A stretch of 62,964 bases of DNA, the filler included, from Reticulomyxa filosa (lineage: Eukaryota > Protista > Foraminifera), in assembly GCA_000512085.1 (NCBI GenBank). It is 17 parts of 17 records of this genome, joined end to end, with 100 filler letters (N's around TTAATTAATTAA, not from the genome) between each part and the next. Parts side by side here need not be neighbours in the genome. Positions count along the whole stretch, not along the records: positions 60,837 to 61,844 come from ASPP01018432.1; 16 more parts are not named here. One strand, given 5' to 3'. How positions within the stretch are numbered: position 1 is the first letter of the stretch; each line of letters opens with the position of its first letter. The position numbers and the translations under genes are program-made. Shown here in pieces: positions 1 to 62,964 of the stretch. The notes beneath the pieces are model-generated. The model saw only the letters and a list, made by a program, of their open reading frames with translations. It searched no databases and was not told where the DNA came from.

Positions 1-566
1 AATTGGATTTTCAGCAAGATAATGCAACATGCTATAAATCGGAAAAAATTATGAAATAGTTAAACAAAAAAAAAAAGAAAACAATGAATTACTGCAAATT
101 CATCTGATTTAAATTCAATTGAAAATCTTTGGTGGATAGTAAATACAATGATTCACAAAAAAGGACTATTTAATACAACTGAAAAAATTTGGAACCAATT
201 CGAAACAGAATGAGAAAAAATTGAAATAAATTTTTTCGAAACCTTAATAAAGTGATTCTAAAGAAAATACAGTTAGTTAAAAAAGCCAAAGAAAATATAA
301 CATGTCAGTAAGCTTGAATTAAATTTTAAAAACAAATCTTATCATAATCAGGCAACCACAAAAATTTTTTAAAAGAAATGAAAGATTAAATTTTTTTAAA
401 AAATTGTAAATACTTAATAAAAAACCAAAATGATATTTAAAAACTACACGATTTATAGATATTTTTTAAAAAAAAATCTTGATTAAATGTTGTTTTTTCA
501 TGGAGAAACACAATTATTTCTAAAGGTGGTATTTTAGGCTTCAACTTTCTTTTTTATCTTACTGTA
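1..566 (+). mobile_element. Degenerate Tc1/mariner (DD34E-type) transposon, 3' part, with a probable right end ACTG|TA at 561-566
   Basis: Broken translation W-I-F-QQDNATC...NSSDLNSIENLWW...VKKAK matches the Tc1 motifs FQQDNAPCH and SPDLNPIENLW. It has in-frame stops and frameshifts. Tc1 elements typically end in ...ACTG followed by a TA target site. Confidence 0.75.
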
Positions 567-599
567 CATATATGTATATATGTATATATTTGTATTTGC

Positions 600-1165
600 A
601 TTTGTATTTGTTGGTGTTTGAAGTCAATACTCAGCCAATGCCATGGACTAGGCTTGGTAGAATTTGTGGTATGCGCTGCAGTAACCGAGAATGAATTTGT
701 GGATTTGCTCCATGCGACAGATGATATTGTAATTGAAATTCGGTCCAAATGAAAAAAACAAAGAAAATAATTTCGCGTCGATTGACTGAAGTGACCCAAA
801 GTATTATGTGATGGAAAATACATATTTGTTTGCAAACATAGAATGCAAGATATTGAAATTGACAGTTCCCAAAGACTATATCGATGTTGGAAGTGACTGA
901 AGATGAAATTGAGCAATATGAGCAAGTTTCACTCTATGAAAAAGTTGGAGATTTTCAACAAAATGATAATAATAGTAGTAGTCATATTATTGCCAAAGAC
1001 TTTGAGTTAAGATTGTGTATTATCGGACGACCCAATACTGGCAAGTCCTCTTTGATGAATGCCATATTGGGCGAAGATCGCTGCTTGGTCGAAGATATGC
1101 CTGGCATCGCGCGAGAAAGCATCGCCGTCCCAATTGGATACATATTCCACTCCGATTCTTTATGA
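600..1165 (+). pseudogene. Der/EngA double-GTPase fragment (end of GD1, linker, start of GD2)
   Basis: [43 protein letters not shown] matches the EngA GD2 G1/G2 motifs. The upstream CHGLGL resembles ISAEHGLG. The frame is truncated. Confidence 0.7.
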
Positions 1166-3454
1166 TTATTATTTCTTCAACGTTGTCATTGTTTTTGAAA
1201 TCAACACATAGACCATAGTTTGAAAGCCCGCTGCGATCACATTCGAAAATTCATCTGAAGCGTTCATGGTCATTGTCTTATTCTTTCTTTGTATCCAACC
1301 CCAACTTTGTGAATCAGTTTATTCTTACGTAGCTGCCAACAATTTAAAGTCTATCGAGTCTTGGACACTTTTTCTGATTTGCATTTAATAGTTTGCAACA
1401 CTTTGTGGCATTGCCAATATATTCGCTATTTCTTAGTTTGAAGAATTGTCTCGCTCCCTTGGAATCTTTTCATTCGATCATGTCCACAAACACATCAAAT
1501 CAAAATCCAAGTGCATTGGATGAAGCCACCTTTAAAGCCTTGGCAGAACATGAGAGAAGATGCGGTCATTATGCGGTAGTGTCGGATATTATCCAAATTG
1601 CTGTCAACATGGAAGAAGTCAAACGCGTGGCACAGGATGTAATGAAAGGCATAGACCCAAATTATGGTCCGAAATAGCCCACAAACCGTCCAGAGACGAC
1701 CCTTTGGTGAGAGTTTGTATTCTCATTCTCGGAAGAAGTCTCAATACAAGGCCGTAGAAGACGTTGTCTCAGGTTATGTCAAAGACAAATCAGATATTGC
1801 CAGTGTTACAAGACTAATTATGCGCGAACATTTCCGGGGGAATATTGGCGGCATGCCAAGGACAGTGCTGGTGGATTAATAAATACTAACAACAACAATA
1901 ACATCGGAATCAAACCTTCAATCGAAAAAGGGTGATGCCAAAGACACGTTGGTCGAAACGAACGATTTGATTGGAATTGCCGATTTGTAACAACAACAAA
2001 TCGAATATTTGAACAAACAAATTAAACTGTTGACCAAAACGTTGCAACTCAAAGATCAAACGATCGACGAATTGCTGAAACAAAACCAACATTTGGTTGA
2101 AAGCGAAGCTCAGCTTGCTATTAACACACATCATACCATTTAAGAATTGCGTCATATTATTGTGTCCAACAAAACCAAATGTGAGAATCTTGTTTGAGTT
2201 CTTTGGTGTTGTAGACTGGGTAGGAGTTGATATTGATTTGCTTTGTTTTCTTAATTTAATTGGGACCTTAGTTTTGTAAGCAATCTTAAAAAATATAGAG
2301 AAAATTGTAAAAGAAAACGTAAACATCCAAGAAAAAAAAGATTAAATCAATTTCAAGAAAGTAGTGCCTGCGAAAAGACTAGTAATGACAAAAGTGGCAG
2401 CATGTGCGAAAAGGGGCAGCGGGACAGCAGCGGTCAAGAAGTAACTGCAGCCAAGCAGTTGACAACAAGCCAACTACAAAATGGCCCCCAAATCAGCTCG
2501 CACCAATCTGGATCTAATCATTTTTTATCAGATTATTCAATATTTATAGTAGATAATTTTTTGTATAAATGTATTTGAATTTTGCATTACGGAAGTGGTC
2601 TCCTTATTGTTGTCAAAGATCAGTTTGGAGAAATGTACTAACTTCTGGCGGCACTTTTTTTTCATTGTCTGAATTGTTGTGGACTCATTGTGTAACATAG
2701 TGTTATTTTGTTTGTTTGTTTTTAAAGTTTAGCAAAATAAGACAAACTAAAAAAAATTATATATACATTTAATAAATGTATGCGTAATTTTTCTGCCAAT
2801 ATATATACATATGTGCGTATATATAGTTGCGAAAAAAGTGCTAGCACATTGACTTAGTGTCGGCCAAAACTACAATTAGCACAACCATGTTTTATTATGC
2901 CAACAGATACAAAGCAGGCATCAACATTCAAAAGTAGACGAATATTTCGGTTTAAAATAATTTGATACATATTGCTACAACTTGGCAAATACTATTACAT
3001 TTGACTATTATTATATAATTAGATAACAAATTTTATTTGGATTTTGTATATGTTTTGATCCGTATTATTATTGTTATTATAGTCGAAGATATTGTTATTT
3101 TTATTTTATTTATGTTAAGTTATTTTTTATTTACTTATATTATATATTGTCGAATTAAATTTTAGACAAGTTGTAGCAATCCGGATCAATTATTTGTTAT
3201 CCAATTATTAAATGAAGAAGATTAATTTGGAGAACTGTACTATTTGGTGTGCCAATATCGTTGGCAACGAACAGACATTTTGGAAAAGTGTATAAAGTAA
3301 GAAATTCATATTGATATTCAATGGATTAAGCAGCAATTAAGTCAAAGCAAATAGTCAATGTTGAATGTCTAGTCATAGTTGTATCAAGTTTATAAATTCT
3401 GTAAGATATACTGTTTGATTTTTAATTATGTGTGTTTATTTGTTATTTTTTAAA

Positions 3455-4020
3455 AAGAGCTAACTTCGAGGACCAAGTGTGACAATATTGTGTCGGACAA
3501 CTCTTCAATACTGATGATAATGTTACGCGAATGGCAAATCGATTTGAATGAAAAATCCCAACTTTTGGTAAAATCATTTAAAAAAATATAAACGTATATA
3601 TGATAAATACTTTTTTAAAAAAAAAAAGATAGCAATGATCGAACAAGTAGCCAAAGCAATCGACTATGCCGATGTGATATTATTTATTTATTATGCCAAA
3701 GTAGTATTGACAGCCAAGATTTATTTTTGGCCAAATGGCTAAAAAAAAATCGATTATTACAATTCCCAAACCGATCATTCTTCGTCTCGTCATGTCCAAC
3801 CAAAAACTATCACCAATAAGTCTGGTACTGGTATATATATTTTAGTATGTTGCTATCATTTTAACATATATATGTATATATTTATATTTGCATTTGTATT
3901 TGTTGGGGTTTGAAGCAAATATCAGCCAATGCTATGAACTAGCTTGTAAGCAGTTGTGGTGTGAGCAGCGGTAACCGATGATAGATTTGTGGATTTGTTC
4001 CGTGCGTTGGACGATGCATT
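3455..4020 (+). pseudogene. Second Der/EngA fragment (GD1 region); 3865-4016 duplicates 567-725
   Basis: MIEQVAKAIDYADVILFIY resembles EngA GD1. The segment shows direct nucleotide similarity to 567-725 and has several frameshifts. Confidence 0.55.
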
Positions 4021-5435
4021 TAAGCAGCTGCTTTCTTCGTGAGTGTAAAAAAAAACTTTTCGCAAAGAATTTGCTTTTGTTTCCATTGTTATTAGCATTG
4101 CATTTCACAAATTCATTTATATATCATTGATAATTCGTCAAAAAATAAATTGTCTGAACCTGACAAATAACAGCACATTTTCTTGTCATTATTGACAAAA
4201 GTGTTCCTCGTATTATCAGAAGCTATCCCTCATTTATATATTATATTCTGAATGTTTATTGACGTCCACAACTTATTTACTTTTTTGCCCATTTAGAAGT
4301 TATATTACTCTCCTTTTGCAGAAATTTTATGAAATCAGTAGTTAGTTATAAAAGTATTTTCCATAAAGACTTTAAGTTTAGAAGACAAACAAAATCCAAA
4401 TGCAATAGTAAAGGAAAAAACAAGTCCAGGACAATATATACTCCAGCTTGTTCGCAACTAGTCTTCAAACTTTCAAAGATGAAAACTTACTTCTCGCGGA
4501 ACAACTCAAATTCACAGAATGGGCCACCGCTGCCAGTGGTGACTTCATCGTCACGGACAGCCAAGTAGTGTCCTTCGTGTTTTACACTTTCAAATTTGTA
4601 AAATCCATCCTTAATTTTGTGGACTGTTTTTATTTTTTATTTTTTTTGTAAGTTAATGGCCATTTTTTTTTTCTTGTTTTTGTGTCCACACGTATATACT
4701 TTTTTTTTTTAACTACTTACCTTTGAACCAGGTTTGTGGTCCTCCTTTAACACCGGCTGCATCGACTTTGTGATCTTCAGTGATTCGCAACCAGCCCTCA
4801 CCTTTGTCGGATTTGAAGGCAATTTTGTCACCTTCTTTGTTTGCATGCCAGATTGTCAATGGTCCGCCTTTCATTTATTTATTTTCATTCAAATTACTCT
4901 CAACTTTCCTCCCAACTCACTCGCCTTTGTTTTTTCTTACCTTTAACTCCACCATGGTCCACTTTCTTGTGGTTGTCAGGGTGCACACGGATAAATTTTC
5001 CTCCCTTGTGACTGTGGATGACAACAGTGTTGTCTTGAGCAAACAAGTAGTGGTTTTCAAAACTCATAGTTGTTTATTATTTGGTAATCAAAAGTAAACT
5101 AAACAAAAGTCTTTTATGTAAAAGAAAAAGGTTTCAACACCCCTACTACAAGTTCTACGTTCAAGGAAGACTGTTGTGAGTGCGTGTGAAATAAAGAATT
5201 TCTTGGAACATTTTAATAACGAGGACTAGGTAAAGATGAAACAGAAAAATTTTTTACAACTAAAGTACAAATCGCCACTGCCGTGTTTGAATATAACTAA
5301 ACAGATGTATCTGAGTGAAAATGTTTAAGTATCGAAATCTCACACTAACACGACAATGAAACTTACTTAAACATCATTTTTGTAATTGTAGCCTCCTTTT
5401 TAAAAAGGAAAAAGTATTTATTAACGGCTGTTTGG

Positions 5436-6377
5436 TTACGAATTAAGGGCAAGCTGAAAACACTGGTGGAGTCTTTTTGTGTAATGTTGTATTTGCTCTA
5501 ACAGTTCTTGGGTTGCCTCTTTCATCAAAATTTGTTCAATTGCAATTTTATGATTGACACCGCTCACACTTTTGTCTATTTCTTCTTCAATTTTTGTCAA
5601 ATCGTCTTGATGAATTTTTAAATTTGGAATTAATTTTTCAAGAGTAACAGCAGACGCTTTGCTGAGTTGTTGTTCTTCTACAAGCAAACAGTGGTATGTA
5701 TTGTAATTGGATTGAAGTAAGTCTAAAAGTTCTTTGTCCCTTTTCTTGCAGCTTTTGTCGTCTGCAATGTGTCGCATATCAAATTCTTTCAGCATAGCAG
5801 AAATTGTATCCATGTTTTCAACAATTAATTGAGATATGTATTTATCATTTTCATTGGCTTGCTTTGATAATTGGTCAACACGACAGCACAGGTTTTCACA
5901 GGTTTTGGTTAATACATTCAACCTCTCACCAAATGTAACCATTTGTCTTTTTGGCCACTGTTCAATTTTTTGGTTTATGTCTAGTTGAACATTACCACAG
6001 TGGTCACTCCGTTCCTTTGATAGAGAGCAAATAGAAATTGCTATTGCATTTATAATTGTCTTTAGCTCGTGAATTTTTTCTTGCTTCGTGTTATTGTGTT
6101 AAAACAGAACAATAAGTCTTTTTACAATTAAACATCGGTCAAAAGACAGAAAAAATACTTGTTCATGGACTTTTTTATCTCTCTCTTCCACCAAGTGACC
6201 TTGAAGATCTCCAAATCTCGTTGCAAGTATTTGAATTTGTTTTTTTATTGCATTCTTTTGATTGGTGTTCGATAATTCCTTAACTGGAGATATTTGCTTG
6301 TTGTTTTGCTGATTTTGCACAAGACTATCACTAGAAGAATCAACAGACACATTTACTTGGCTTCCTAAGGTTTCCAT
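5436..6377 (-). CDS. Coiled-coil protein, at least 2 exons (intron ~6084-6158); weak SF-assemblin/beta-giardin likeness
   Basis: ORFs 6099-6377 and 5436-5942 join in frame across a GT..AG intron. The C-terminal ELLEQIQHYTKRLHQ resembles the SF-assemblin tail. Confidence 0.5.
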
Positions 6378-6637
6378 TTTTTTTAAATGCTCACTGTTTT
6401 AGGTTTGTCCCGTTTTACAATGAGCACATTTTCGCTCATGCTTGTCTCAGTACTATAACCTTGTTTTGGCTTATAGTGATTGTGTTCTTGTTTAAGACCA
6501 AATTAAGACATTGCGTATCAGCAAGAACTACTTACTTTTTTAAAGTGTTAAAGTTCATGACAAGGTTTTTTTGAGGGTTCTGAAAGGCACATTTTCATCA
6601 TTCACCGCAAACTACATATCGACCAATAATAGTTGGG

Positions 6638-6744
6638 GTGAAGGTTAGAATTAGGGCCTTGTAAGAGACCAAAAGACAAAAGCAATGATGTTACGTAAGT
6701 CCGTTGTTTCCTGGTTCTAACATGACCCTAATTCTAACCTTCAC
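6638..6744. repeat. Perfect 19-bp inverted repeat with imperfect inward extension (hairpin or MITE-like)
   Basis: GTGAAGGTTAGAATTAGGG (6638-6656) and CCCTAATTCTAACCTTCAC (6726-6744). Confidence 0.85.
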
Positions 6745-7190
6745 ATCGCTAAGGTCTGCTTGCATTTTCATTTTCTACGACGAATTCTGAACAAAAAATT
6801 CGCGTTCAATGAAATCTAGTTCAGCAACTGCGTGTTTGTACATTCGTTTCTGTTCCAAGAGGAGAGAAAACACTTTTTGTCACTAAAAAAAATTGTGATC
6901 GACACTTAGGATGGACAATCCGGTGCGATTGTTGTCATTTGTTGGTGACTCACAAAGCCACGTTCTTCAGAGTTAAAAAAATTGTGTTCACCACACCAAG
7001 TTTTTACGATGTTATGGGGCTATCTGTGAGGTAATGTGCGAAAGTGTGCCAGATTGAAACAGTGTTTGTTAGAATAAACTTTAAAAAAAACTCGGCGTCC
7101 CCCTTTTTTTAAAAAAATCGAACTTGACGAAGAACAAAACGAACCCAAAGAATAAAAAACCAATTGCGGACAATAAAAAAATCTCAAAAG

Positions 7191-8851
7191 TCAAGAGTTC
7201 AAATACAACAAGTATGTATAAGCGTGATGAAATCCAGCAAAAGTAGCTCCAGTAAGATGATTTAGGACTCGATAGTCTGGAAAGCGGGAGGGGTTAAAAT
7301 GTAGGACTTTTGGATCGACAATGTATTTTAATTTTTCACAACACTCTTTCAGTTTCCACATTTCAAATTGTTGTCGAGACTCGATCAACATTGTTTTTTC
7401 GTTATTTTTTGTAATGTGTTGAGGGGACTTACTTTTTGCATTTCTCACTTTCCAACGCTTGGTTTTTTCATTTGACTTATCAAATTCGGTTGCATGCAAT
7501 GATACAATTATACATTGTTCATAAGAATACTGTTTGTGCATTTGCCTTACATTCCAACAGCTCTGTAAAAAAGAATGCACAAGCTTCTGGTTCAACAGTC
7601 TGTCGTGTGAATTGATTTCGCATTGCGGCAAATTCCACACGATGGCAGTCTTGCAAGGGCTGTGAGTGCCATCAAATGCGAAATTGAAATCATATGTTTC
7701 CAGTTTTGTAGCATCCACGCCAAAGTGGATATCGTTTCGAACGGCGCACTCTTCAATGCAACGAACTAGCAGTCCGACGTCGGGATACAGCCGAATCATC
7801 GACCATACATTTCCATAACAGGTTCCAACGATATGTTGGCGAGTCTTGCACTTTCATCTGCGGACAGAGCTTTGCATACTGATAGAGTAAATGATAAGTC
7901 TCCATCTTTTTCAGTGCAACAACAAGATCGCCAAACACACGTTCAAAACATGCACAAATGGTTTGTACCAAAAAAAAAAAAAAAAATTATATATATATAT
8001 GCACATGAATAAATATAAATATTTAAATATATACATTAATATATATGTACATATATATATATATATATATGTACATATATATTATGTAAAAGCCACTCAC
8101 CTCCAACAATTAAAATATTGTGAAAACATTTCAAATGATCAATAGTAAAGTCATCTTGTGGAATGGTTGCGGAGTGGCAAGAAAATTTGGGAAGAGTAGG
8201 AGGCATGGTTTTAAAACCGAGTTTGGATATTTTGGTTTTTTGATGTTGATTGGATAGGGCATGAATCAAGTCCAAGATGTCATTGACTAAGTTGGAATAT
8301 TCCGAGTGATGTTCTTGGATTGTTGGAAGGAAATAGCGGTCACTGTTGACGGACGCAAGAAGGTGCTTCAACGACGTGAACATTAATATGATGTCATGTA
8401 CAAACAATGTTTCGATGACTATTCTTTTCAAATGCGATGCCCCTATTCCGATACACTGCTGCAGATTCAATAGCAACTCTCTCAACAATCGACTGCTGCG
8501 TTGTCGGGTTAGGTCGTCTTCGTCGTGACACATTAGAAAACGCAACTTCTTCCATGTGTTTGATTCCAACCACGCGTTGATCGAGTTTGGAAATGGCACG
8601 ATTGGGGGCTGTCTCATGTTTGTTGTGCTCCATTCTAGTATCTCGAATGCCATTGATATTGATGTTATAGTTGCATTTTTTGATTGCAACACGTTTAAAC
8701 TATTTCGCATTGTTTCTATTGTGAACACATTCAATCCGTCTATTTCCATCAATCTCCAAGTAACAAACAAATATGCCTCGGAAATGTAGGCTTCATTTAT
8801 CGCAAATTTCCTCCTATTGCCAAAGATAAAGCCAAAGACAAGGTCTATCAT
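7191..8851 (-). CDS. Uncharacterised protein; TA-rich intron ~7970-8100 and an apparent frameshift near 7800
   Basis: Three consecutive minus-strand ORFs (271, 72 and 202 aa) with a GAG|GTGAGT donor. Confidence 0.5.
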
Positions 8852-9982
8852 TTGAACTCAAGGACACTTTGCTTTTGGATTTTTGACTTAGCTTTTTAAT
8901 TATTACATATATAATTACTACTTATCTAAAATTTATTTATCAACCAAGTTTTGTAAGTACAACTGAAAAGTTTTTAACTGTAAACAATATAATTATATTC
9001 TTCAAAAAAAAGTTCATAAAAAGTGTAATGCATGTGCTGCTTTTTCTGAGCCAGGATGTATACTTAATTTCAAATTTAATTTATGATTTTTGATTTTAAA
9101 ATTTGTTGCATAAGTAAATTGACTTCTTTGATTTATGTGTTATATTTCTTTTTTCATAATAAATCATATACAGAAACAAAACAAATATCAGTAACAATTA
9201 TTTTTTGTGAAATTTTATAACAATAATATTCTTTAAAATTAGTTTGTTTTAAAAAAACATATATTGTTTTACAATAAGATTTTGATTCTTAAATTCTTTT
9301 TTGAAGTTGTTTTTTCAACAAAAAATGTATAAACAATTTCAAAATAAAAATTGTTGATGAAACGATATAGCATAAAATTTGTGATGAATAAACACAAGTA
9401 TGTATTGCAAGTCCATACTACATATTATTGAACTCTGTAAGAGTTCAGTAACACTTTGTTTGTTTTCTTTCTTTTATTGTGTTATTAATCTTTCATTTAC
9501 TTAATTTACTTTATTTTATCGAAAACAGATCTCTTTTTGAGTAAAATTTTTCGTATTACATTTGGTGTAGTCTCTTATCAGCAAACGTCCCAAAATTATG
9601 TCAAATTTCACAAAAGTATATTCAAGCAAAAATATTCTAAATAAAATGCTAGATTTGTAATTTATCTTTGATCAAGTTTGGCGTTATCCTAATAAAATTA
9701 GTATCCAAAATACGTATTACTAGCAACGACACTATTGCGACGTGGAATTTTAATCGTTAAATAGTTCAATTTTTTATTTATGTTTTAGATCTTTCCGTCA
9801 CAAAAATAAAATTCATTACAACAAAAAAGTGTAAGAATTTCAGCAACAATAAGAGTTTTGCTTTTTGTTTCATATATCAAGTTTTTTAGTACATATTTAA
9901 GATAAAACATTAATTGAAGTAAAAAAATTCTAAAGCTTTCACTTTGCCCAAAAAAACTTTTATTTGTTTACTTTTTTGTTTA

Positions 9983-11934
9983 CTATGCATAATGTGATCG
10001 AACTAGTTGTTTATATTGGTGCAGTTGCGAATCGATCTCATGCAATTGCGTTTCCAAATAAACTTTTTTTCGACTGTCTTTGCCAGTCCGAGGATGGCTA
10101 GGCAACTTGAAAAGCTGTCGTTCCAATTCTGACTTTTCTTGCAACAAAATGCTGATTTTATTTTCCATTTCTTGTACCTTCTTTTGCTCAGAGTTGTAAG
10201 ATTTTTCAGTAACTAAAGATGTGTCTTGCAACAGAGCTTTCACTGAATCCAAGGGCTTCCCTCTTGCAATTATGAACATTTTGTCTTGTATATTGGGTTC
10301 ATCTTTTTCTTGCAGTTTCGGTGGTGGCATCGAACCGCTGTGCAATGGGGTGTGCCTTTCATTATTTCCAACTCTTTCACGCTCATTGTGAAGAGGTAGA
10401 ATTTCGACGTTCGACTGTTTTGTTGGTGACTGGCTTTGAGTTCGGATAGACGTTTCGGAGGGAACACTAATTTCTGGAGGACAAAATTGTGCATGACTGA
10501 CAATAGGATTTACTTTTAGACTCAAACCAGTGACTGCTTTTCTTTCTATTTCGCCTTTTAAACGCATAATTTGTCTTGCTAAATGTTGATTTTCATTTGC
10601 ATACTCGACAGACTTGAGTTTGTAATATTCGTAATCTTTGAATAAAGATTGCATATCCAGGTTTAATTCGTTGCATTCATTTTGATACACAAGTAATTGC
10701 TCATTCAAATGTTTAGTCTCTTCTTCATGTTTGGTAATAGAGTTTTGTAGCATAGTCTGAGATTCAAGAAGTTGTTTGTGAATCTGGTGTTGATTGTTTG
10801 TCAATCGTTTCAATTCTTCATTCAATTCATGATTTTCTTTTTTAAATTTTTCATTTAGGCTTGTTAATTCCTTGGTAGTCCGTGTCATTTCATTTACTAA
10901 AGTTTCATTCACTTGCTCTTTTTTTTCACATTCAGCAATCATATTTTTATATTTTTCTAATTGAAATTGTAAATTATTTGTCGTTTCTTTCAAATTTTTT
11001 TCATTTATCGCACTTGTTTCAAAGATTTCTTTATTCATTTCCTTTTCGCTTTGAATTTCTAATTGCAAGCTTCTGATTTGCGTTTTCATTTCGAGGTTTA
11101 TTTTTTCCATTGTCTCGGCTTTCGTTTGAACTTCGTGATACCCTTGCATTTCCAATTTTAAATGTGATATCTCTTCATGTAACATCTCTATTTTTTTTTA
11201 TTTATTTCGTCATTTTCTCTGACAATATTGATTTGGTCTATTTCCTCCATTGATATCAAAGAACTGGAAGAATCCAATAGCGTTGGCTGTAAGCTTCGTT
11301 CTTTTACTTCAATGGATAGTGATTTGGGTGGAGACCAACCAACATCCACAAAGTCTTGCTTTTGTTGCAGACACAAACTTGCACAAGGTGATGTGGAAGA
11401 TATATGACGCAGTTTTAATTCTGTTGTTTCGTTCTTTAATTCGTTGAGTTCAATTGTTTGATTGGAATATTGCTGTTTAATTACTTCCATTTGTTGATAA
11501 AATTCATTTAGTTTTTCTTTCAGCTTCTTGTTGCATTTTATTGCTGAGCTAAACTTTTTTGCTAATTTTTCATATTTTTTTTCGGTGCAAGGATGCAGAT
11601 TACTGAATTCATTTGCTATAGTGTCTGTTAACAAATCGTTTGTCGTACTGCAAATTTTTGTTTCACTTTTTTGTTGTTCATGTATTTCTTCAATATTATT
11701 TATTGTGTCCAACAGTGGGTGCTGATGCTCACTGTTAGTGAGTGAACAAGGGTTTTCTTGAGTAAACTTTGTTGTTGAACACGAGATGCCAGCAGATGGG
11801 GACAATGTTGACTCATTCTGCTTTTCGTCATGCTGTGTTATTTCGAGTTTTTTTTTGGATGGAGATGAAACCAATTCAACTCCATTTCGCTCTTCATTTT
11901 CACCTTTTCTGTTCTCTATGGTTGTAGGGTCCAT
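9983..11934 (-). CDS. ~650-aa coiled-coil protein with an MPHOSPH9/enkurin-like C-terminus; split by a 1-nt shift in a homopolymer near 11190
   Basis: Abutting 248-aa and 400-aa ORFs. C-terminal KISILLQEKSELERQLFKLPSHPRT...LETQLHEIDSQL. Confidence 0.65.
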
Positions 11935-12749
11935 TAGAGTGGCTCAAGTTCTTACAATGTTGTGCACATATGCAAAAGCTTCACCAAATGTTCTACTTTT
12001 GCAAGAGCATTCGATATTCATTCGCAAAACGGTAAAATTTTACTGTTTTTATACAAATCCGAGCTTTTTTTCCTTAGACAGATACGTCACGTCAACTCGG
12101 ACAATTTATGAGTAGCTCAGATTTTCCATGTATGTTGACCCTGTGCACAAGTTGCTTGTAGCTTACTTTACGTGTTCATTTGCTTTTTCTTTTCAATTTT
12201 ACTTTGTGTATTTATACGACTGTGCATGTAGGGTTAATGCTGATATTATGTATTACGGACAAAATTTTAAAAAAATATACATGCCCCAACTTTAACACGC
12301 AAAAGATATAAAAAATTTTTTTGTTTTGTTTGCAGATGTATTAACTGCGGGGTTGTTTTTTTTTTTCCAAACGTAACAAATAAAAGATGGAAAAAAGTTG
12401 TTCGTTTGGTCCGTGTTGGATCCCTTTATTGTCTGATTTCTTTTTTTTTTTGTTGTTGTTGGAAAAAAAGAAATTTCGTGTGAAAAGAAAAACAAGCAGA
12501 AAAGATGATACAGCTGAGGTAAAACAATAATAAAGAATGTGTAAAAGTCCAACAAGTGAAAAGTATGTAGGTGCGTCCATTTGAAGAATGGCGCCAAACA
12601 ACCGTGTGTTTGTAGTTGTATATAGTAGCAATAGTTGTTCTTCTTCTTTCTTTTGTTCCTCTTTTCGCGTGTTGCGCACGAAAGAATATTTTGATACAAA
12701 AGACTTGTGTTGGAAACAAAAGATCGCGATCTACTTATAAAATGGAACA

Positions 12750-13930
12750 AAACTACTTGAAATGCCTACTCTGACCAAAAACAAACAAACAAACATACTC
12801 TCAAAAAAAAAAAAAAAAAATAGACTACATAACCAGCTCCCAATTCTTCAGCTTCGGAATCAGTATCAACTTCCACTTTGTCATCGTGAAAACGGCCTGG
12901 CTGACCACGCAGGTTGCGGTCATGACTATTGTGTCTATTATTATTATTATTATTGTTGTTGTTGTTGTTGTTGCCATTGTTATAGCCAACATTCACGGGA
13001 CGTGGCGGACGTGTTTTTGGGACGGGTTTGTATTTCGGAGGGCCAAGTTTGTTGTTGTTGTTGTTGTTGTTGGAAGCAGTAAAAGACTCGCTTCTTTGGA
13101 GAACGCCAGAGGAGGAAGAATTTGCGATCGTGTCAGTGATGACCAAAGCCGAATCACTCGAAGCTCCCGTAAGAGGAAGTGGAGCAACGGTAGGCTTTTC
13201 ATTAAGCTTTTCAAGCAAGTCCATAATCCACTCTTGCTTTTTGTCCAAGTCTCTTTGCAACTCTTCGATGACATTGTTTTTATTCGCCAAGCGGGTCTTC
13301 AGCACCATGTTTTCTTCCTTCACGACGGCCAGTCTTTCGGACAAACTCAAGATCACCTCCTCATGCTCTTTGTTCGCGTCGTCTTTTTCCGACTCTTGCG
13401 TTTTGCTCTCGCTTTCCGAACTCGGTCTCGAGTTGGGAGAAGGCTCGCTCTCTTCGTGCGACGGTGGCTGCAGCTGGGCAAGGCTACTGCCGCCACTGTG
13501 TGACATTTGCGCGTTTTGTGTGCTGCTGTCGTGAGAAAGGTTATCTTCGGAATGATGTTGATCGAGAGAGCAAATTGCACAATATTCACTGTTATTGCTA
13601 TTGCTATTACTATTATTATTACTATTATTATTGCTGTTGCTGTTACTGTTACTATTTCCATTGAAAGTGGGGTGAGAAAATTTGTTGGATTGATCTTTCG
13701 AGTCTTGTGACGAGGGCTGACGACGCAATGCTTGTGCTTCATCTAACTTGTCTCTCAACGTTTCAACTTCCGTTTGTAGCTGCACGCATTTGTTGGCTTC
13801 TGCTTTCAGCTGGTCTCGCAGTCCCTTCAGCATTACCGCTTGATTGCGCATCGCCACCTTCAACGCCACCTCATTGGCGCTCTTTTCTTTTTCTGTTCGA
13901 TATTGGCAATATCCATGCGTTCAAGAAGAG
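12750..13930 (-). CDS. Coiled-coil, Asn/Ser-rich low-complexity protein, 5'-partial
   Basis: 367-aa ORF with heptad-like segments and (AAT/AAC)n runs, flanked by introns. Confidence 0.6.
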
Positions 13931-14039
13931 AGGGAATACGTATTATATATGTACATATATACATATATATATGTTTATATACACATCTTATTGTCATTGG
14001 TTATTGATTTTATTTTTGATTGGTTGCAAGTTTATTTTT

Positions 14040-14139
14040 NNNNNNNNNNNNNNNNNNNNNNNNNNNNNNNNNNNNNNNNNNNNTTAATTAATTAANNNNN
14101 NNNNNNNNNNNNNNNNNNNNNNNNNNNNNNNNNNNNNNN
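14040..14139. other. Artificial contig linker. Identical linkers start at 21192, 28934, 30419, 32410, 33609, 36355, 37717, 39632, 42284, 45684, 52077, 53493, 57699, 60737 and 61845.
   Basis: 44 N + TTAATTAATTAA (stops in all six frames) + 44 N. Confidence 0.98.
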
Positions 14140-15179
14140 AGCGATTGTGCCCGGTCTTAACTTGGGGAAGTCGACATGTAATCACATGTTGGTCGAAATG
14201 TTAGTGGATTACCTGACAGGCTATTCAAGTCGTGAGCGGGATGAAGAAGAAGAAGAAGAAGAAAATAGTGACGAAGAGGAAAGGAATGGCATTGACGTGG
14301 GTGACATTAGTGCATTAATAATTGCAGGAGATGCATTGGCAGAAAATTTTCCAGCGATTGGAAGTGGGGGCAATGGCTGTGATGCGTTCGAAGAGGAGTA
14401 TAGCTTGGAAGCAGAGAAGAGACGAGAGCACGATGCGCAACAATTGACATGGAGTTTGAAAGAGTTGGATGTACTGCTCAGTATGCTATGCTCGAATTTG
14501 GATGTGTTTTTGATGCCTGGAAAAAGAGACCCTTCCACGTTGCTGTTGCCACAACAGCCTTTACATCGCTGTTTGTTTCCTTTCTCTCAAACTTTTGACA
14601 CCTTTCATCCAGTCTCCAATCCACTTCAAATCGATATCAACGGCACCAAGTTTTAATACTCTTCCAAAAACACAGACATGTCCATACATATATATATATA
14701 TATGTATGTATATATATGTATACATATATATATATATATATATATGCATATGCAAATACATACATATGTACATATACATATACAAATATATACATAATAG
14801 GTTTTTAGGCACGTCTGGACAGAATATTCATGATATGCAATGCTATGGCACTTGTGACAGTATTGAATGCCTGGAATTAACACTAAACGCAAGGAATTTG
14901 GCACCAACGGCTTGTGATACTTTGCAATGCTTTCCCTATCGAGATAAAGATCCTTTTGTTATCGCCGATTGTCCGCATGTTTATTTTGCTGGAAATTGTA
15001 AAGAGTTTAAGGCAAAGACTATTCACGGTAGTGCCAATCAAAAAATCACTTTACTTGCTATTCCATCCTTCCAAAAATCTGGACAACTAATTCTTGTCAA
15101 TACTTCTTCTCTCGATTATGAAGTCGTTCAATTCGCCAATGATACGATGAATTTTGATTCGTCCAACACTTCACTTTGA
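14140..15179 (+). CDS. POLD2: DNA polymerase delta small subunit, 5'-partial; intron 14650-14800
   Basis: Motifs [32 protein letters not shown] and [32 protein letters not shown]. The GT..AG intron restores the frame. Confidence 0.92.
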
Positions 15180-15635
15180 AAACAACTCTTTTCATTTTGC
15201 AGTTGTTTATACATTATTTATACATTCATTTTTTCTTCTTCCTTGTCTTTTCTGGCTAGTTTTGGAGAGGTTAAAAACATATGTCTCATCTATTTAATTT
15301 TTGACTCATTTTTGTTTGCAACTTGTTTGCTTACATGCGTAAATTGCATTCATTGTGCACAATCCATTAAAAAACAAATTGAACGTTGCAAAACAGTATT
15401 ACGGGATGTCCTTGTATTCTGCAGTTTTTTTAATTTTGTAAAAAATATGCATCCATTTCAATATTTAGTTGACCAACTTTTAACATTTTTTTATTGTGGC
15501 CAAAGAAAGACAATGTCCAGCACATAACTAATTTATTTAACACTGAAAATACTCAATTTTTTACAAAAAATTAGATTTTTAATTTCAAGACTTCTTTTGT
15601 TGTTGAATCGATTTCCCGCCATTACTGAACCATAA

Positions 15636-16443
15636 ATGTTTGTGACACTGCTGTCAATTCCATTATTTTTTTTATTGGGGCTAATTTTCGGGATAGTTTC
15701 TCCAGCTCTCGCGATAATCCCGGCATGTGGACAGCCATGGCGTAAGAAATGGCGAGCGTTTGTGCACTTTGCGACAAAGATGAGCAACGATCACAACAAA
15801 GCGGTGGTCCAAGGTGCAGACTTTATAGAGACCTTCGAATGCATTTCGACCTGCCGTCCAATTGGGAGACATATGCTCCTTAACTACTACAAATTAGGTA
15901 TTAAAAAAGACAAAAAATAAAAATTATCCACGTATCCCAAATGTCTATTTCTTTGAAACGGAGAAAACAAAAAAAGTAAAGGTTTTTTTTTTAAAAAAAA
16001 AGGGCATTCGTTGAGTTCTTTGCTGTTATTGTTTGGCGTAACATTGATAAAACTTATAACATTTACGCCAATGTTTAGTGGTATGTGTTGTATGGACGAT
16101 GGGAATGACTACTTGATTCAGAAAAAAAAAGCAACCTAAAAAAGCCAATCAAATGACGAAGTTGGGAGGTAATAGCAATGGTAATGACAATGCATATGAC
16201 AATAAAAATGATAATGTGGATAATGACAACAACCACTCCTTTGATGACGAAGAACAATCAACCAAAAAACGTAACGCTCCAAACGAATCCGATTCGTTGC
16301 ATGACTTGATTGTTGGTTCTGTTCATCATAGTGACTATGGAACTGATGGTGATAGTGGTGACCCTGATTCCAAAAACAAAAAAGCTTCCAAAAGTCAAAA
16401 TAGTGGTTTGAATCCTTTTGTTGCTGGCTCAGCTTATGACTGA
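15636..16443 (+). CDS. Hypothetical membrane protein, multi-exon, with an acidic/Asn-rich tail
   Basis: Hydrophobic N-terminal ORF, a donor near 15898, and downstream exon ORF 16153-16443. Confidence 0.4.
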
Positions 16444-16940
16444 CCTTTTTTTTTTCATTGAAAGTAATTAAAAAAAAGTTGTTCATTTTTTTCTCTTTTT
16501 TTTTTTGTTTCGTGCACTCTATCCTCTATCAAACTATCTCTAATGTCGTCTCCACTTGCGCTCCAGTTCCCTTCAGGGCTGGTGTATTTTGTTTTTTGTT
16601 TATTTTTGCTTCATTTCATTTTCATCTAATTACAACACCAAGCGAAACAAATTGCATTGTATGTTTATACACAACTTGTGTATTTATTTTAAATCTTCCG
16701 TTCGGTTGTTCATCTTCTTTTCAATAAACTTTTCTTTTTGGAGTGCCTGTTTATAAGTTCATTGAGGGATAGACATGCTGTGACAAAACAATAGACATTA
16801 ATTGTTTAGTGTGTTAATTCACGTTTATGATGCTTCACGACTTTTTTTTGGAAGCTTGTTTATATGAATTCCAAGTTTTTTTTGTTGTCCAAAAAAAAAG
16901 GCACCTAAAATTCAAAAAAAAAATCAAGAAATAGAAAGAA

Positions 16941-17842
16941 ATGGCGGCAGCACTAGAAATTGAGAAAAGATTCTTTTTGAAATCGGGGATGGAACAGGTT
17001 CGCTTGAAAAAGATGAAGCTTGTTCAATAAAGACAAAACAAAAAGGACTTAAAAAAAAATGTGATTAAAAAAAGCTTTTCAAAACTAAAGGACTGATTTC
17101 AGGATCAGGAGTGACGAAAACTTTTAAAGATCGTTATTATGGTAAAAAAAAAACATGTACCTATATTGCAAGATATAAATATCGAATAAATAGACATACG
17201 TTATAAACACAAACGTATAAAGATAACAAAAATATGGAGTTGATGCGAAACGAATACTGGCTCCGTCAAAGAAACAGTCAATGGCAATTGAAAGTTGCAG
17301 TAAAATCACACAATAGGAACGAAGCGTCTTCAAATTTATATCGTTATCAAGAGTTTGAAAATTTAAGGGCTATATATGAGAAGGTTGATGAATTATTGCA
17401 TGCCGGAAAAAAAGCTCGCAAGTTGGACGAATCAAAGACAGAGCCTGATTTGCAGTTGGAAAAATGGCTGGTGGAAGATTGCGGATTGAGGCCTGTTAGT
17501 GAGTTTGTGACAACGAGAACAAGATATGTGTGGAAAGACGTATTTCACATTGAATTCGACAAAAGCGATTTTGGTTACAATGTATTGGAAATTGAATGTG
17601 TTTTGAAACCCAATACCGATCAACAAAGTGTTGCACAAGCCTCCAAAGAATTGGATACTATTTGTCAAGAGCTTGGAACGATTCCATCTCAATCATCACC
17701 TGCTGTTACTTATACCAAGCTGCAAATGCATTTGTGGAAATTTCAGCCACTTATCCATGACTCCTTGGTTAAACACAATATCTTTCCGAAAGTCAGCGAA
17801 GACTGGATCAAATCAAACTGTCCAGACTTGTGCAAGGCTTAA
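16941..17842 (+). CDS. CYTH-domain thiamine-triphosphatase-like protein, 3 exons (introns 16998-17074 and 17142-17222)
   Basis: EIEKRF (ExExK motif), FKDRYYD..WLRQR..WQLK and DFGYNVLEIE. The spliced frame is continuous. Confidence 0.85.
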
Positions 17843-18914
17843 GAGTGTATGCGTGTGAGTAAGCTTCAGTTGCATTTATTCAATTTTGGTTCCAAAATTT
17901 AACGCATTTTTACTTCAACTATTTCCTTTTACTGATACATTTAACGCAGTCTTTATCTGCTTACAATCTAGTTCTTGCACTTGCCAAAACTTTGTTCTCA
18001 ATATCGTATTATCTATTATCTTCAAATCTTTTATGACATTGTAACTGAACATATGTTTCCAAACAATTTTTCAGTTTTAGGTATATCAAGGTTTTGGCTG
18101 CTCACAAGATGTTCATTTTTTGTTCCATGAAGAAACGTTAGGTTTCAAGTGGATTAATTCATTTTTCCATATGTTGATTGTTCGATTTTATTAGGATACT
18201 TTTTTTGCAGTCTGCCTTTGTTCAAGTAGCAAACAACTAAAGCATATTTAAATTTAAATCCAAATTATTATTCTAAAATAATAACGAAAACTTTTAAAAA
18301 AATTATCATAAAAAGTATTGAAAATTTTAAAAAATATGTACAAACTGCGTAGTTATTTGATAGAATTTTATTTTTTCCTATTACTTCAAAACAAAAAATT
18401 TCTGATAGGTGCTGTCTTTTAATGGAAAAAATCAATTATTACTATTTTTCATACATGTAAAAGCAAGTATAAATGCAGCACTTATGTTAATTTAATTATG
18501 TATTCTAATTTACATTAAAAAAAATTACAGAAGAAGTTAACACTTTCTGTTGTTAGATAAAACTGTTATTTATTTGTAGATCAACTGTTATCTTTTAGTA
18601 TGACATTATACAAAGCCTACCGTTTTTTAAAACTAATCCGGTAGAGCTCTGAAAGAAAATAAAACTCAAATGTATTTTTGAGAAAACTTTTCCAATTCAA
18701 CTTTTGAGATAAAGAATTACATGAAAAAACAAAAGCAAATACAACACACAAGAAACTACGAGATAAGCCATCTTCTCATTGATCCACAAAGAGAATAGAT
18801 AGAAAAAGAAGATAAAAAAAAAGCTATTCATAATAAATTTACCAAATTAAAAAAACAGGCCCGATACAATAAGACAAACACACAAGATAACAAAAAAATA
18901 AAAAAAATATATAA

Positions 18915-21191
18915 ACTAGTCCTGTGCTTCTGGATGACTGAGAAATGGTCCAGATATCTTTGATGTTGGTTCTATAGATGCTTGGTCATGATACGCACTG
19001 TAATTTCACACAAACGAGAATAATGTTTCTCATTTATTTATTTTGTTCGCTTCAATTGCAGAGAAGTGAAAAACTCAACGGTTGTGCACTGCCTTTCAAT
19101 CTTTTTTTCAATATCCTTTGAGCTTGTTTTGAGTGCCTATTATCAGTCTTGTTCTTGCGAATATCGGAGACATTGTACGATTTAACAGAAAGAGTATCAT
19201 CGTCCATTTCTGATTTTCTATGGGATCATCACATCAGCATTTGCAATGTTTGTTGGTTAATAAACACAAGCAAACAAAGCAAAAAAAACCTAATATTTTT
19301 GGGAGTGACTTCTTGTTTGCTATTGCTCTTTATCTTTGTCTTGGCTTTTGTTTTGGTTTTATGTTTGTGTTTGCTTTTGTCTTGATGTTTTCGAAGCTCT
19401 TGAGCCTTGCGAATGTACGTCTTTGCGTCTAACTCCTAACAGATTTCACGTCAAACAGACTTTCGTCTTCTTCATCGTCATCTTGTTGCTTTTCTTGTTC
19501 CTTGTCAGGATCGCAATGTTCTGGAATTATACGTTGTGGCAAAGTGTCCACAGTATTTGGATCGATCGATACATGATAATTGTTCGATTCATTGTCATTA
19601 TGATTGTGATTGTGATTGTGATTGTGATTGTGATTATGATTGTGATTGGGATGGCGAAGCAGGAATTCGGAAATGCGTCGACTGACTACAAGATCACCAT
19701 TGCTCTTGTTGTAAACGTGTCTAACAAATGTGTTTGGCGAAGTGGCAAGGGACCGTTGATCGGAATGAATGGGGACATGCATTGGAGTAATGACCGATGT
19801 GGTGTCCACAGCACCCTTGTCAAACTGTGGGATCACTACACGCTTTCCTGTCACCACTTTTGCGTCGTCATCGTTGTGAAACATGGCATCTCCTCTTAGC
19901 TGCTGTCTGGCCTTGTCTGTATCGAGCACGGTCACTGTTTTGCGCACATGCGAGACATGTGGATTCGTTTGATCCGCACTGAATACACTCGTGGCATCCA
20001 TGTATTCATATTCATATCCATATCCATGTTTATGTTCATGTCCATGTTTATGTTCATGTCCATGTCCATGTCCATGTCCATGTTCGTGTTCATTGCACTC
20101 ACTTTGAGTATAATTGCATTCGCTCCTTGGCGAACGTGCTTTGTTCAAGTGTTGCGGTAACATTCTCTTTTTCAGTTTGTGTTTTCTGTGGCTATTTACA
20201 TGTACTGTTTTTCGCTTTCGCTTGATTTGTGTCGCAGGTTGCTCGACGCCGTTTTCAAAAGACATCGCTGTATGTTGCAACTGCTCACTAGTGTCGACAT
20301 GGTCGTCGATTGGCGAAATGTCCTGTTCTTCCTTTTGTCTTGCCCGCTGTGACGGAGATAGGTGCCAGTCGTCTATCGAGCTCTTTTTAGACAAGGCGTC
20401 ATTGTCATTGCTGCCGCTGGGAGGAGTGATCATTGTCTCGCCATCACATCCGTGTCCGACGTTGGCACGCGACTGAGGCAAGTCGTGAATATTCCCCCGA
20501 TTGACGCTCACCATTGCCATTGTCATTGCCATGTCATTGCCAACGGCGACAATGGCCGACTCGTTCCTCGGCGATACCTTTGCATTTGTCAATGACTTCA
20601 AACCCAATTGTTGAGACTTGCTTTTTGTCGATATCGTCGGCACCAATTGGTTGCTGGCGTTTTGACTTGTCGTTTGAGTTTGGCTGAGAGTCGTGGAGTG
20701 CAATGACGACTCGTCTTTGGTTGTGCTCATTGTCATTACTGCAATGGTATGTATACGTTTTTATGTATGCGAAAGATAAGAGATTTAAACAAAACAAAAC
20801 AAAACCAAAACAATAGAAAAAAGAACTTGGGACACTTTGTTTGACTCGAGAAAGGGTATCAGAAAGAGGTGTTTGTGAATGCGTGGAATGGTTGAAATAG
20901 CCACTGCTACTTTCACTGGGATTGGTGCGAGGAGACATTACAACAACGTTTTGCAAAGTAGGGACAGCCGAACCACGGGGCTCACTGAGTACTTTTATCG
21001 CACGTTGTCCGGTCTTGTGAGAATGAGAATGTAACATCTCAACACTTTTTCCATCCACATCATTGTCATTGTGATTGTGATTGTGATTGTGATTGTCCCT
21101 CATCAATTCATTTAATTTCTCTGCAGACAAGTATTGTATTTTCCGTTTGCGAATCACGGCCTCATTGGTTGCAAGTGGTGGAGGTTGATGA
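18915..21191 (-). CDS. Large low-complexity (His/Asn/Ser-rich) protein, multi-exon, 5'-partial
   Basis: 435-aa and 207-aa ORFs with (HN)n and (HG)n repeats separated by introns. The 3' end is uncertain. Confidence 0.5.
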
Positions 21192-21291
21192 NNNNNNNNN
21201 NNNNNNNNNNNNNNNNNNNNNNNNNNNNNNNNNNNTTAATTAATTAANNNNNNNNNNNNNNNNNNNNNNNNNNNNNNNNNNNNNNNNNNNN

Positions 21292-21870
21292 GATGCAGAA
21301 CACAAATATCGACCAATATTAAATGATGAAAATTCAATATCATTAACCCAGTCAATATGTCCGTTGAATATTTGTAATTGCTGATTATCTTTGAAATCCC
21401 AAAAACGAATGGTTTCGTCACTTGATGAAGAACAAATGACATATCGATTATCATTACGATTATGATATGGTGAAAATTTCACACAATTTACAGATTTTGT
21501 ATGTCCATTAAACGATTGAATTTGCTCTTTAGTATCTACATCTAATACAAAAACTTCTTTATTATATGATCCAAAACAAAGAAATTGATCACGGTTGAAT
21601 GTTGAATAATCAATACTGTTCACACGATGATGGTCTACATTGAACTCTTTAAGTAATTTAGAGGATGAACGAAATGTGTCAAGCATGAAAAAGTTAGTTG
21701 CATATGTGTTAGAAAGTGATAACAATGAATACACGTTTGCGATTAAAATGAAAAGAGCAAATAATCATAACATAATTGGCGACAATTTCGTCAAAATCGT
21801 TAATCCATCCTAATTTAATATTTGATCTTCGAATCCAATATTTAACAATTGATTTAATTTTTTCTTCTGA
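21292..21870 (-). CDS. WD40-repeat protein, 3'-partial, possibly degenerate, with the N-terminal 'LGWI' motif
   Basis: GHTKSVNCVKFSP...TIRFWD repeats. The upstream exon reads KIKSIVKYWIRRSNIKLGWINDFDEIVANY. Confidence 0.8.
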
Positions 21871-22272
21871 CAGATTTATCTTAAATTACAGGGATTTGCC
21901 AAAAACTACAATGTTACGTAAAGTTTGAAAAACAAAATTTTCACCTTGTTAATAATCAAAGTTTAATCATGAATGTGTACATGTTTTCTTGATGTAATAA
22001 GACAATTTATCACAGTTGGAAAAGATATTGTTTAAAGGATACGAAGTTTATGTGAATGTCATACTATTTCATTTCTCGAATATCCTTTTTCAAAATAAAA
22101 TCGCTAATTGAAGAAAATAATTTAATTTGTTTAATACGTATTTCTTTTTTTCTTCTAAAGATATATTTAAAAAAAGACTGTCACCGATTTTGAACTAGTT
22201 CTACAAAGAAAAGGAGAGTTTGAAAGTTCAGAATAATTAATCATTTTTCTAAAAAAGAAAAAAGTTGAAGGA

Positions 22273-23424
22273 ATGAGCACTGCTAACAACAAAAAGGCAA
22301 CAGAAGTGTGTTTGGTAAGTCTTCCATAGAATATTAATGTATTAACAACATTCTCAATTAACAAAAACAGACAGAAAAACAAATCCAAATAATTATTCAA
22401 AATTGGACTCGATTTTTGGATATTAAATTAGGTTGGATTAATGAATTTGATAAAATTGTCTTCAAATATGTTAAGTCTTTTTTTTCTGTTTACATTTTGC
22501 ATTTTAATATAAATGTATATATAATGAATATAGGTTAAACTCTTTAAATTGTTAAGAATTTTAGAAGGTCACACTGGTAATATTTCTTCTGTTCAATTTT
22601 CACCAGATGGCTTAAAGATTGTTTCAGCGGCATGGGATGATACAGTTCAATTATGGGATGTTGAATCAGGAAAGCAAATTAAAACTTTTAAAGGGCATTC
22701 TCATTCAGTCTATGATGCAAAATTTTCACCTGATGGACAAATGATTGCATCAGGTTCAGGTGATAATACAATTCGACTTTGGGATATAAAATCAGGAAAA
22801 GAGATTAAAATATTGGAAGGACATTACAATGAAGTACGTTGTTTAAATTTTTCTTCAAATGGCAAAAATCTTATATCAGGTTCAGCTGATAGAACAATAC
22901 GATTATGGAATGTAAATTCTGGAAAAATGATAAAAAGATTGATTGGTCATGCCGATGAAGTAGCAAGTATAAATTACTCACCAGATAATCAACTGCTTGT
23001 ATCAGGATCACGTGATCGTATGATTACTATATCTAATATACAATCAAATGAAATGATAGGACAGCTATCAGGACATGATAAAGCTATAACATGTGTAGTA
23101 TTTTCTCCATGTGGTCAATTTATTGCATCTTCTTCATATTCTAATGATCACACAATTCGAATATGGGAAGTAAACACAGGAAAATTATTCAAAACTTTAG
23201 TAGGACATTCTAGTTGTCCATTATATTTAAAATATTTTTCAGATGGCAAAACTCTTGTTTCTTCTGCAGCTGATTATACAATTCGATTATGGGATATTCA
23301 AACAGGATGTGAAATACAAACATTAGAAAAACATTCCAATTGGGTTAAACAAATTGATATTTCGCCAGATGATAGTACAATTGTATCATGTTCTTGGGAT
23401 AAGACAATTATAATTTGGGGATAA
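22273..23424 (+). CDS. WD40-repeat protein (7 blades), 3 exons
   Basis: Seven GH...WD repeats. Exon 2 reads QIQIIIQNWTRFLDIKLGWINEFDKIVFKY. Introns are GT..AG. Confidence 0.92.
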
Positions 23425-23822
23425 AAAATACTATTACACTAAAAACTTGATATTTTAACATATTTTTTGTCTTGTTTTTGGATCAAGTTTATGTAAATTT
23501 GTAAAAAGGAAAAGAAGCTCTACATTCATTTTTTGTGGAATGTAGAATTTAAGACACTTTGATGAACTTGAGTGATTACAAAACTTAGGTTTCCTTCACT
23601 CGTTAAACATAGGAAAAGTTTGAAATTAAATATCAACTTCTGCAAAAGCTTCAGTGGCATGCTTGAGTTTTTTTCAATTTTTTTAATGACCTTGAATTTT
23701 CTAATTGTTGTGTGAACTTTTCTTCCATTTATTTAATTTTGCTTTACAAAGAAAAGGCTAAGGGGGCTCAAAAGTGCAAAGTTAATTTTTTAAAGAGTTT
23801 AACATTAAAAAAAGTAAAGAGA

Positions 23823-24956
23823 ATGAATACTATTAGCAACAAAAAAGATAACTTAATGGTAAGCTTTTTCACTTTTGTAAAATAAATGGCTTTTCTTTGA
23901 ATGATTAAAAATAATTAAAAGTTGGAAAAAGAAAGAAAAACTATTATTCAAAATTGGATTCGCATTGTAGATATACAATTGGGATGGATTCATTACTTTG
24001 ACAGAATTATCATAAAATATGTTATGTTATCTGTTTTGTTAAATTCAAGTAAAAATATTTATCATTTAATCACACAGGCTAAATGTTTTCAATTGCTGAA
24101 CATTTTACGAGGGCATAATGAAGGAGTGAATAGTGTAAGATTTTCACCAGATGGACAAAAAATTGTTTCAATATTAGATGATCACACTATCCATGTATGG
24201 GATGTTATATCAGGAAAACGGATTCAAATTTTCAAAGGACACCTTTTCGTGATCTATACTGCAATGTTTGCGACAGATGGACGTATTGTTATTTCATGTT
24301 CAGGTGATTGTTCGATACGATTATGGGATACAACTTCGGGAAGTCAATGGAAGATATTACAATATGACAGACCATTATGGGATGTGGATATCTCTCCTGA
24401 TGGCAAAACTATCATATCAAGTTCATCCAATAGAACAATTCAAATATGGGATGCAAAATCTGAAACAATAATGAAAATACTATCAATAAATTTAGGTGCT
24501 GCAAACAATGTACGATTTTCATCAAATGGTCAAATGTTTATATCCGCATCGAATGATGATACAATTGTTTTATGGAGCATGAAATTAAGAGAACAAATTA
24601 AAAAATTTATAGGACATTCTGATTCTGTACAAAGTGCAAAATTTTCTCCAGATGATAAATTTATTGTATCTTGTTCAAATGATAAAACAATTCGAATATG
24701 GGACGTAGAGACAGGGAATGAAATTAAAAAATTTGAAGGACATTCCCGGAATGTGATCGATGTAAAATATTTTCCAGATGGTCAAACTATTGTATCTTGT
24801 TCAAATGAAACAATTCGATTATGGAATGTAAAATTAGGATGTGAAGTAGAAAGATTGAAAGAGTGTTCTAAGCCTATAACAGGAATTGACGTTTCACCAG
24901 ATGGCACTAAAATAGCATCAAGCTCTTATGAAGGAGATATACAAATCTGGGGATAA
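23823..24956 (+). CDS. WD40-repeat protein (7 blades), tandem paralog, 3 exons
   Basis: Same exon layout as 22273-23424. Motif TIIQNWIRIVDIQLGWIHYFDRIIIKY. Ends IWG* like its neighbour. Confidence 0.92.
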
Positions 24957-24987
24957 CTTTACAATATACAAAAATATTAATAACTTA

Positions 24988-25112
24988 TTATTTCACTCGA
25001 CAACAAACATTTTGGTATCTAAGAGAATACCGTTATGTTTAATTACTAACCAAACAAAAAAATACAAAATTTGTGCATTTAGTAAAAATGAGTTTTATAA
25101 TTTGATCAAGTT
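24988..25112 (-). pseudogene. Decayed copy of the 3' end of the MIEAP-like gene at 27679-28497
   Basis: GACAACAAACATTTTGGTATCTAAGAGAAT...CCAAACAAAAAAATACAAAAT aligns with ~27685-27755. Confidence 0.6.
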
Positions 25113-26052
25113 TGATAAATGTGTCATTCTTAAAAATATATATCTGCAAATGTGTACATTCAAGTACTTGTCTCCATATATTAAATTGTCAATTTTTTTG
25201 TGTGCAAGTAACGTTCTGCGTTACTTCTTTTCGTCTCGCAAATATTTTTGCAACAATAACTTGTCAAAAATTTAAATTTTTTTGCTAAAAATCGCAATGG
25301 CGTTAGATTTGAAAATAAAGTAAATTTCTATATGAACTACCAAAAATATTGTTGACGCTTTGCATTGCTTTATTCCTTGTGGCTGGTTGAGATTTAGTTA
25401 ATATATCAAAAAGAAAAAATAATGGAAATGCATGTGATGATATGAACGAAGCTGCTTGTCGTGTACCTGCAGACAAAACCGGGTGAATTTAGCAGGCATG
25501 ACAAAAGAAGAACATTATTAGGAGAATGTTTCAAAATTTAGTCACGTTGCAAGCGAATCACTCATTTATTTACATATATTCTTTTTAGGAGGGGACCAAT
25601 TTTTTTTTTTTTAGTGAACAAGGGGTAATTCGTATGAAATTCATGGGCGAAAACGGTTTCTTTTTTTAAATCCAATAGGGATAAATTTAAAATAATAGTA
25701 ATTAACATTCGCTCGAGATGAATGCTCTAGCGCTTTGGAAGATTTATGTATTGCACTCTCATAAAGATCTAATTTTTACCAATTTAACAAGGACTGCTGC
25801 AAATAAAATTATTGAAAGTGAACTCTCAAAAAAATGGTTTAACATTACTTTTGGCATTGCATGCTTCCGATAAATGAAAAATTTAAATTCTTGGTACGTG
25901 ATGATTGCAAAACGAGTATTCAAAGAGTAAAACTTTATTGAAGAATTGTAACTAGCGCCAAAAAAAGAAATGGAATACGAAAGTTTCACCCAGAAAAAAC
26001 GCAAAAAAAAAAACAAATCATAAAAAGACAATTGTATCAAAAATAGAAAAAT

Positions 26053-26729
<677 letters not shown>

Positions 26730-27678
26730 TCACTGGAATGGACAAGAAAAAATTACTGAAAAATGACAAAAAATAAAGTAGTTAAAGAAAAGAAAGTTGG
26801 GGAAACGAACTTTGAACTTTTCAAAACTTAAGCTTTCATTATTGTCCAGCAAATTCGCTTTTTAAAGTGTTTTACATTCGTTATCTTTTCATAAGCGTGG
26901 TTTTTCGGATCTATTTTGTATGTGCATCAGTTGCAAAAATGCTGGCGAAATTTTACTGGTACTTTTTTTCTTTTCTCAAGAATACAAACATTCTCTATTT
27001 TCAATCCATTCAGTTCAACAAACACATGGATTAAATGCTCGTATTTTCAAGAATGGGCTTCGTACAATGCGGTTTATTCTATTGTCAAAGCGTCGCATAC
27101 AATTTGTTCGAGTTTTGCTTAAAAGTTTAACAAATGGAAAGTACATCAAACAACAACTTGCAAAAGAACAATGCTGCTTTGAGTTTTACAATGACAAAAA
27201 ATAAATATTTATTTCAAAAAAATTTCTGCAAAAAAAAAAATGTAATGCCAAATCAAAGACTAGCTTGCCCCGCAGAACAGGAAACCCCTTGAACAGGCTG
27301 CGCACCCAGCACACACTAAGACAAGCTTGGACAATACAATTATTAAATTGTTGGTACACCTCAACGAGGTAGTACCTAACAGTGTTTTAGTTTGTAAAAT
27401 TTCATGTCACATTTTTTTTTTTTTTTTTTAAAGTTCAAACCAAAAAAATTTAAACTTGATAATTCACTCCGTTTTCTTTTTTTAGAAGTAATGAAAGCTG
27501 ATGTAAAAACACATTGATAAAAAGTGATGAGAGAAGTAATTGCACTTGAGCATGTGTAACAACAAACTCTTTAACTGCGTACATATATATTATTGGCGTA
27601 TTGATTAAGTCGTATGAACAAAAAAATATTGAAAAATGTTTTGGAACAACGGGTTATAAAAAAAAAAAAGATGGTTTT

Positions 27679-28497
27679 TTATTTGACAACAAAGACTTTG
27701 GTGTCTAAGAGAATGTCATTACGTTTAATTGTTGGCCAAACAAAATACAAAATATGTGTGGATATTTTGTTGGACCCACTAATCATGATATGTTTATCTT
27801 GATCAAAGAAAACAGATTGAGTAGGCCTAAATTCAAGAGGCCATAATGACAAAGTATGATCTTGTAATACCATAGTCCAGCAGATTGTACAAGCGGTCTT
27901 CAAGTATGCAGTAACGAGTTCATTATCTTGATCGTCCTGAAGACCTTCTGCTTGCATTTTCTTTTGATACTTGGTGAAGATGAGTCTTACAATTTGGTCG
28001 AGTTTGGTTTCGTCATTGTATTGACCACGACGAACAGGAACAGGAACAGGACATTGTAAGAGTTGTTCAAAATACATTTGCAAATGAAATGCAATCATAA
28101 ATTGAATACTTTGATATTTTTGATTTTCTAGATCAAATGACAAGGATTGTTTACATTTCGAATGATCTTCATTGCTGTTATCATTCATTTGTTGCAATAT
28201 CTGATCAAAGTGCAATGCGTCAGCCACCGCATTATACATTTCCATTTTGTAGTCGTGCATCGCATTATAGCAATCCATCAGCATGTTCCAGCACCAATCG
28301 TATACGTTCTCGCGTGCCTTTTCCTTCCGCATCCCCACTTGTGTCAACATCCTAATCAGACTTATAGTTAAGTTGGCATGCTGTTGGGTGTGAAGACTAT
28401 CCAAGTTGTCCTTTATTTGCGACACATTGGGAAACGTGCTTCGAGTATTTGCCACTACGTGTTTTTTCAGCAGATTTTCTCGCAATGTTGCATTCAC
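27679..28497 (-). CDS. Protein with a MIEAP/SPATA18-like C-terminal domain; further 5' exons likely up to ~28885
   Basis: YLKTACTICWTMVLQD...FDQDKH...ILYFVWP...KVFV fits the pattern of the MIEAP C-terminal domain. Confidence 0.6.
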   Translation of the reverse strand: MNATLRENLLKKHVVANTRSTFPNVSQIKDNLDSLHTQQHANLTISLIRMLTQVGMRKEKARENVYDWCWNMLMDCYNAMHDYKMEMYNAVADALHFDQILQQMNDNSNEDHSKCKQSLSFDLENQKYQSIQFMIAFHLQMYFEQLLQCPVPVPVRRGQYNDETKLDQIVRLIFTKYQKKMQAEGLQDDQDNELVTAYLKTACTICWTMVLQDHTLSLWPLEFRPTQSVFFDQDKHIMISGSNKISTHILYFVWPTIKRNDILLDTKVFVVK

Positions 28498-29033
28498 ACT
28501 TTTTTTTTAAAAAAAATAAAAAAATAAATAAAAAAAGGGTGTAATGGCAATGGTGTCATCAAAACAATTTTTTTTTTTTTAAAAAAACTAAATAAAAAGA
28601 TAACACAACTGTTGCAACTTGTTTATCTGTATTTTCAATTCGTGCACGTTGTCCCTTTTCCTGATTCAAAATACAACTGTAATATGTCAACAACTATTTC
28701 TGTCGGACAAAAAAATGCAAAAAAAATGATTAACTCTTGTTGTTCACTTTGCAATTGATCTTTTCTATTTTTTTTTTTTTTTTTTAACTTGTTTTGTTTG
28801 AAAGAATCACAAACAACAATATGTAACTCTCAACTCTTTGATTTTGATTTGACGCTTCAATTGTTCATGTTCCCTATTTGTCCATGAACAAACATCAAAA
28901 TATAAGCCATTTTTGCAACAACAACAACAACAANNNNNNNNNNNNNNNNNNNNNNNNNNNNNNNNNNNNNNNNNNNNTTAATTAATTAANNNNNNNNNNN
29001 NNNNNNNNNNNNNNNNNNNNNNNNNNNNNNNNN

Positions 29034-29200
29034 TATAATATATATATATAATATATATTATATATATATAATATATATATATATAATATATATATAATAT
29101 ATATTATATATATGTAATATATATATATAATATATATTATATATATATATATATATAATATATATTATATATATATTATATATATGTGTATATGTATATA
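29034..29200. repeat. Intronic (TA)n-type microsatellite
   Basis: Almost pure TA/TAA sequence ending in a CAG acceptor. Confidence 0.9.
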
Positions 29201-29203
29201 CAG

Positions 29204-29968
29204 AAAAGTAAAACAAATCGGAATTGGAAAAGAACATCACATTCGAGAAACAGATGTGAGCGAAGAAAAGGCGCGCTATCGCTATGGACAGTTCCATTCG
29301 CAGGTGTACCATTCATTGCAACTGATCCAAAAGAAGTTTCCTTTCCACTTCATCAATGCCGAAGGGTCGCCCGACGAGGTGAAGCGCTCGATCGAAACCG
29401 AGCTTGCGTATCAATCAAGAACGGAGCTTGCAGATGCTACCTTCGACAATGTCCGCAGAATCCCTTTGGCCGGCGAAATCAAAAAGGACGCTAGGCTGGA
29501 GCTCGTCAAGCGCTTGGATGGGTATGAAAAGTTTCACAAAGTCTTTTTCGATGAAATCATTCGGCTTGTCATTCGAGACTTTATTCCTGTCATTAAACAG
29601 CAAGCTTTAACTGGTTAGTTTGGTTTTTTTTTTTTTATAAACTTGTTGAACTTTTTCAAACTTGGTGTGATCCCCCTTTTTTAAAAAAAAAAAAAAACGG
29701 ACAAGTGATCTTGCGATCTGAAAATCCTTTGCTATTCGAAAAGGAAGGAATGGGACTAAGGATGGTACTCGACTTGCTCAGCGAACGTGGCTATCGTGTC
29801 ACGCTCGACTACTTGAAAGAGAGATATCCCGACAAAATCGACTTGCACACGGGACTGATCACTTGCCATGTGGTCAAAATTGTTGTGTTTCATATCGCCT
29901 TTCCGCCACCCAAAATTCGACATGCTACTGCCGAGTCCATTGATGGGTGGGATACTCATATTGTCTGA
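29204..29968 (+). CDS. Adenylate/NMP-kinase-like protein with a C-terminal extension, 5'-partial; intron ~29615-29700
   Basis: RETD...FHFINAEGSPDEV...ELAYQS..EL...ARLELVKRLDGY...LSERGY...IDLHTG matches an extended NMP-kinase family as I recall it. The P-loop is outside the contig. Confidence 0.7.
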
Positions 29969-30526
29969 CGCTTTTAGAGCACAACAACTATGAGATTCAC
30001 CCCCTTTTTTTTTATTTAATCGCGCTATGCAATACAACAAACAAAAAAAAAAAAAATACAAATCATTAAAAATAAAAACAAACGTGCAACAACTTGTTTT
30101 TGCTTGGCTCTTTTTTTTTGTTGCTGTTGTTATTATTACTGTTGTTATTGTTGTTATTGTTGTCATTGTTGTTTGCTTTCTTTTCTTCTTTTGCTTTTGG
30201 GTTCATTTTTGGAGAGGAAGGGGAAAAGGGGAGAGGGGGGAGGAAAAAAAAACAATAACAATGACAGACATAATTTCTTTTTTTGCTTTTTTTTTAGCTT
30301 TCATTTCTTACGTTTTTTTGCAGATTTTGATCCGAGGAAAATACATCTTTTTTACATTTTTATTATAATTAAAAAAAAAACATACAAGCGAATGCACTCT
30401 ATTTTCGGAAATGCCATCNNNNNNNNNNNNNNNNNNNNNNNNNNNNNNNNNNNNNNNNNNNNTTAATTAATTAANNNNNNNNNNNNNNNNNNNNNNNNNN
30501 NNNNNNNNNNNNNNNNNNTTTTTTAT

Positions 30527-30564
<38 letters not shown>

Positions 30565-30607
30565 CGAACAATTCTTTTTTCTAATTTTGCAATCAAACCG
30601 ATAAATA

Positions 30608-31346
30608 GGCCTGTCGATGTTTTGCCACGAGAGTTTTCAACAATTGAAGTGAAGAAAACAAAATACAAAGTAAATGCAAAAGCTGGAGCATTAAACAAAG
30701 CCGTTGCAGATAAACTCGACGAAGAAAAAGAATCTGGCAGTAAGGTTGCTGATTTGCACATTGATCCGGAAAGAGAAATTGACAAAGGATTGGAAAAAGG
30801 GCTGCCACCAGATGGCATATTGCGACATATTCGAGGATGGAAGCCTATCGACGGAGACTTCCATGTCGTCAACAAATTGGGCTTTATCATGTTCCACGAT
30901 TACTTTGATAAAAAACACTTGGATGTTCATGCTTCAGATTTTTTCGGCCAATGGAAGAAGTTGATCAGCTATTGTGTACCTGCCTCTCATGTCAAGAATC
31001 AAATCCAATTGGTGGATATCACACATGCTTGCTGGAGAACTGCAAGCAATGACAAAAATGCACGAACACAAGACACATGTATGCTTTCATTCAATTGCAT
31101 TTTGTCCAATTGATTGATTGAAATGTTGACACATCTCTTTTTTTTGTTTTGTTTTGTTTGTTAGACTCCTTTGGATTAATTTTGGAAACAATGACCCGTT
31201 CTGGAGTGCTTACGGAACAAGCTGTTAAAGATTGGCGCGAAAAAAATGAGACAACAGCTGTATCTGAAGCAATCAAAGATATCGATAGATATCTAGAATC
31301 AATGCAAGAAGACAATGCCGATGATGAAAATAGCGAAAGCGATTGA
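30608..31346 (+). CDS. Protein with a W2-like (eIF5/eIF4G/eIF2B-epsilon type) acidic C-terminus, 5'-partial; intron ~31079-31165
   Basis: LILETMTRSGVLTEQAVKDW...IDRYLESMQEDNADDE follows the W2 AA-box pattern. Confidence 0.45.
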
Positions 31347-33095
31347 AGAAATGTGATTATATTTAATTTATTTTTTTAGTTTTTGTGCGTGATTTTTTAT
31401 TTTGAGTTAATATCTTTTGTCTTGTTGCATTTCCGAGAGGTCGATATGCAATTTGGAACAAGTTCAGCCCTAATGATCTATTCACAAACAAAACATTTTT
31501 GCGACGTCACACATCGAATTTTATTACTTTCTTGCTTGATTGAGACTTTTGCAAAAGGCCATCTTTTAGTCGCTATGAAAATCGACACAATAATAAGCAT
31601 AAGATATCACACAACTTCTTTCATAGCTGGTCCATTGGAAAAATGTCACAATTTTTTATAGCATTCATGATTAACTTGTAAAGATGTAAGTAGGAAAAAT
31701 GAAAATTTGTAGAAATAGTTGTTTTAGGCTTCTTTTTTTATTGAGTCTGTAGGAATAGTGAGACGACTAAGTGTAATACGAAAGGAACTTAGTTCCAAAA
31801 AGCAAATTCAGTAAAAGGAAATTAAATTAACAAAAATAATCTCAACACAAGAAAGGAAAACAAGTAAAGAAAACACAAAAGTGAGTTGTGAAGAAGGTTT
31901 AACCCACAGGAGGTCCCATAGTTCCTTTATTTGAACTTGTATAATAGGGCTTTCCCTACACTCATATGTGCAAATCAAACAAAATGTTTTATTTGCTGTT
32001 AATGCAGTGAGTCCTTGATTCTATTCTTTTCTTTCTTGTGATAATATCTAATTGAATACGATATATCTTTACATTGAATGGCAATAATTGAATTAATGAA
32101 AAATATTGAATCAAATTGAAATGCAACAATCAAATTCATATATGCTCCAATGTCAATATTACCAAATGACCATAATCACACATTATTATTAAATTAAAAA
32201 GGGCGTGATGATATTCAAATAAATAATCGTCGTTATATTTTTTAATTGTTTATGCACGTTCAAAAATTTTTTAGTATTTTTAGATAGCGTAAATATTACA
32301 GTTTTTATACTGAAAAAAATTAAATTTAATCAAATGCAAACTATATTAATTCAAAAACTACAAAGAAAACAATACAAAATTTCTAAGTTTGAGCAAAGTT
32401 CTGAGTTGCNNNNNNNNNNNNNNNNNNNNNNNNNNNNNNNNNNNNNNNNNNNNTTAATTAATTAANNNNNNNNNNNNNNNNNNNNNNNNNNNNNNNNNNN
32501 NNNNNNNNNGGGGGGTCAAAGTTTTGTGTTTTGTAAGATTTGTCAATATCATGTGTCGTTTTTGATATTCAATAAAAGATATTTTCTTTTTATTAGCCAA
32601 CATTTTTTTTTTCTTGCGACTGTAAAGAAATACTTGAAATAATACTGAAAATATAATTGAATGTGAAGAAATTTGCCGAACAATCATTAAAATAGATATA
32701 TTTCATTATCGCATAACACAAAATTGTAAATTTAAAAAAAAAGACAATGGCGACGAACAAAATCAAAACAGAAAAGATGTCAAGCATCAAAACACAAACA
32801 CACAAACTAAATCCAACATCAATCAATAACAAAACAAAAAAAAATAATTTGATATTTTATTGTTGTGATATAACCCCATTTTGATAATGCTGAACTTGTT
32901 TGTGATTGCACAGATGCCTGAAAGTTTGATATTGTTGTTGAATTGATGGTGATTCCAAAAATGTTCATTCCTGAACAAAGCGTAAATGATATCAAAAAAA
33001 AAAAAAGAGATATCTTTGTCTTTGTTTTTGATTCGAAAGAAGTAAAATGTTGCCGATTCTATATTGTACCCAAAAGATAACGGCGATATTCTTCA

Positions 33096-33548
33096 ATTTA
33101 ATTTTCTTTTTTGTGAATTCCATTGTCTTTCGCTATTATACAAATCACAAACAAATAATAACATTCAAACTACATCAAAAATATTCATTAAAAAAAAAAA
33201 ACAAACCATCTTTGCAGCGTGAAATAAATTTTAAGCCTTCATCCAAAATAACGACTGGAAAAGAGATGAGAATAACAGCTATCCATTCACTACCATTTAA
33301 TGGAGCAGTACTGAACATAGTACGGAAGAATGGGACGTAAAGGATCATCACATGCAATAACATAGATAATGTCACTGCCAATACGACATAAACATTGGCC
33401 CAAGGAGGATTTACTAATAATGATTGGTTTTCAGATAATGCATTGAATGTATTGAACATTTCAATCGTCACAAGAATTGATAATGACACTGTGCAAGGTC
33501 GGAAATCACGGAAAACGGAGCAATTACCTTGCCATGATGAAAAGCTAT
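33096..33548 (-). CDS. SERCA-type P2A Ca2+-ATPase, C-terminal exons
   Basis: [31 protein letters not shown]...LHVMILYVP...[17 protein letters not shown]. Confidence 0.93.
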
Positions 33549-33708
33549 ATCACAATATCATCAAACAAAATTTTTATTTTAAAAATTAATATATATATAT
33601 ATATATATNNNNNNNNNNNNNNNNNNNNNNNNNNNNNNNNNNNNNNNNNNNNTTAATTAATTAANNNNNNNNNNNNNNNNNNNNNNNNNNNNNNNNNNNN
33701 NNNNNNNN

Positions 33709-35199
33709 ACTGTGTTCAGCGTCGACGTAATGCTTTTCGACGTAATTGGACAGATCACCGCTGTCCCACAATGGATGCAAACACCAGTCAGAGGCACCCC
33801 TGGGCAAAATGGTATCGGATTCCTCCAACAATTCCTCATAAAAAGCGATACAGTTAGTAACATTGCAAGGATTGAATTTTTCCATAAACAATCCATCAAA
33901 TTTATCCTCAAACTTTTTCTGTTTGTTTCGTTTTAATTCGACGATTGTTTCGACGATTTGTTTTTGAAAACATAGCATTCGAATCATTGAAAGTATAACG
34001 GCAAAGACTAATTGATGATAAGGAACAATGCGTGAGTGTTGATACCCTTTTTCCGCGGATTCATAGCTGAGCTGCCATTTATTTTCGTGCAACAGGCCGT
34101 TCAGAATGGCCATGTCGCTGTGATAATACGCGATCGCTGCGACGCGCCAGTTGGTAAGATCGGAGTTGTTATAATACATCATGCACATATTGGCCAAATG
34201 CACATCGCAAGAATCCAATGCGACCAGTGCAAAGTAGTAGTGATGTCGCATGGGATGAAATCCCGGGAAATCTTCTAGTGGCTCTTTCGTTATGTCTTTT
34301 CCGTAACGACAATACACAGCTTCGATAATGTGTGAATACAAATACTTTGGCTTTATGTCAAAGAGTTTGGGAGAGGCGATGGGATCTATAATAAATGAAT
34401 AAATGAATAAATGGATAAATGGATAAATGGATAAATGAATAAATGGATAAATGAATAAATGGATAAATGGATAAATGAATAAATAATAAATAACAAATGA
34501 TAAAAAAAAAAAAAATTAAGATATAATGAAATATTACAAATGTATATATCATACACGATGAATCATCTTGCAATGACTGCTTCTCATCCTCCTCAAATAC
34601 AAATCGCCCATTTTCATACGACCGTCCTTTTAGCAATTCAAACATATGTTTTACAATTTTCTTGTTGTCCGAAAACATTTTGTCTTTGTCTTGATCATTG
34701 ATCTGTCCACTTTCATGTATGGTATGCTCAAACAGTAAATCAAGAACACAATTGGCGAACCAATTGATCTCCCACTTATCAATCCTGTTGTTGAAGTATT
34801 CGCCAATCATGGCCAAACGACACGTGCAAGGCATTCGCGTTTGCCAATCATCCATTAAAAACCATTGCAAATTGCGCAGCGTTCCCTTTTCTTCGTATTT
34901 GGGGCCCGACTTTTTTAGTAGATAGCTGTAGGTCAGCTCTTTGCGATTTTCAAACCAAATTCGAGCAAACTGACTCCAGTCGATGTTGTGTTTCAGCACG
35001 ATCGTTTTGATGTGTTCGAATCGATCCGCCGAGTTGAAGCACAGTAATTCTAACAGCAAGGATTTCAGTTCAAGCCAATCTGAGCATAAATACTTGTTTT
35101 CAATTCCGCACAAATAGTCCAGTATGCAATCCAAGTCTGAGATGTTACTTAAGTTGCTACTTTGATTTTGAGCTTTTATTTGTATTAAAATATATATAA

Positions 35200-35262
<63 letters not shown>

Positions 35263-36306
35263 ATTTATTTAATTTATTTATTTATTAAAAAAAAAAAAAC
35301 TTCGCTTGAAGCTCTTCACAACGTCCTTCAAATAAAGTTGTTGTTGCTCTCGAGCAGTTTGTAGATCTGGAGAAAATGTAAAGGAATTAGCAATCTTCTT
35401 TTTCTTTTTTTTGTTGTTTGAACCTTGCTCGGGAGAGTTGAGTTTGAAGATAAATAGTTGTTGATGCACCATTTGTTTGACGTAGTATCCCTGTTCAATA
35501 TCCCACAGCAATAGATACCACACCAATGCCGCGCAGGCATTTTTCACATCTATCTTTTTTCGATCGGTGGGATTGGCGATCAAATAGTAAAACACGTTAT
35601 TTCGAAGCGTGGAGCAATAGCGTCCAAGCAAGGTGATAAGCGATGATCGCATGTATTTTTGTTTATGCATCACTTGTTTGGCGAGCGAGTCGATATCCAA
35701 AAGCATGTGTAGTCCGGAAAACAGACAGTCGTTGTATTTGACGTTGGATCGATCGAGATACATTCGCCAATAGAAGAGCAGCATCATTTGACATACATTT
35801 GTCCAGTTCCACACAGACTGGTTATTGCATACCTGATCGAACATGGTGACCAGATAGTGTGCGATATCGTGTTGCGTGTTTTCTTTTCGACTCGGAGACA
35901 TTTGCGAATAGAATAGATCAATGGACGCAATGGCGGTCTCAAAGGATATGGTTTTGTTCAGCTGTCTCAAAATGTGTTCAAACATTGGAATGAACGTCTC
36001 GTAGATATCGGGCTTGGAATTGAAGAATTTGTCGGGATACGCGTAGAACAATATCGTATTGTGCTTGCTCACGCCCTGACCCATTCTCCACGTCCACGTC
36101 CACTGTCTCGATCGATCCATCAATTCGGACGGCGGTGGTGGTTCAATCTTGGGTTTGTCCCCTGCGTTGCCAAATGTCAATGAGAAGTGATGCCAAACAT
36201 TCCATGGCAGCAATACTCGCCATCGACAGATCTGTAGCGAATTGCGGTCTTTGTGTGCATTCTCAAATTTGTAATCGCGATTCGAAAGTGCATTGCCTGT
36301 TCTCAT
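33709..36306 (-). CDS. Large uncharacterised helical protein, at least 3 exons, partial at both ends
   Basis: 342-, 258- and 226-aa ORFs separated by AT-rich introns. Confidence 0.65.
34391..34485. repeat. Intronic 8-nt tandem repeat ATAAATG(G/A), ~11 copies
   Basis: Directly visible in the sequence. Confidence 0.85.
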
Positions 36307-37816
36307 TTCAAAAAAAAAAAAAGAACAATATATATATCTTAAGATTCCAAATATNNNNNNNNNNNNNNNNNNNNNNNNNNNNNNNNNNNNNNNNNNNNTT
36401 AATTAATTAANNNNNNNNNNNNNNNNNNNNNNNNNNNNNNNNNNNNNNNNNNNNATGCTTCAACTGGATGCGAGCCATAATCATAACAAAATCAATTTTT
36501 TTTTCTCTCTCACTCCAAGTTCCACTAACCGAAACAAAGACTCTATGAAAAAAAATTCAAGCCCCAACTGTACAAAAAATATAACTGCGACATTTCTCAA
36601 ATATATTTTTTCTTCTAGATCAGAGTGGTATTGATGCTTCCTCTTAACTTTTAAATAATAAACAAAATACTGATTTGTTTTGCCTGAGAAAAAGGAAAAG
36701 CTTTATTTTGTATCGAAGTATAGTTTTATTTATCAAGTTCGTGCTTCTAGCTGAAAAGAATTACTTTTTATTTAATTTGAGATCTACTATTTACTTAAAA
36801 AAAATTGAAATTGATCTACTTAAAATACATCAACATTGCAACAGGGGAAGTGAAAAATGGCAAATGGTTATTGCTTCCACTTGCTTATGTATTTCATCGT
36901 TAATTGTGATTTTTTTTTTTTGACAAATCAAATTTAATTTGTTCAAATCATTTTTCTTTAATTCTTTCACATCAATGTAATTTGTCTCAGATATCTGCAA
37001 CGTTCATTTCAAACAAATTTTTTCTTTACTTCAAGTAATTGCATCAATCTTATGTTTGGTAATGATACAATTCTTATTCTCAGATAAAAGATAATGTTGT
37101 CTTGAAAAGACAAAATCAATTATTTTAATTTTGTTTACAAATTTTTTGAGGACACAGAATCGAGAGTAGTTGCTAATTGCTATTTTATTTTCTTATTCAT
37201 GTTCACCACGGTCAAGAAAAAGGACCCTTTTTTTTTTTTTTTGCGACGTCAAGGTTTATCGAATTGTATCTTTTGTTTTTCCTCTAACGAGACAAAAAAA
37301 ATACAAAATTATCTGATACTTTGTTTACGTGACAAAGTAATAATTTTTTTTTTTTTTGGATGAGATACGTGTCATCCACAAATGCATGTCTGTCTGGGTT
37401 TGAAGATGAAGCAGAATAAAAAAAAAATTTTCTTTTGGAAAATGACCTCGTTTGTTTTCACTGATTTGACGAGGCTGAGATTTTTCATTTTTCGTTGTGA
37501 CAGCACTTGGTTCTTGTTCCTTGCTGCTTTCATTGGAAGTTACATTCGCTTCTTCTTTTTTATTTTTATTTTCATTTCCATTTTCTTTATCTTTATTTTT
37601 TTTTATTGTCTGGAAAAGCATAAATATCGCCATATTCGCTCAACTCGTCCCATTCTTTTGGTGTTGGTCTTAGTTTCGTATTTTTCCAATACTGGTTGTT
37701 ATTCATATCTAATTCTNNNNNNNNNNNNNNNNNNNNNNNNNNNNNNNNNNNNNNNNNNNNTTAATTAATTAANNNNNNNNNNNNNNNNNNNNNNNNNNNN
37801 NNNNNNNNNNNNNNNN

Positions 37817-38890
37817 TTGTGTTGGAGTTAAGTTGTATTTTGTTGAATTGTTTTGGAGTTAAGTTTGATCGGGTTGAGTTATGTTGGAGTTAAGTCTTGT
37901 TGGGTTTTCGTTGTGATGTATTGAGTTATGATGTGTTGGATTGTGATGGGTTGAGTTGTGATTTGTTGTCTTGTGTTGGGTTGGATTGTAGCGGGTTTTT
38001 TGCTGTATGTTGAATTGTGTATTATAATAATTTTGTTTGGATTGAATTGTGTGTATTTAGGTTAAAAAAATATATATAAAAGAAATAGGGTTGTAATGTG
38101 GTTATTAAAAAATAATAAAGGGATATAGCAGATGTATATGTGCAATATTAAAAAAAAAGGGCATTGGAAAAAGGAATAAGTGGATGTAATGATATTGGAA
38201 TATATTGATGAAGATAAATTTTGATGAATATAAATAATTGAAAAGAATAAACCATTTAAGTGTTTTATTTATTTTTTATTTATTTTTTATTTCAAAATAA
38301 TAACTTAAATTAAACCAAATTTGTTTGTGTTTGTTTGTTTTTGTTTTTGTTTGTTTTTGTTTATTTTTTTGTGTCTCCATTTGTATTTATATATTTGATA
38401 TATTTATTATATAAATAGATTGCAAAGATAGAAAGATATAGATGCAGATTATGGAATGGAAAGATATTAATGTTATTATATCCACAAATTCCTTTATTCC
38501 AAGATTGCCCTAAATAAAAATATTGCACATAATACATCATGCTATCCCATATAATTAAAACCACTACAGCCCTATATAATATATAAAAATAAAATAACCT
38601 AATACATACAATTTAATCCAACAATAAAACAATTCAACTTATAATAATTCAACTACAGCAAACTACTTTAAACATCCAATCACACCAATTCAATAATAGC
38701 TTCTTGATCATAGCAGTTCGATTACATCATCTTAATAATAGCAACTTAATCACAACAACTTAATTACAGCAGCTTAATCACATCAACTTAATTACATCAA
38801 TTCAATAACATCAATTTAATTTCCATCAATTCAATTTCAAGCAGTTTAATTTCAATCAATTTAATTTAATTTTAAATTAACTTAACTTAG
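37817..38890 (+). repeat. Long imperfect inverted repeat (arms ~37817-38200 and ~38465-38890) with 14-15-nt subrepeats in the outer arms
   Basis: Nested anchors: 38037-38064 with 38595-38621, 38128-38149 with 38519-38543, and 38158-38190 with 38475-38511. Confidence 0.85.
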
Positions 38891-39731
38891 TTTTAGATTA
38901 ATTAAATGCAATACAGCATTGTGGTGTTTGTTGTGTTGTATTATATTGTAATTCATTAGTTATTTTTATTTTTTTGAAGCGAATGTTTCAATTTGTTTTT
39001 TTTTTGAAATTTTTTTTCAATTCTTCTCACGCAAATTTCACTCAAGTTCCCGACAGATTTCAACAATTTTTTTTTTGAAATAACTTCAAAAATCGTTTTT
39101 TTTAATTGAGAAAATTATTGTTCAATTTTATTATTTGTTTTTACAACTGCAATTATAGAATTACATTTGAATTCAAAAATATCTTCACAAATTGTGCTGA
39201 CAAATATAAAAATGAAAGTTATTGTTCTTTCCGAAAGATAAATAATTTGCATAATTAAATTAAATATTTTGTGTTGTTACATATCTATTTGTTAAAAGAG
39301 ATATAAAAAAAACAATTATATTCAATTTTGATCAGTGAAGAAAATTCAGTTGACAAATTGCATGTATTCAGCATTTTGTTCAATCTTTCAATAAATTGGC
39401 AATCTTCTGTCATGCCTAATATTTTGCACTAATTGAAAGTGGATGAAATTTGGTTTTAATATAATATTGTAACCTGCTTTTGGATCCTTTCTGGCATCAA
39501 ATTGACGTTGTCAAATTGAAAGAGCTTTTAATTGATAAATAATCTTTGATTTTTGTACCAATTAGCACATACATTCCTTTCAAAATAATTTATTCATTTA
39601 CTTTTTTTGTCATAAATTTTTCATATATAAANNNNNNNNNNNNNNNNNNNNNNNNNNNNNNNNNNNNNNNNNNNNTTAATTAATTAANNNNNNNNNNNNN
39701 NNNNNNNNNNNNNNNNNNNNNNNNNNNNNNN

Positions 39732-40660
39732 AACAACAACAACAATGGACGCAACTACCACCACGGCCGACACAACAACAATGGCCACAACAATCACAAC
39801 AGCCACATCAACAACAACCATGGCCACAACATCAGCAGCAGATATACCAACAACGACACCAGTACCAGCAACAACAAGTATTCGAGAAAAAAAAAAAAGA
39901 ATGTGATGGGTATTACATTATATATGTGTGTGTATGCCACATATATGCATGTACTTATACGTACATATGCATATTTTTTTTTGAATGTACATATAGATTA
40001 CATTTTTGATTTCGATGGAGATATTGTTATGCAAGAAAGAAATAATAATAATCATAATAATGGAGATGGCAACGATGACAGCAGCGACAGCAGCAACAAT
40101 GACGACAGTGACAGCAATGGAGAACCAGAAGAAGATGAAGAAATATTGGAAGAAAGAAGAAGAGCAAGAGAAGCAAAAATATTATTGGAAGAAAAAAGAA
40201 TAAGAAAATTAAGAATGAAATGGAGAAAAGAATATATTATGGGAAATGGGCAGAAGCCCCAGCAAAAGAAAGTTAAGTAATATATGTTATTTTTTTAAAA
40301 AAACAAAAATGATGTTTGTTTTGCACATAGAACGGGAATGCACTGGCCATTATTATCACATAAGCAGGCATTGCCCAATGCAAGGTATATTATATATATA
40401 TATTGTTTTTATATTTTCTTTTATTATGAGTGTGTAATCTGTGATATATTATATAGAATTGCCACCATATCACCTATATCATAGTGAATGGCCTGGCAAA
40501 CTGGAGCAAATATTATATAATATATTTGCATTTGTATTTTATATGGTGCTGGCTTCGGCATCTATATATGCTTGATACTTGGCAATATCCAGCATAGACT
40601 ATTCGTTGTGGAAGGTGACAGTATTGCCAGATGGCAAGTCGAACAATTCAATTAAATAGA
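39732..40660 (+). pseudogene. Thr-rich/acidic multi-exon gene fragment with an in-frame TGA in the last exon
   Basis: Short exons bounded by GT/AG. No recognisable domain. Confidence 0.3.
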
Positions 40661-41281
40661 CATTACATTTTCATTGTATTTTTTGTTTTTAGTTTTAACA
40701 TTGAAACTATAACAAAAAAATGTACAGTCAAATAATAAAAAACTCTTCAAATCAACAAAGCAAAAAGGGCTGCATTATTTTTATTTGAACAAATAAAAAC
40801 AAAATCAAATCGCTTGCCACATTTATCGATATTGAATGATATCAACTGTGCAGCATGTGGAAATCAAGTTTACACTGTAACTAGATGTAGCTCGTGTGGT
40901 CGAATCGATTGTCTCAAGTGAATTGGAAAAATACATGAAAAAAGATTTAATCAATCCAAGTTTCAATAATTTTTACTCAAATACTTTCCTTCATATGACA
41001 AAGGCTTGATGAATACATTCTTATCGATTTGCAAATGGCTCCCGTTATGTTTGTAATTGTAATGGTAGTGATTGCACAAGCTATCGTAAGAAATTTCAAT
41101 TAAAAAATATCAGGTCAAACAAGAATCTAAGCAAATATCTTTTTCGGTATTCAGCTTAGTTGTATCTAGAACTTGAGGAGTTATTGTATTGCATTAAAAA
41201 AAAATTAGAAAAATTTACAACAAGCATTGTAATGGCGACGAGTTTTTCTTTGATAAAGAGTGCAACGAAAGCAGAAAAACA

Positions 41282-42188
41282 ATGAACAACAAATCAAAAA
41301 ATCAACTACAACAACCACTAGTTATTGATAGTAATAACAACGATAATATTGTTGATGGAATGCTTCAAGTGCTCATATCGTCATCGATTCCGCCCAAACA
41401 CCAAGTTGCCACCAATTCAAAACGACCATTCACTGACAAAGAAAAACAACAATTGGCAAATGAAGTGCAAAAGGCAACTGAGGAGAAGGAGAAGGAAATA
41501 AAGTTTACATGCAAATACCGCGTAGTGATCCATCTCGGAGCGATGGCAAGAAAAAGGTGGAATTGACTTCGAGTGCCGTCGGCAAAATCCATATCGGCAC
41601 GTGTGTCACTGTCGAGGAAATCCAAGGACGACGTGCTCGCATCAGCGAACCTTTGGTCGGCTGTTTGTCCGTGCACACCGATGGCGAAAAGAGTCGAATC
41701 ATTTTGCAAAAAGAAGGCACCAAATCGCCCGAAATGGAAGCGGCATTGCAAGCTGAAAGAGGAAGACAAACCAAAGTACTCATTTTGAAATCCATTACCA
41801 CCTTAAGCGATGCAACTGTCGAACGATTGCTCGAAAAGTCCGACTGGAATCTCAGAAATGCCATCGATGCCTTTTACACTGCTAAATATAAGGTTCTTTC
41901 ATATTTTATGTACATATATATATGTATATATGTTATGTATACATATATGTATTTTTTTTTTTTTAATGTGGAATTTAACAATAGACACTCGAATACGTAA
42001 TGAAAGCTCAACAACAATCACAACAAATGGTAAGCTCAACTGAAACTGAAAAGGCCAACTCCTCCAGCACATTGACCATCCCAAAAGAAAATAAACCTTC
42101 CACTGCCAATCCTACTGGTCGCAGACAATCCAAGTTGTTGTTTTGGAAATCTTGGAAAAAATTTACTGTTGAAAATGGGGGGCAGTAA
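41282..42188 (+). CDS. Protein with an SH3-like segment and a UBA-like (TAP-C/UBA_4) domain; frameshift ~41550; intron ~41893-41983
   Basis: LKSITTLSDATVERLLEKSDWNLRNAIDAFY is UBA-like. Confidence 0.6.
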
Positions 42189-42784
42189 TTTCAAATGTAT
42201 TGCATATTCGCAAAAAAAAAAAAAAAAGATAACAGGTGATCGTTGTAAAAAAATTTTTTGCTTGTGGTTCATTATTCACACAANNNNNNNNNNNNNNNNN
42301 NNNNNNNNNNNNNNNNNNNNNNNNNNNTTAATTAATTAANNNNNNNNNNNNNNNNNNNNNNNNNNNNNNNNNNNNNNNNNNNNTTTTTTTTTTTGCAATA
42401 TGTCTTCCCATTCCAAAACCATGAGAAACAGTGCGGACAAATTACAATCCAAAACTTTTGACTGAATGTTCTGTTTCCCAAAACTTAAGACAAAAAAACC
42501 TTTCTTTTTTTTTGTGCCACATTCCACTGTGGTTTTATTTGATTGCAGTTCAAACCGTTTTTTTCTTTAAGGAAGCAGACTGTACGAGTTTGCCATTGGA
42601 AAATTTTTTTGACCGAACAGTATCAAGTTTCCATGTTTAGGAGCATGGAAAAACTCTAGAATGTTCTTTCGTAGTTTTATTTCCTACGCAAAAGGGGTTT
42701 GTTATTGATATTACGCATGAGTCCCGTAGAAAAAAATTTACTGTTCATGCGTTTCTGTATGAGTCATCATCGCAAAAATATTTA

Positions 42785-43245
42785 CCATTACTGCTGATAA
42801 AGACAGATCCAGTCAAAAGGAAACTGTGACATGTTGAAACCAGCAAAACAGTTGGCTGGAGAGCATAAAAAATTGAGAGAAATGGTTGATGCCAAAAACA
42901 AGTTAGAATCGGCCGCATACAATTTGAACAACGGATTGGGTGATGAAAATAAACTCGGTGGACGTGTTTCTAAAGCCAACAAGGAAACATTGACAAATGT
43001 ATAATTATTTTCAATCTTTTTCCTTTTGCGATATTATTATCTAAATAAACTTTTTGTGGACACACCAGGTTTTGCAATGATGTTATTTCATGGCCGGAAA
43101 AAGACACTGATGCAGAATTTGATGGTTACAAGGACCAACAAGCAACTTTTGATCCAATTGTTCAATCAATTTTAAAAAATTTCTGCCATAAGCGCGCACT
43201 AGTTGGGGTGACGCTGATGACATCAATTATGTAACGGATCACTAA
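42785..43245 (+). pseudogene. Hsp70 (BiP-like) C-terminal lid pseudogene
   Basis: ITADKDR...KLREMVDAKNKLESAAYNLNNGLGDENKLGGRVSKANKETL...NDVISW...FDPIVQSIL, with frameshifts. Confidence 0.75.
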
Positions 43246-43724
43246 ACAACACAAATTTGAATAAAAATATTTTTTATAATTTTAAAGCTGAAAGAAATGA
43301 GAAATAATTTTTAATGGATATGTTTATTTTAATTTGTACCTTCGGTATAAAAAATCAAACTTAAGTTTTAAAACTACACGTACTCAAAAATTTCATTGTA
43401 AGATAGTTTTGATCTTACATTATATAATACGAAATGGACAAATCTCTTTCTCACATTATAAAGTTTTTGTAGGAGAAATTGCAATGAACAATAAAAATTG
43501 AATTTTTTGTGGTCCTTTTGAAAAAAAAAAAGGTTGTAAAAAAAGGATATATTACAAATTGAAAATAGCTGTTGTTTAACAAAAAAAGCTTGTCGAATCT
43601 ATCCTCACAACACAACAAATAATAATTAAATTTAAACTTTGGTGGACTAATTCGTTGTAATTTGAATGAAATTGCGAAATGTTGCACCAATTACTTGTTG
43701 AGGTTTGCTCCTTCGAAATTGATT

Positions 43725-44909
43725 TCATTTATTGTATTTGATAACAATTTTATTGAAATCATCAATCCATCCTAATTTTATCTTCAAAATTCGAACCCAA
43801 TATTGAACGATATATTTTATTTCATTTTTTGACTGTTCATTATTTATTATTTGTTACAATAAAACGTTGTTTATGTTTCATCAAAATAAATAATAAAATA
43901 ACTAAATTATTACCAACTGTGAAGTATCCCATATACGCATTTTAGTCTTCATGTGAATTGATAATGGGCTATATGTATCATCTTGTCCTCCAATGATATG
44001 TATATGATTGTCTTCTTCACTCAATATTGCAATACAATCACGTAATGGACTGGGTAAAGTGTTTTGAAATGTCATCCATTTGTTTTCTCGAATTGAATAC
44101 TTGTGTACTGATTTTGAAAGATCATTACCATATCCACCAAAGAACAAGATGACATCATTGATACACAAATACGCATACGAATTGAATGGTGCAATGTCGT
44201 CACAAACATGTAGTTGATGAAATTGAAAAATGCTATAATCTTCGTGTTTAATTGATAATCCTGTTTTGTCACAAAACAATAACATTTGATAATTTCCTTC
44301 ATTTGCTTTTATCATTTCTTGTCCTTGTTCATTTTCCAAATTTGATACAAAGCAGTGATACAATATATTATTATCAGTTGGTAAAATACTATGTTGAATA
44401 AATTGAAATGTATTTAAATCAAATACACTAATATTATTATAAGAGTAAGTGATAAATAACAAATGATTGCTTCTTCCACCAATCACTGCACGTACTCCTT
44501 GATAATCATCATAATCTCTTCCAATAAGAATTGGACGATTGTGATTGTCTGTGAAAGGAATCCATTGATTGCAATTGTTTGGATTGTTTGATATATTACT
44601 CCAAACACTTACATATTTCATCACCAATGTGTGTCTTGAATCTTTATATCCACCAAAAGACAATAAAGTGATTTGACTACTGTCTTTATTGTTGTTATCT
44701 ATTAGTGTCACTACACAGTGTCCATTCAATTTAACATGACTTGGATACTCACAGATAAGCTTGTATTCGTTTTTGAGTGTATGATAAGAATAACACGCTC
44801 CTTCATGTCTACCTCCACAAATGAGGATTTCGTGTTTGTGTGGCACACATTGAGATCGATAAAGCGGGGTAGGTAAATCCTTCAAATTTTGAAAGATTTG
44901 GTTGCTCAT
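43725..44909 (-). CDS. Kelch-like beta-propeller protein; exons 43914-44909 and 43725-43832
   Basis: ILICGG, LLSFGG, ILFFGG and IHIIGG repeats. The last exon reads SKNEIKYIVQYWVRILKIKLGWIDDFNKIVIKYNK*. Confidence 0.88.
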
Positions 44910-45783
44910 GTTGAGGAATTATGGAGTAGTTTAGATTTTTAAAAGGGGCGTACATGAAAAAAGCTTTCCTTTTAAAAGAAAAAATGTAATTTGACTTTCT
45001 TATGATAAGATTACAGTATTAATTGTATCGCACAATGGCATAACTATAATTGACAAGACTATTTTCAAAAGTGCAGAATGTTTTCAATATTATAAAGAAC
45101 TCTTCGTTATAATATATTCTTGTATCGTTTTCCAAAAACAAAGTAAGATCAGCTTAAACATCATTTTGCTTAAGTTCACAAAGGAAGCCTATCGTGATAC
45201 TTAGAAAAAGGCTATTGATTGTTCCATATTTTGATAATCTCTCAAAAAAATCAAAAGCAATACTAATAAACAAAACTAATAATTACACAAAAAAAAGCTG
45301 GTATTCAATTGCGTTATACTTTTTTTACAATAAAGACATAAGGATGAGTAATCCCAAAATGTCAACGCAAAATCGATAAATATTTGAAAATAACATTTAT
45401 CCATATACATTATGTACTGATAGTTCGTAAAGTTTTAATTTCGTTTATTTAATTTTTTATAAACTGAATTTTTGGTCTCAATCAATCCAGATTACAGATA
45501 ATTTGTTTCGTTTTAAGGAGACAATGCATTTGTAGAAGGTATTCATTTGTACACATTATTGGAATGTCTAATTATATATAAAAAAAAATTGATAAAGACG
45601 AATAATGAATAACAGTAATTTTGCTTTTCCAAGGTCAGTTGTTTCGTTTTTTCAAAGGACAATTTTTTTTTTCTTTTTAAAAANNNNNNNNNNNNNNNNN
45701 NNNNNNNNNNNNNNNNNNNNNNNNNNNTTAATTAATTAANNNNNNNNNNNNNNNNNNNNNNNNNNNNNNNNNNNNNNNNNNNN

Positions 45784-46176
45784 ATGTGAAATAATCAATA
45801 CTATTTATTCGACGACTGTGTCCAGTAAAAGTCTTGAGTAATTTGGATGATGAGCGAAACACTTCAAGCATGAAACAATTAGCTGCCTGTATTAAATTAT
45901 GAAAATAACAAATAATATTTACCAAATAAAATAAAAAATAAAAAGCATAACATATTTGACAATAAGCTTGTCAAAATCTTGGATCCATCCTAATTTAATT
46001 GTTAATACTCTAACCCAATATTTAATAATTACTTTAATCTCTTCTTCTTCTGATAGATTTATCTGAAATCACAACCAATTAATCCTACAAGATAATTCTT
46101 CTGAAAGATGAGTGGAAATGAAACGTACCACTGACTGTTGTATTGACGACACTTTTTTACTGATAGGATTTCCCAT
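45784..46176 (-). CDS. WD40-family protein N-terminus, 3'-partial
   Basis: EEEIKVIIKYWVRVLTIKLGWIQDFDKLIVKY followed by FRSSSKLLKTFTGH, as in the gene at 21292-21870. Confidence 0.8.
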
Positions 46177-46582
46177 TTTTTCAGTTTTTGTTGCTTTTTC
46201 TCTTGAGCTTTACTTAAACGATGATGGTGATAATACAAGATTTAAACTTGAACTTTTTTAGTGCTAAAATAAAAATTACAAATAATTCAATATATTTGGT
46301 CAGTGATATTTTTTATATCTACTTTTTTTAGTTTTGAAGAATAAAAAAAATAATGAGAGTGTTTAGTCTCATAAGTCTTATCAAAGATTAATGATTATTG
46401 TTTTGCTTTTGATATGAAACAATATCGTTGATAACGATAGCTGCATTGAAGCAAAAGACCAATTCTTTTTGATTAAATTACGGAAAACAAATTTTTGAAA
46501 ATAGTTCAAAAAATGTAAAATGTAAGAATTTATGGCGTTCTACAGCTCAACAAAAAAAATAAACTTACTAAACTTCAACATT

Positions 46583-46712
46583 AAAAATAAAAAAAAATAA
46601 AAAGAAGGTAAAAGCGAAAAAGAAAAAGTTTAATCAGGCGGCGCCCATTGGCGTCGCCTGGAACAAACTATTTCTTTTTGCTTTTATCTTCTTTTTATTT
46701 ATTTTTATTTTT
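46583..46712. repeat. ~130-nt hairpin with a GC-rich apical stem and purine/pyrimidine arms
   Basis: CAGGCGGCGCC-CATT-GGCGTCGCCTG (46635-46660), flanked by AAAGAAGGTAAAAGCGAAAAAGAAAAAGTTT and AAACTATTTCTTTTTGCTTTTATCTTCTTT. Confidence 0.8.
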
Positions 46713-49144
46713 TCCAAAACGCCACAAAAAAGGTTGATGTTCACACATAAAAAATGAAAAGTTTTATTTTGTTTTATTATTGTGTTTTTTTAAATGATAT
46801 TATTTTTTAATTTTATGATTTATTTTAACATTTTTTATTTTTTATACAAATATGTTCAGTCATTGTCTTATATTTGGCTTTTACTAGGTGGAAAAAATAT
46901 TATTTATAATTCATCACTAAGTGACTATTACTAGCTTCGACACTATTTTATTGATTTGAGTTTTTTGTTTTTGTAGTAGCTATTTTTTCGTCTTTTGAAT
47001 CTAGTCTTCAAAATTTACGTTTTATTTACATTAATTATTACATTTTGTCACTATATTGACATTTATGTTAGTTTTTGTATCATTCAGTTTGTAATCAAGA
47101 CATAAATAAATTAATTTTATCTACTCATTTTTTTCTGATCTCTGAAAGCGACATCTAAACAACACAATTTTTTAATACAATATCAGCTTTAAAAACATTA
47201 CAAATATAATTGATCAGTTTTCGACATAGCACAATTTAATTGTATTTTTGACTTCAGTTGTCATTTTCAAATATGACATATCAAAAATTATACTATCATT
47301 ATTGCTGCAATTGTCACAATCGTTATTATTATTTATGTTGTTTACATTTTTATTATTACAACAATGATTACAATTCCTTTTGATATCATTAGCTCCATTC
47401 TTTCTTAAAGTTCACATCAATACTTTTTTGTTAGAATATTTAACTATGATTATGTTCCTAATATAAATTATATGTCAGACATCGCAACAATGTGTGGCAC
47501 TTGATTGTGTCATCATATCGACATATATGAATGTGCTAATTCAATCTTATCACTTTCATCATTGAAATAGCAAATCGATTTATACAAATGTATCTATTTA
47601 CATTTATCATAAAACAATTCTCTTTTCGTTAAAGAAAATAAAGCACAATATGATATATTTTGCATTTTATGATAGTCCGTTCAAACCATTAAAAAATATA
47701 TTTAATTGTTTCAAACGCAATATTTTTCTATCGGATAGTACAACTAATATCGTGATGTTATTGTGATCAATTTGAATTTTCCAAAGATCTTCAATTGGTC
47801 TGCAATAAATTTACGTTTCAAATGTTGTATTAGTCTTATGTGTGGCTGTTGTAGATGACATATTAATATATCTTTAAATTAGCATTTGTAATTTCATAAA
47901 GCAAATATATCCTTGAACAAATTCCTTTACTCCGTCCATTTCGTCTTCAACATTTTGTATAATTTCATTATCTACTCTTATGTTACGAATATGTTATATA
48001 TTCATGTTTTTTTATTAAAAAAAAGAACGTCTTAAATCACAATTTTCGTTAATACTATTGACAAATTTACTCATTTACTGCTCTTATAGTTTGTTTAGTC
48101 TCAAATTATTTTTGTGATATCCTTGTCCGAATATGTGGTGATATTGTCACATAAACACCTAGTTTTCTTAGCTTTATCGTCAATGAACTTCGCGTTGCGA
48201 CTATGTTTATGTCTTAACGTTAATTGTGTTAATTAAGTCTTACCTGATGTCTGAGTTTGCGACATCTATCGTCATGACATGTTAAACACTTAATTCCAAT
48301 TCTTCAATTTGCTTGCAACAGCTTCAATTTGTACATTTCTTTTGGCGATAGCGTTTCTCCAACTTGGCGTACCACGTGTCTGCCCAATCATGCACGCACT
48401 TGTAGAACGGTCTTCTTTATTTTGTTCATCACTTTGGTCACATAACCGACTTCATGTCATTTTATAACACGTTACTCAATCCTTTGGCTCAGTCAGCAAC
48501 GAGTGAATATATTTATTGCGTTCATCCACTTGCACTAGTTCCTCGTCCAAGTTGGAAACTCAGTCTCTTCTTTTGTGTCATTGCCGTCGTCAATGCATGA
48601 AGTTTCATCGTTTTTCTCAAGTATTTGACTGCGTCAAACTGCACAATCTGTTGGATCAACAAGTCAACATTGTTTTGCTTTTTTGTCAATTTTCATTAAC
48701 TGTTCTCCATCTTGCTTATTTTATCTATACATTCAAAAATTAAATAAAAAAACGCTTGAAACAACATAAACAAGTTTCTCAAATACTTCACAAAACATTG
48801 CGGTTACTGATGCCTATTTGTAAAACATGTTATTAAGTGAATTTTGGACAAAAATGCATTTGTTTTAGATTGATTTATATTTATTACCATTCCAGTGACG
48901 ATCTAAAATTTCTCTTTTTACAAGCTCAAAATTTACTTCAAAAAAAAATGATTGTTGATTACAATGAGTATGTGCCGTAGTTGCAACGAAATTATTGTTA
49001 CATTAAGACAGCAAAAAAATGACTTAAAGAATTATGAATTTAAAAAAATGCAAGACATAAATACTGTTTTATCATTACTGATTCAAGTTCATTGCATGCT
49101 TATTAATAATTAACAAAAAAAAACAAATGGAGTGATTATCGTTT

Positions 49145-49755
49145 TTAAAAAATCTTAATCTTTTTGGTGGCCCATGGCACATTTAAATACCGCAACAACA
49201 CCAATGCAATGAAGAATAACCCAATAGAATACCACAAAATGTCTATAAAGCTGTTAATTTGGCTCCAGCCTATTGCGCAAGAGAGCAAAGCCCCCACTAA
49301 CAAGATGCGTCCCGATTTAATATGCAAATCACGCCCCTCGGCCCTTTTGGCAGGACTATTACCCGGCCACATTCCTTTCAAGGCCAGCGTTACCTATTCA
49401 AACATCGCCAACAGTGAAGCATTAAATGTACAATAGTGAATCATTATTTTTTACAACCCGAATGGATTGGAAAATTCTTGAAATTCGATAAAGGAGGGAA
49501 GAACAAACAAACTGAAGTATTTGCCATGAGTAATACTGCCAATCCGAGCCAAGAATGCCAGGTTGTATTGTGGTGTTTTCCTGATGAGTTTTTGTGTGTC
49601 CAAATCACATACCAACCGAAATCATAACATAGTGCCGCAAGTAGCTGACAGTTCATGTGTCTCCAGTGATCACGACCAAAAAACTCCAAGGTCACCGCGT
49701 AGCACATCAAACCAATAAAGCCAATTGTCATGAATATTGGATGGTATTTAACCAT
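49145..49755 (-). CDS. Cytochrome b561-domain protein, 2 exons seen (intron ~49394-49513); start uncertain
   Basis: Four heme-ligand His positions (YHPIFM, RHMNCQ, TWHSWLG, DLHIKSG) with transmembrane helices between them. Confidence 0.8.
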
Positions 49756-50189
49756 GAACCGTCTATCACAGCGTAGCTTACTTTTTTTTATTTTTTTTTA
49801 TCCAGTTTTGTTTTGTTTTTTTTGTTTTTTGTTTTTTTTTTGTTTGTTTTTCGATATTTGGGGCATGCACACAGTCAAGTTTTGCGCTTTGTCGTTTGTT
49901 TGTTTAATTCTGTTGCAGGTCAACTGAAAATGAACAAAAGATGAGGAGGAATATTTGAAACACCGTGATATACATAATGAACGGTTCCCGGTTGAATTTA
50001 TTTTGCGAACTCTGGAAAAATCAAGTTTTCATACCGTTAGTCCCCTTCGAGGTTTTGTTTTTTGTAGAGAAAAACGAAGCAGACGACGATTTAGTAAGGA
50101 AATACTAGAAAATATATGCAATTCTTTGTATAACCTTGCAACAAACAGTTTAGAGAGAAATCTCACTTTTTCAAACAAAAAATTCGGCA

Positions 50190-51042
50190 ATGAATCGAAT
50201 AAAAAATCCTCTGTTTAAATTGATCAATTCTTCTTTCTTATCACAAGCCGTTCGACCAAGGAATATCTATCCACGTCATTTCATTGCCTCCAATCCAAAC
50301 ATAATGGCAGCTGATGATTCCAAAAAAACTGATACAGTAAAATTGACAGAAGAAGAGTGGAAAAAAAAGGTAACAATTTTATGCGATCTGTCGCAATTGT
50401 CTATTGGTCACACGCCCCCCTAAGCCAACTCACGACCCAAATTAAAAAAATTATTATAGCTGACCACAGAGGAATATCGCGTATTGCGCGAAAAAGGGAC
50501 CGAAAGGTTTAATCTTTTTTTTGTTGTTGTTGTCAATTATTTTGAAAATAGCTAACCAATTTATTTTTTTTTTTTTTTTTTGCGCACGTATCAATCGTCC
50601 AGCCCTTTTTCAGGAGAGTATCAAAAGAAGGAATACGACAACCTGAAGAGTGGATATTTTGCTTGCAGGGCTTGCAGTTAAAAAAAAAAAGCATTTTTTT
50701 TTTTTTTTTAGAAACGCTTATTATTTTGATTTGTCAGACAACCCGCTGTACTCGTATCAGGCAAAGTTTTCGTCACATTGTGGTTGGCCTGCCTTTGACA
50801 AATGCTTTGAGAATTCGATAAAAACGAAAACCGACAAATCTCATGGGATGGTTCGTGTCGAAATAATGTGTGCAAAGTGTGATGGACACTTGGGTCATGT
50901 GTTCGAAGGAGAAGGTTACAACGAGTCAGACAAAGGGGAAGTTTCTCGCACTGACCAAAGACACTGTGTCAACTCCATCTCCATCAAATATGTCAAAGGC
51001 AACTTGGAAAAGCCGCCAGCTGAAACAGAACTCCAAATTTAA
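50190..51042 (+). CDS. msrB: Methionine-R-sulfoxide reductase, 4 exons
   Basis: LTEEEWKKK|LTTEEYRVLREKGTER|PFSGEY..CRAC|NPLY..KFSSHCGWPAF..CAKCDGHLGHVF..RHCVNS. Confidence 0.96.
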
Positions 51043-51523
51043 TTTTTTTTCCCTCTCATAAAAAGTCCTTTGAGAAACTAATGAGGAGAGTATACGTTGG
51101 ATTTTGCACCACACAATCTTTTACTTGTAGAAATTATGTACATTTCAAAAAATAAATAGCCTAAATTGAAACAACTCATAGAGTTTTGACGTAGCTTAGC
51201 CTTTGCGTCTCACTGTTCCTTTAATTGATGATATGTTTTCAAAATTTAATACAATTTTAAATATTGTGGTGGTCAAATGATACTAGTTGTATAAAATGGG
51301 CTGGACAAGATTTGGCTTTTTGAAGTATTTTTTGAAATGAGTTTTATACACTTGCAAACTGCCATATTCAATGCAAGAGAAAGGAACAAATACAAGCTGT
51401 TTCTTTTTTGAAGGAGGCTTTTGACGAAAACTAAGAGTTCACGAAACAGCGGGCACTTCTAGCGGTGGCGGGGTTTTTTTTAAAAAGTGGTAGCAATCAG
51501 CACTATTACTTTTATGTGTTCAC

Positions 51524-52030
51524 AATGGGCAGTTTGGAGGCAATAAATGGAGTAGTTTTGGTTTTTAGTGCGTTGTCTTCCTGTCTCATCATCAACTGGA
51601 CGTTTGTGTATTATCACTTGTGTGGCCACGTAGCGCTTTTGAAGCGACATCCCTTGCTAACAGGTGCAACTTTCGACAGTGTTTAATTGTGTAGACGAAC
51701 TCCCTCCCCCCCCTCTATGCTCCTTTCTCCTTTTTTTTCCGAGCAAGGCACAAAGCAACAGAGCACACACACACACCGCTAAAAGTAGAGTCAGAAGCAT
51801 ATCAAAACACATACACACACAAACACAAAAAAAAAAAAAAACAAGTGGTTGCCGGGTTCCCAGCATTGGTGGTATTCATGGTAGCCCTACCGACAAGCAT
51901 ATTATTGGGACAGGTGAAAGAAACAGAAAGCCCATTCCACGAATGGGAGCTAATTCCGACATTGACAGGGCACATTGGTTTAGGTGGTGTGTTTTTCCTC
52001 ATCGCATTCCGATTGCATCTTTGTTGGTAA
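51524..52030 (+). CDS. Multi-pass membrane protein N-terminus, 3'-partial
   Basis: Two hydrophobic exons separated by a GT..AG intron. Confidence 0.45.
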
Positions 52031-53592
52031 GTAACATACACACACACGCAAAAAAAAATGGACGTTTTTTTTTTTTNNNNNNNNNNNNNNNNNNNNNNNN
52101 NNNNNNNNNNNNNNNNNNNNTTAATTAATTAANNNNNNNNNNNNNNNNNNNNNNNNNNNNNNNNNNNNNNNNNNNNTTTCCATTGAAAATAATAAATGTG
52201 GATAAAAAAAATCACTTTACGTTTTCTTTAATTGGTTGAATTTCAAAGATTTGATAATTACAAGCAAAAAGAATTCAATTCAAAAAAAATCTCAAATGAT
52301 TATATTGGTTGTTTCTTGTAAAAAAACAAAGGCTTATATAGATTTTCTTTGTTGAAAAATGATGTCATAATCAATAGTGTCTTGACTTTCCACACAATAC
52401 CATTTCAAGGCCTTTTTTTCTCAACTTCGTTTCAAACAAAATTATTTAACCACTAAAATGAACGTTAGAAACTCAAATTTTTTAAAAAGTTTTTGCATTG
52501 GGAAAGAGTAAAGATGCCACACCTACTCCTTACTTCATCATACACTCCACTGGTTGTGAGCACCTGCTATAGCCCAAACACAAATTGATTTTAGCTAGAG
52601 ATATTTTGCACATTGTAGTAGAGATGACAACAAATATATTTTTCAAATTTTTATAAAAAATTATTTACAAAAGGCAAATTGCGTATTACTATTTAGTGCA
52701 ATAGGTGAACAATTTCCGACAATTAGAGAAGAAAAGAGAGTTTGTGTTTGTTACTGCAAGCGTTATATATCCTTTAGATTAATTTTTATTAAAAAGTGGC
52801 CACATCGCTTAAATATTTATCACAAATTTGAGCGAATCGTGGATGCAAGCTTGCAAAAATGAACAAAATTAAATATATCACCCAATCGTTTTGACAATTT
52901 TGCTAAGCCATTCCATCAATTTTTTTGTTAGTATCATTTTTTCAAAAAAATCAAACAAAGGTGAACAATTGAAAACATTTTTATAAATGTAAGAAGTCTA
53001 TGCATAATCTATATATCTTTAATGGGTTTTTGAACCATTTGGAAGCTACTATCTTTGCTGTTGCTATGTCCAGTTTTATTACACAGTGCCAATATAATTT
53101 AATATACTTTTATCTAATGTTGGTGGTAATACATATCTATTAGCTTGTAATAATTTTCCCAACCAGATGATTCATCTTTTAATTTTTGTTATAGTGTAAC
53201 TGTCGGTTGTGAGATAAAATTAAGGGATCAAAGATTGAATGAAATGAATAAAAAAGAAAACAGACCCATATGTTTGCGTTTAGAACAGTGTACTTCAACT
53301 GGATTGTTTGCTATTTGCTTGAAATTACAGCAGACCTAAAAAGGTTCCCAATGCTGTTATTGGTTTATTGCAACATTAAATAATACCAAAATTTTCAAAT
53401 TGGAAAATAAAATAAATTGTAAGTAAATTAAAATTTTGAAGAAAATATAATAACTTCCAATTGATACTTTCAGATCAAATAATCATTTTATTNNNNNNNN
53501 NNNNNNNNNNNNNNNNNNNNNNNNNNNNNNNNNNNNTTAATTAATTAANNNNNNNNNNNNNNNNNNNNNNNNNNNNNNNNNNNNNNNNNNNN

Positions 53593-56500
53593 AAGCAAAT
53601 TATGAAAAGTTTTTTTTTATAAATTTGATTGTAAATGTTTATAATTGAAGAAACTATCCAGACAATATTGCCCAAAAAATATATATATGTATATATACAT
53701 ATATATTGTGGCAATGTTGTTTTTATTTTTGCCTTTGTATGCACTCCATATTGTGATAAGTCTTGCTTTGTTGATGATAACGATGATAGTGCAATCGAAT
53801 ATTCTTTGACATCAGTCAATGCAATCAGCAAATGAGATAAAGGATATAGTTGATTACAACTGTGATCACAAAATTACACCATTGTATCGACATTATTGCA
53901 AATATCCAATTACGACAATATCAACGAAACAGAGCCAACGAAAGTGTCAATCGATTGGAAGATATTATTTGTAGCCTTATTTATATTCACATTAAATACA
54001 ATAATTTAGTCATTGTTCAATTTGTTTAGTCGTCACTTTGTCTCGGCATTGTTTCAATGCATAATCTTCTTCTTCTTCTTCTTTCAAATGTATAATATTA
54101 ATACAATAAAATTCGCCAATTCAATTATTTCACGCCATCTCCCCGACGACAATGTAACCACTGTTCTTTTGCAATCCAATTGCAATATACCAAGGCTTTG
54201 ATATCATCCACCAAATCAACACGAAGGTCATACCAATTCTATATCGGAAATATCATCATGCATTTTTGGCGTGTCGACATCGTGAGTAACATATACATAA
54301 TTGCAAATACATTTAGTGATAGCGAAGGACATTTGATTAATTACCCACATGATGACTTGATTGATAGTAGTGTATATTAAGCTGGATGTCGTTGTGTGAT
54401 TATAAGCACATAACATTCATTGCCACTGCGCTTCGCTTCCATTAATATATCAATAACAATTCATAATTTTGATGACATATGTCAACACCTTTTATCTTGC
54501 GATTCATTAGCATTTGTTATTTCTTGACATAATTCATACGTTTGATCTAATATTTTTTCTTCTTTTTAATATACTTTCTTCATCACTCTTTTTCTTTCAC
54601 GCGAAACCTAAAGGGTTCATGTTCATAATGTTTTGATCAAGATATATCATAACAACATAAAATATGATAAAAGTAACGTAGAACTTGTATGATTGATACT
54701 ATTTACTCGAATATCCACTCTATTCAGCACCACTTGCATTTACACTCACCACAGCCTTCCTTCATTGGTTGTGTCTATTGCGCGTATAGATTTATAAACT
54801 TATCGCAAGACAATCCATTTTTGAATTGTGATTGCAATATATTAAGAGAAGACAGTATCACAATTACTATGCATTTTGTTAATGAATTAGATCCACATCG
54901 TATTTGTTATCCTTGATTGTGATTCTACGTTGTAAGATTGGTAATGTACTTATGGATTGTCAATTGATGAATTTGTGGAGCGATCCAAATTATTTGTTTT
55001 CTGGACATTGCTAAATGCAATTATGTTCAATCATTTTCCAGAAAACAATGCATTTACTTGACAATATAATAAATTGGAAGAAATGTTAATAATTATGTTG
55101 CCATGTACAATATTTGACTGTTCGCGGCAGCGCGATTTAGATTGGATGAAATTTGAGTAGCTGAGGAGCTCAGGTAGCTTATAAATAGTGCAAATACCAT
55201 CCGCTTTCAAATCTATCTACATATATTATACGTATACACATATACAGTAATGGCATACCAATTGAAGATATCAGAAGTAGAAAGAGATAACTACTTTTCC
55301 AAATTGAATTCAGTCAAGTTATCTTTTTCTACTTTTGATTGCAGTATTTGAGAATTTAGGATTTGGCCAAGTGGATCAATATTGCAACGCTGAATGATAG
55401 ATCGCTTTCGTATTCACAATTGCAGGATTGCTCATATATTGATATGATGAATGATCCTTGAGAACGAGAACATCACTATAACGACATATGTGGCACTTAT
55501 AGTTTGTATATTGCGAAAAGAATTGACTTTTCTTGGCTTGAATGAATGTTGCATTGTAATATATTCAACAATTTGTATTGATCGATTGGAGGTTATACTT
55601 CTGATATTATTTGACAATTCAACATCTTCATGTACCTTTCGAATTGGTACTATTTGCTGTTTATCATGGAGTGATTTTATAGTATTATCGCTTGCAAGTC
55701 AATGTTTGTATCTTTTGTGACTCCTCCATTCGGACAAGACAGCATTGTTTCTCTGCATTTTGCACATCCTATTCTTCTTCATCATTGCAATTCCTATGCC
55801 AACAGTGGACTTAGTGCATTCTAGTTGTTGTAAACACAAAAACAATAAACAACAATTAATGCAAATTGTCTAGAAAGAAAGACAAAGTAATTAATGTTTT
55901 TAACTTCAATTCCTTCGAAGGCATTCCATCTGTATCAATTGTATCTTGGGAACGTCTCCATGTGTCGTCATTAATCTGATCTTCTTCTGCTTTCTCATCT
56001 TTCTCTTTATTTTATTCCACACCCGAAGTAAATTACTATATAACAAAAAGGTTTATGTTCACATTGTTTTAATTAATATATATTTATTACAACAACTAGG
56101 CATATTTGTGCCATGAAATGACAACTATTGACTTGTTGTCACAGTTTGCGCCAACAATTGCAGCTGGTTGGACAATTGCTCCAAGTATACGTTGTCCTTT
56201 TATTTTCCAGTTATCAACGGCACTGCAACGTCGCAGTATCTATTTTGTTTGTTTGCTTATTCTTAAATAAAAAAAAATAAAGGACTAAACATTGCAACAT
56301 TGGACAATGCTTTCCAAATTGTGGAGAAACTTTGAGCGATATACTTGGGCGAGTTTGTCTTTGCGAAAATTTGTGCTTGGATATTGCAGGATTTGTGAAA
56401 AAATCTGCGGCAGCTGCAGATATGCTGGTAGTTGGATTTGTGCTTGTTGCTGCGCTGCACCAGAAACAATTGATCACAGCCAACGTCCACAATCGATACT

Positions 56501-57050
56501 CGCTCCTGTCTGCTGCACGTTCTTTTCAACAGTAGCGTATTTATCATTGCCTCGCTGTTGTGAATGTTCATTTGTATATTGTCAATTGTATAATCGAAAT
56601 GGATACGAACACACTAATTATCAATGTTTTGGAGTGCCAGTTCTTTTTGAACTGATTTGAATCGGCAAACAGAGTGCTTTGGAAAATACGTATAATATTT
56701 GTTGATTGTATCAACTCATTGTTAGAAATTTGCAATGATGATGTGCTTGTTATGTTATTGGATAATGGTAGAGATTGCTCAAACTCCCACTTTTCTAATT
56801 TCCACAAGTGGTTGAGCAACATGTCACATGGCATTGCCAGTATATTCATATTGTTGTACTGATTGAAGTGTTTTTGTGTGTTCGTCCAGCTGCAATTGCT
56901 TGTATTCCTCTCACTTGTGTGTAACGTCACAATGAATACATTCAATACATGCATCGCCACCAACACAAGCAACGCTTTCATGCTGCCGTTTAACTGACCA
57001 AAGAACTTATTCGAGATTTTCTCATCCATTTGTCCCCTCCATTTCTACTG
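53593..57050 (-). pseudogene. Long, heavily disrupted coding-like region
   Basis: Coding-like composition but only short, fragmented ORFs. No family recognised. Confidence 0.3.
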
Positions 57051-57892
57051 TGCACACCGAAACGGAAAGACATTCAATGAGCAATAAACCACTTTAAGAA
57101 AAATGTTATGGCAAACGAATGTATTTGTAAAACTTTAAATGGATTGCAAATGATTTATGCAAATATTAAGTTGATTGAAAAATGAATTTGTTTTGTGCAT
57201 TTCACTATAGTCCAAGGCTGAAACAGTTGGTTCTTTTCTAATTTAAAATTCTTTCACTTAAGAAGATAAATGCTTGTAGATCAAAAAAAGCACTATCTCC
57301 AATCAAAGAAAAAAATTAAATGGGAAAAGTGTATACATTACAAATTTCAACAATTTCAAAAAAAAAAAAAAAAACAAGAATAAAATATTCACTACAAAAA
57401 TTCTCACTTAGCATTTCCTCCATCTTTAACATAATCTATGTATGTGTTTGTATATTATGTATATCACAACTGTTTTACATTTTATTTCTTTTTTTTTTTT
57501 TTGATTGGGTGAAAAAATAGATTATCTGAAAAAAAGGATTGATTGCACTTTGACTTGTAGACAGTAAACAAGATGAAAAACACCTCCAAAAAAAAGATAC
57601 CTACACAACTCCAATCTCTTGTAAAAACGCTTGTGCCGTCCCACGCGTTTAGCATAATTTTCATTTGCTGTTATTTTTTGTGAAAACATACGTAGATCNN
57701 NNNNNNNNNNNNNNNNNNNNNNNNNNNNNNNNNNNNNNNNNNTTAATTAATTAANNNNNNNNNNNNNNNNNNNNNNNNNNNNNNNNNNNNNNNNNNNNAA
57801 AAAAAAAAAATATTAAAGTTGTGTACGTATGCAATTATATGTACATTCTCTACGTATATGTAAACGTGTATGAATATGCTACATCAACTGCA

Positions 57893-59310
57893 GACTCACT
57901 AGACATGAAAACTGACAATGCTCCAAGCACGCAAAATGGCAAATATTCACGTGCCAAAGGTAATGGCAACGCCGGGACGAAACACAAACAGACATTTGGT
58001 GTTGGCAAAGACAAGAATGACCCCAACAGGACTGGTTACGAATCGGACGAAATGCAATCCGATGAGGATATGGAACACGAAGAAGACGAAGAAGATGGAG
58101 AGACAGCAGAAAGACGAAAGAAACAAATCAAGATAAATGCACAAAAAGGATCAGTTCCCAAAAGTGGATCACAGACCCAAGCTCAAAGCCAGGCCATTAA
58201 TGGCAAGTCCGCCAATGGCAATGGCTCTGGCAATCACTCACACAAAAAAAATAAAATGTCGCAAAGCCGAACGATCACCTTTTCATTGGACTCCAAAGAG
58301 ATTGCGCCATTGCCCGCAGCAATGACTCCTAAACTTACACCCAAACGAAACGAGAGTGGCCACGATGTGGTGAACCGCGAGTTGCGAGAAGTGTCCGTGG
58401 CCTTGGACGCGGTAGTGGACAAGTTTGCTTTGCCCGACACAGAATTCACGCTCGACAACAACCACGACGAAACCCTGAAGAACGCACTCTTCCAAAATCG
58501 CACGCCTGTCAACGAGGCAACTCGCGCAAAAAAAAATTTCGGAAAGCGAAAGAAATTTGCCACTTCCAAGTTGGATGAAGAAAATGAGGTTTGACAATTT
58601 GGGCAAATTTTGTTTTTGTTTGTTTTTGTTCCAACGTTGATTGTACAAAGGGATCATTTACAAATAAATCAATCTGTCAATTCAACACAAACTACAGAAG
58701 TCAGATAATAGTGAAGACGAAATGCTATACGAACAACAAGAGATCGCTCCACAAGACTGGTTCAAAGGCAAATCAAGCAGTGAAATGAGATTGAAAAATA
58801 GATCACTACCGCGAGCTCCTCCCTCTGGAAAAGCTCTTCCACCGCTTCCGCCAATGTCAAAAAGTAACCTGGCGTTACAACCAACTCGTACAGTTACAGT
58901 ATACATATATATATAAAGTTTTTTTTTTTTTTTTTTTGTTGTATAATGTAAACTCAAACGTTCACTATTTCCCCCCCCCCCCCTTTGCAATCTCTAAAAA
59001 AAAAAATTCATATTTCTTGGATCTAAATTTGCTTGAATTGTTTTTCTCTCCTTTTTCATTACTTGCAAAGGTGCCTGCATTCAAGGCGTTTCGACTACAA
59101 CAAGGCCAACAAGAAGTATTTTCAAACCCCAATATTCTTCAAAAAATGATGGCAGAAATGGGCACAAAAGCATCGTTTTTTACCCAACAAAATATACTCA
59201 CTGTCCATTTACACGGGGACCCCACTGACAAAATTTGGAAACAGATTGAGGACACACTTTCCAAATATACTGGAAAATTGGTAACGATTGGTCAGTCTGA
59301 CGTCGTGTGA
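57893..59310 (+). CDS. Uncharacterised charged, low-complexity protein, 3' exons
   Basis: ORFs 57821-58594, 58722-58916 and 58936-59310 are separated by GT..AG introns. Confidence 0.55.
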
Positions 59311-59835
59311 TATGTTTCGGGCTTTGGATTGTAGAATGTAGGATATATGCAAAAGCGAATGTATTGATATACCTTGCAAACCTTGGAATTTTAATTTTTT
59401 TTTTTTTTTTTTTTGATATTGATGTATCTTGGATGTTGATAGCTTGGCGATTTCATTTGTATGTTGGCTAGTGATGTTACTTTCATTAATAGTTCAACTT
59501 AATATTTCCTAAACCATTATATACGAAATTGTGTAAATAAAAGCTATCTTCAATCGCATGATCACACCCGACGCGCAACTTTTTCGTACGACAAACTTCT
59601 TAGATTAAGATGCTATCCCAGTCAAAAAAATTGCATTTTTAAAGCTTACTCAAATTTTAGAATTAAAAAATGACCAAACTTGTCATACCGAAGACATTTT
59701 TCTCTACAATTGATGAATGTCTGTTCCAAAAATGGAAACTAGAAAAAAAGTTTCCCCCAGCGTTGTTTGGTGATTTGGGAAAAAATTATTGTGCGATTAT
59801 CTAAAATTCTGTAGTCTTTTTAATCTTTCGTTAAA

Positions 59836-60680
59836 ATGCCTCGACGTAATACACAGGCGAAAATTCAAGTTGGCAACAAACGCATGATTTTTGGCAAACA
59901 CATCACTCCGATGGATGACAGGTCAGCGAAAACAAGCAACACGAAACAATGCAAAAAAAAAAAAAAAAAAGGTGATGAATAGGGAATGGGGGACAATGGA
60001 ACACTTAACAGTACTGACCTTTACTCGAAGAGAGACTTTGCCAGTTTGCGGCGTAAATTAGAAACAGATGGGTACATATTTGTTCGAGGTGTAATTGACA
60101 AAGAAGCGGCATCGAACGCCAGGAGGGTGATGTTGACACAAGCAGCAAAAGAGGGTTCTGTGGAATGGGACGACGAAAACGACGTGATGAAAGGCAGAAT
60201 TGTGAAACACAGAGGCCAATGGAGCAGTGGCTATTGTATCGACGGGATAACCGGAAGTGAAACCAACGAAAGAGATGGGATCGACGTGGAAAAGTGGGAA
60301 GAAATAGGTCCGTCAAGGACGTGCAAGGCAGTGTATAACGGAGCTGATTTGAGATCATTTTGGGAACACTTGTTTGGCCATGCGTGCACTAGGCCATTGG
60401 TCAAACAAACGTTTCTGCGATTAATGGGCGAGTCAGGAACAATGGAACATGCAGTTTTGGCTTATTCAGCAAATTTCAACCCAATCAAAATTTATACATA
60501 ATGTTTAGATACAAAAATTTGGAAGCTGTGTTTGTTTGCTTGTTTTTTTTTGTTTTTTTTTAGGATTATTACTATTTCAAACGTGACACGCACATATTCA
60601 GTGGAAATGATGGACAAATGGCAATGAAAGCATCACAAGAATACTTAACTCAACATCGAATGTGGGATCCAACACTATAT
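59836..60680 (+). CDS. Phytanoyl-CoA dioxygenase (PhyH)-like Fe/2OG enzyme, 3'-partial; introns ~59922-60011 and ~60454-60563
   Basis: DSTDL..LRRKLETDGYIFVRGVID..ARR. Splicing creates the HxD motif EHA|DYY. Confidence 0.75.
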
Positions 60681-60836
60681 GTCAGTAGCTAAAAAAAAAA
60701 AAAAAAAAAAAAAATATAAATAAAAAAAAAAAAAAANNNNNNNNNNNNNNNNNNNNNNNNNNNNNNNNNNNNNNNNNNNNTTAATTAATTAANNNNNNNN
60801 NNNNNNNNNNNNNNNNNNNNNNNNNNNNNNNNNNNN

Positions 60837-60908
60837 CAAGCCGCGTCATTTGCAGCCTTCGGCTGCAGCGACGCTCACAAGTTCGCGCGCATGCGCGGGT
60901 AGTTATGT
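60837..60908 (+). other. attC site 1 (5' end truncated)
   Basis: CCGCG(T)CAT pairs with ATGCGCGG. R' GTTATGT at 60902-60908. Internal TGCAGCC-TTC-GGCTGCA hairpin. Confidence 0.8.
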
Positions 60909-60920
60909 GTTCGGGAAATT

Positions 60921-61149
60921 ATGACTCCAAGTAATCAGATAGTTTTTAAATCGCTGATAGGCTATGGCTTATTTTTCCTTGTTATTTGGCTTTTTTTAGT
61001 TGGCGTCCTTGTGTTTACTGGAGAGGCAAATCCGTCATTCAAAGGCTAAGCATTTCATTTTTCGCACTACAAATACCTACATTGGTACTGGTAATTAAAA
61101 CCAAAGTAATGCTCAATAAAAACCGAATAAAAATGAGATATACACATAA
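60921..61149 (+). CDS. Cassette 1: small membrane protein; 42 aa as read (stop 61047-61049), probably ~75 aa if frameshifts are corrected
   Basis: MTPSNQIVFKSLIGYGLFFLVIWLFLVGVLVF, a second hydrophobic stretch in a shifted frame, and a TAA inside R'' at 61147-61149. Confidence 0.55.
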
Positions 61150-61221
61150 CAAACGCCAGCACACCGCGCTTGCGGCGTTGGACTCGCAACAAGTTGCTCG
61201 CCTGTGTGGCGGGCGTTAGGC
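61144..61221 (+). other. attC site 2 (78 bp)
   Basis: R'' ACATAAC; L'' GCCA(G)CAC and L' GTGTGGC with an extrahelical G; R' GTTAGGC. Confidence 0.92.
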
Positions 61222-61225
61222 ACCA

Positions 61226-61624
61226 ATGAAACCAGCATTCATAATCTTTATATCAGGATTTATTCCGATTTCGCTGTTAGTACTGGGAAGCTACCTAGTG
61301 AATCCCAAAGGGGATGCACATTTAGGTTCAATGGTTTTTTTCATTGAAGCTATTTTTTATCTGATATGCCACATCATAGGGTTTTTATTGTTTTTTATGC
61401 GTCGAGGATGGATCGAAGATAATTCACGGTTAGAGTTTCGATCGATTGGTTTTACTGCGTTTGTTATATTTTTTTCAAATGCATTTACTTTCTATCTGAT
61501 AACCTCAATTTTCACTGGCTTGGCAATTAATTTAGATAAATTGATTGGGTTAATATCACCTTCGCTGGTTGGTCTTTTTGTCGCAGGTACGTGCCTTTAT
61601 GTATACCGCAACAAACGGGCCTAA
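61226..61624 (+). CDS. Cassette 2: 132-aa hypothetical four-TM membrane protein
   Basis: Intact ORF starting 4 nt after R'. Its stop TAA lies inside R'' GCCTAAC. Four hydrophobic segments. Confidence 0.85.
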   Translation: MKPAFIIFISGFIPISLLVLGSYLVNPKGDAHLGSMVFFIEAIFYLICHIIGFLLFFMRRGWIEDNSRLEFRSIGFTAFVIFFSNAFTFYLITSIFTGLAINLDKLIGLISPSLVGLFVAGTCLYVYRNKRA

Positions 61625-61711
61625 CAAGCAAATGTTAGTCGCCCATGCTGCGCACGGGCTGCGACGGCAAAACGCATGCGCGTTTTCCCGCGCTAAATTT
61701 GGTAGTTAGAT
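61619..61711 (+). other. attC site 3 (93 bp)
   Basis: R'' GCCTAAC; L'' CAAAT(G)TTAG and L' CTAAATTTG; R' GTTAGAT. Confidence 0.92.
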
Positions 61712-61751
61712 TTTTCGTCTTTTGTATTTCTCTGCTTTAAGGAGTGATTTT

Positions 61752-61844
61752 TTGAAAAAACATAAACATTTTTGTTTGTTTTCCTTTTCTCTGGCTGTGC
61801 GACAAGTCAAATGATGTCTGTCGATGTCGCAATATCTGAGATGT
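61752..61844 (+). CDS. Cassette 3: probable lipoprotein N-terminus (needs +1 T in the run at 61769-61773), 3'-partial
   Basis: AAGGAG Shine-Dalgarno at 61739-61744 and a TTG start. The corrected reading is MKKHKHFLFVFLFSG-CATSQ, which contains a lipobox. Confidence 0.6.
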
Positions 61845-61944
61845 NNNNNNNNNNNNNNNNNNNNNNNNNNNNNNNNNNNNNNNNNNNNTTAATTAATTAA
61901 NNNNNNNNNNNNNNNNNNNNNNNNNNNNNNNNNNNNNNNNNNNN

Positions 61945-62363
61945 AGATTAAAATTATGTAATAAAGTACCTAAAAATGGTTTAAGTATATTGTGGCGCAG
62001 TAATGACAGATGATGAAAAAGAAAAAAAGATGTCAATGCAATTTGAGCCATTTAAACCTATAAATGCATCACTATATTTATGTGATAATAAATTTGATGT
62101 AGAAACATTAAATGAATTATTAAAAAGTGATGTTACATTTGGTTTTATAATAATGGATGAGCAGTAACAAATTCTAAAGGTTTTGGCGGAATTTGAGGTA
62201 TTTTTTAATACATAATACATTTATACATTTTTATACACTTTCATTTATTTACATTATCATGTCTTTCTTTCACATCAAAGGTTTCTTGAGATATGCTGTC
62301 AACTTTGCTGAACTCGAAGACGCCATTGATGGCGACAATGAGGAAGACGAGGCCTGGATTTGA
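61945..62363 (+). pseudogene. eRF1 pseudogene with a large internal deletion
   Basis: [52 protein letters not shown] is followed directly by KGFGGI, an intron, then FLRYAVNF..AWI*. Confidence 0.88.
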
Positions 62364-62756
62364 TGCATTCGTGCGCTTGGAAGGGAAAACGTCAAGTGAG
62401 CAGTAGAGCACCGCGGGCTTAATGCCTTAATTTTTTAAACAAAAAAAAAAACGAAGAAAAACTAAAACCATATTTTGGTATGCGTATTTGGCGGCTTTTT
62501 CGCCTTGTTTTTTTTTTTGCGCATGGGACAGTACCGAGGGGGGAAACGTTTTTAAAAAAAAAAATTGATTTTATTTGACGATCTTTGAGCTCTGGATTTT
62601 TTGAAAGCCGACACAATTTGTGATGTCAAAGATATTATTAAAAAAAACTTTTTTGCTTGAAAAAAATTCGTAAACTTTTAAACTTTTTTGGCCTGTGTCA
62701 AAGTTTGGCCTAACGAAAAAAATGTTGATATATTTCTACGTCAGAAACGTGGCTAA

Positions 62757-62808
62757 TGCACAAAAATTTGTCTAGTGCACAAAAGTTTGACTAGTGCACA
62801 AAAATTTC
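62757..62808. repeat. Three copies of an ~18-nt tandem repeat (CTAGTGCACAAAA-TTTG)
   Basis: Directly visible in the sequence. Confidence 0.6.
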
Positions 62809-62964
62809 TTCTAAATCATCAAAAAAAAAGTTTCGCTCCCATTTTTCAAGTTATACATTCGTCAAAAAATGAACAATTTTTTTTTTTTTGACGTATCCTC
62901 AATTCTGGTCCCATGTGAAGAAAAAAAAAGATTTTTGTCAATTTTCCAAAAATTGCTTATGGCT

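Follow-up and report, generated by a model that had tools for sequence, protein, structure and literature searches.

The closest described systems are the sedentary chromosomal integrons, recognised by more than 19 attC sites and by a fixed chromosomal place across a species, and represented by the Vibrio superintegron with its VCR sites and by the integrons of Shewanella, Pseudoalteromonas and Xanthomonas. Well-studied attC sites often carry two or three extrahelical bases. Cassettes are cut out by the integrase IntI as circles and put back at attI; genes close to Pc are expressed, and distal ones are silent (PMC4889954). Sets in which two attC sites or more lie with no intI close by are known as CALIN (PMC4889954). 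In R. salexigens, one integron was predicted by RAST (PMC5159575).

In the mechanism proposed for the locus described here, a cassette would be a unit, circular when free, composed of one promoterless gene and one attC site. IntI would shape the attC bottom strand into a hairpin with imperfect pairing, consisting of an R box, an unpaired spacer of 3 nt and an L box, the latter bearing one extrahelical base below a variable, branched tip, and would cut between G and TT of R′ (G/TT). From such a cut it follows that cassettes should begin with TT(R)RRY, and that R″ should be complementary to the first bases of its own cassette and not to the R′ that follows. By analogy with related arrays (see below), we infer that an IntI acts on the three sites reported here.

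The window, a stretch of 62,964 nucleotides joined from 17 parts of the Reticulomyxa filosa assembly GCA_000512085.1, contains at 60837–61844 a piece of 1008 nt (ASPP01018432.1) in which GC-rich imperfect palindromes alternate with AT-rich stretches. Three attC sites, all on the + strand, delimit two complete cassettes of 313 and 490 bp as well as the beginning of a third; a composition count gave 54–62% GC for the attC sites against 34–36% for the cassette bodies. The piece is very probably part of an array of integron gene cassettes belonging to a gammaproteobacterium of the Rheinheimera/Alishewanella/Arsukibacterium group, most likely Rheinheimera itself, and most likely co-sequenced with the organism of the assembly. 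Its features are as follows.

60837–60908, + strand: attC site 1, 5′ side cut by the contig end, R″ missing
60903–61215, + strand: cassette 1, 313 bp, from TT of R′ to G of the next R′
60921–61136, + strand: cassette 1 gene, small membrane protein with two transmembrane (TM) segments (estimate), 71 aa when intact
61144–61221, + strand: attC site 2, 78 bp, R″ ACATAAC at 61144–61150, R′ GTTAGGC at 61215–61221
61216–61705, + strand: cassette 2, 490 bp
61226–61624, + strand: cassette 2 gene, intact, encoding a hydrophobic product of 132 aa, about four TM segments (estimate)
61619–61711, + strand: attC site 3, 93 bp, R″ GCCTAAC at 61619–61625, R′ GTTAGAT at 61705–61711
61706–61844, + strand: cassette 3, truncated at the contig end so that only its 5′ part is present

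Anatomy of the three attC sites

The stem of attC1 pairs L″ CCGCG[T]CAT with L′ ATGCGCGG around a branched centre and closes with R′ GTTATGT at 60902–60908 (extrahelical bases in square brackets). Between the R boxes of attC2 lie the spacer AAA, L″ CGCCA[G]CACA, a variable centre, L′ TGTGTGGCG and the spacer GGC, and the corresponding elements of attC3 are the spacer AAG, L″ CAAAT[G]TTAG, a three-way centre, L′ CTAAATTTG and the spacer GTA. Comparison with the core-box consensus (RYYYAAC for R″, GTTRRRY for R′) revealed agreement at 7/7 positions in both boxes of attC3, at 6/7 in R″ and 7/7 in R′ of attC2, and at 6/7 in R′ (GTTATGT) of attC1, the R″ of which is cut off by the contig end. All three sites show the same L″/L′ stem, in which a 3-nt spacer is followed by 5 bp, one extrahelical base and then 3–4 bp. 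The extrahelical base is G in attC2 and attC3 and T in attC1, one being evident per site. The lengths of 78 and 93 bp fall in the attC range of about 57–141 bp, and the centres are variable and partly branched. Mutual identity among the three sites is 50–60%. When folded as single-stranded DNA, attC1 and attC3 give branched structures with z of −3.2 to −4.1 versus shuffles; the fold of attC2 is weaker, with z of −1.3 to −1.8.

A geometry scan was employed for the succession of AAC, an unpaired spacer of 3 nt, an arm of 5 bp and then 4 bp parted by one extrahelical base, the mirror arm, again a 3-nt spacer, and GTT. Within the piece, only 61144–61221 and 61619–61711 match, on the + strand only, with 9/9 pairs each and with the extrahelical G at the same position in both. 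The same scan returned 528 matches in related genome stretches, as compared with 101 in shuffled sequence.

Covariance modelling complemented these observations. A 24-nt pattern taken from attC1 led to 96 stretches in species-representative genomes, from which sites were gathered by the geometry scan. After removal of the sites linked by BLAST to attC2 or attC3 of the window, and thinning of the rest at 85% identity, 62 attC sites from other genomes remained; their alignment (A1), with a structure comprising the R and L pairs only, yielded the covariance model R1. The model is lineage-specific, and its training sites were selected by geometry read off the window's own sites. With filters off, R1 matches the + strand at attC2 (61144–61221, 54.6 bits, E = 1.5 × 10⁻¹²), at attC3 (61619–61711, 43.2 bits, E = 7.7 × 10⁻¹⁰) and at the truncated attC1 (60837–60902, 24.3 bits, E = 2.6 × 10⁻⁵). 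The best score on the minus strand is 7.7 bits, with 5.4 bits at attC2. Applied to 660 kb of the related stretches, R1 gives 512 sites, as a rule numerous within a stretch and confined to one strand, and the scores of these 512 matches in genome arrays extend over about 30–73 bits, a range within which the scores of the piece are reported to lie. A scan of the piece against Rfam gave three matches, all far below the gathering scores; since Rfam holds no attC family, that scan is uninformative.

The first-pass annotation of this DNA had described three palindromes with full attC anatomy and had proposed a covariance test of the second and third. Our own lineage-specific model reproduces these two sites to the base. 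The full anatomy is present in attC2 and attC3, but not in attC1, where R″ is cut by the contig end.

Cassette boundaries, genes and mobility

In both complete cassettes, R″ and the R′ with which the same cassette opens are exact reverse complements (TTATGT…ACATAA/C in cassette 1; TTAGGC…GCCTAA/C in cassette 2). Related arrays follow the same chain rule: R″(1–3) equals the reverse complement of the previous R′(5–7) in 160 of 225 consecutive attC pairs, versus a mean of 15 (maximum 27) for shuffled partners, and the following R′ is matched in 13 of the 225. This cassette footprint, R″ complementary to the preceding R′, is general in the lineage. The pairs GTTATGT/ACATAAC and GTTAGGC/GCCTAAC, which had been pointed out before, were thus seen again in both complete cassettes, and reading the R boxes led to the same boundaries as earlier proposed, 60903–61215 for the cassette of 313 bp and 61216–61705 for that of 490 bp.

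Evidence that these units move was provided by their occurrence in other contexts. Copies of cassette 2 were found at the metagenome loci L001–L007 and L105–L109 with nucleotide identities of 79–98%. The similarity to L001–L007 begins exactly at G/TTAGGC behind at least five unrelated upstream sequences, and that to L006 stops at GTTAG, after which the next cassettes differ. Environmental metagenomes contain copies that are 96–98% identical. Moreover, contigs from four public runs depart from the piece at 60905–07, 61142–46, 61212–21, 61620–21 and 61708–10, which are the R boxes. The summed depth in these four runs is 900–2200 over the attC sites versus 5–41 over the cassette bodies, which means that each attC type is common to many cassettes. 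Cassette 1 occurs in three of the four runs (X1, X2 and X17), with similarity beginning at 60902. A 311-nt contig of run X1 joins 61214 to 60902, and the step back of 313 equals the length of cassette 1; the joint represents either an excised circle of cassette 1 or cassette 1 behind another attC2-type site. Cassette 2 therefore stands in at least five contexts, and cassette 1 behind an attC2-type site or in circular form in X1. Cassette 3 was absent from the four public runs, and a degenerate DNA pattern for it had no match in JGI metagenome contigs.

Two further observations concern the copies of cassette 2. One copy has its attC interrupted, at about window position 61663, by an IS3-family insertion sequence with rve and HTH_Tnp_1 ORFs (L004:950–2593). 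The palindromes flanking three copies with 79% nucleotide identity (L001–L003) have drifted, with R″-like sequences such as GTTTAAC or GTTTAAT, and they had no R1 match among the best 300 listed.

In the window, the cassette 1 gene is broken: its ORF stops at 61049 after 42 aa, and the remainder continues in another frame to the TGA at 61134–61136. In X1, X2 and X17 the copies are longer by one base behind 61045 and shorter by one A in the run 61129–61133. With these metagenome differences the ORF becomes 71 aa long and ends with the TGA at 61134–61136, just before the attC site. So repaired, it matches a 71-aa ORF in Arsukibacterium ikkense (L095). The homologous cassette of that species (L095:1–333) has 69% nucleotide identity and is followed by an attC of a type unlike attC2 of the window, so that related genes travel with unrelated attC sites.

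The 132-aa protein of cassette 2 has four homologue clusters, all unnamed, among 5.8 billion proteins. An exact-protein look-up of this product returned no record, and an Atlas feature search with it returned only unnamed clusters, all under 0.9, with nothing significant. Searches of the 42-, 77- and 132-aa ORFs against Pfam gave nothing below E = 0.03.

In cassette 3, a strong Shine-Dalgarno sequence (AAGGAG, 61739–61744) precedes a TTG at 61752 and the start MKKHKHF, and a hydrophobic signal-peptide core with a lipobox (LFSGC) follows in another frame after the T run 61769–61773. A one-base length difference in this T run would join the two frames, and the putative product, as judged from its sequence, is lipoprotein-like. 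Such single-base length differences, of which there are two or three within 1 kb, point to assembly error in a contaminant sequenced at low coverage, real decay being the other possible explanation. The piece contains one promoter-like site versus 2.6 expected; the lack of any excess fits the expectation for promoterless cassettes.

The ORFs that had been placed between the attC sites at first reading thus hold up to differing degrees, that of cassette 2 being intact, that of cassette 1 broken, and that of cassette 3 changing frame. As for the footprint of IntI-type insertion, which had also been put forward, it found support in the R1 matches, in the G/TT breakpoints in at least five other contexts and in the presence of the same attC types beside integron integrases.

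Related arrays and the source of the contig

The 96 genome stretches found with the attC1 pattern come nearly all from Rheinheimera, Alishewanella, Arsukibacterium, Alkalimonas and Pseudidiomarina, with few matches in Shewanella, Pseudoalteromonas and Cellvibrio. For attC1 the identity is 98.6% with a site of R. texasensis (L039) and 96% with one of Rheinheimera sp. YQF-1 (L033); for attC2 it is 94.9% with a site of Rheinheimera sp. 4Y26 (L044); and for attC3 it is 95.6% with a site of R. mesophila (L038) and 94.6% with one from Rheinheimera UBA8519 (L065), which has an intI at a distance of 3.4 kb.

No intI, attI or Pc was found on the 1008-bp piece, and its link to an integrase consequently rests on these relatives. 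At nine fetched loci, a tyrosine recombinase of 321–323 aa lies divergent from the attC array. Six of the recombinases were tested and score 455–471 bits on the NCBIfam model TIGR02249, "integron integrase", for which the cut-off is 265. Such integrase-adjacent loci with shared attC types belong to Rheinheimera, Alishewanella and Arsukibacterium genomes. The array of Alishewanella longhuensis runs from intI over at least 17 kb (L097 and L099, one contig), and that of R. hassiensis extends over 13 kb (L066 and L073).

Mixed attC types are the rule within the related arrays. Distinct types recur in single arrays throughout L008–L103 and are common to Rheinheimera, Alishewanella, Arsukibacterium, Alkalimonas and Pseudidiomarina. 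Whole cassettes, too, are in some cases common to different genera, at 84–95% identity. These resemblances suggest a common cassette pool across Rheinheimera, Alishewanella, Arsukibacterium and their neighbours. The three cassette bodies of the piece were not found in the 8-kb genome stretches fetched, apart from the 69% homologue of cassette 1 in Arsukibacterium ikkense.

A protein-guided scan of metagenome contigs added five loci with relatives of the 132-aa gene, and their arrays share other cassettes with Rheinheimera sp. 4Y26 (95.5%) and SA_1 (89%). At one of these loci, the array includes a copy of the 132-aa gene with 88% identity, and its far end (L109:4972–10598) abuts lysC (lysine-sensitive aspartokinase) and radD (RadD helicase). 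The contig is 141.8 kb long, and this flank indicates a chromosomal setting for that relative's array. By analogy, the array from which the piece derives is presumably chromosomal and large, like those of its relatives.

It is unlikely that the piece stems from a plasmid, transposon or phage bearing a mobile integron or a small CALIN, instead of from a large sedentary chromosomal integron. The piece formally fits the CALIN definition, which asks for two attC sites or more and no intI close by (PMC4889954), and its three attC sites, like those of mobile integrons, are only 50–60% identical to each other; nevertheless, mixed attC types are usual within the chromosomal arrays of the relatives as well, and those relatives carry the same types in long arrays on one strand (at least 13–17 kb; lysC/radD flank). 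The IS3-type element in the attC of one cassette 2 copy (L004) also speaks for a mobile setting, to be weighed against cassettes that carry no resistance gene. The chromosomal array of a Rheinheimera-like bacterium is therefore retained as the preferred source.

A bacterial origin of the piece, one of the claims of the first-pass annotation, is strongly indicated by sequence comparison, since the three attC sites are 95–99% identical to Rheinheimera sites and parts of the piece turn up in metagenomes of rivers, groundwater, freshwater and wastewater (13 studies), habitats that fit Rheinheimera. The maximum share of the piece's words in any one run is 43%. The earlier suggestion that BLAST of the attC sites would place the taxon also bore fruit, the best identities of all three sites being in Rheinheimera (placed under Chromatiaceae in NCBI taxonomy). 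This genus is the probable source; the call is probable rather than proven because the attC types are common to several genera, and some good matches lie in a Shewanella isolate and in metagenome-assembled genomes that bear the label Oceanospirillaceae or Gammaproteobacteria. The shortness of the contig is probably due to the repeated attC sites, at which assemblies break.

Horizontal transfer of the array into the eukaryotic host's own genome is very improbable, even though the contig is placed in a protist assembly. Two of the three genes are frame-broken, as decaying transferred DNA might be, but the breaks include homopolymer-length differences typical of assembly error, and the 132-aa gene and all attC structures are intact. 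The bacterial Shine-Dalgarno sequence at 61739–61744 argues in the same direction, as does the absence of eukaryotic sequence from the contig, all 1008 bp of which were read. Furthermore, attC sites 95–99% identical to those of living Rheinheimera and a cassette 2 that is 96–98% identical to metagenome copies would require the transfer to be very recent; a cassette array physically integrated in the host genome after such a very recent transfer from a Rheinheimera-like associate into the protist is scarcely credible. We infer instead that the contig is free bacterial DNA.

The reading of the palindromes as REP/BIME-like extragenic repeats or transcription terminators between small genes, the probability of which is practically nil, could appeal to GC-rich imperfect palindromes between genes, to a terminator scan that touches each of them and to the unexceptional fold of attC2 (z −1.3), but it was rejected as contradicted by the chain rule that ties each R″ to the preceding R′, by the reuse of gene-plus-site units in other contexts with breakpoints at G/TT and by the integron integrases adjacent to and divergent from such sites in the relatives, the strand-specific R1 matches and the TAAC/GTTA core boxes with their fixed geometry and extrahelical base also standing against it.

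With the piece taken as bacterial array DNA, its practical value lies in assembly hygiene: the contig marks DNA of a Rheinheimera-like bacterium (as prey, associate or contaminant) within a eukaryotic assembly, calls for removal or labelling, and names a likely taxon to seek among the other contigs. The biological addition is small, namely three uncharacterised cassettes, two with small membrane proteins and one lipoprotein-like. The cross-genus pool of attC types and cassettes could merit a dedicated survey.

Comparison with known integrons

The mobile integrons of classes 1–5 share with the piece the recombination logic and the attC core boxes, and the piece differs from them in having no resistance cassette, no class 1–5 context and attC types of an environmental lineage. 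CALIN elements (PMC4889954) are alike in that at least two attC sites lie on one strand without intI in the 1-kb piece. This absence of intI is uninformative with respect to CALIN, since the contig is only 1 kb long and ends inside an attC site and inside a cassette.

The chromosomal integrons of Rheinheimera (R. nanhaiensis, SA_1, 4Y26 and UBA8519 loci) differ from the piece in their cassettes, its bodies being absent from the 8-kb stretches fetched, and agree with it in attC sites that are 95–99% identical and in the same geometry and chain rule. Among sedentary chromosomal integrons more widely, the Vibrio integron has one homogeneous attC type, whereas arrays of the lineage of the piece contain several, 50–60% identical to each other; this lineage also differs in that the same attC types are common to several genera. 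The start of attC2 (TAACAAACGCC) resembles that of VCR. The likeness to the Vibrio, Shewanella, Pseudoalteromonas and Xanthomonas systems otherwise extends to arrays of short promoterless cassettes on one strand, to the RYYYAAC/GTTRRRY cores, to cassettes mostly of unknown function and more AT-rich than attC, and, in the relatives of the piece, to an intI divergent at one end of the array. The element is thus of a known, ordinary kind, its cassettes are new yet ordinary, and the knowledge of integrons built on these systems stands as it was.
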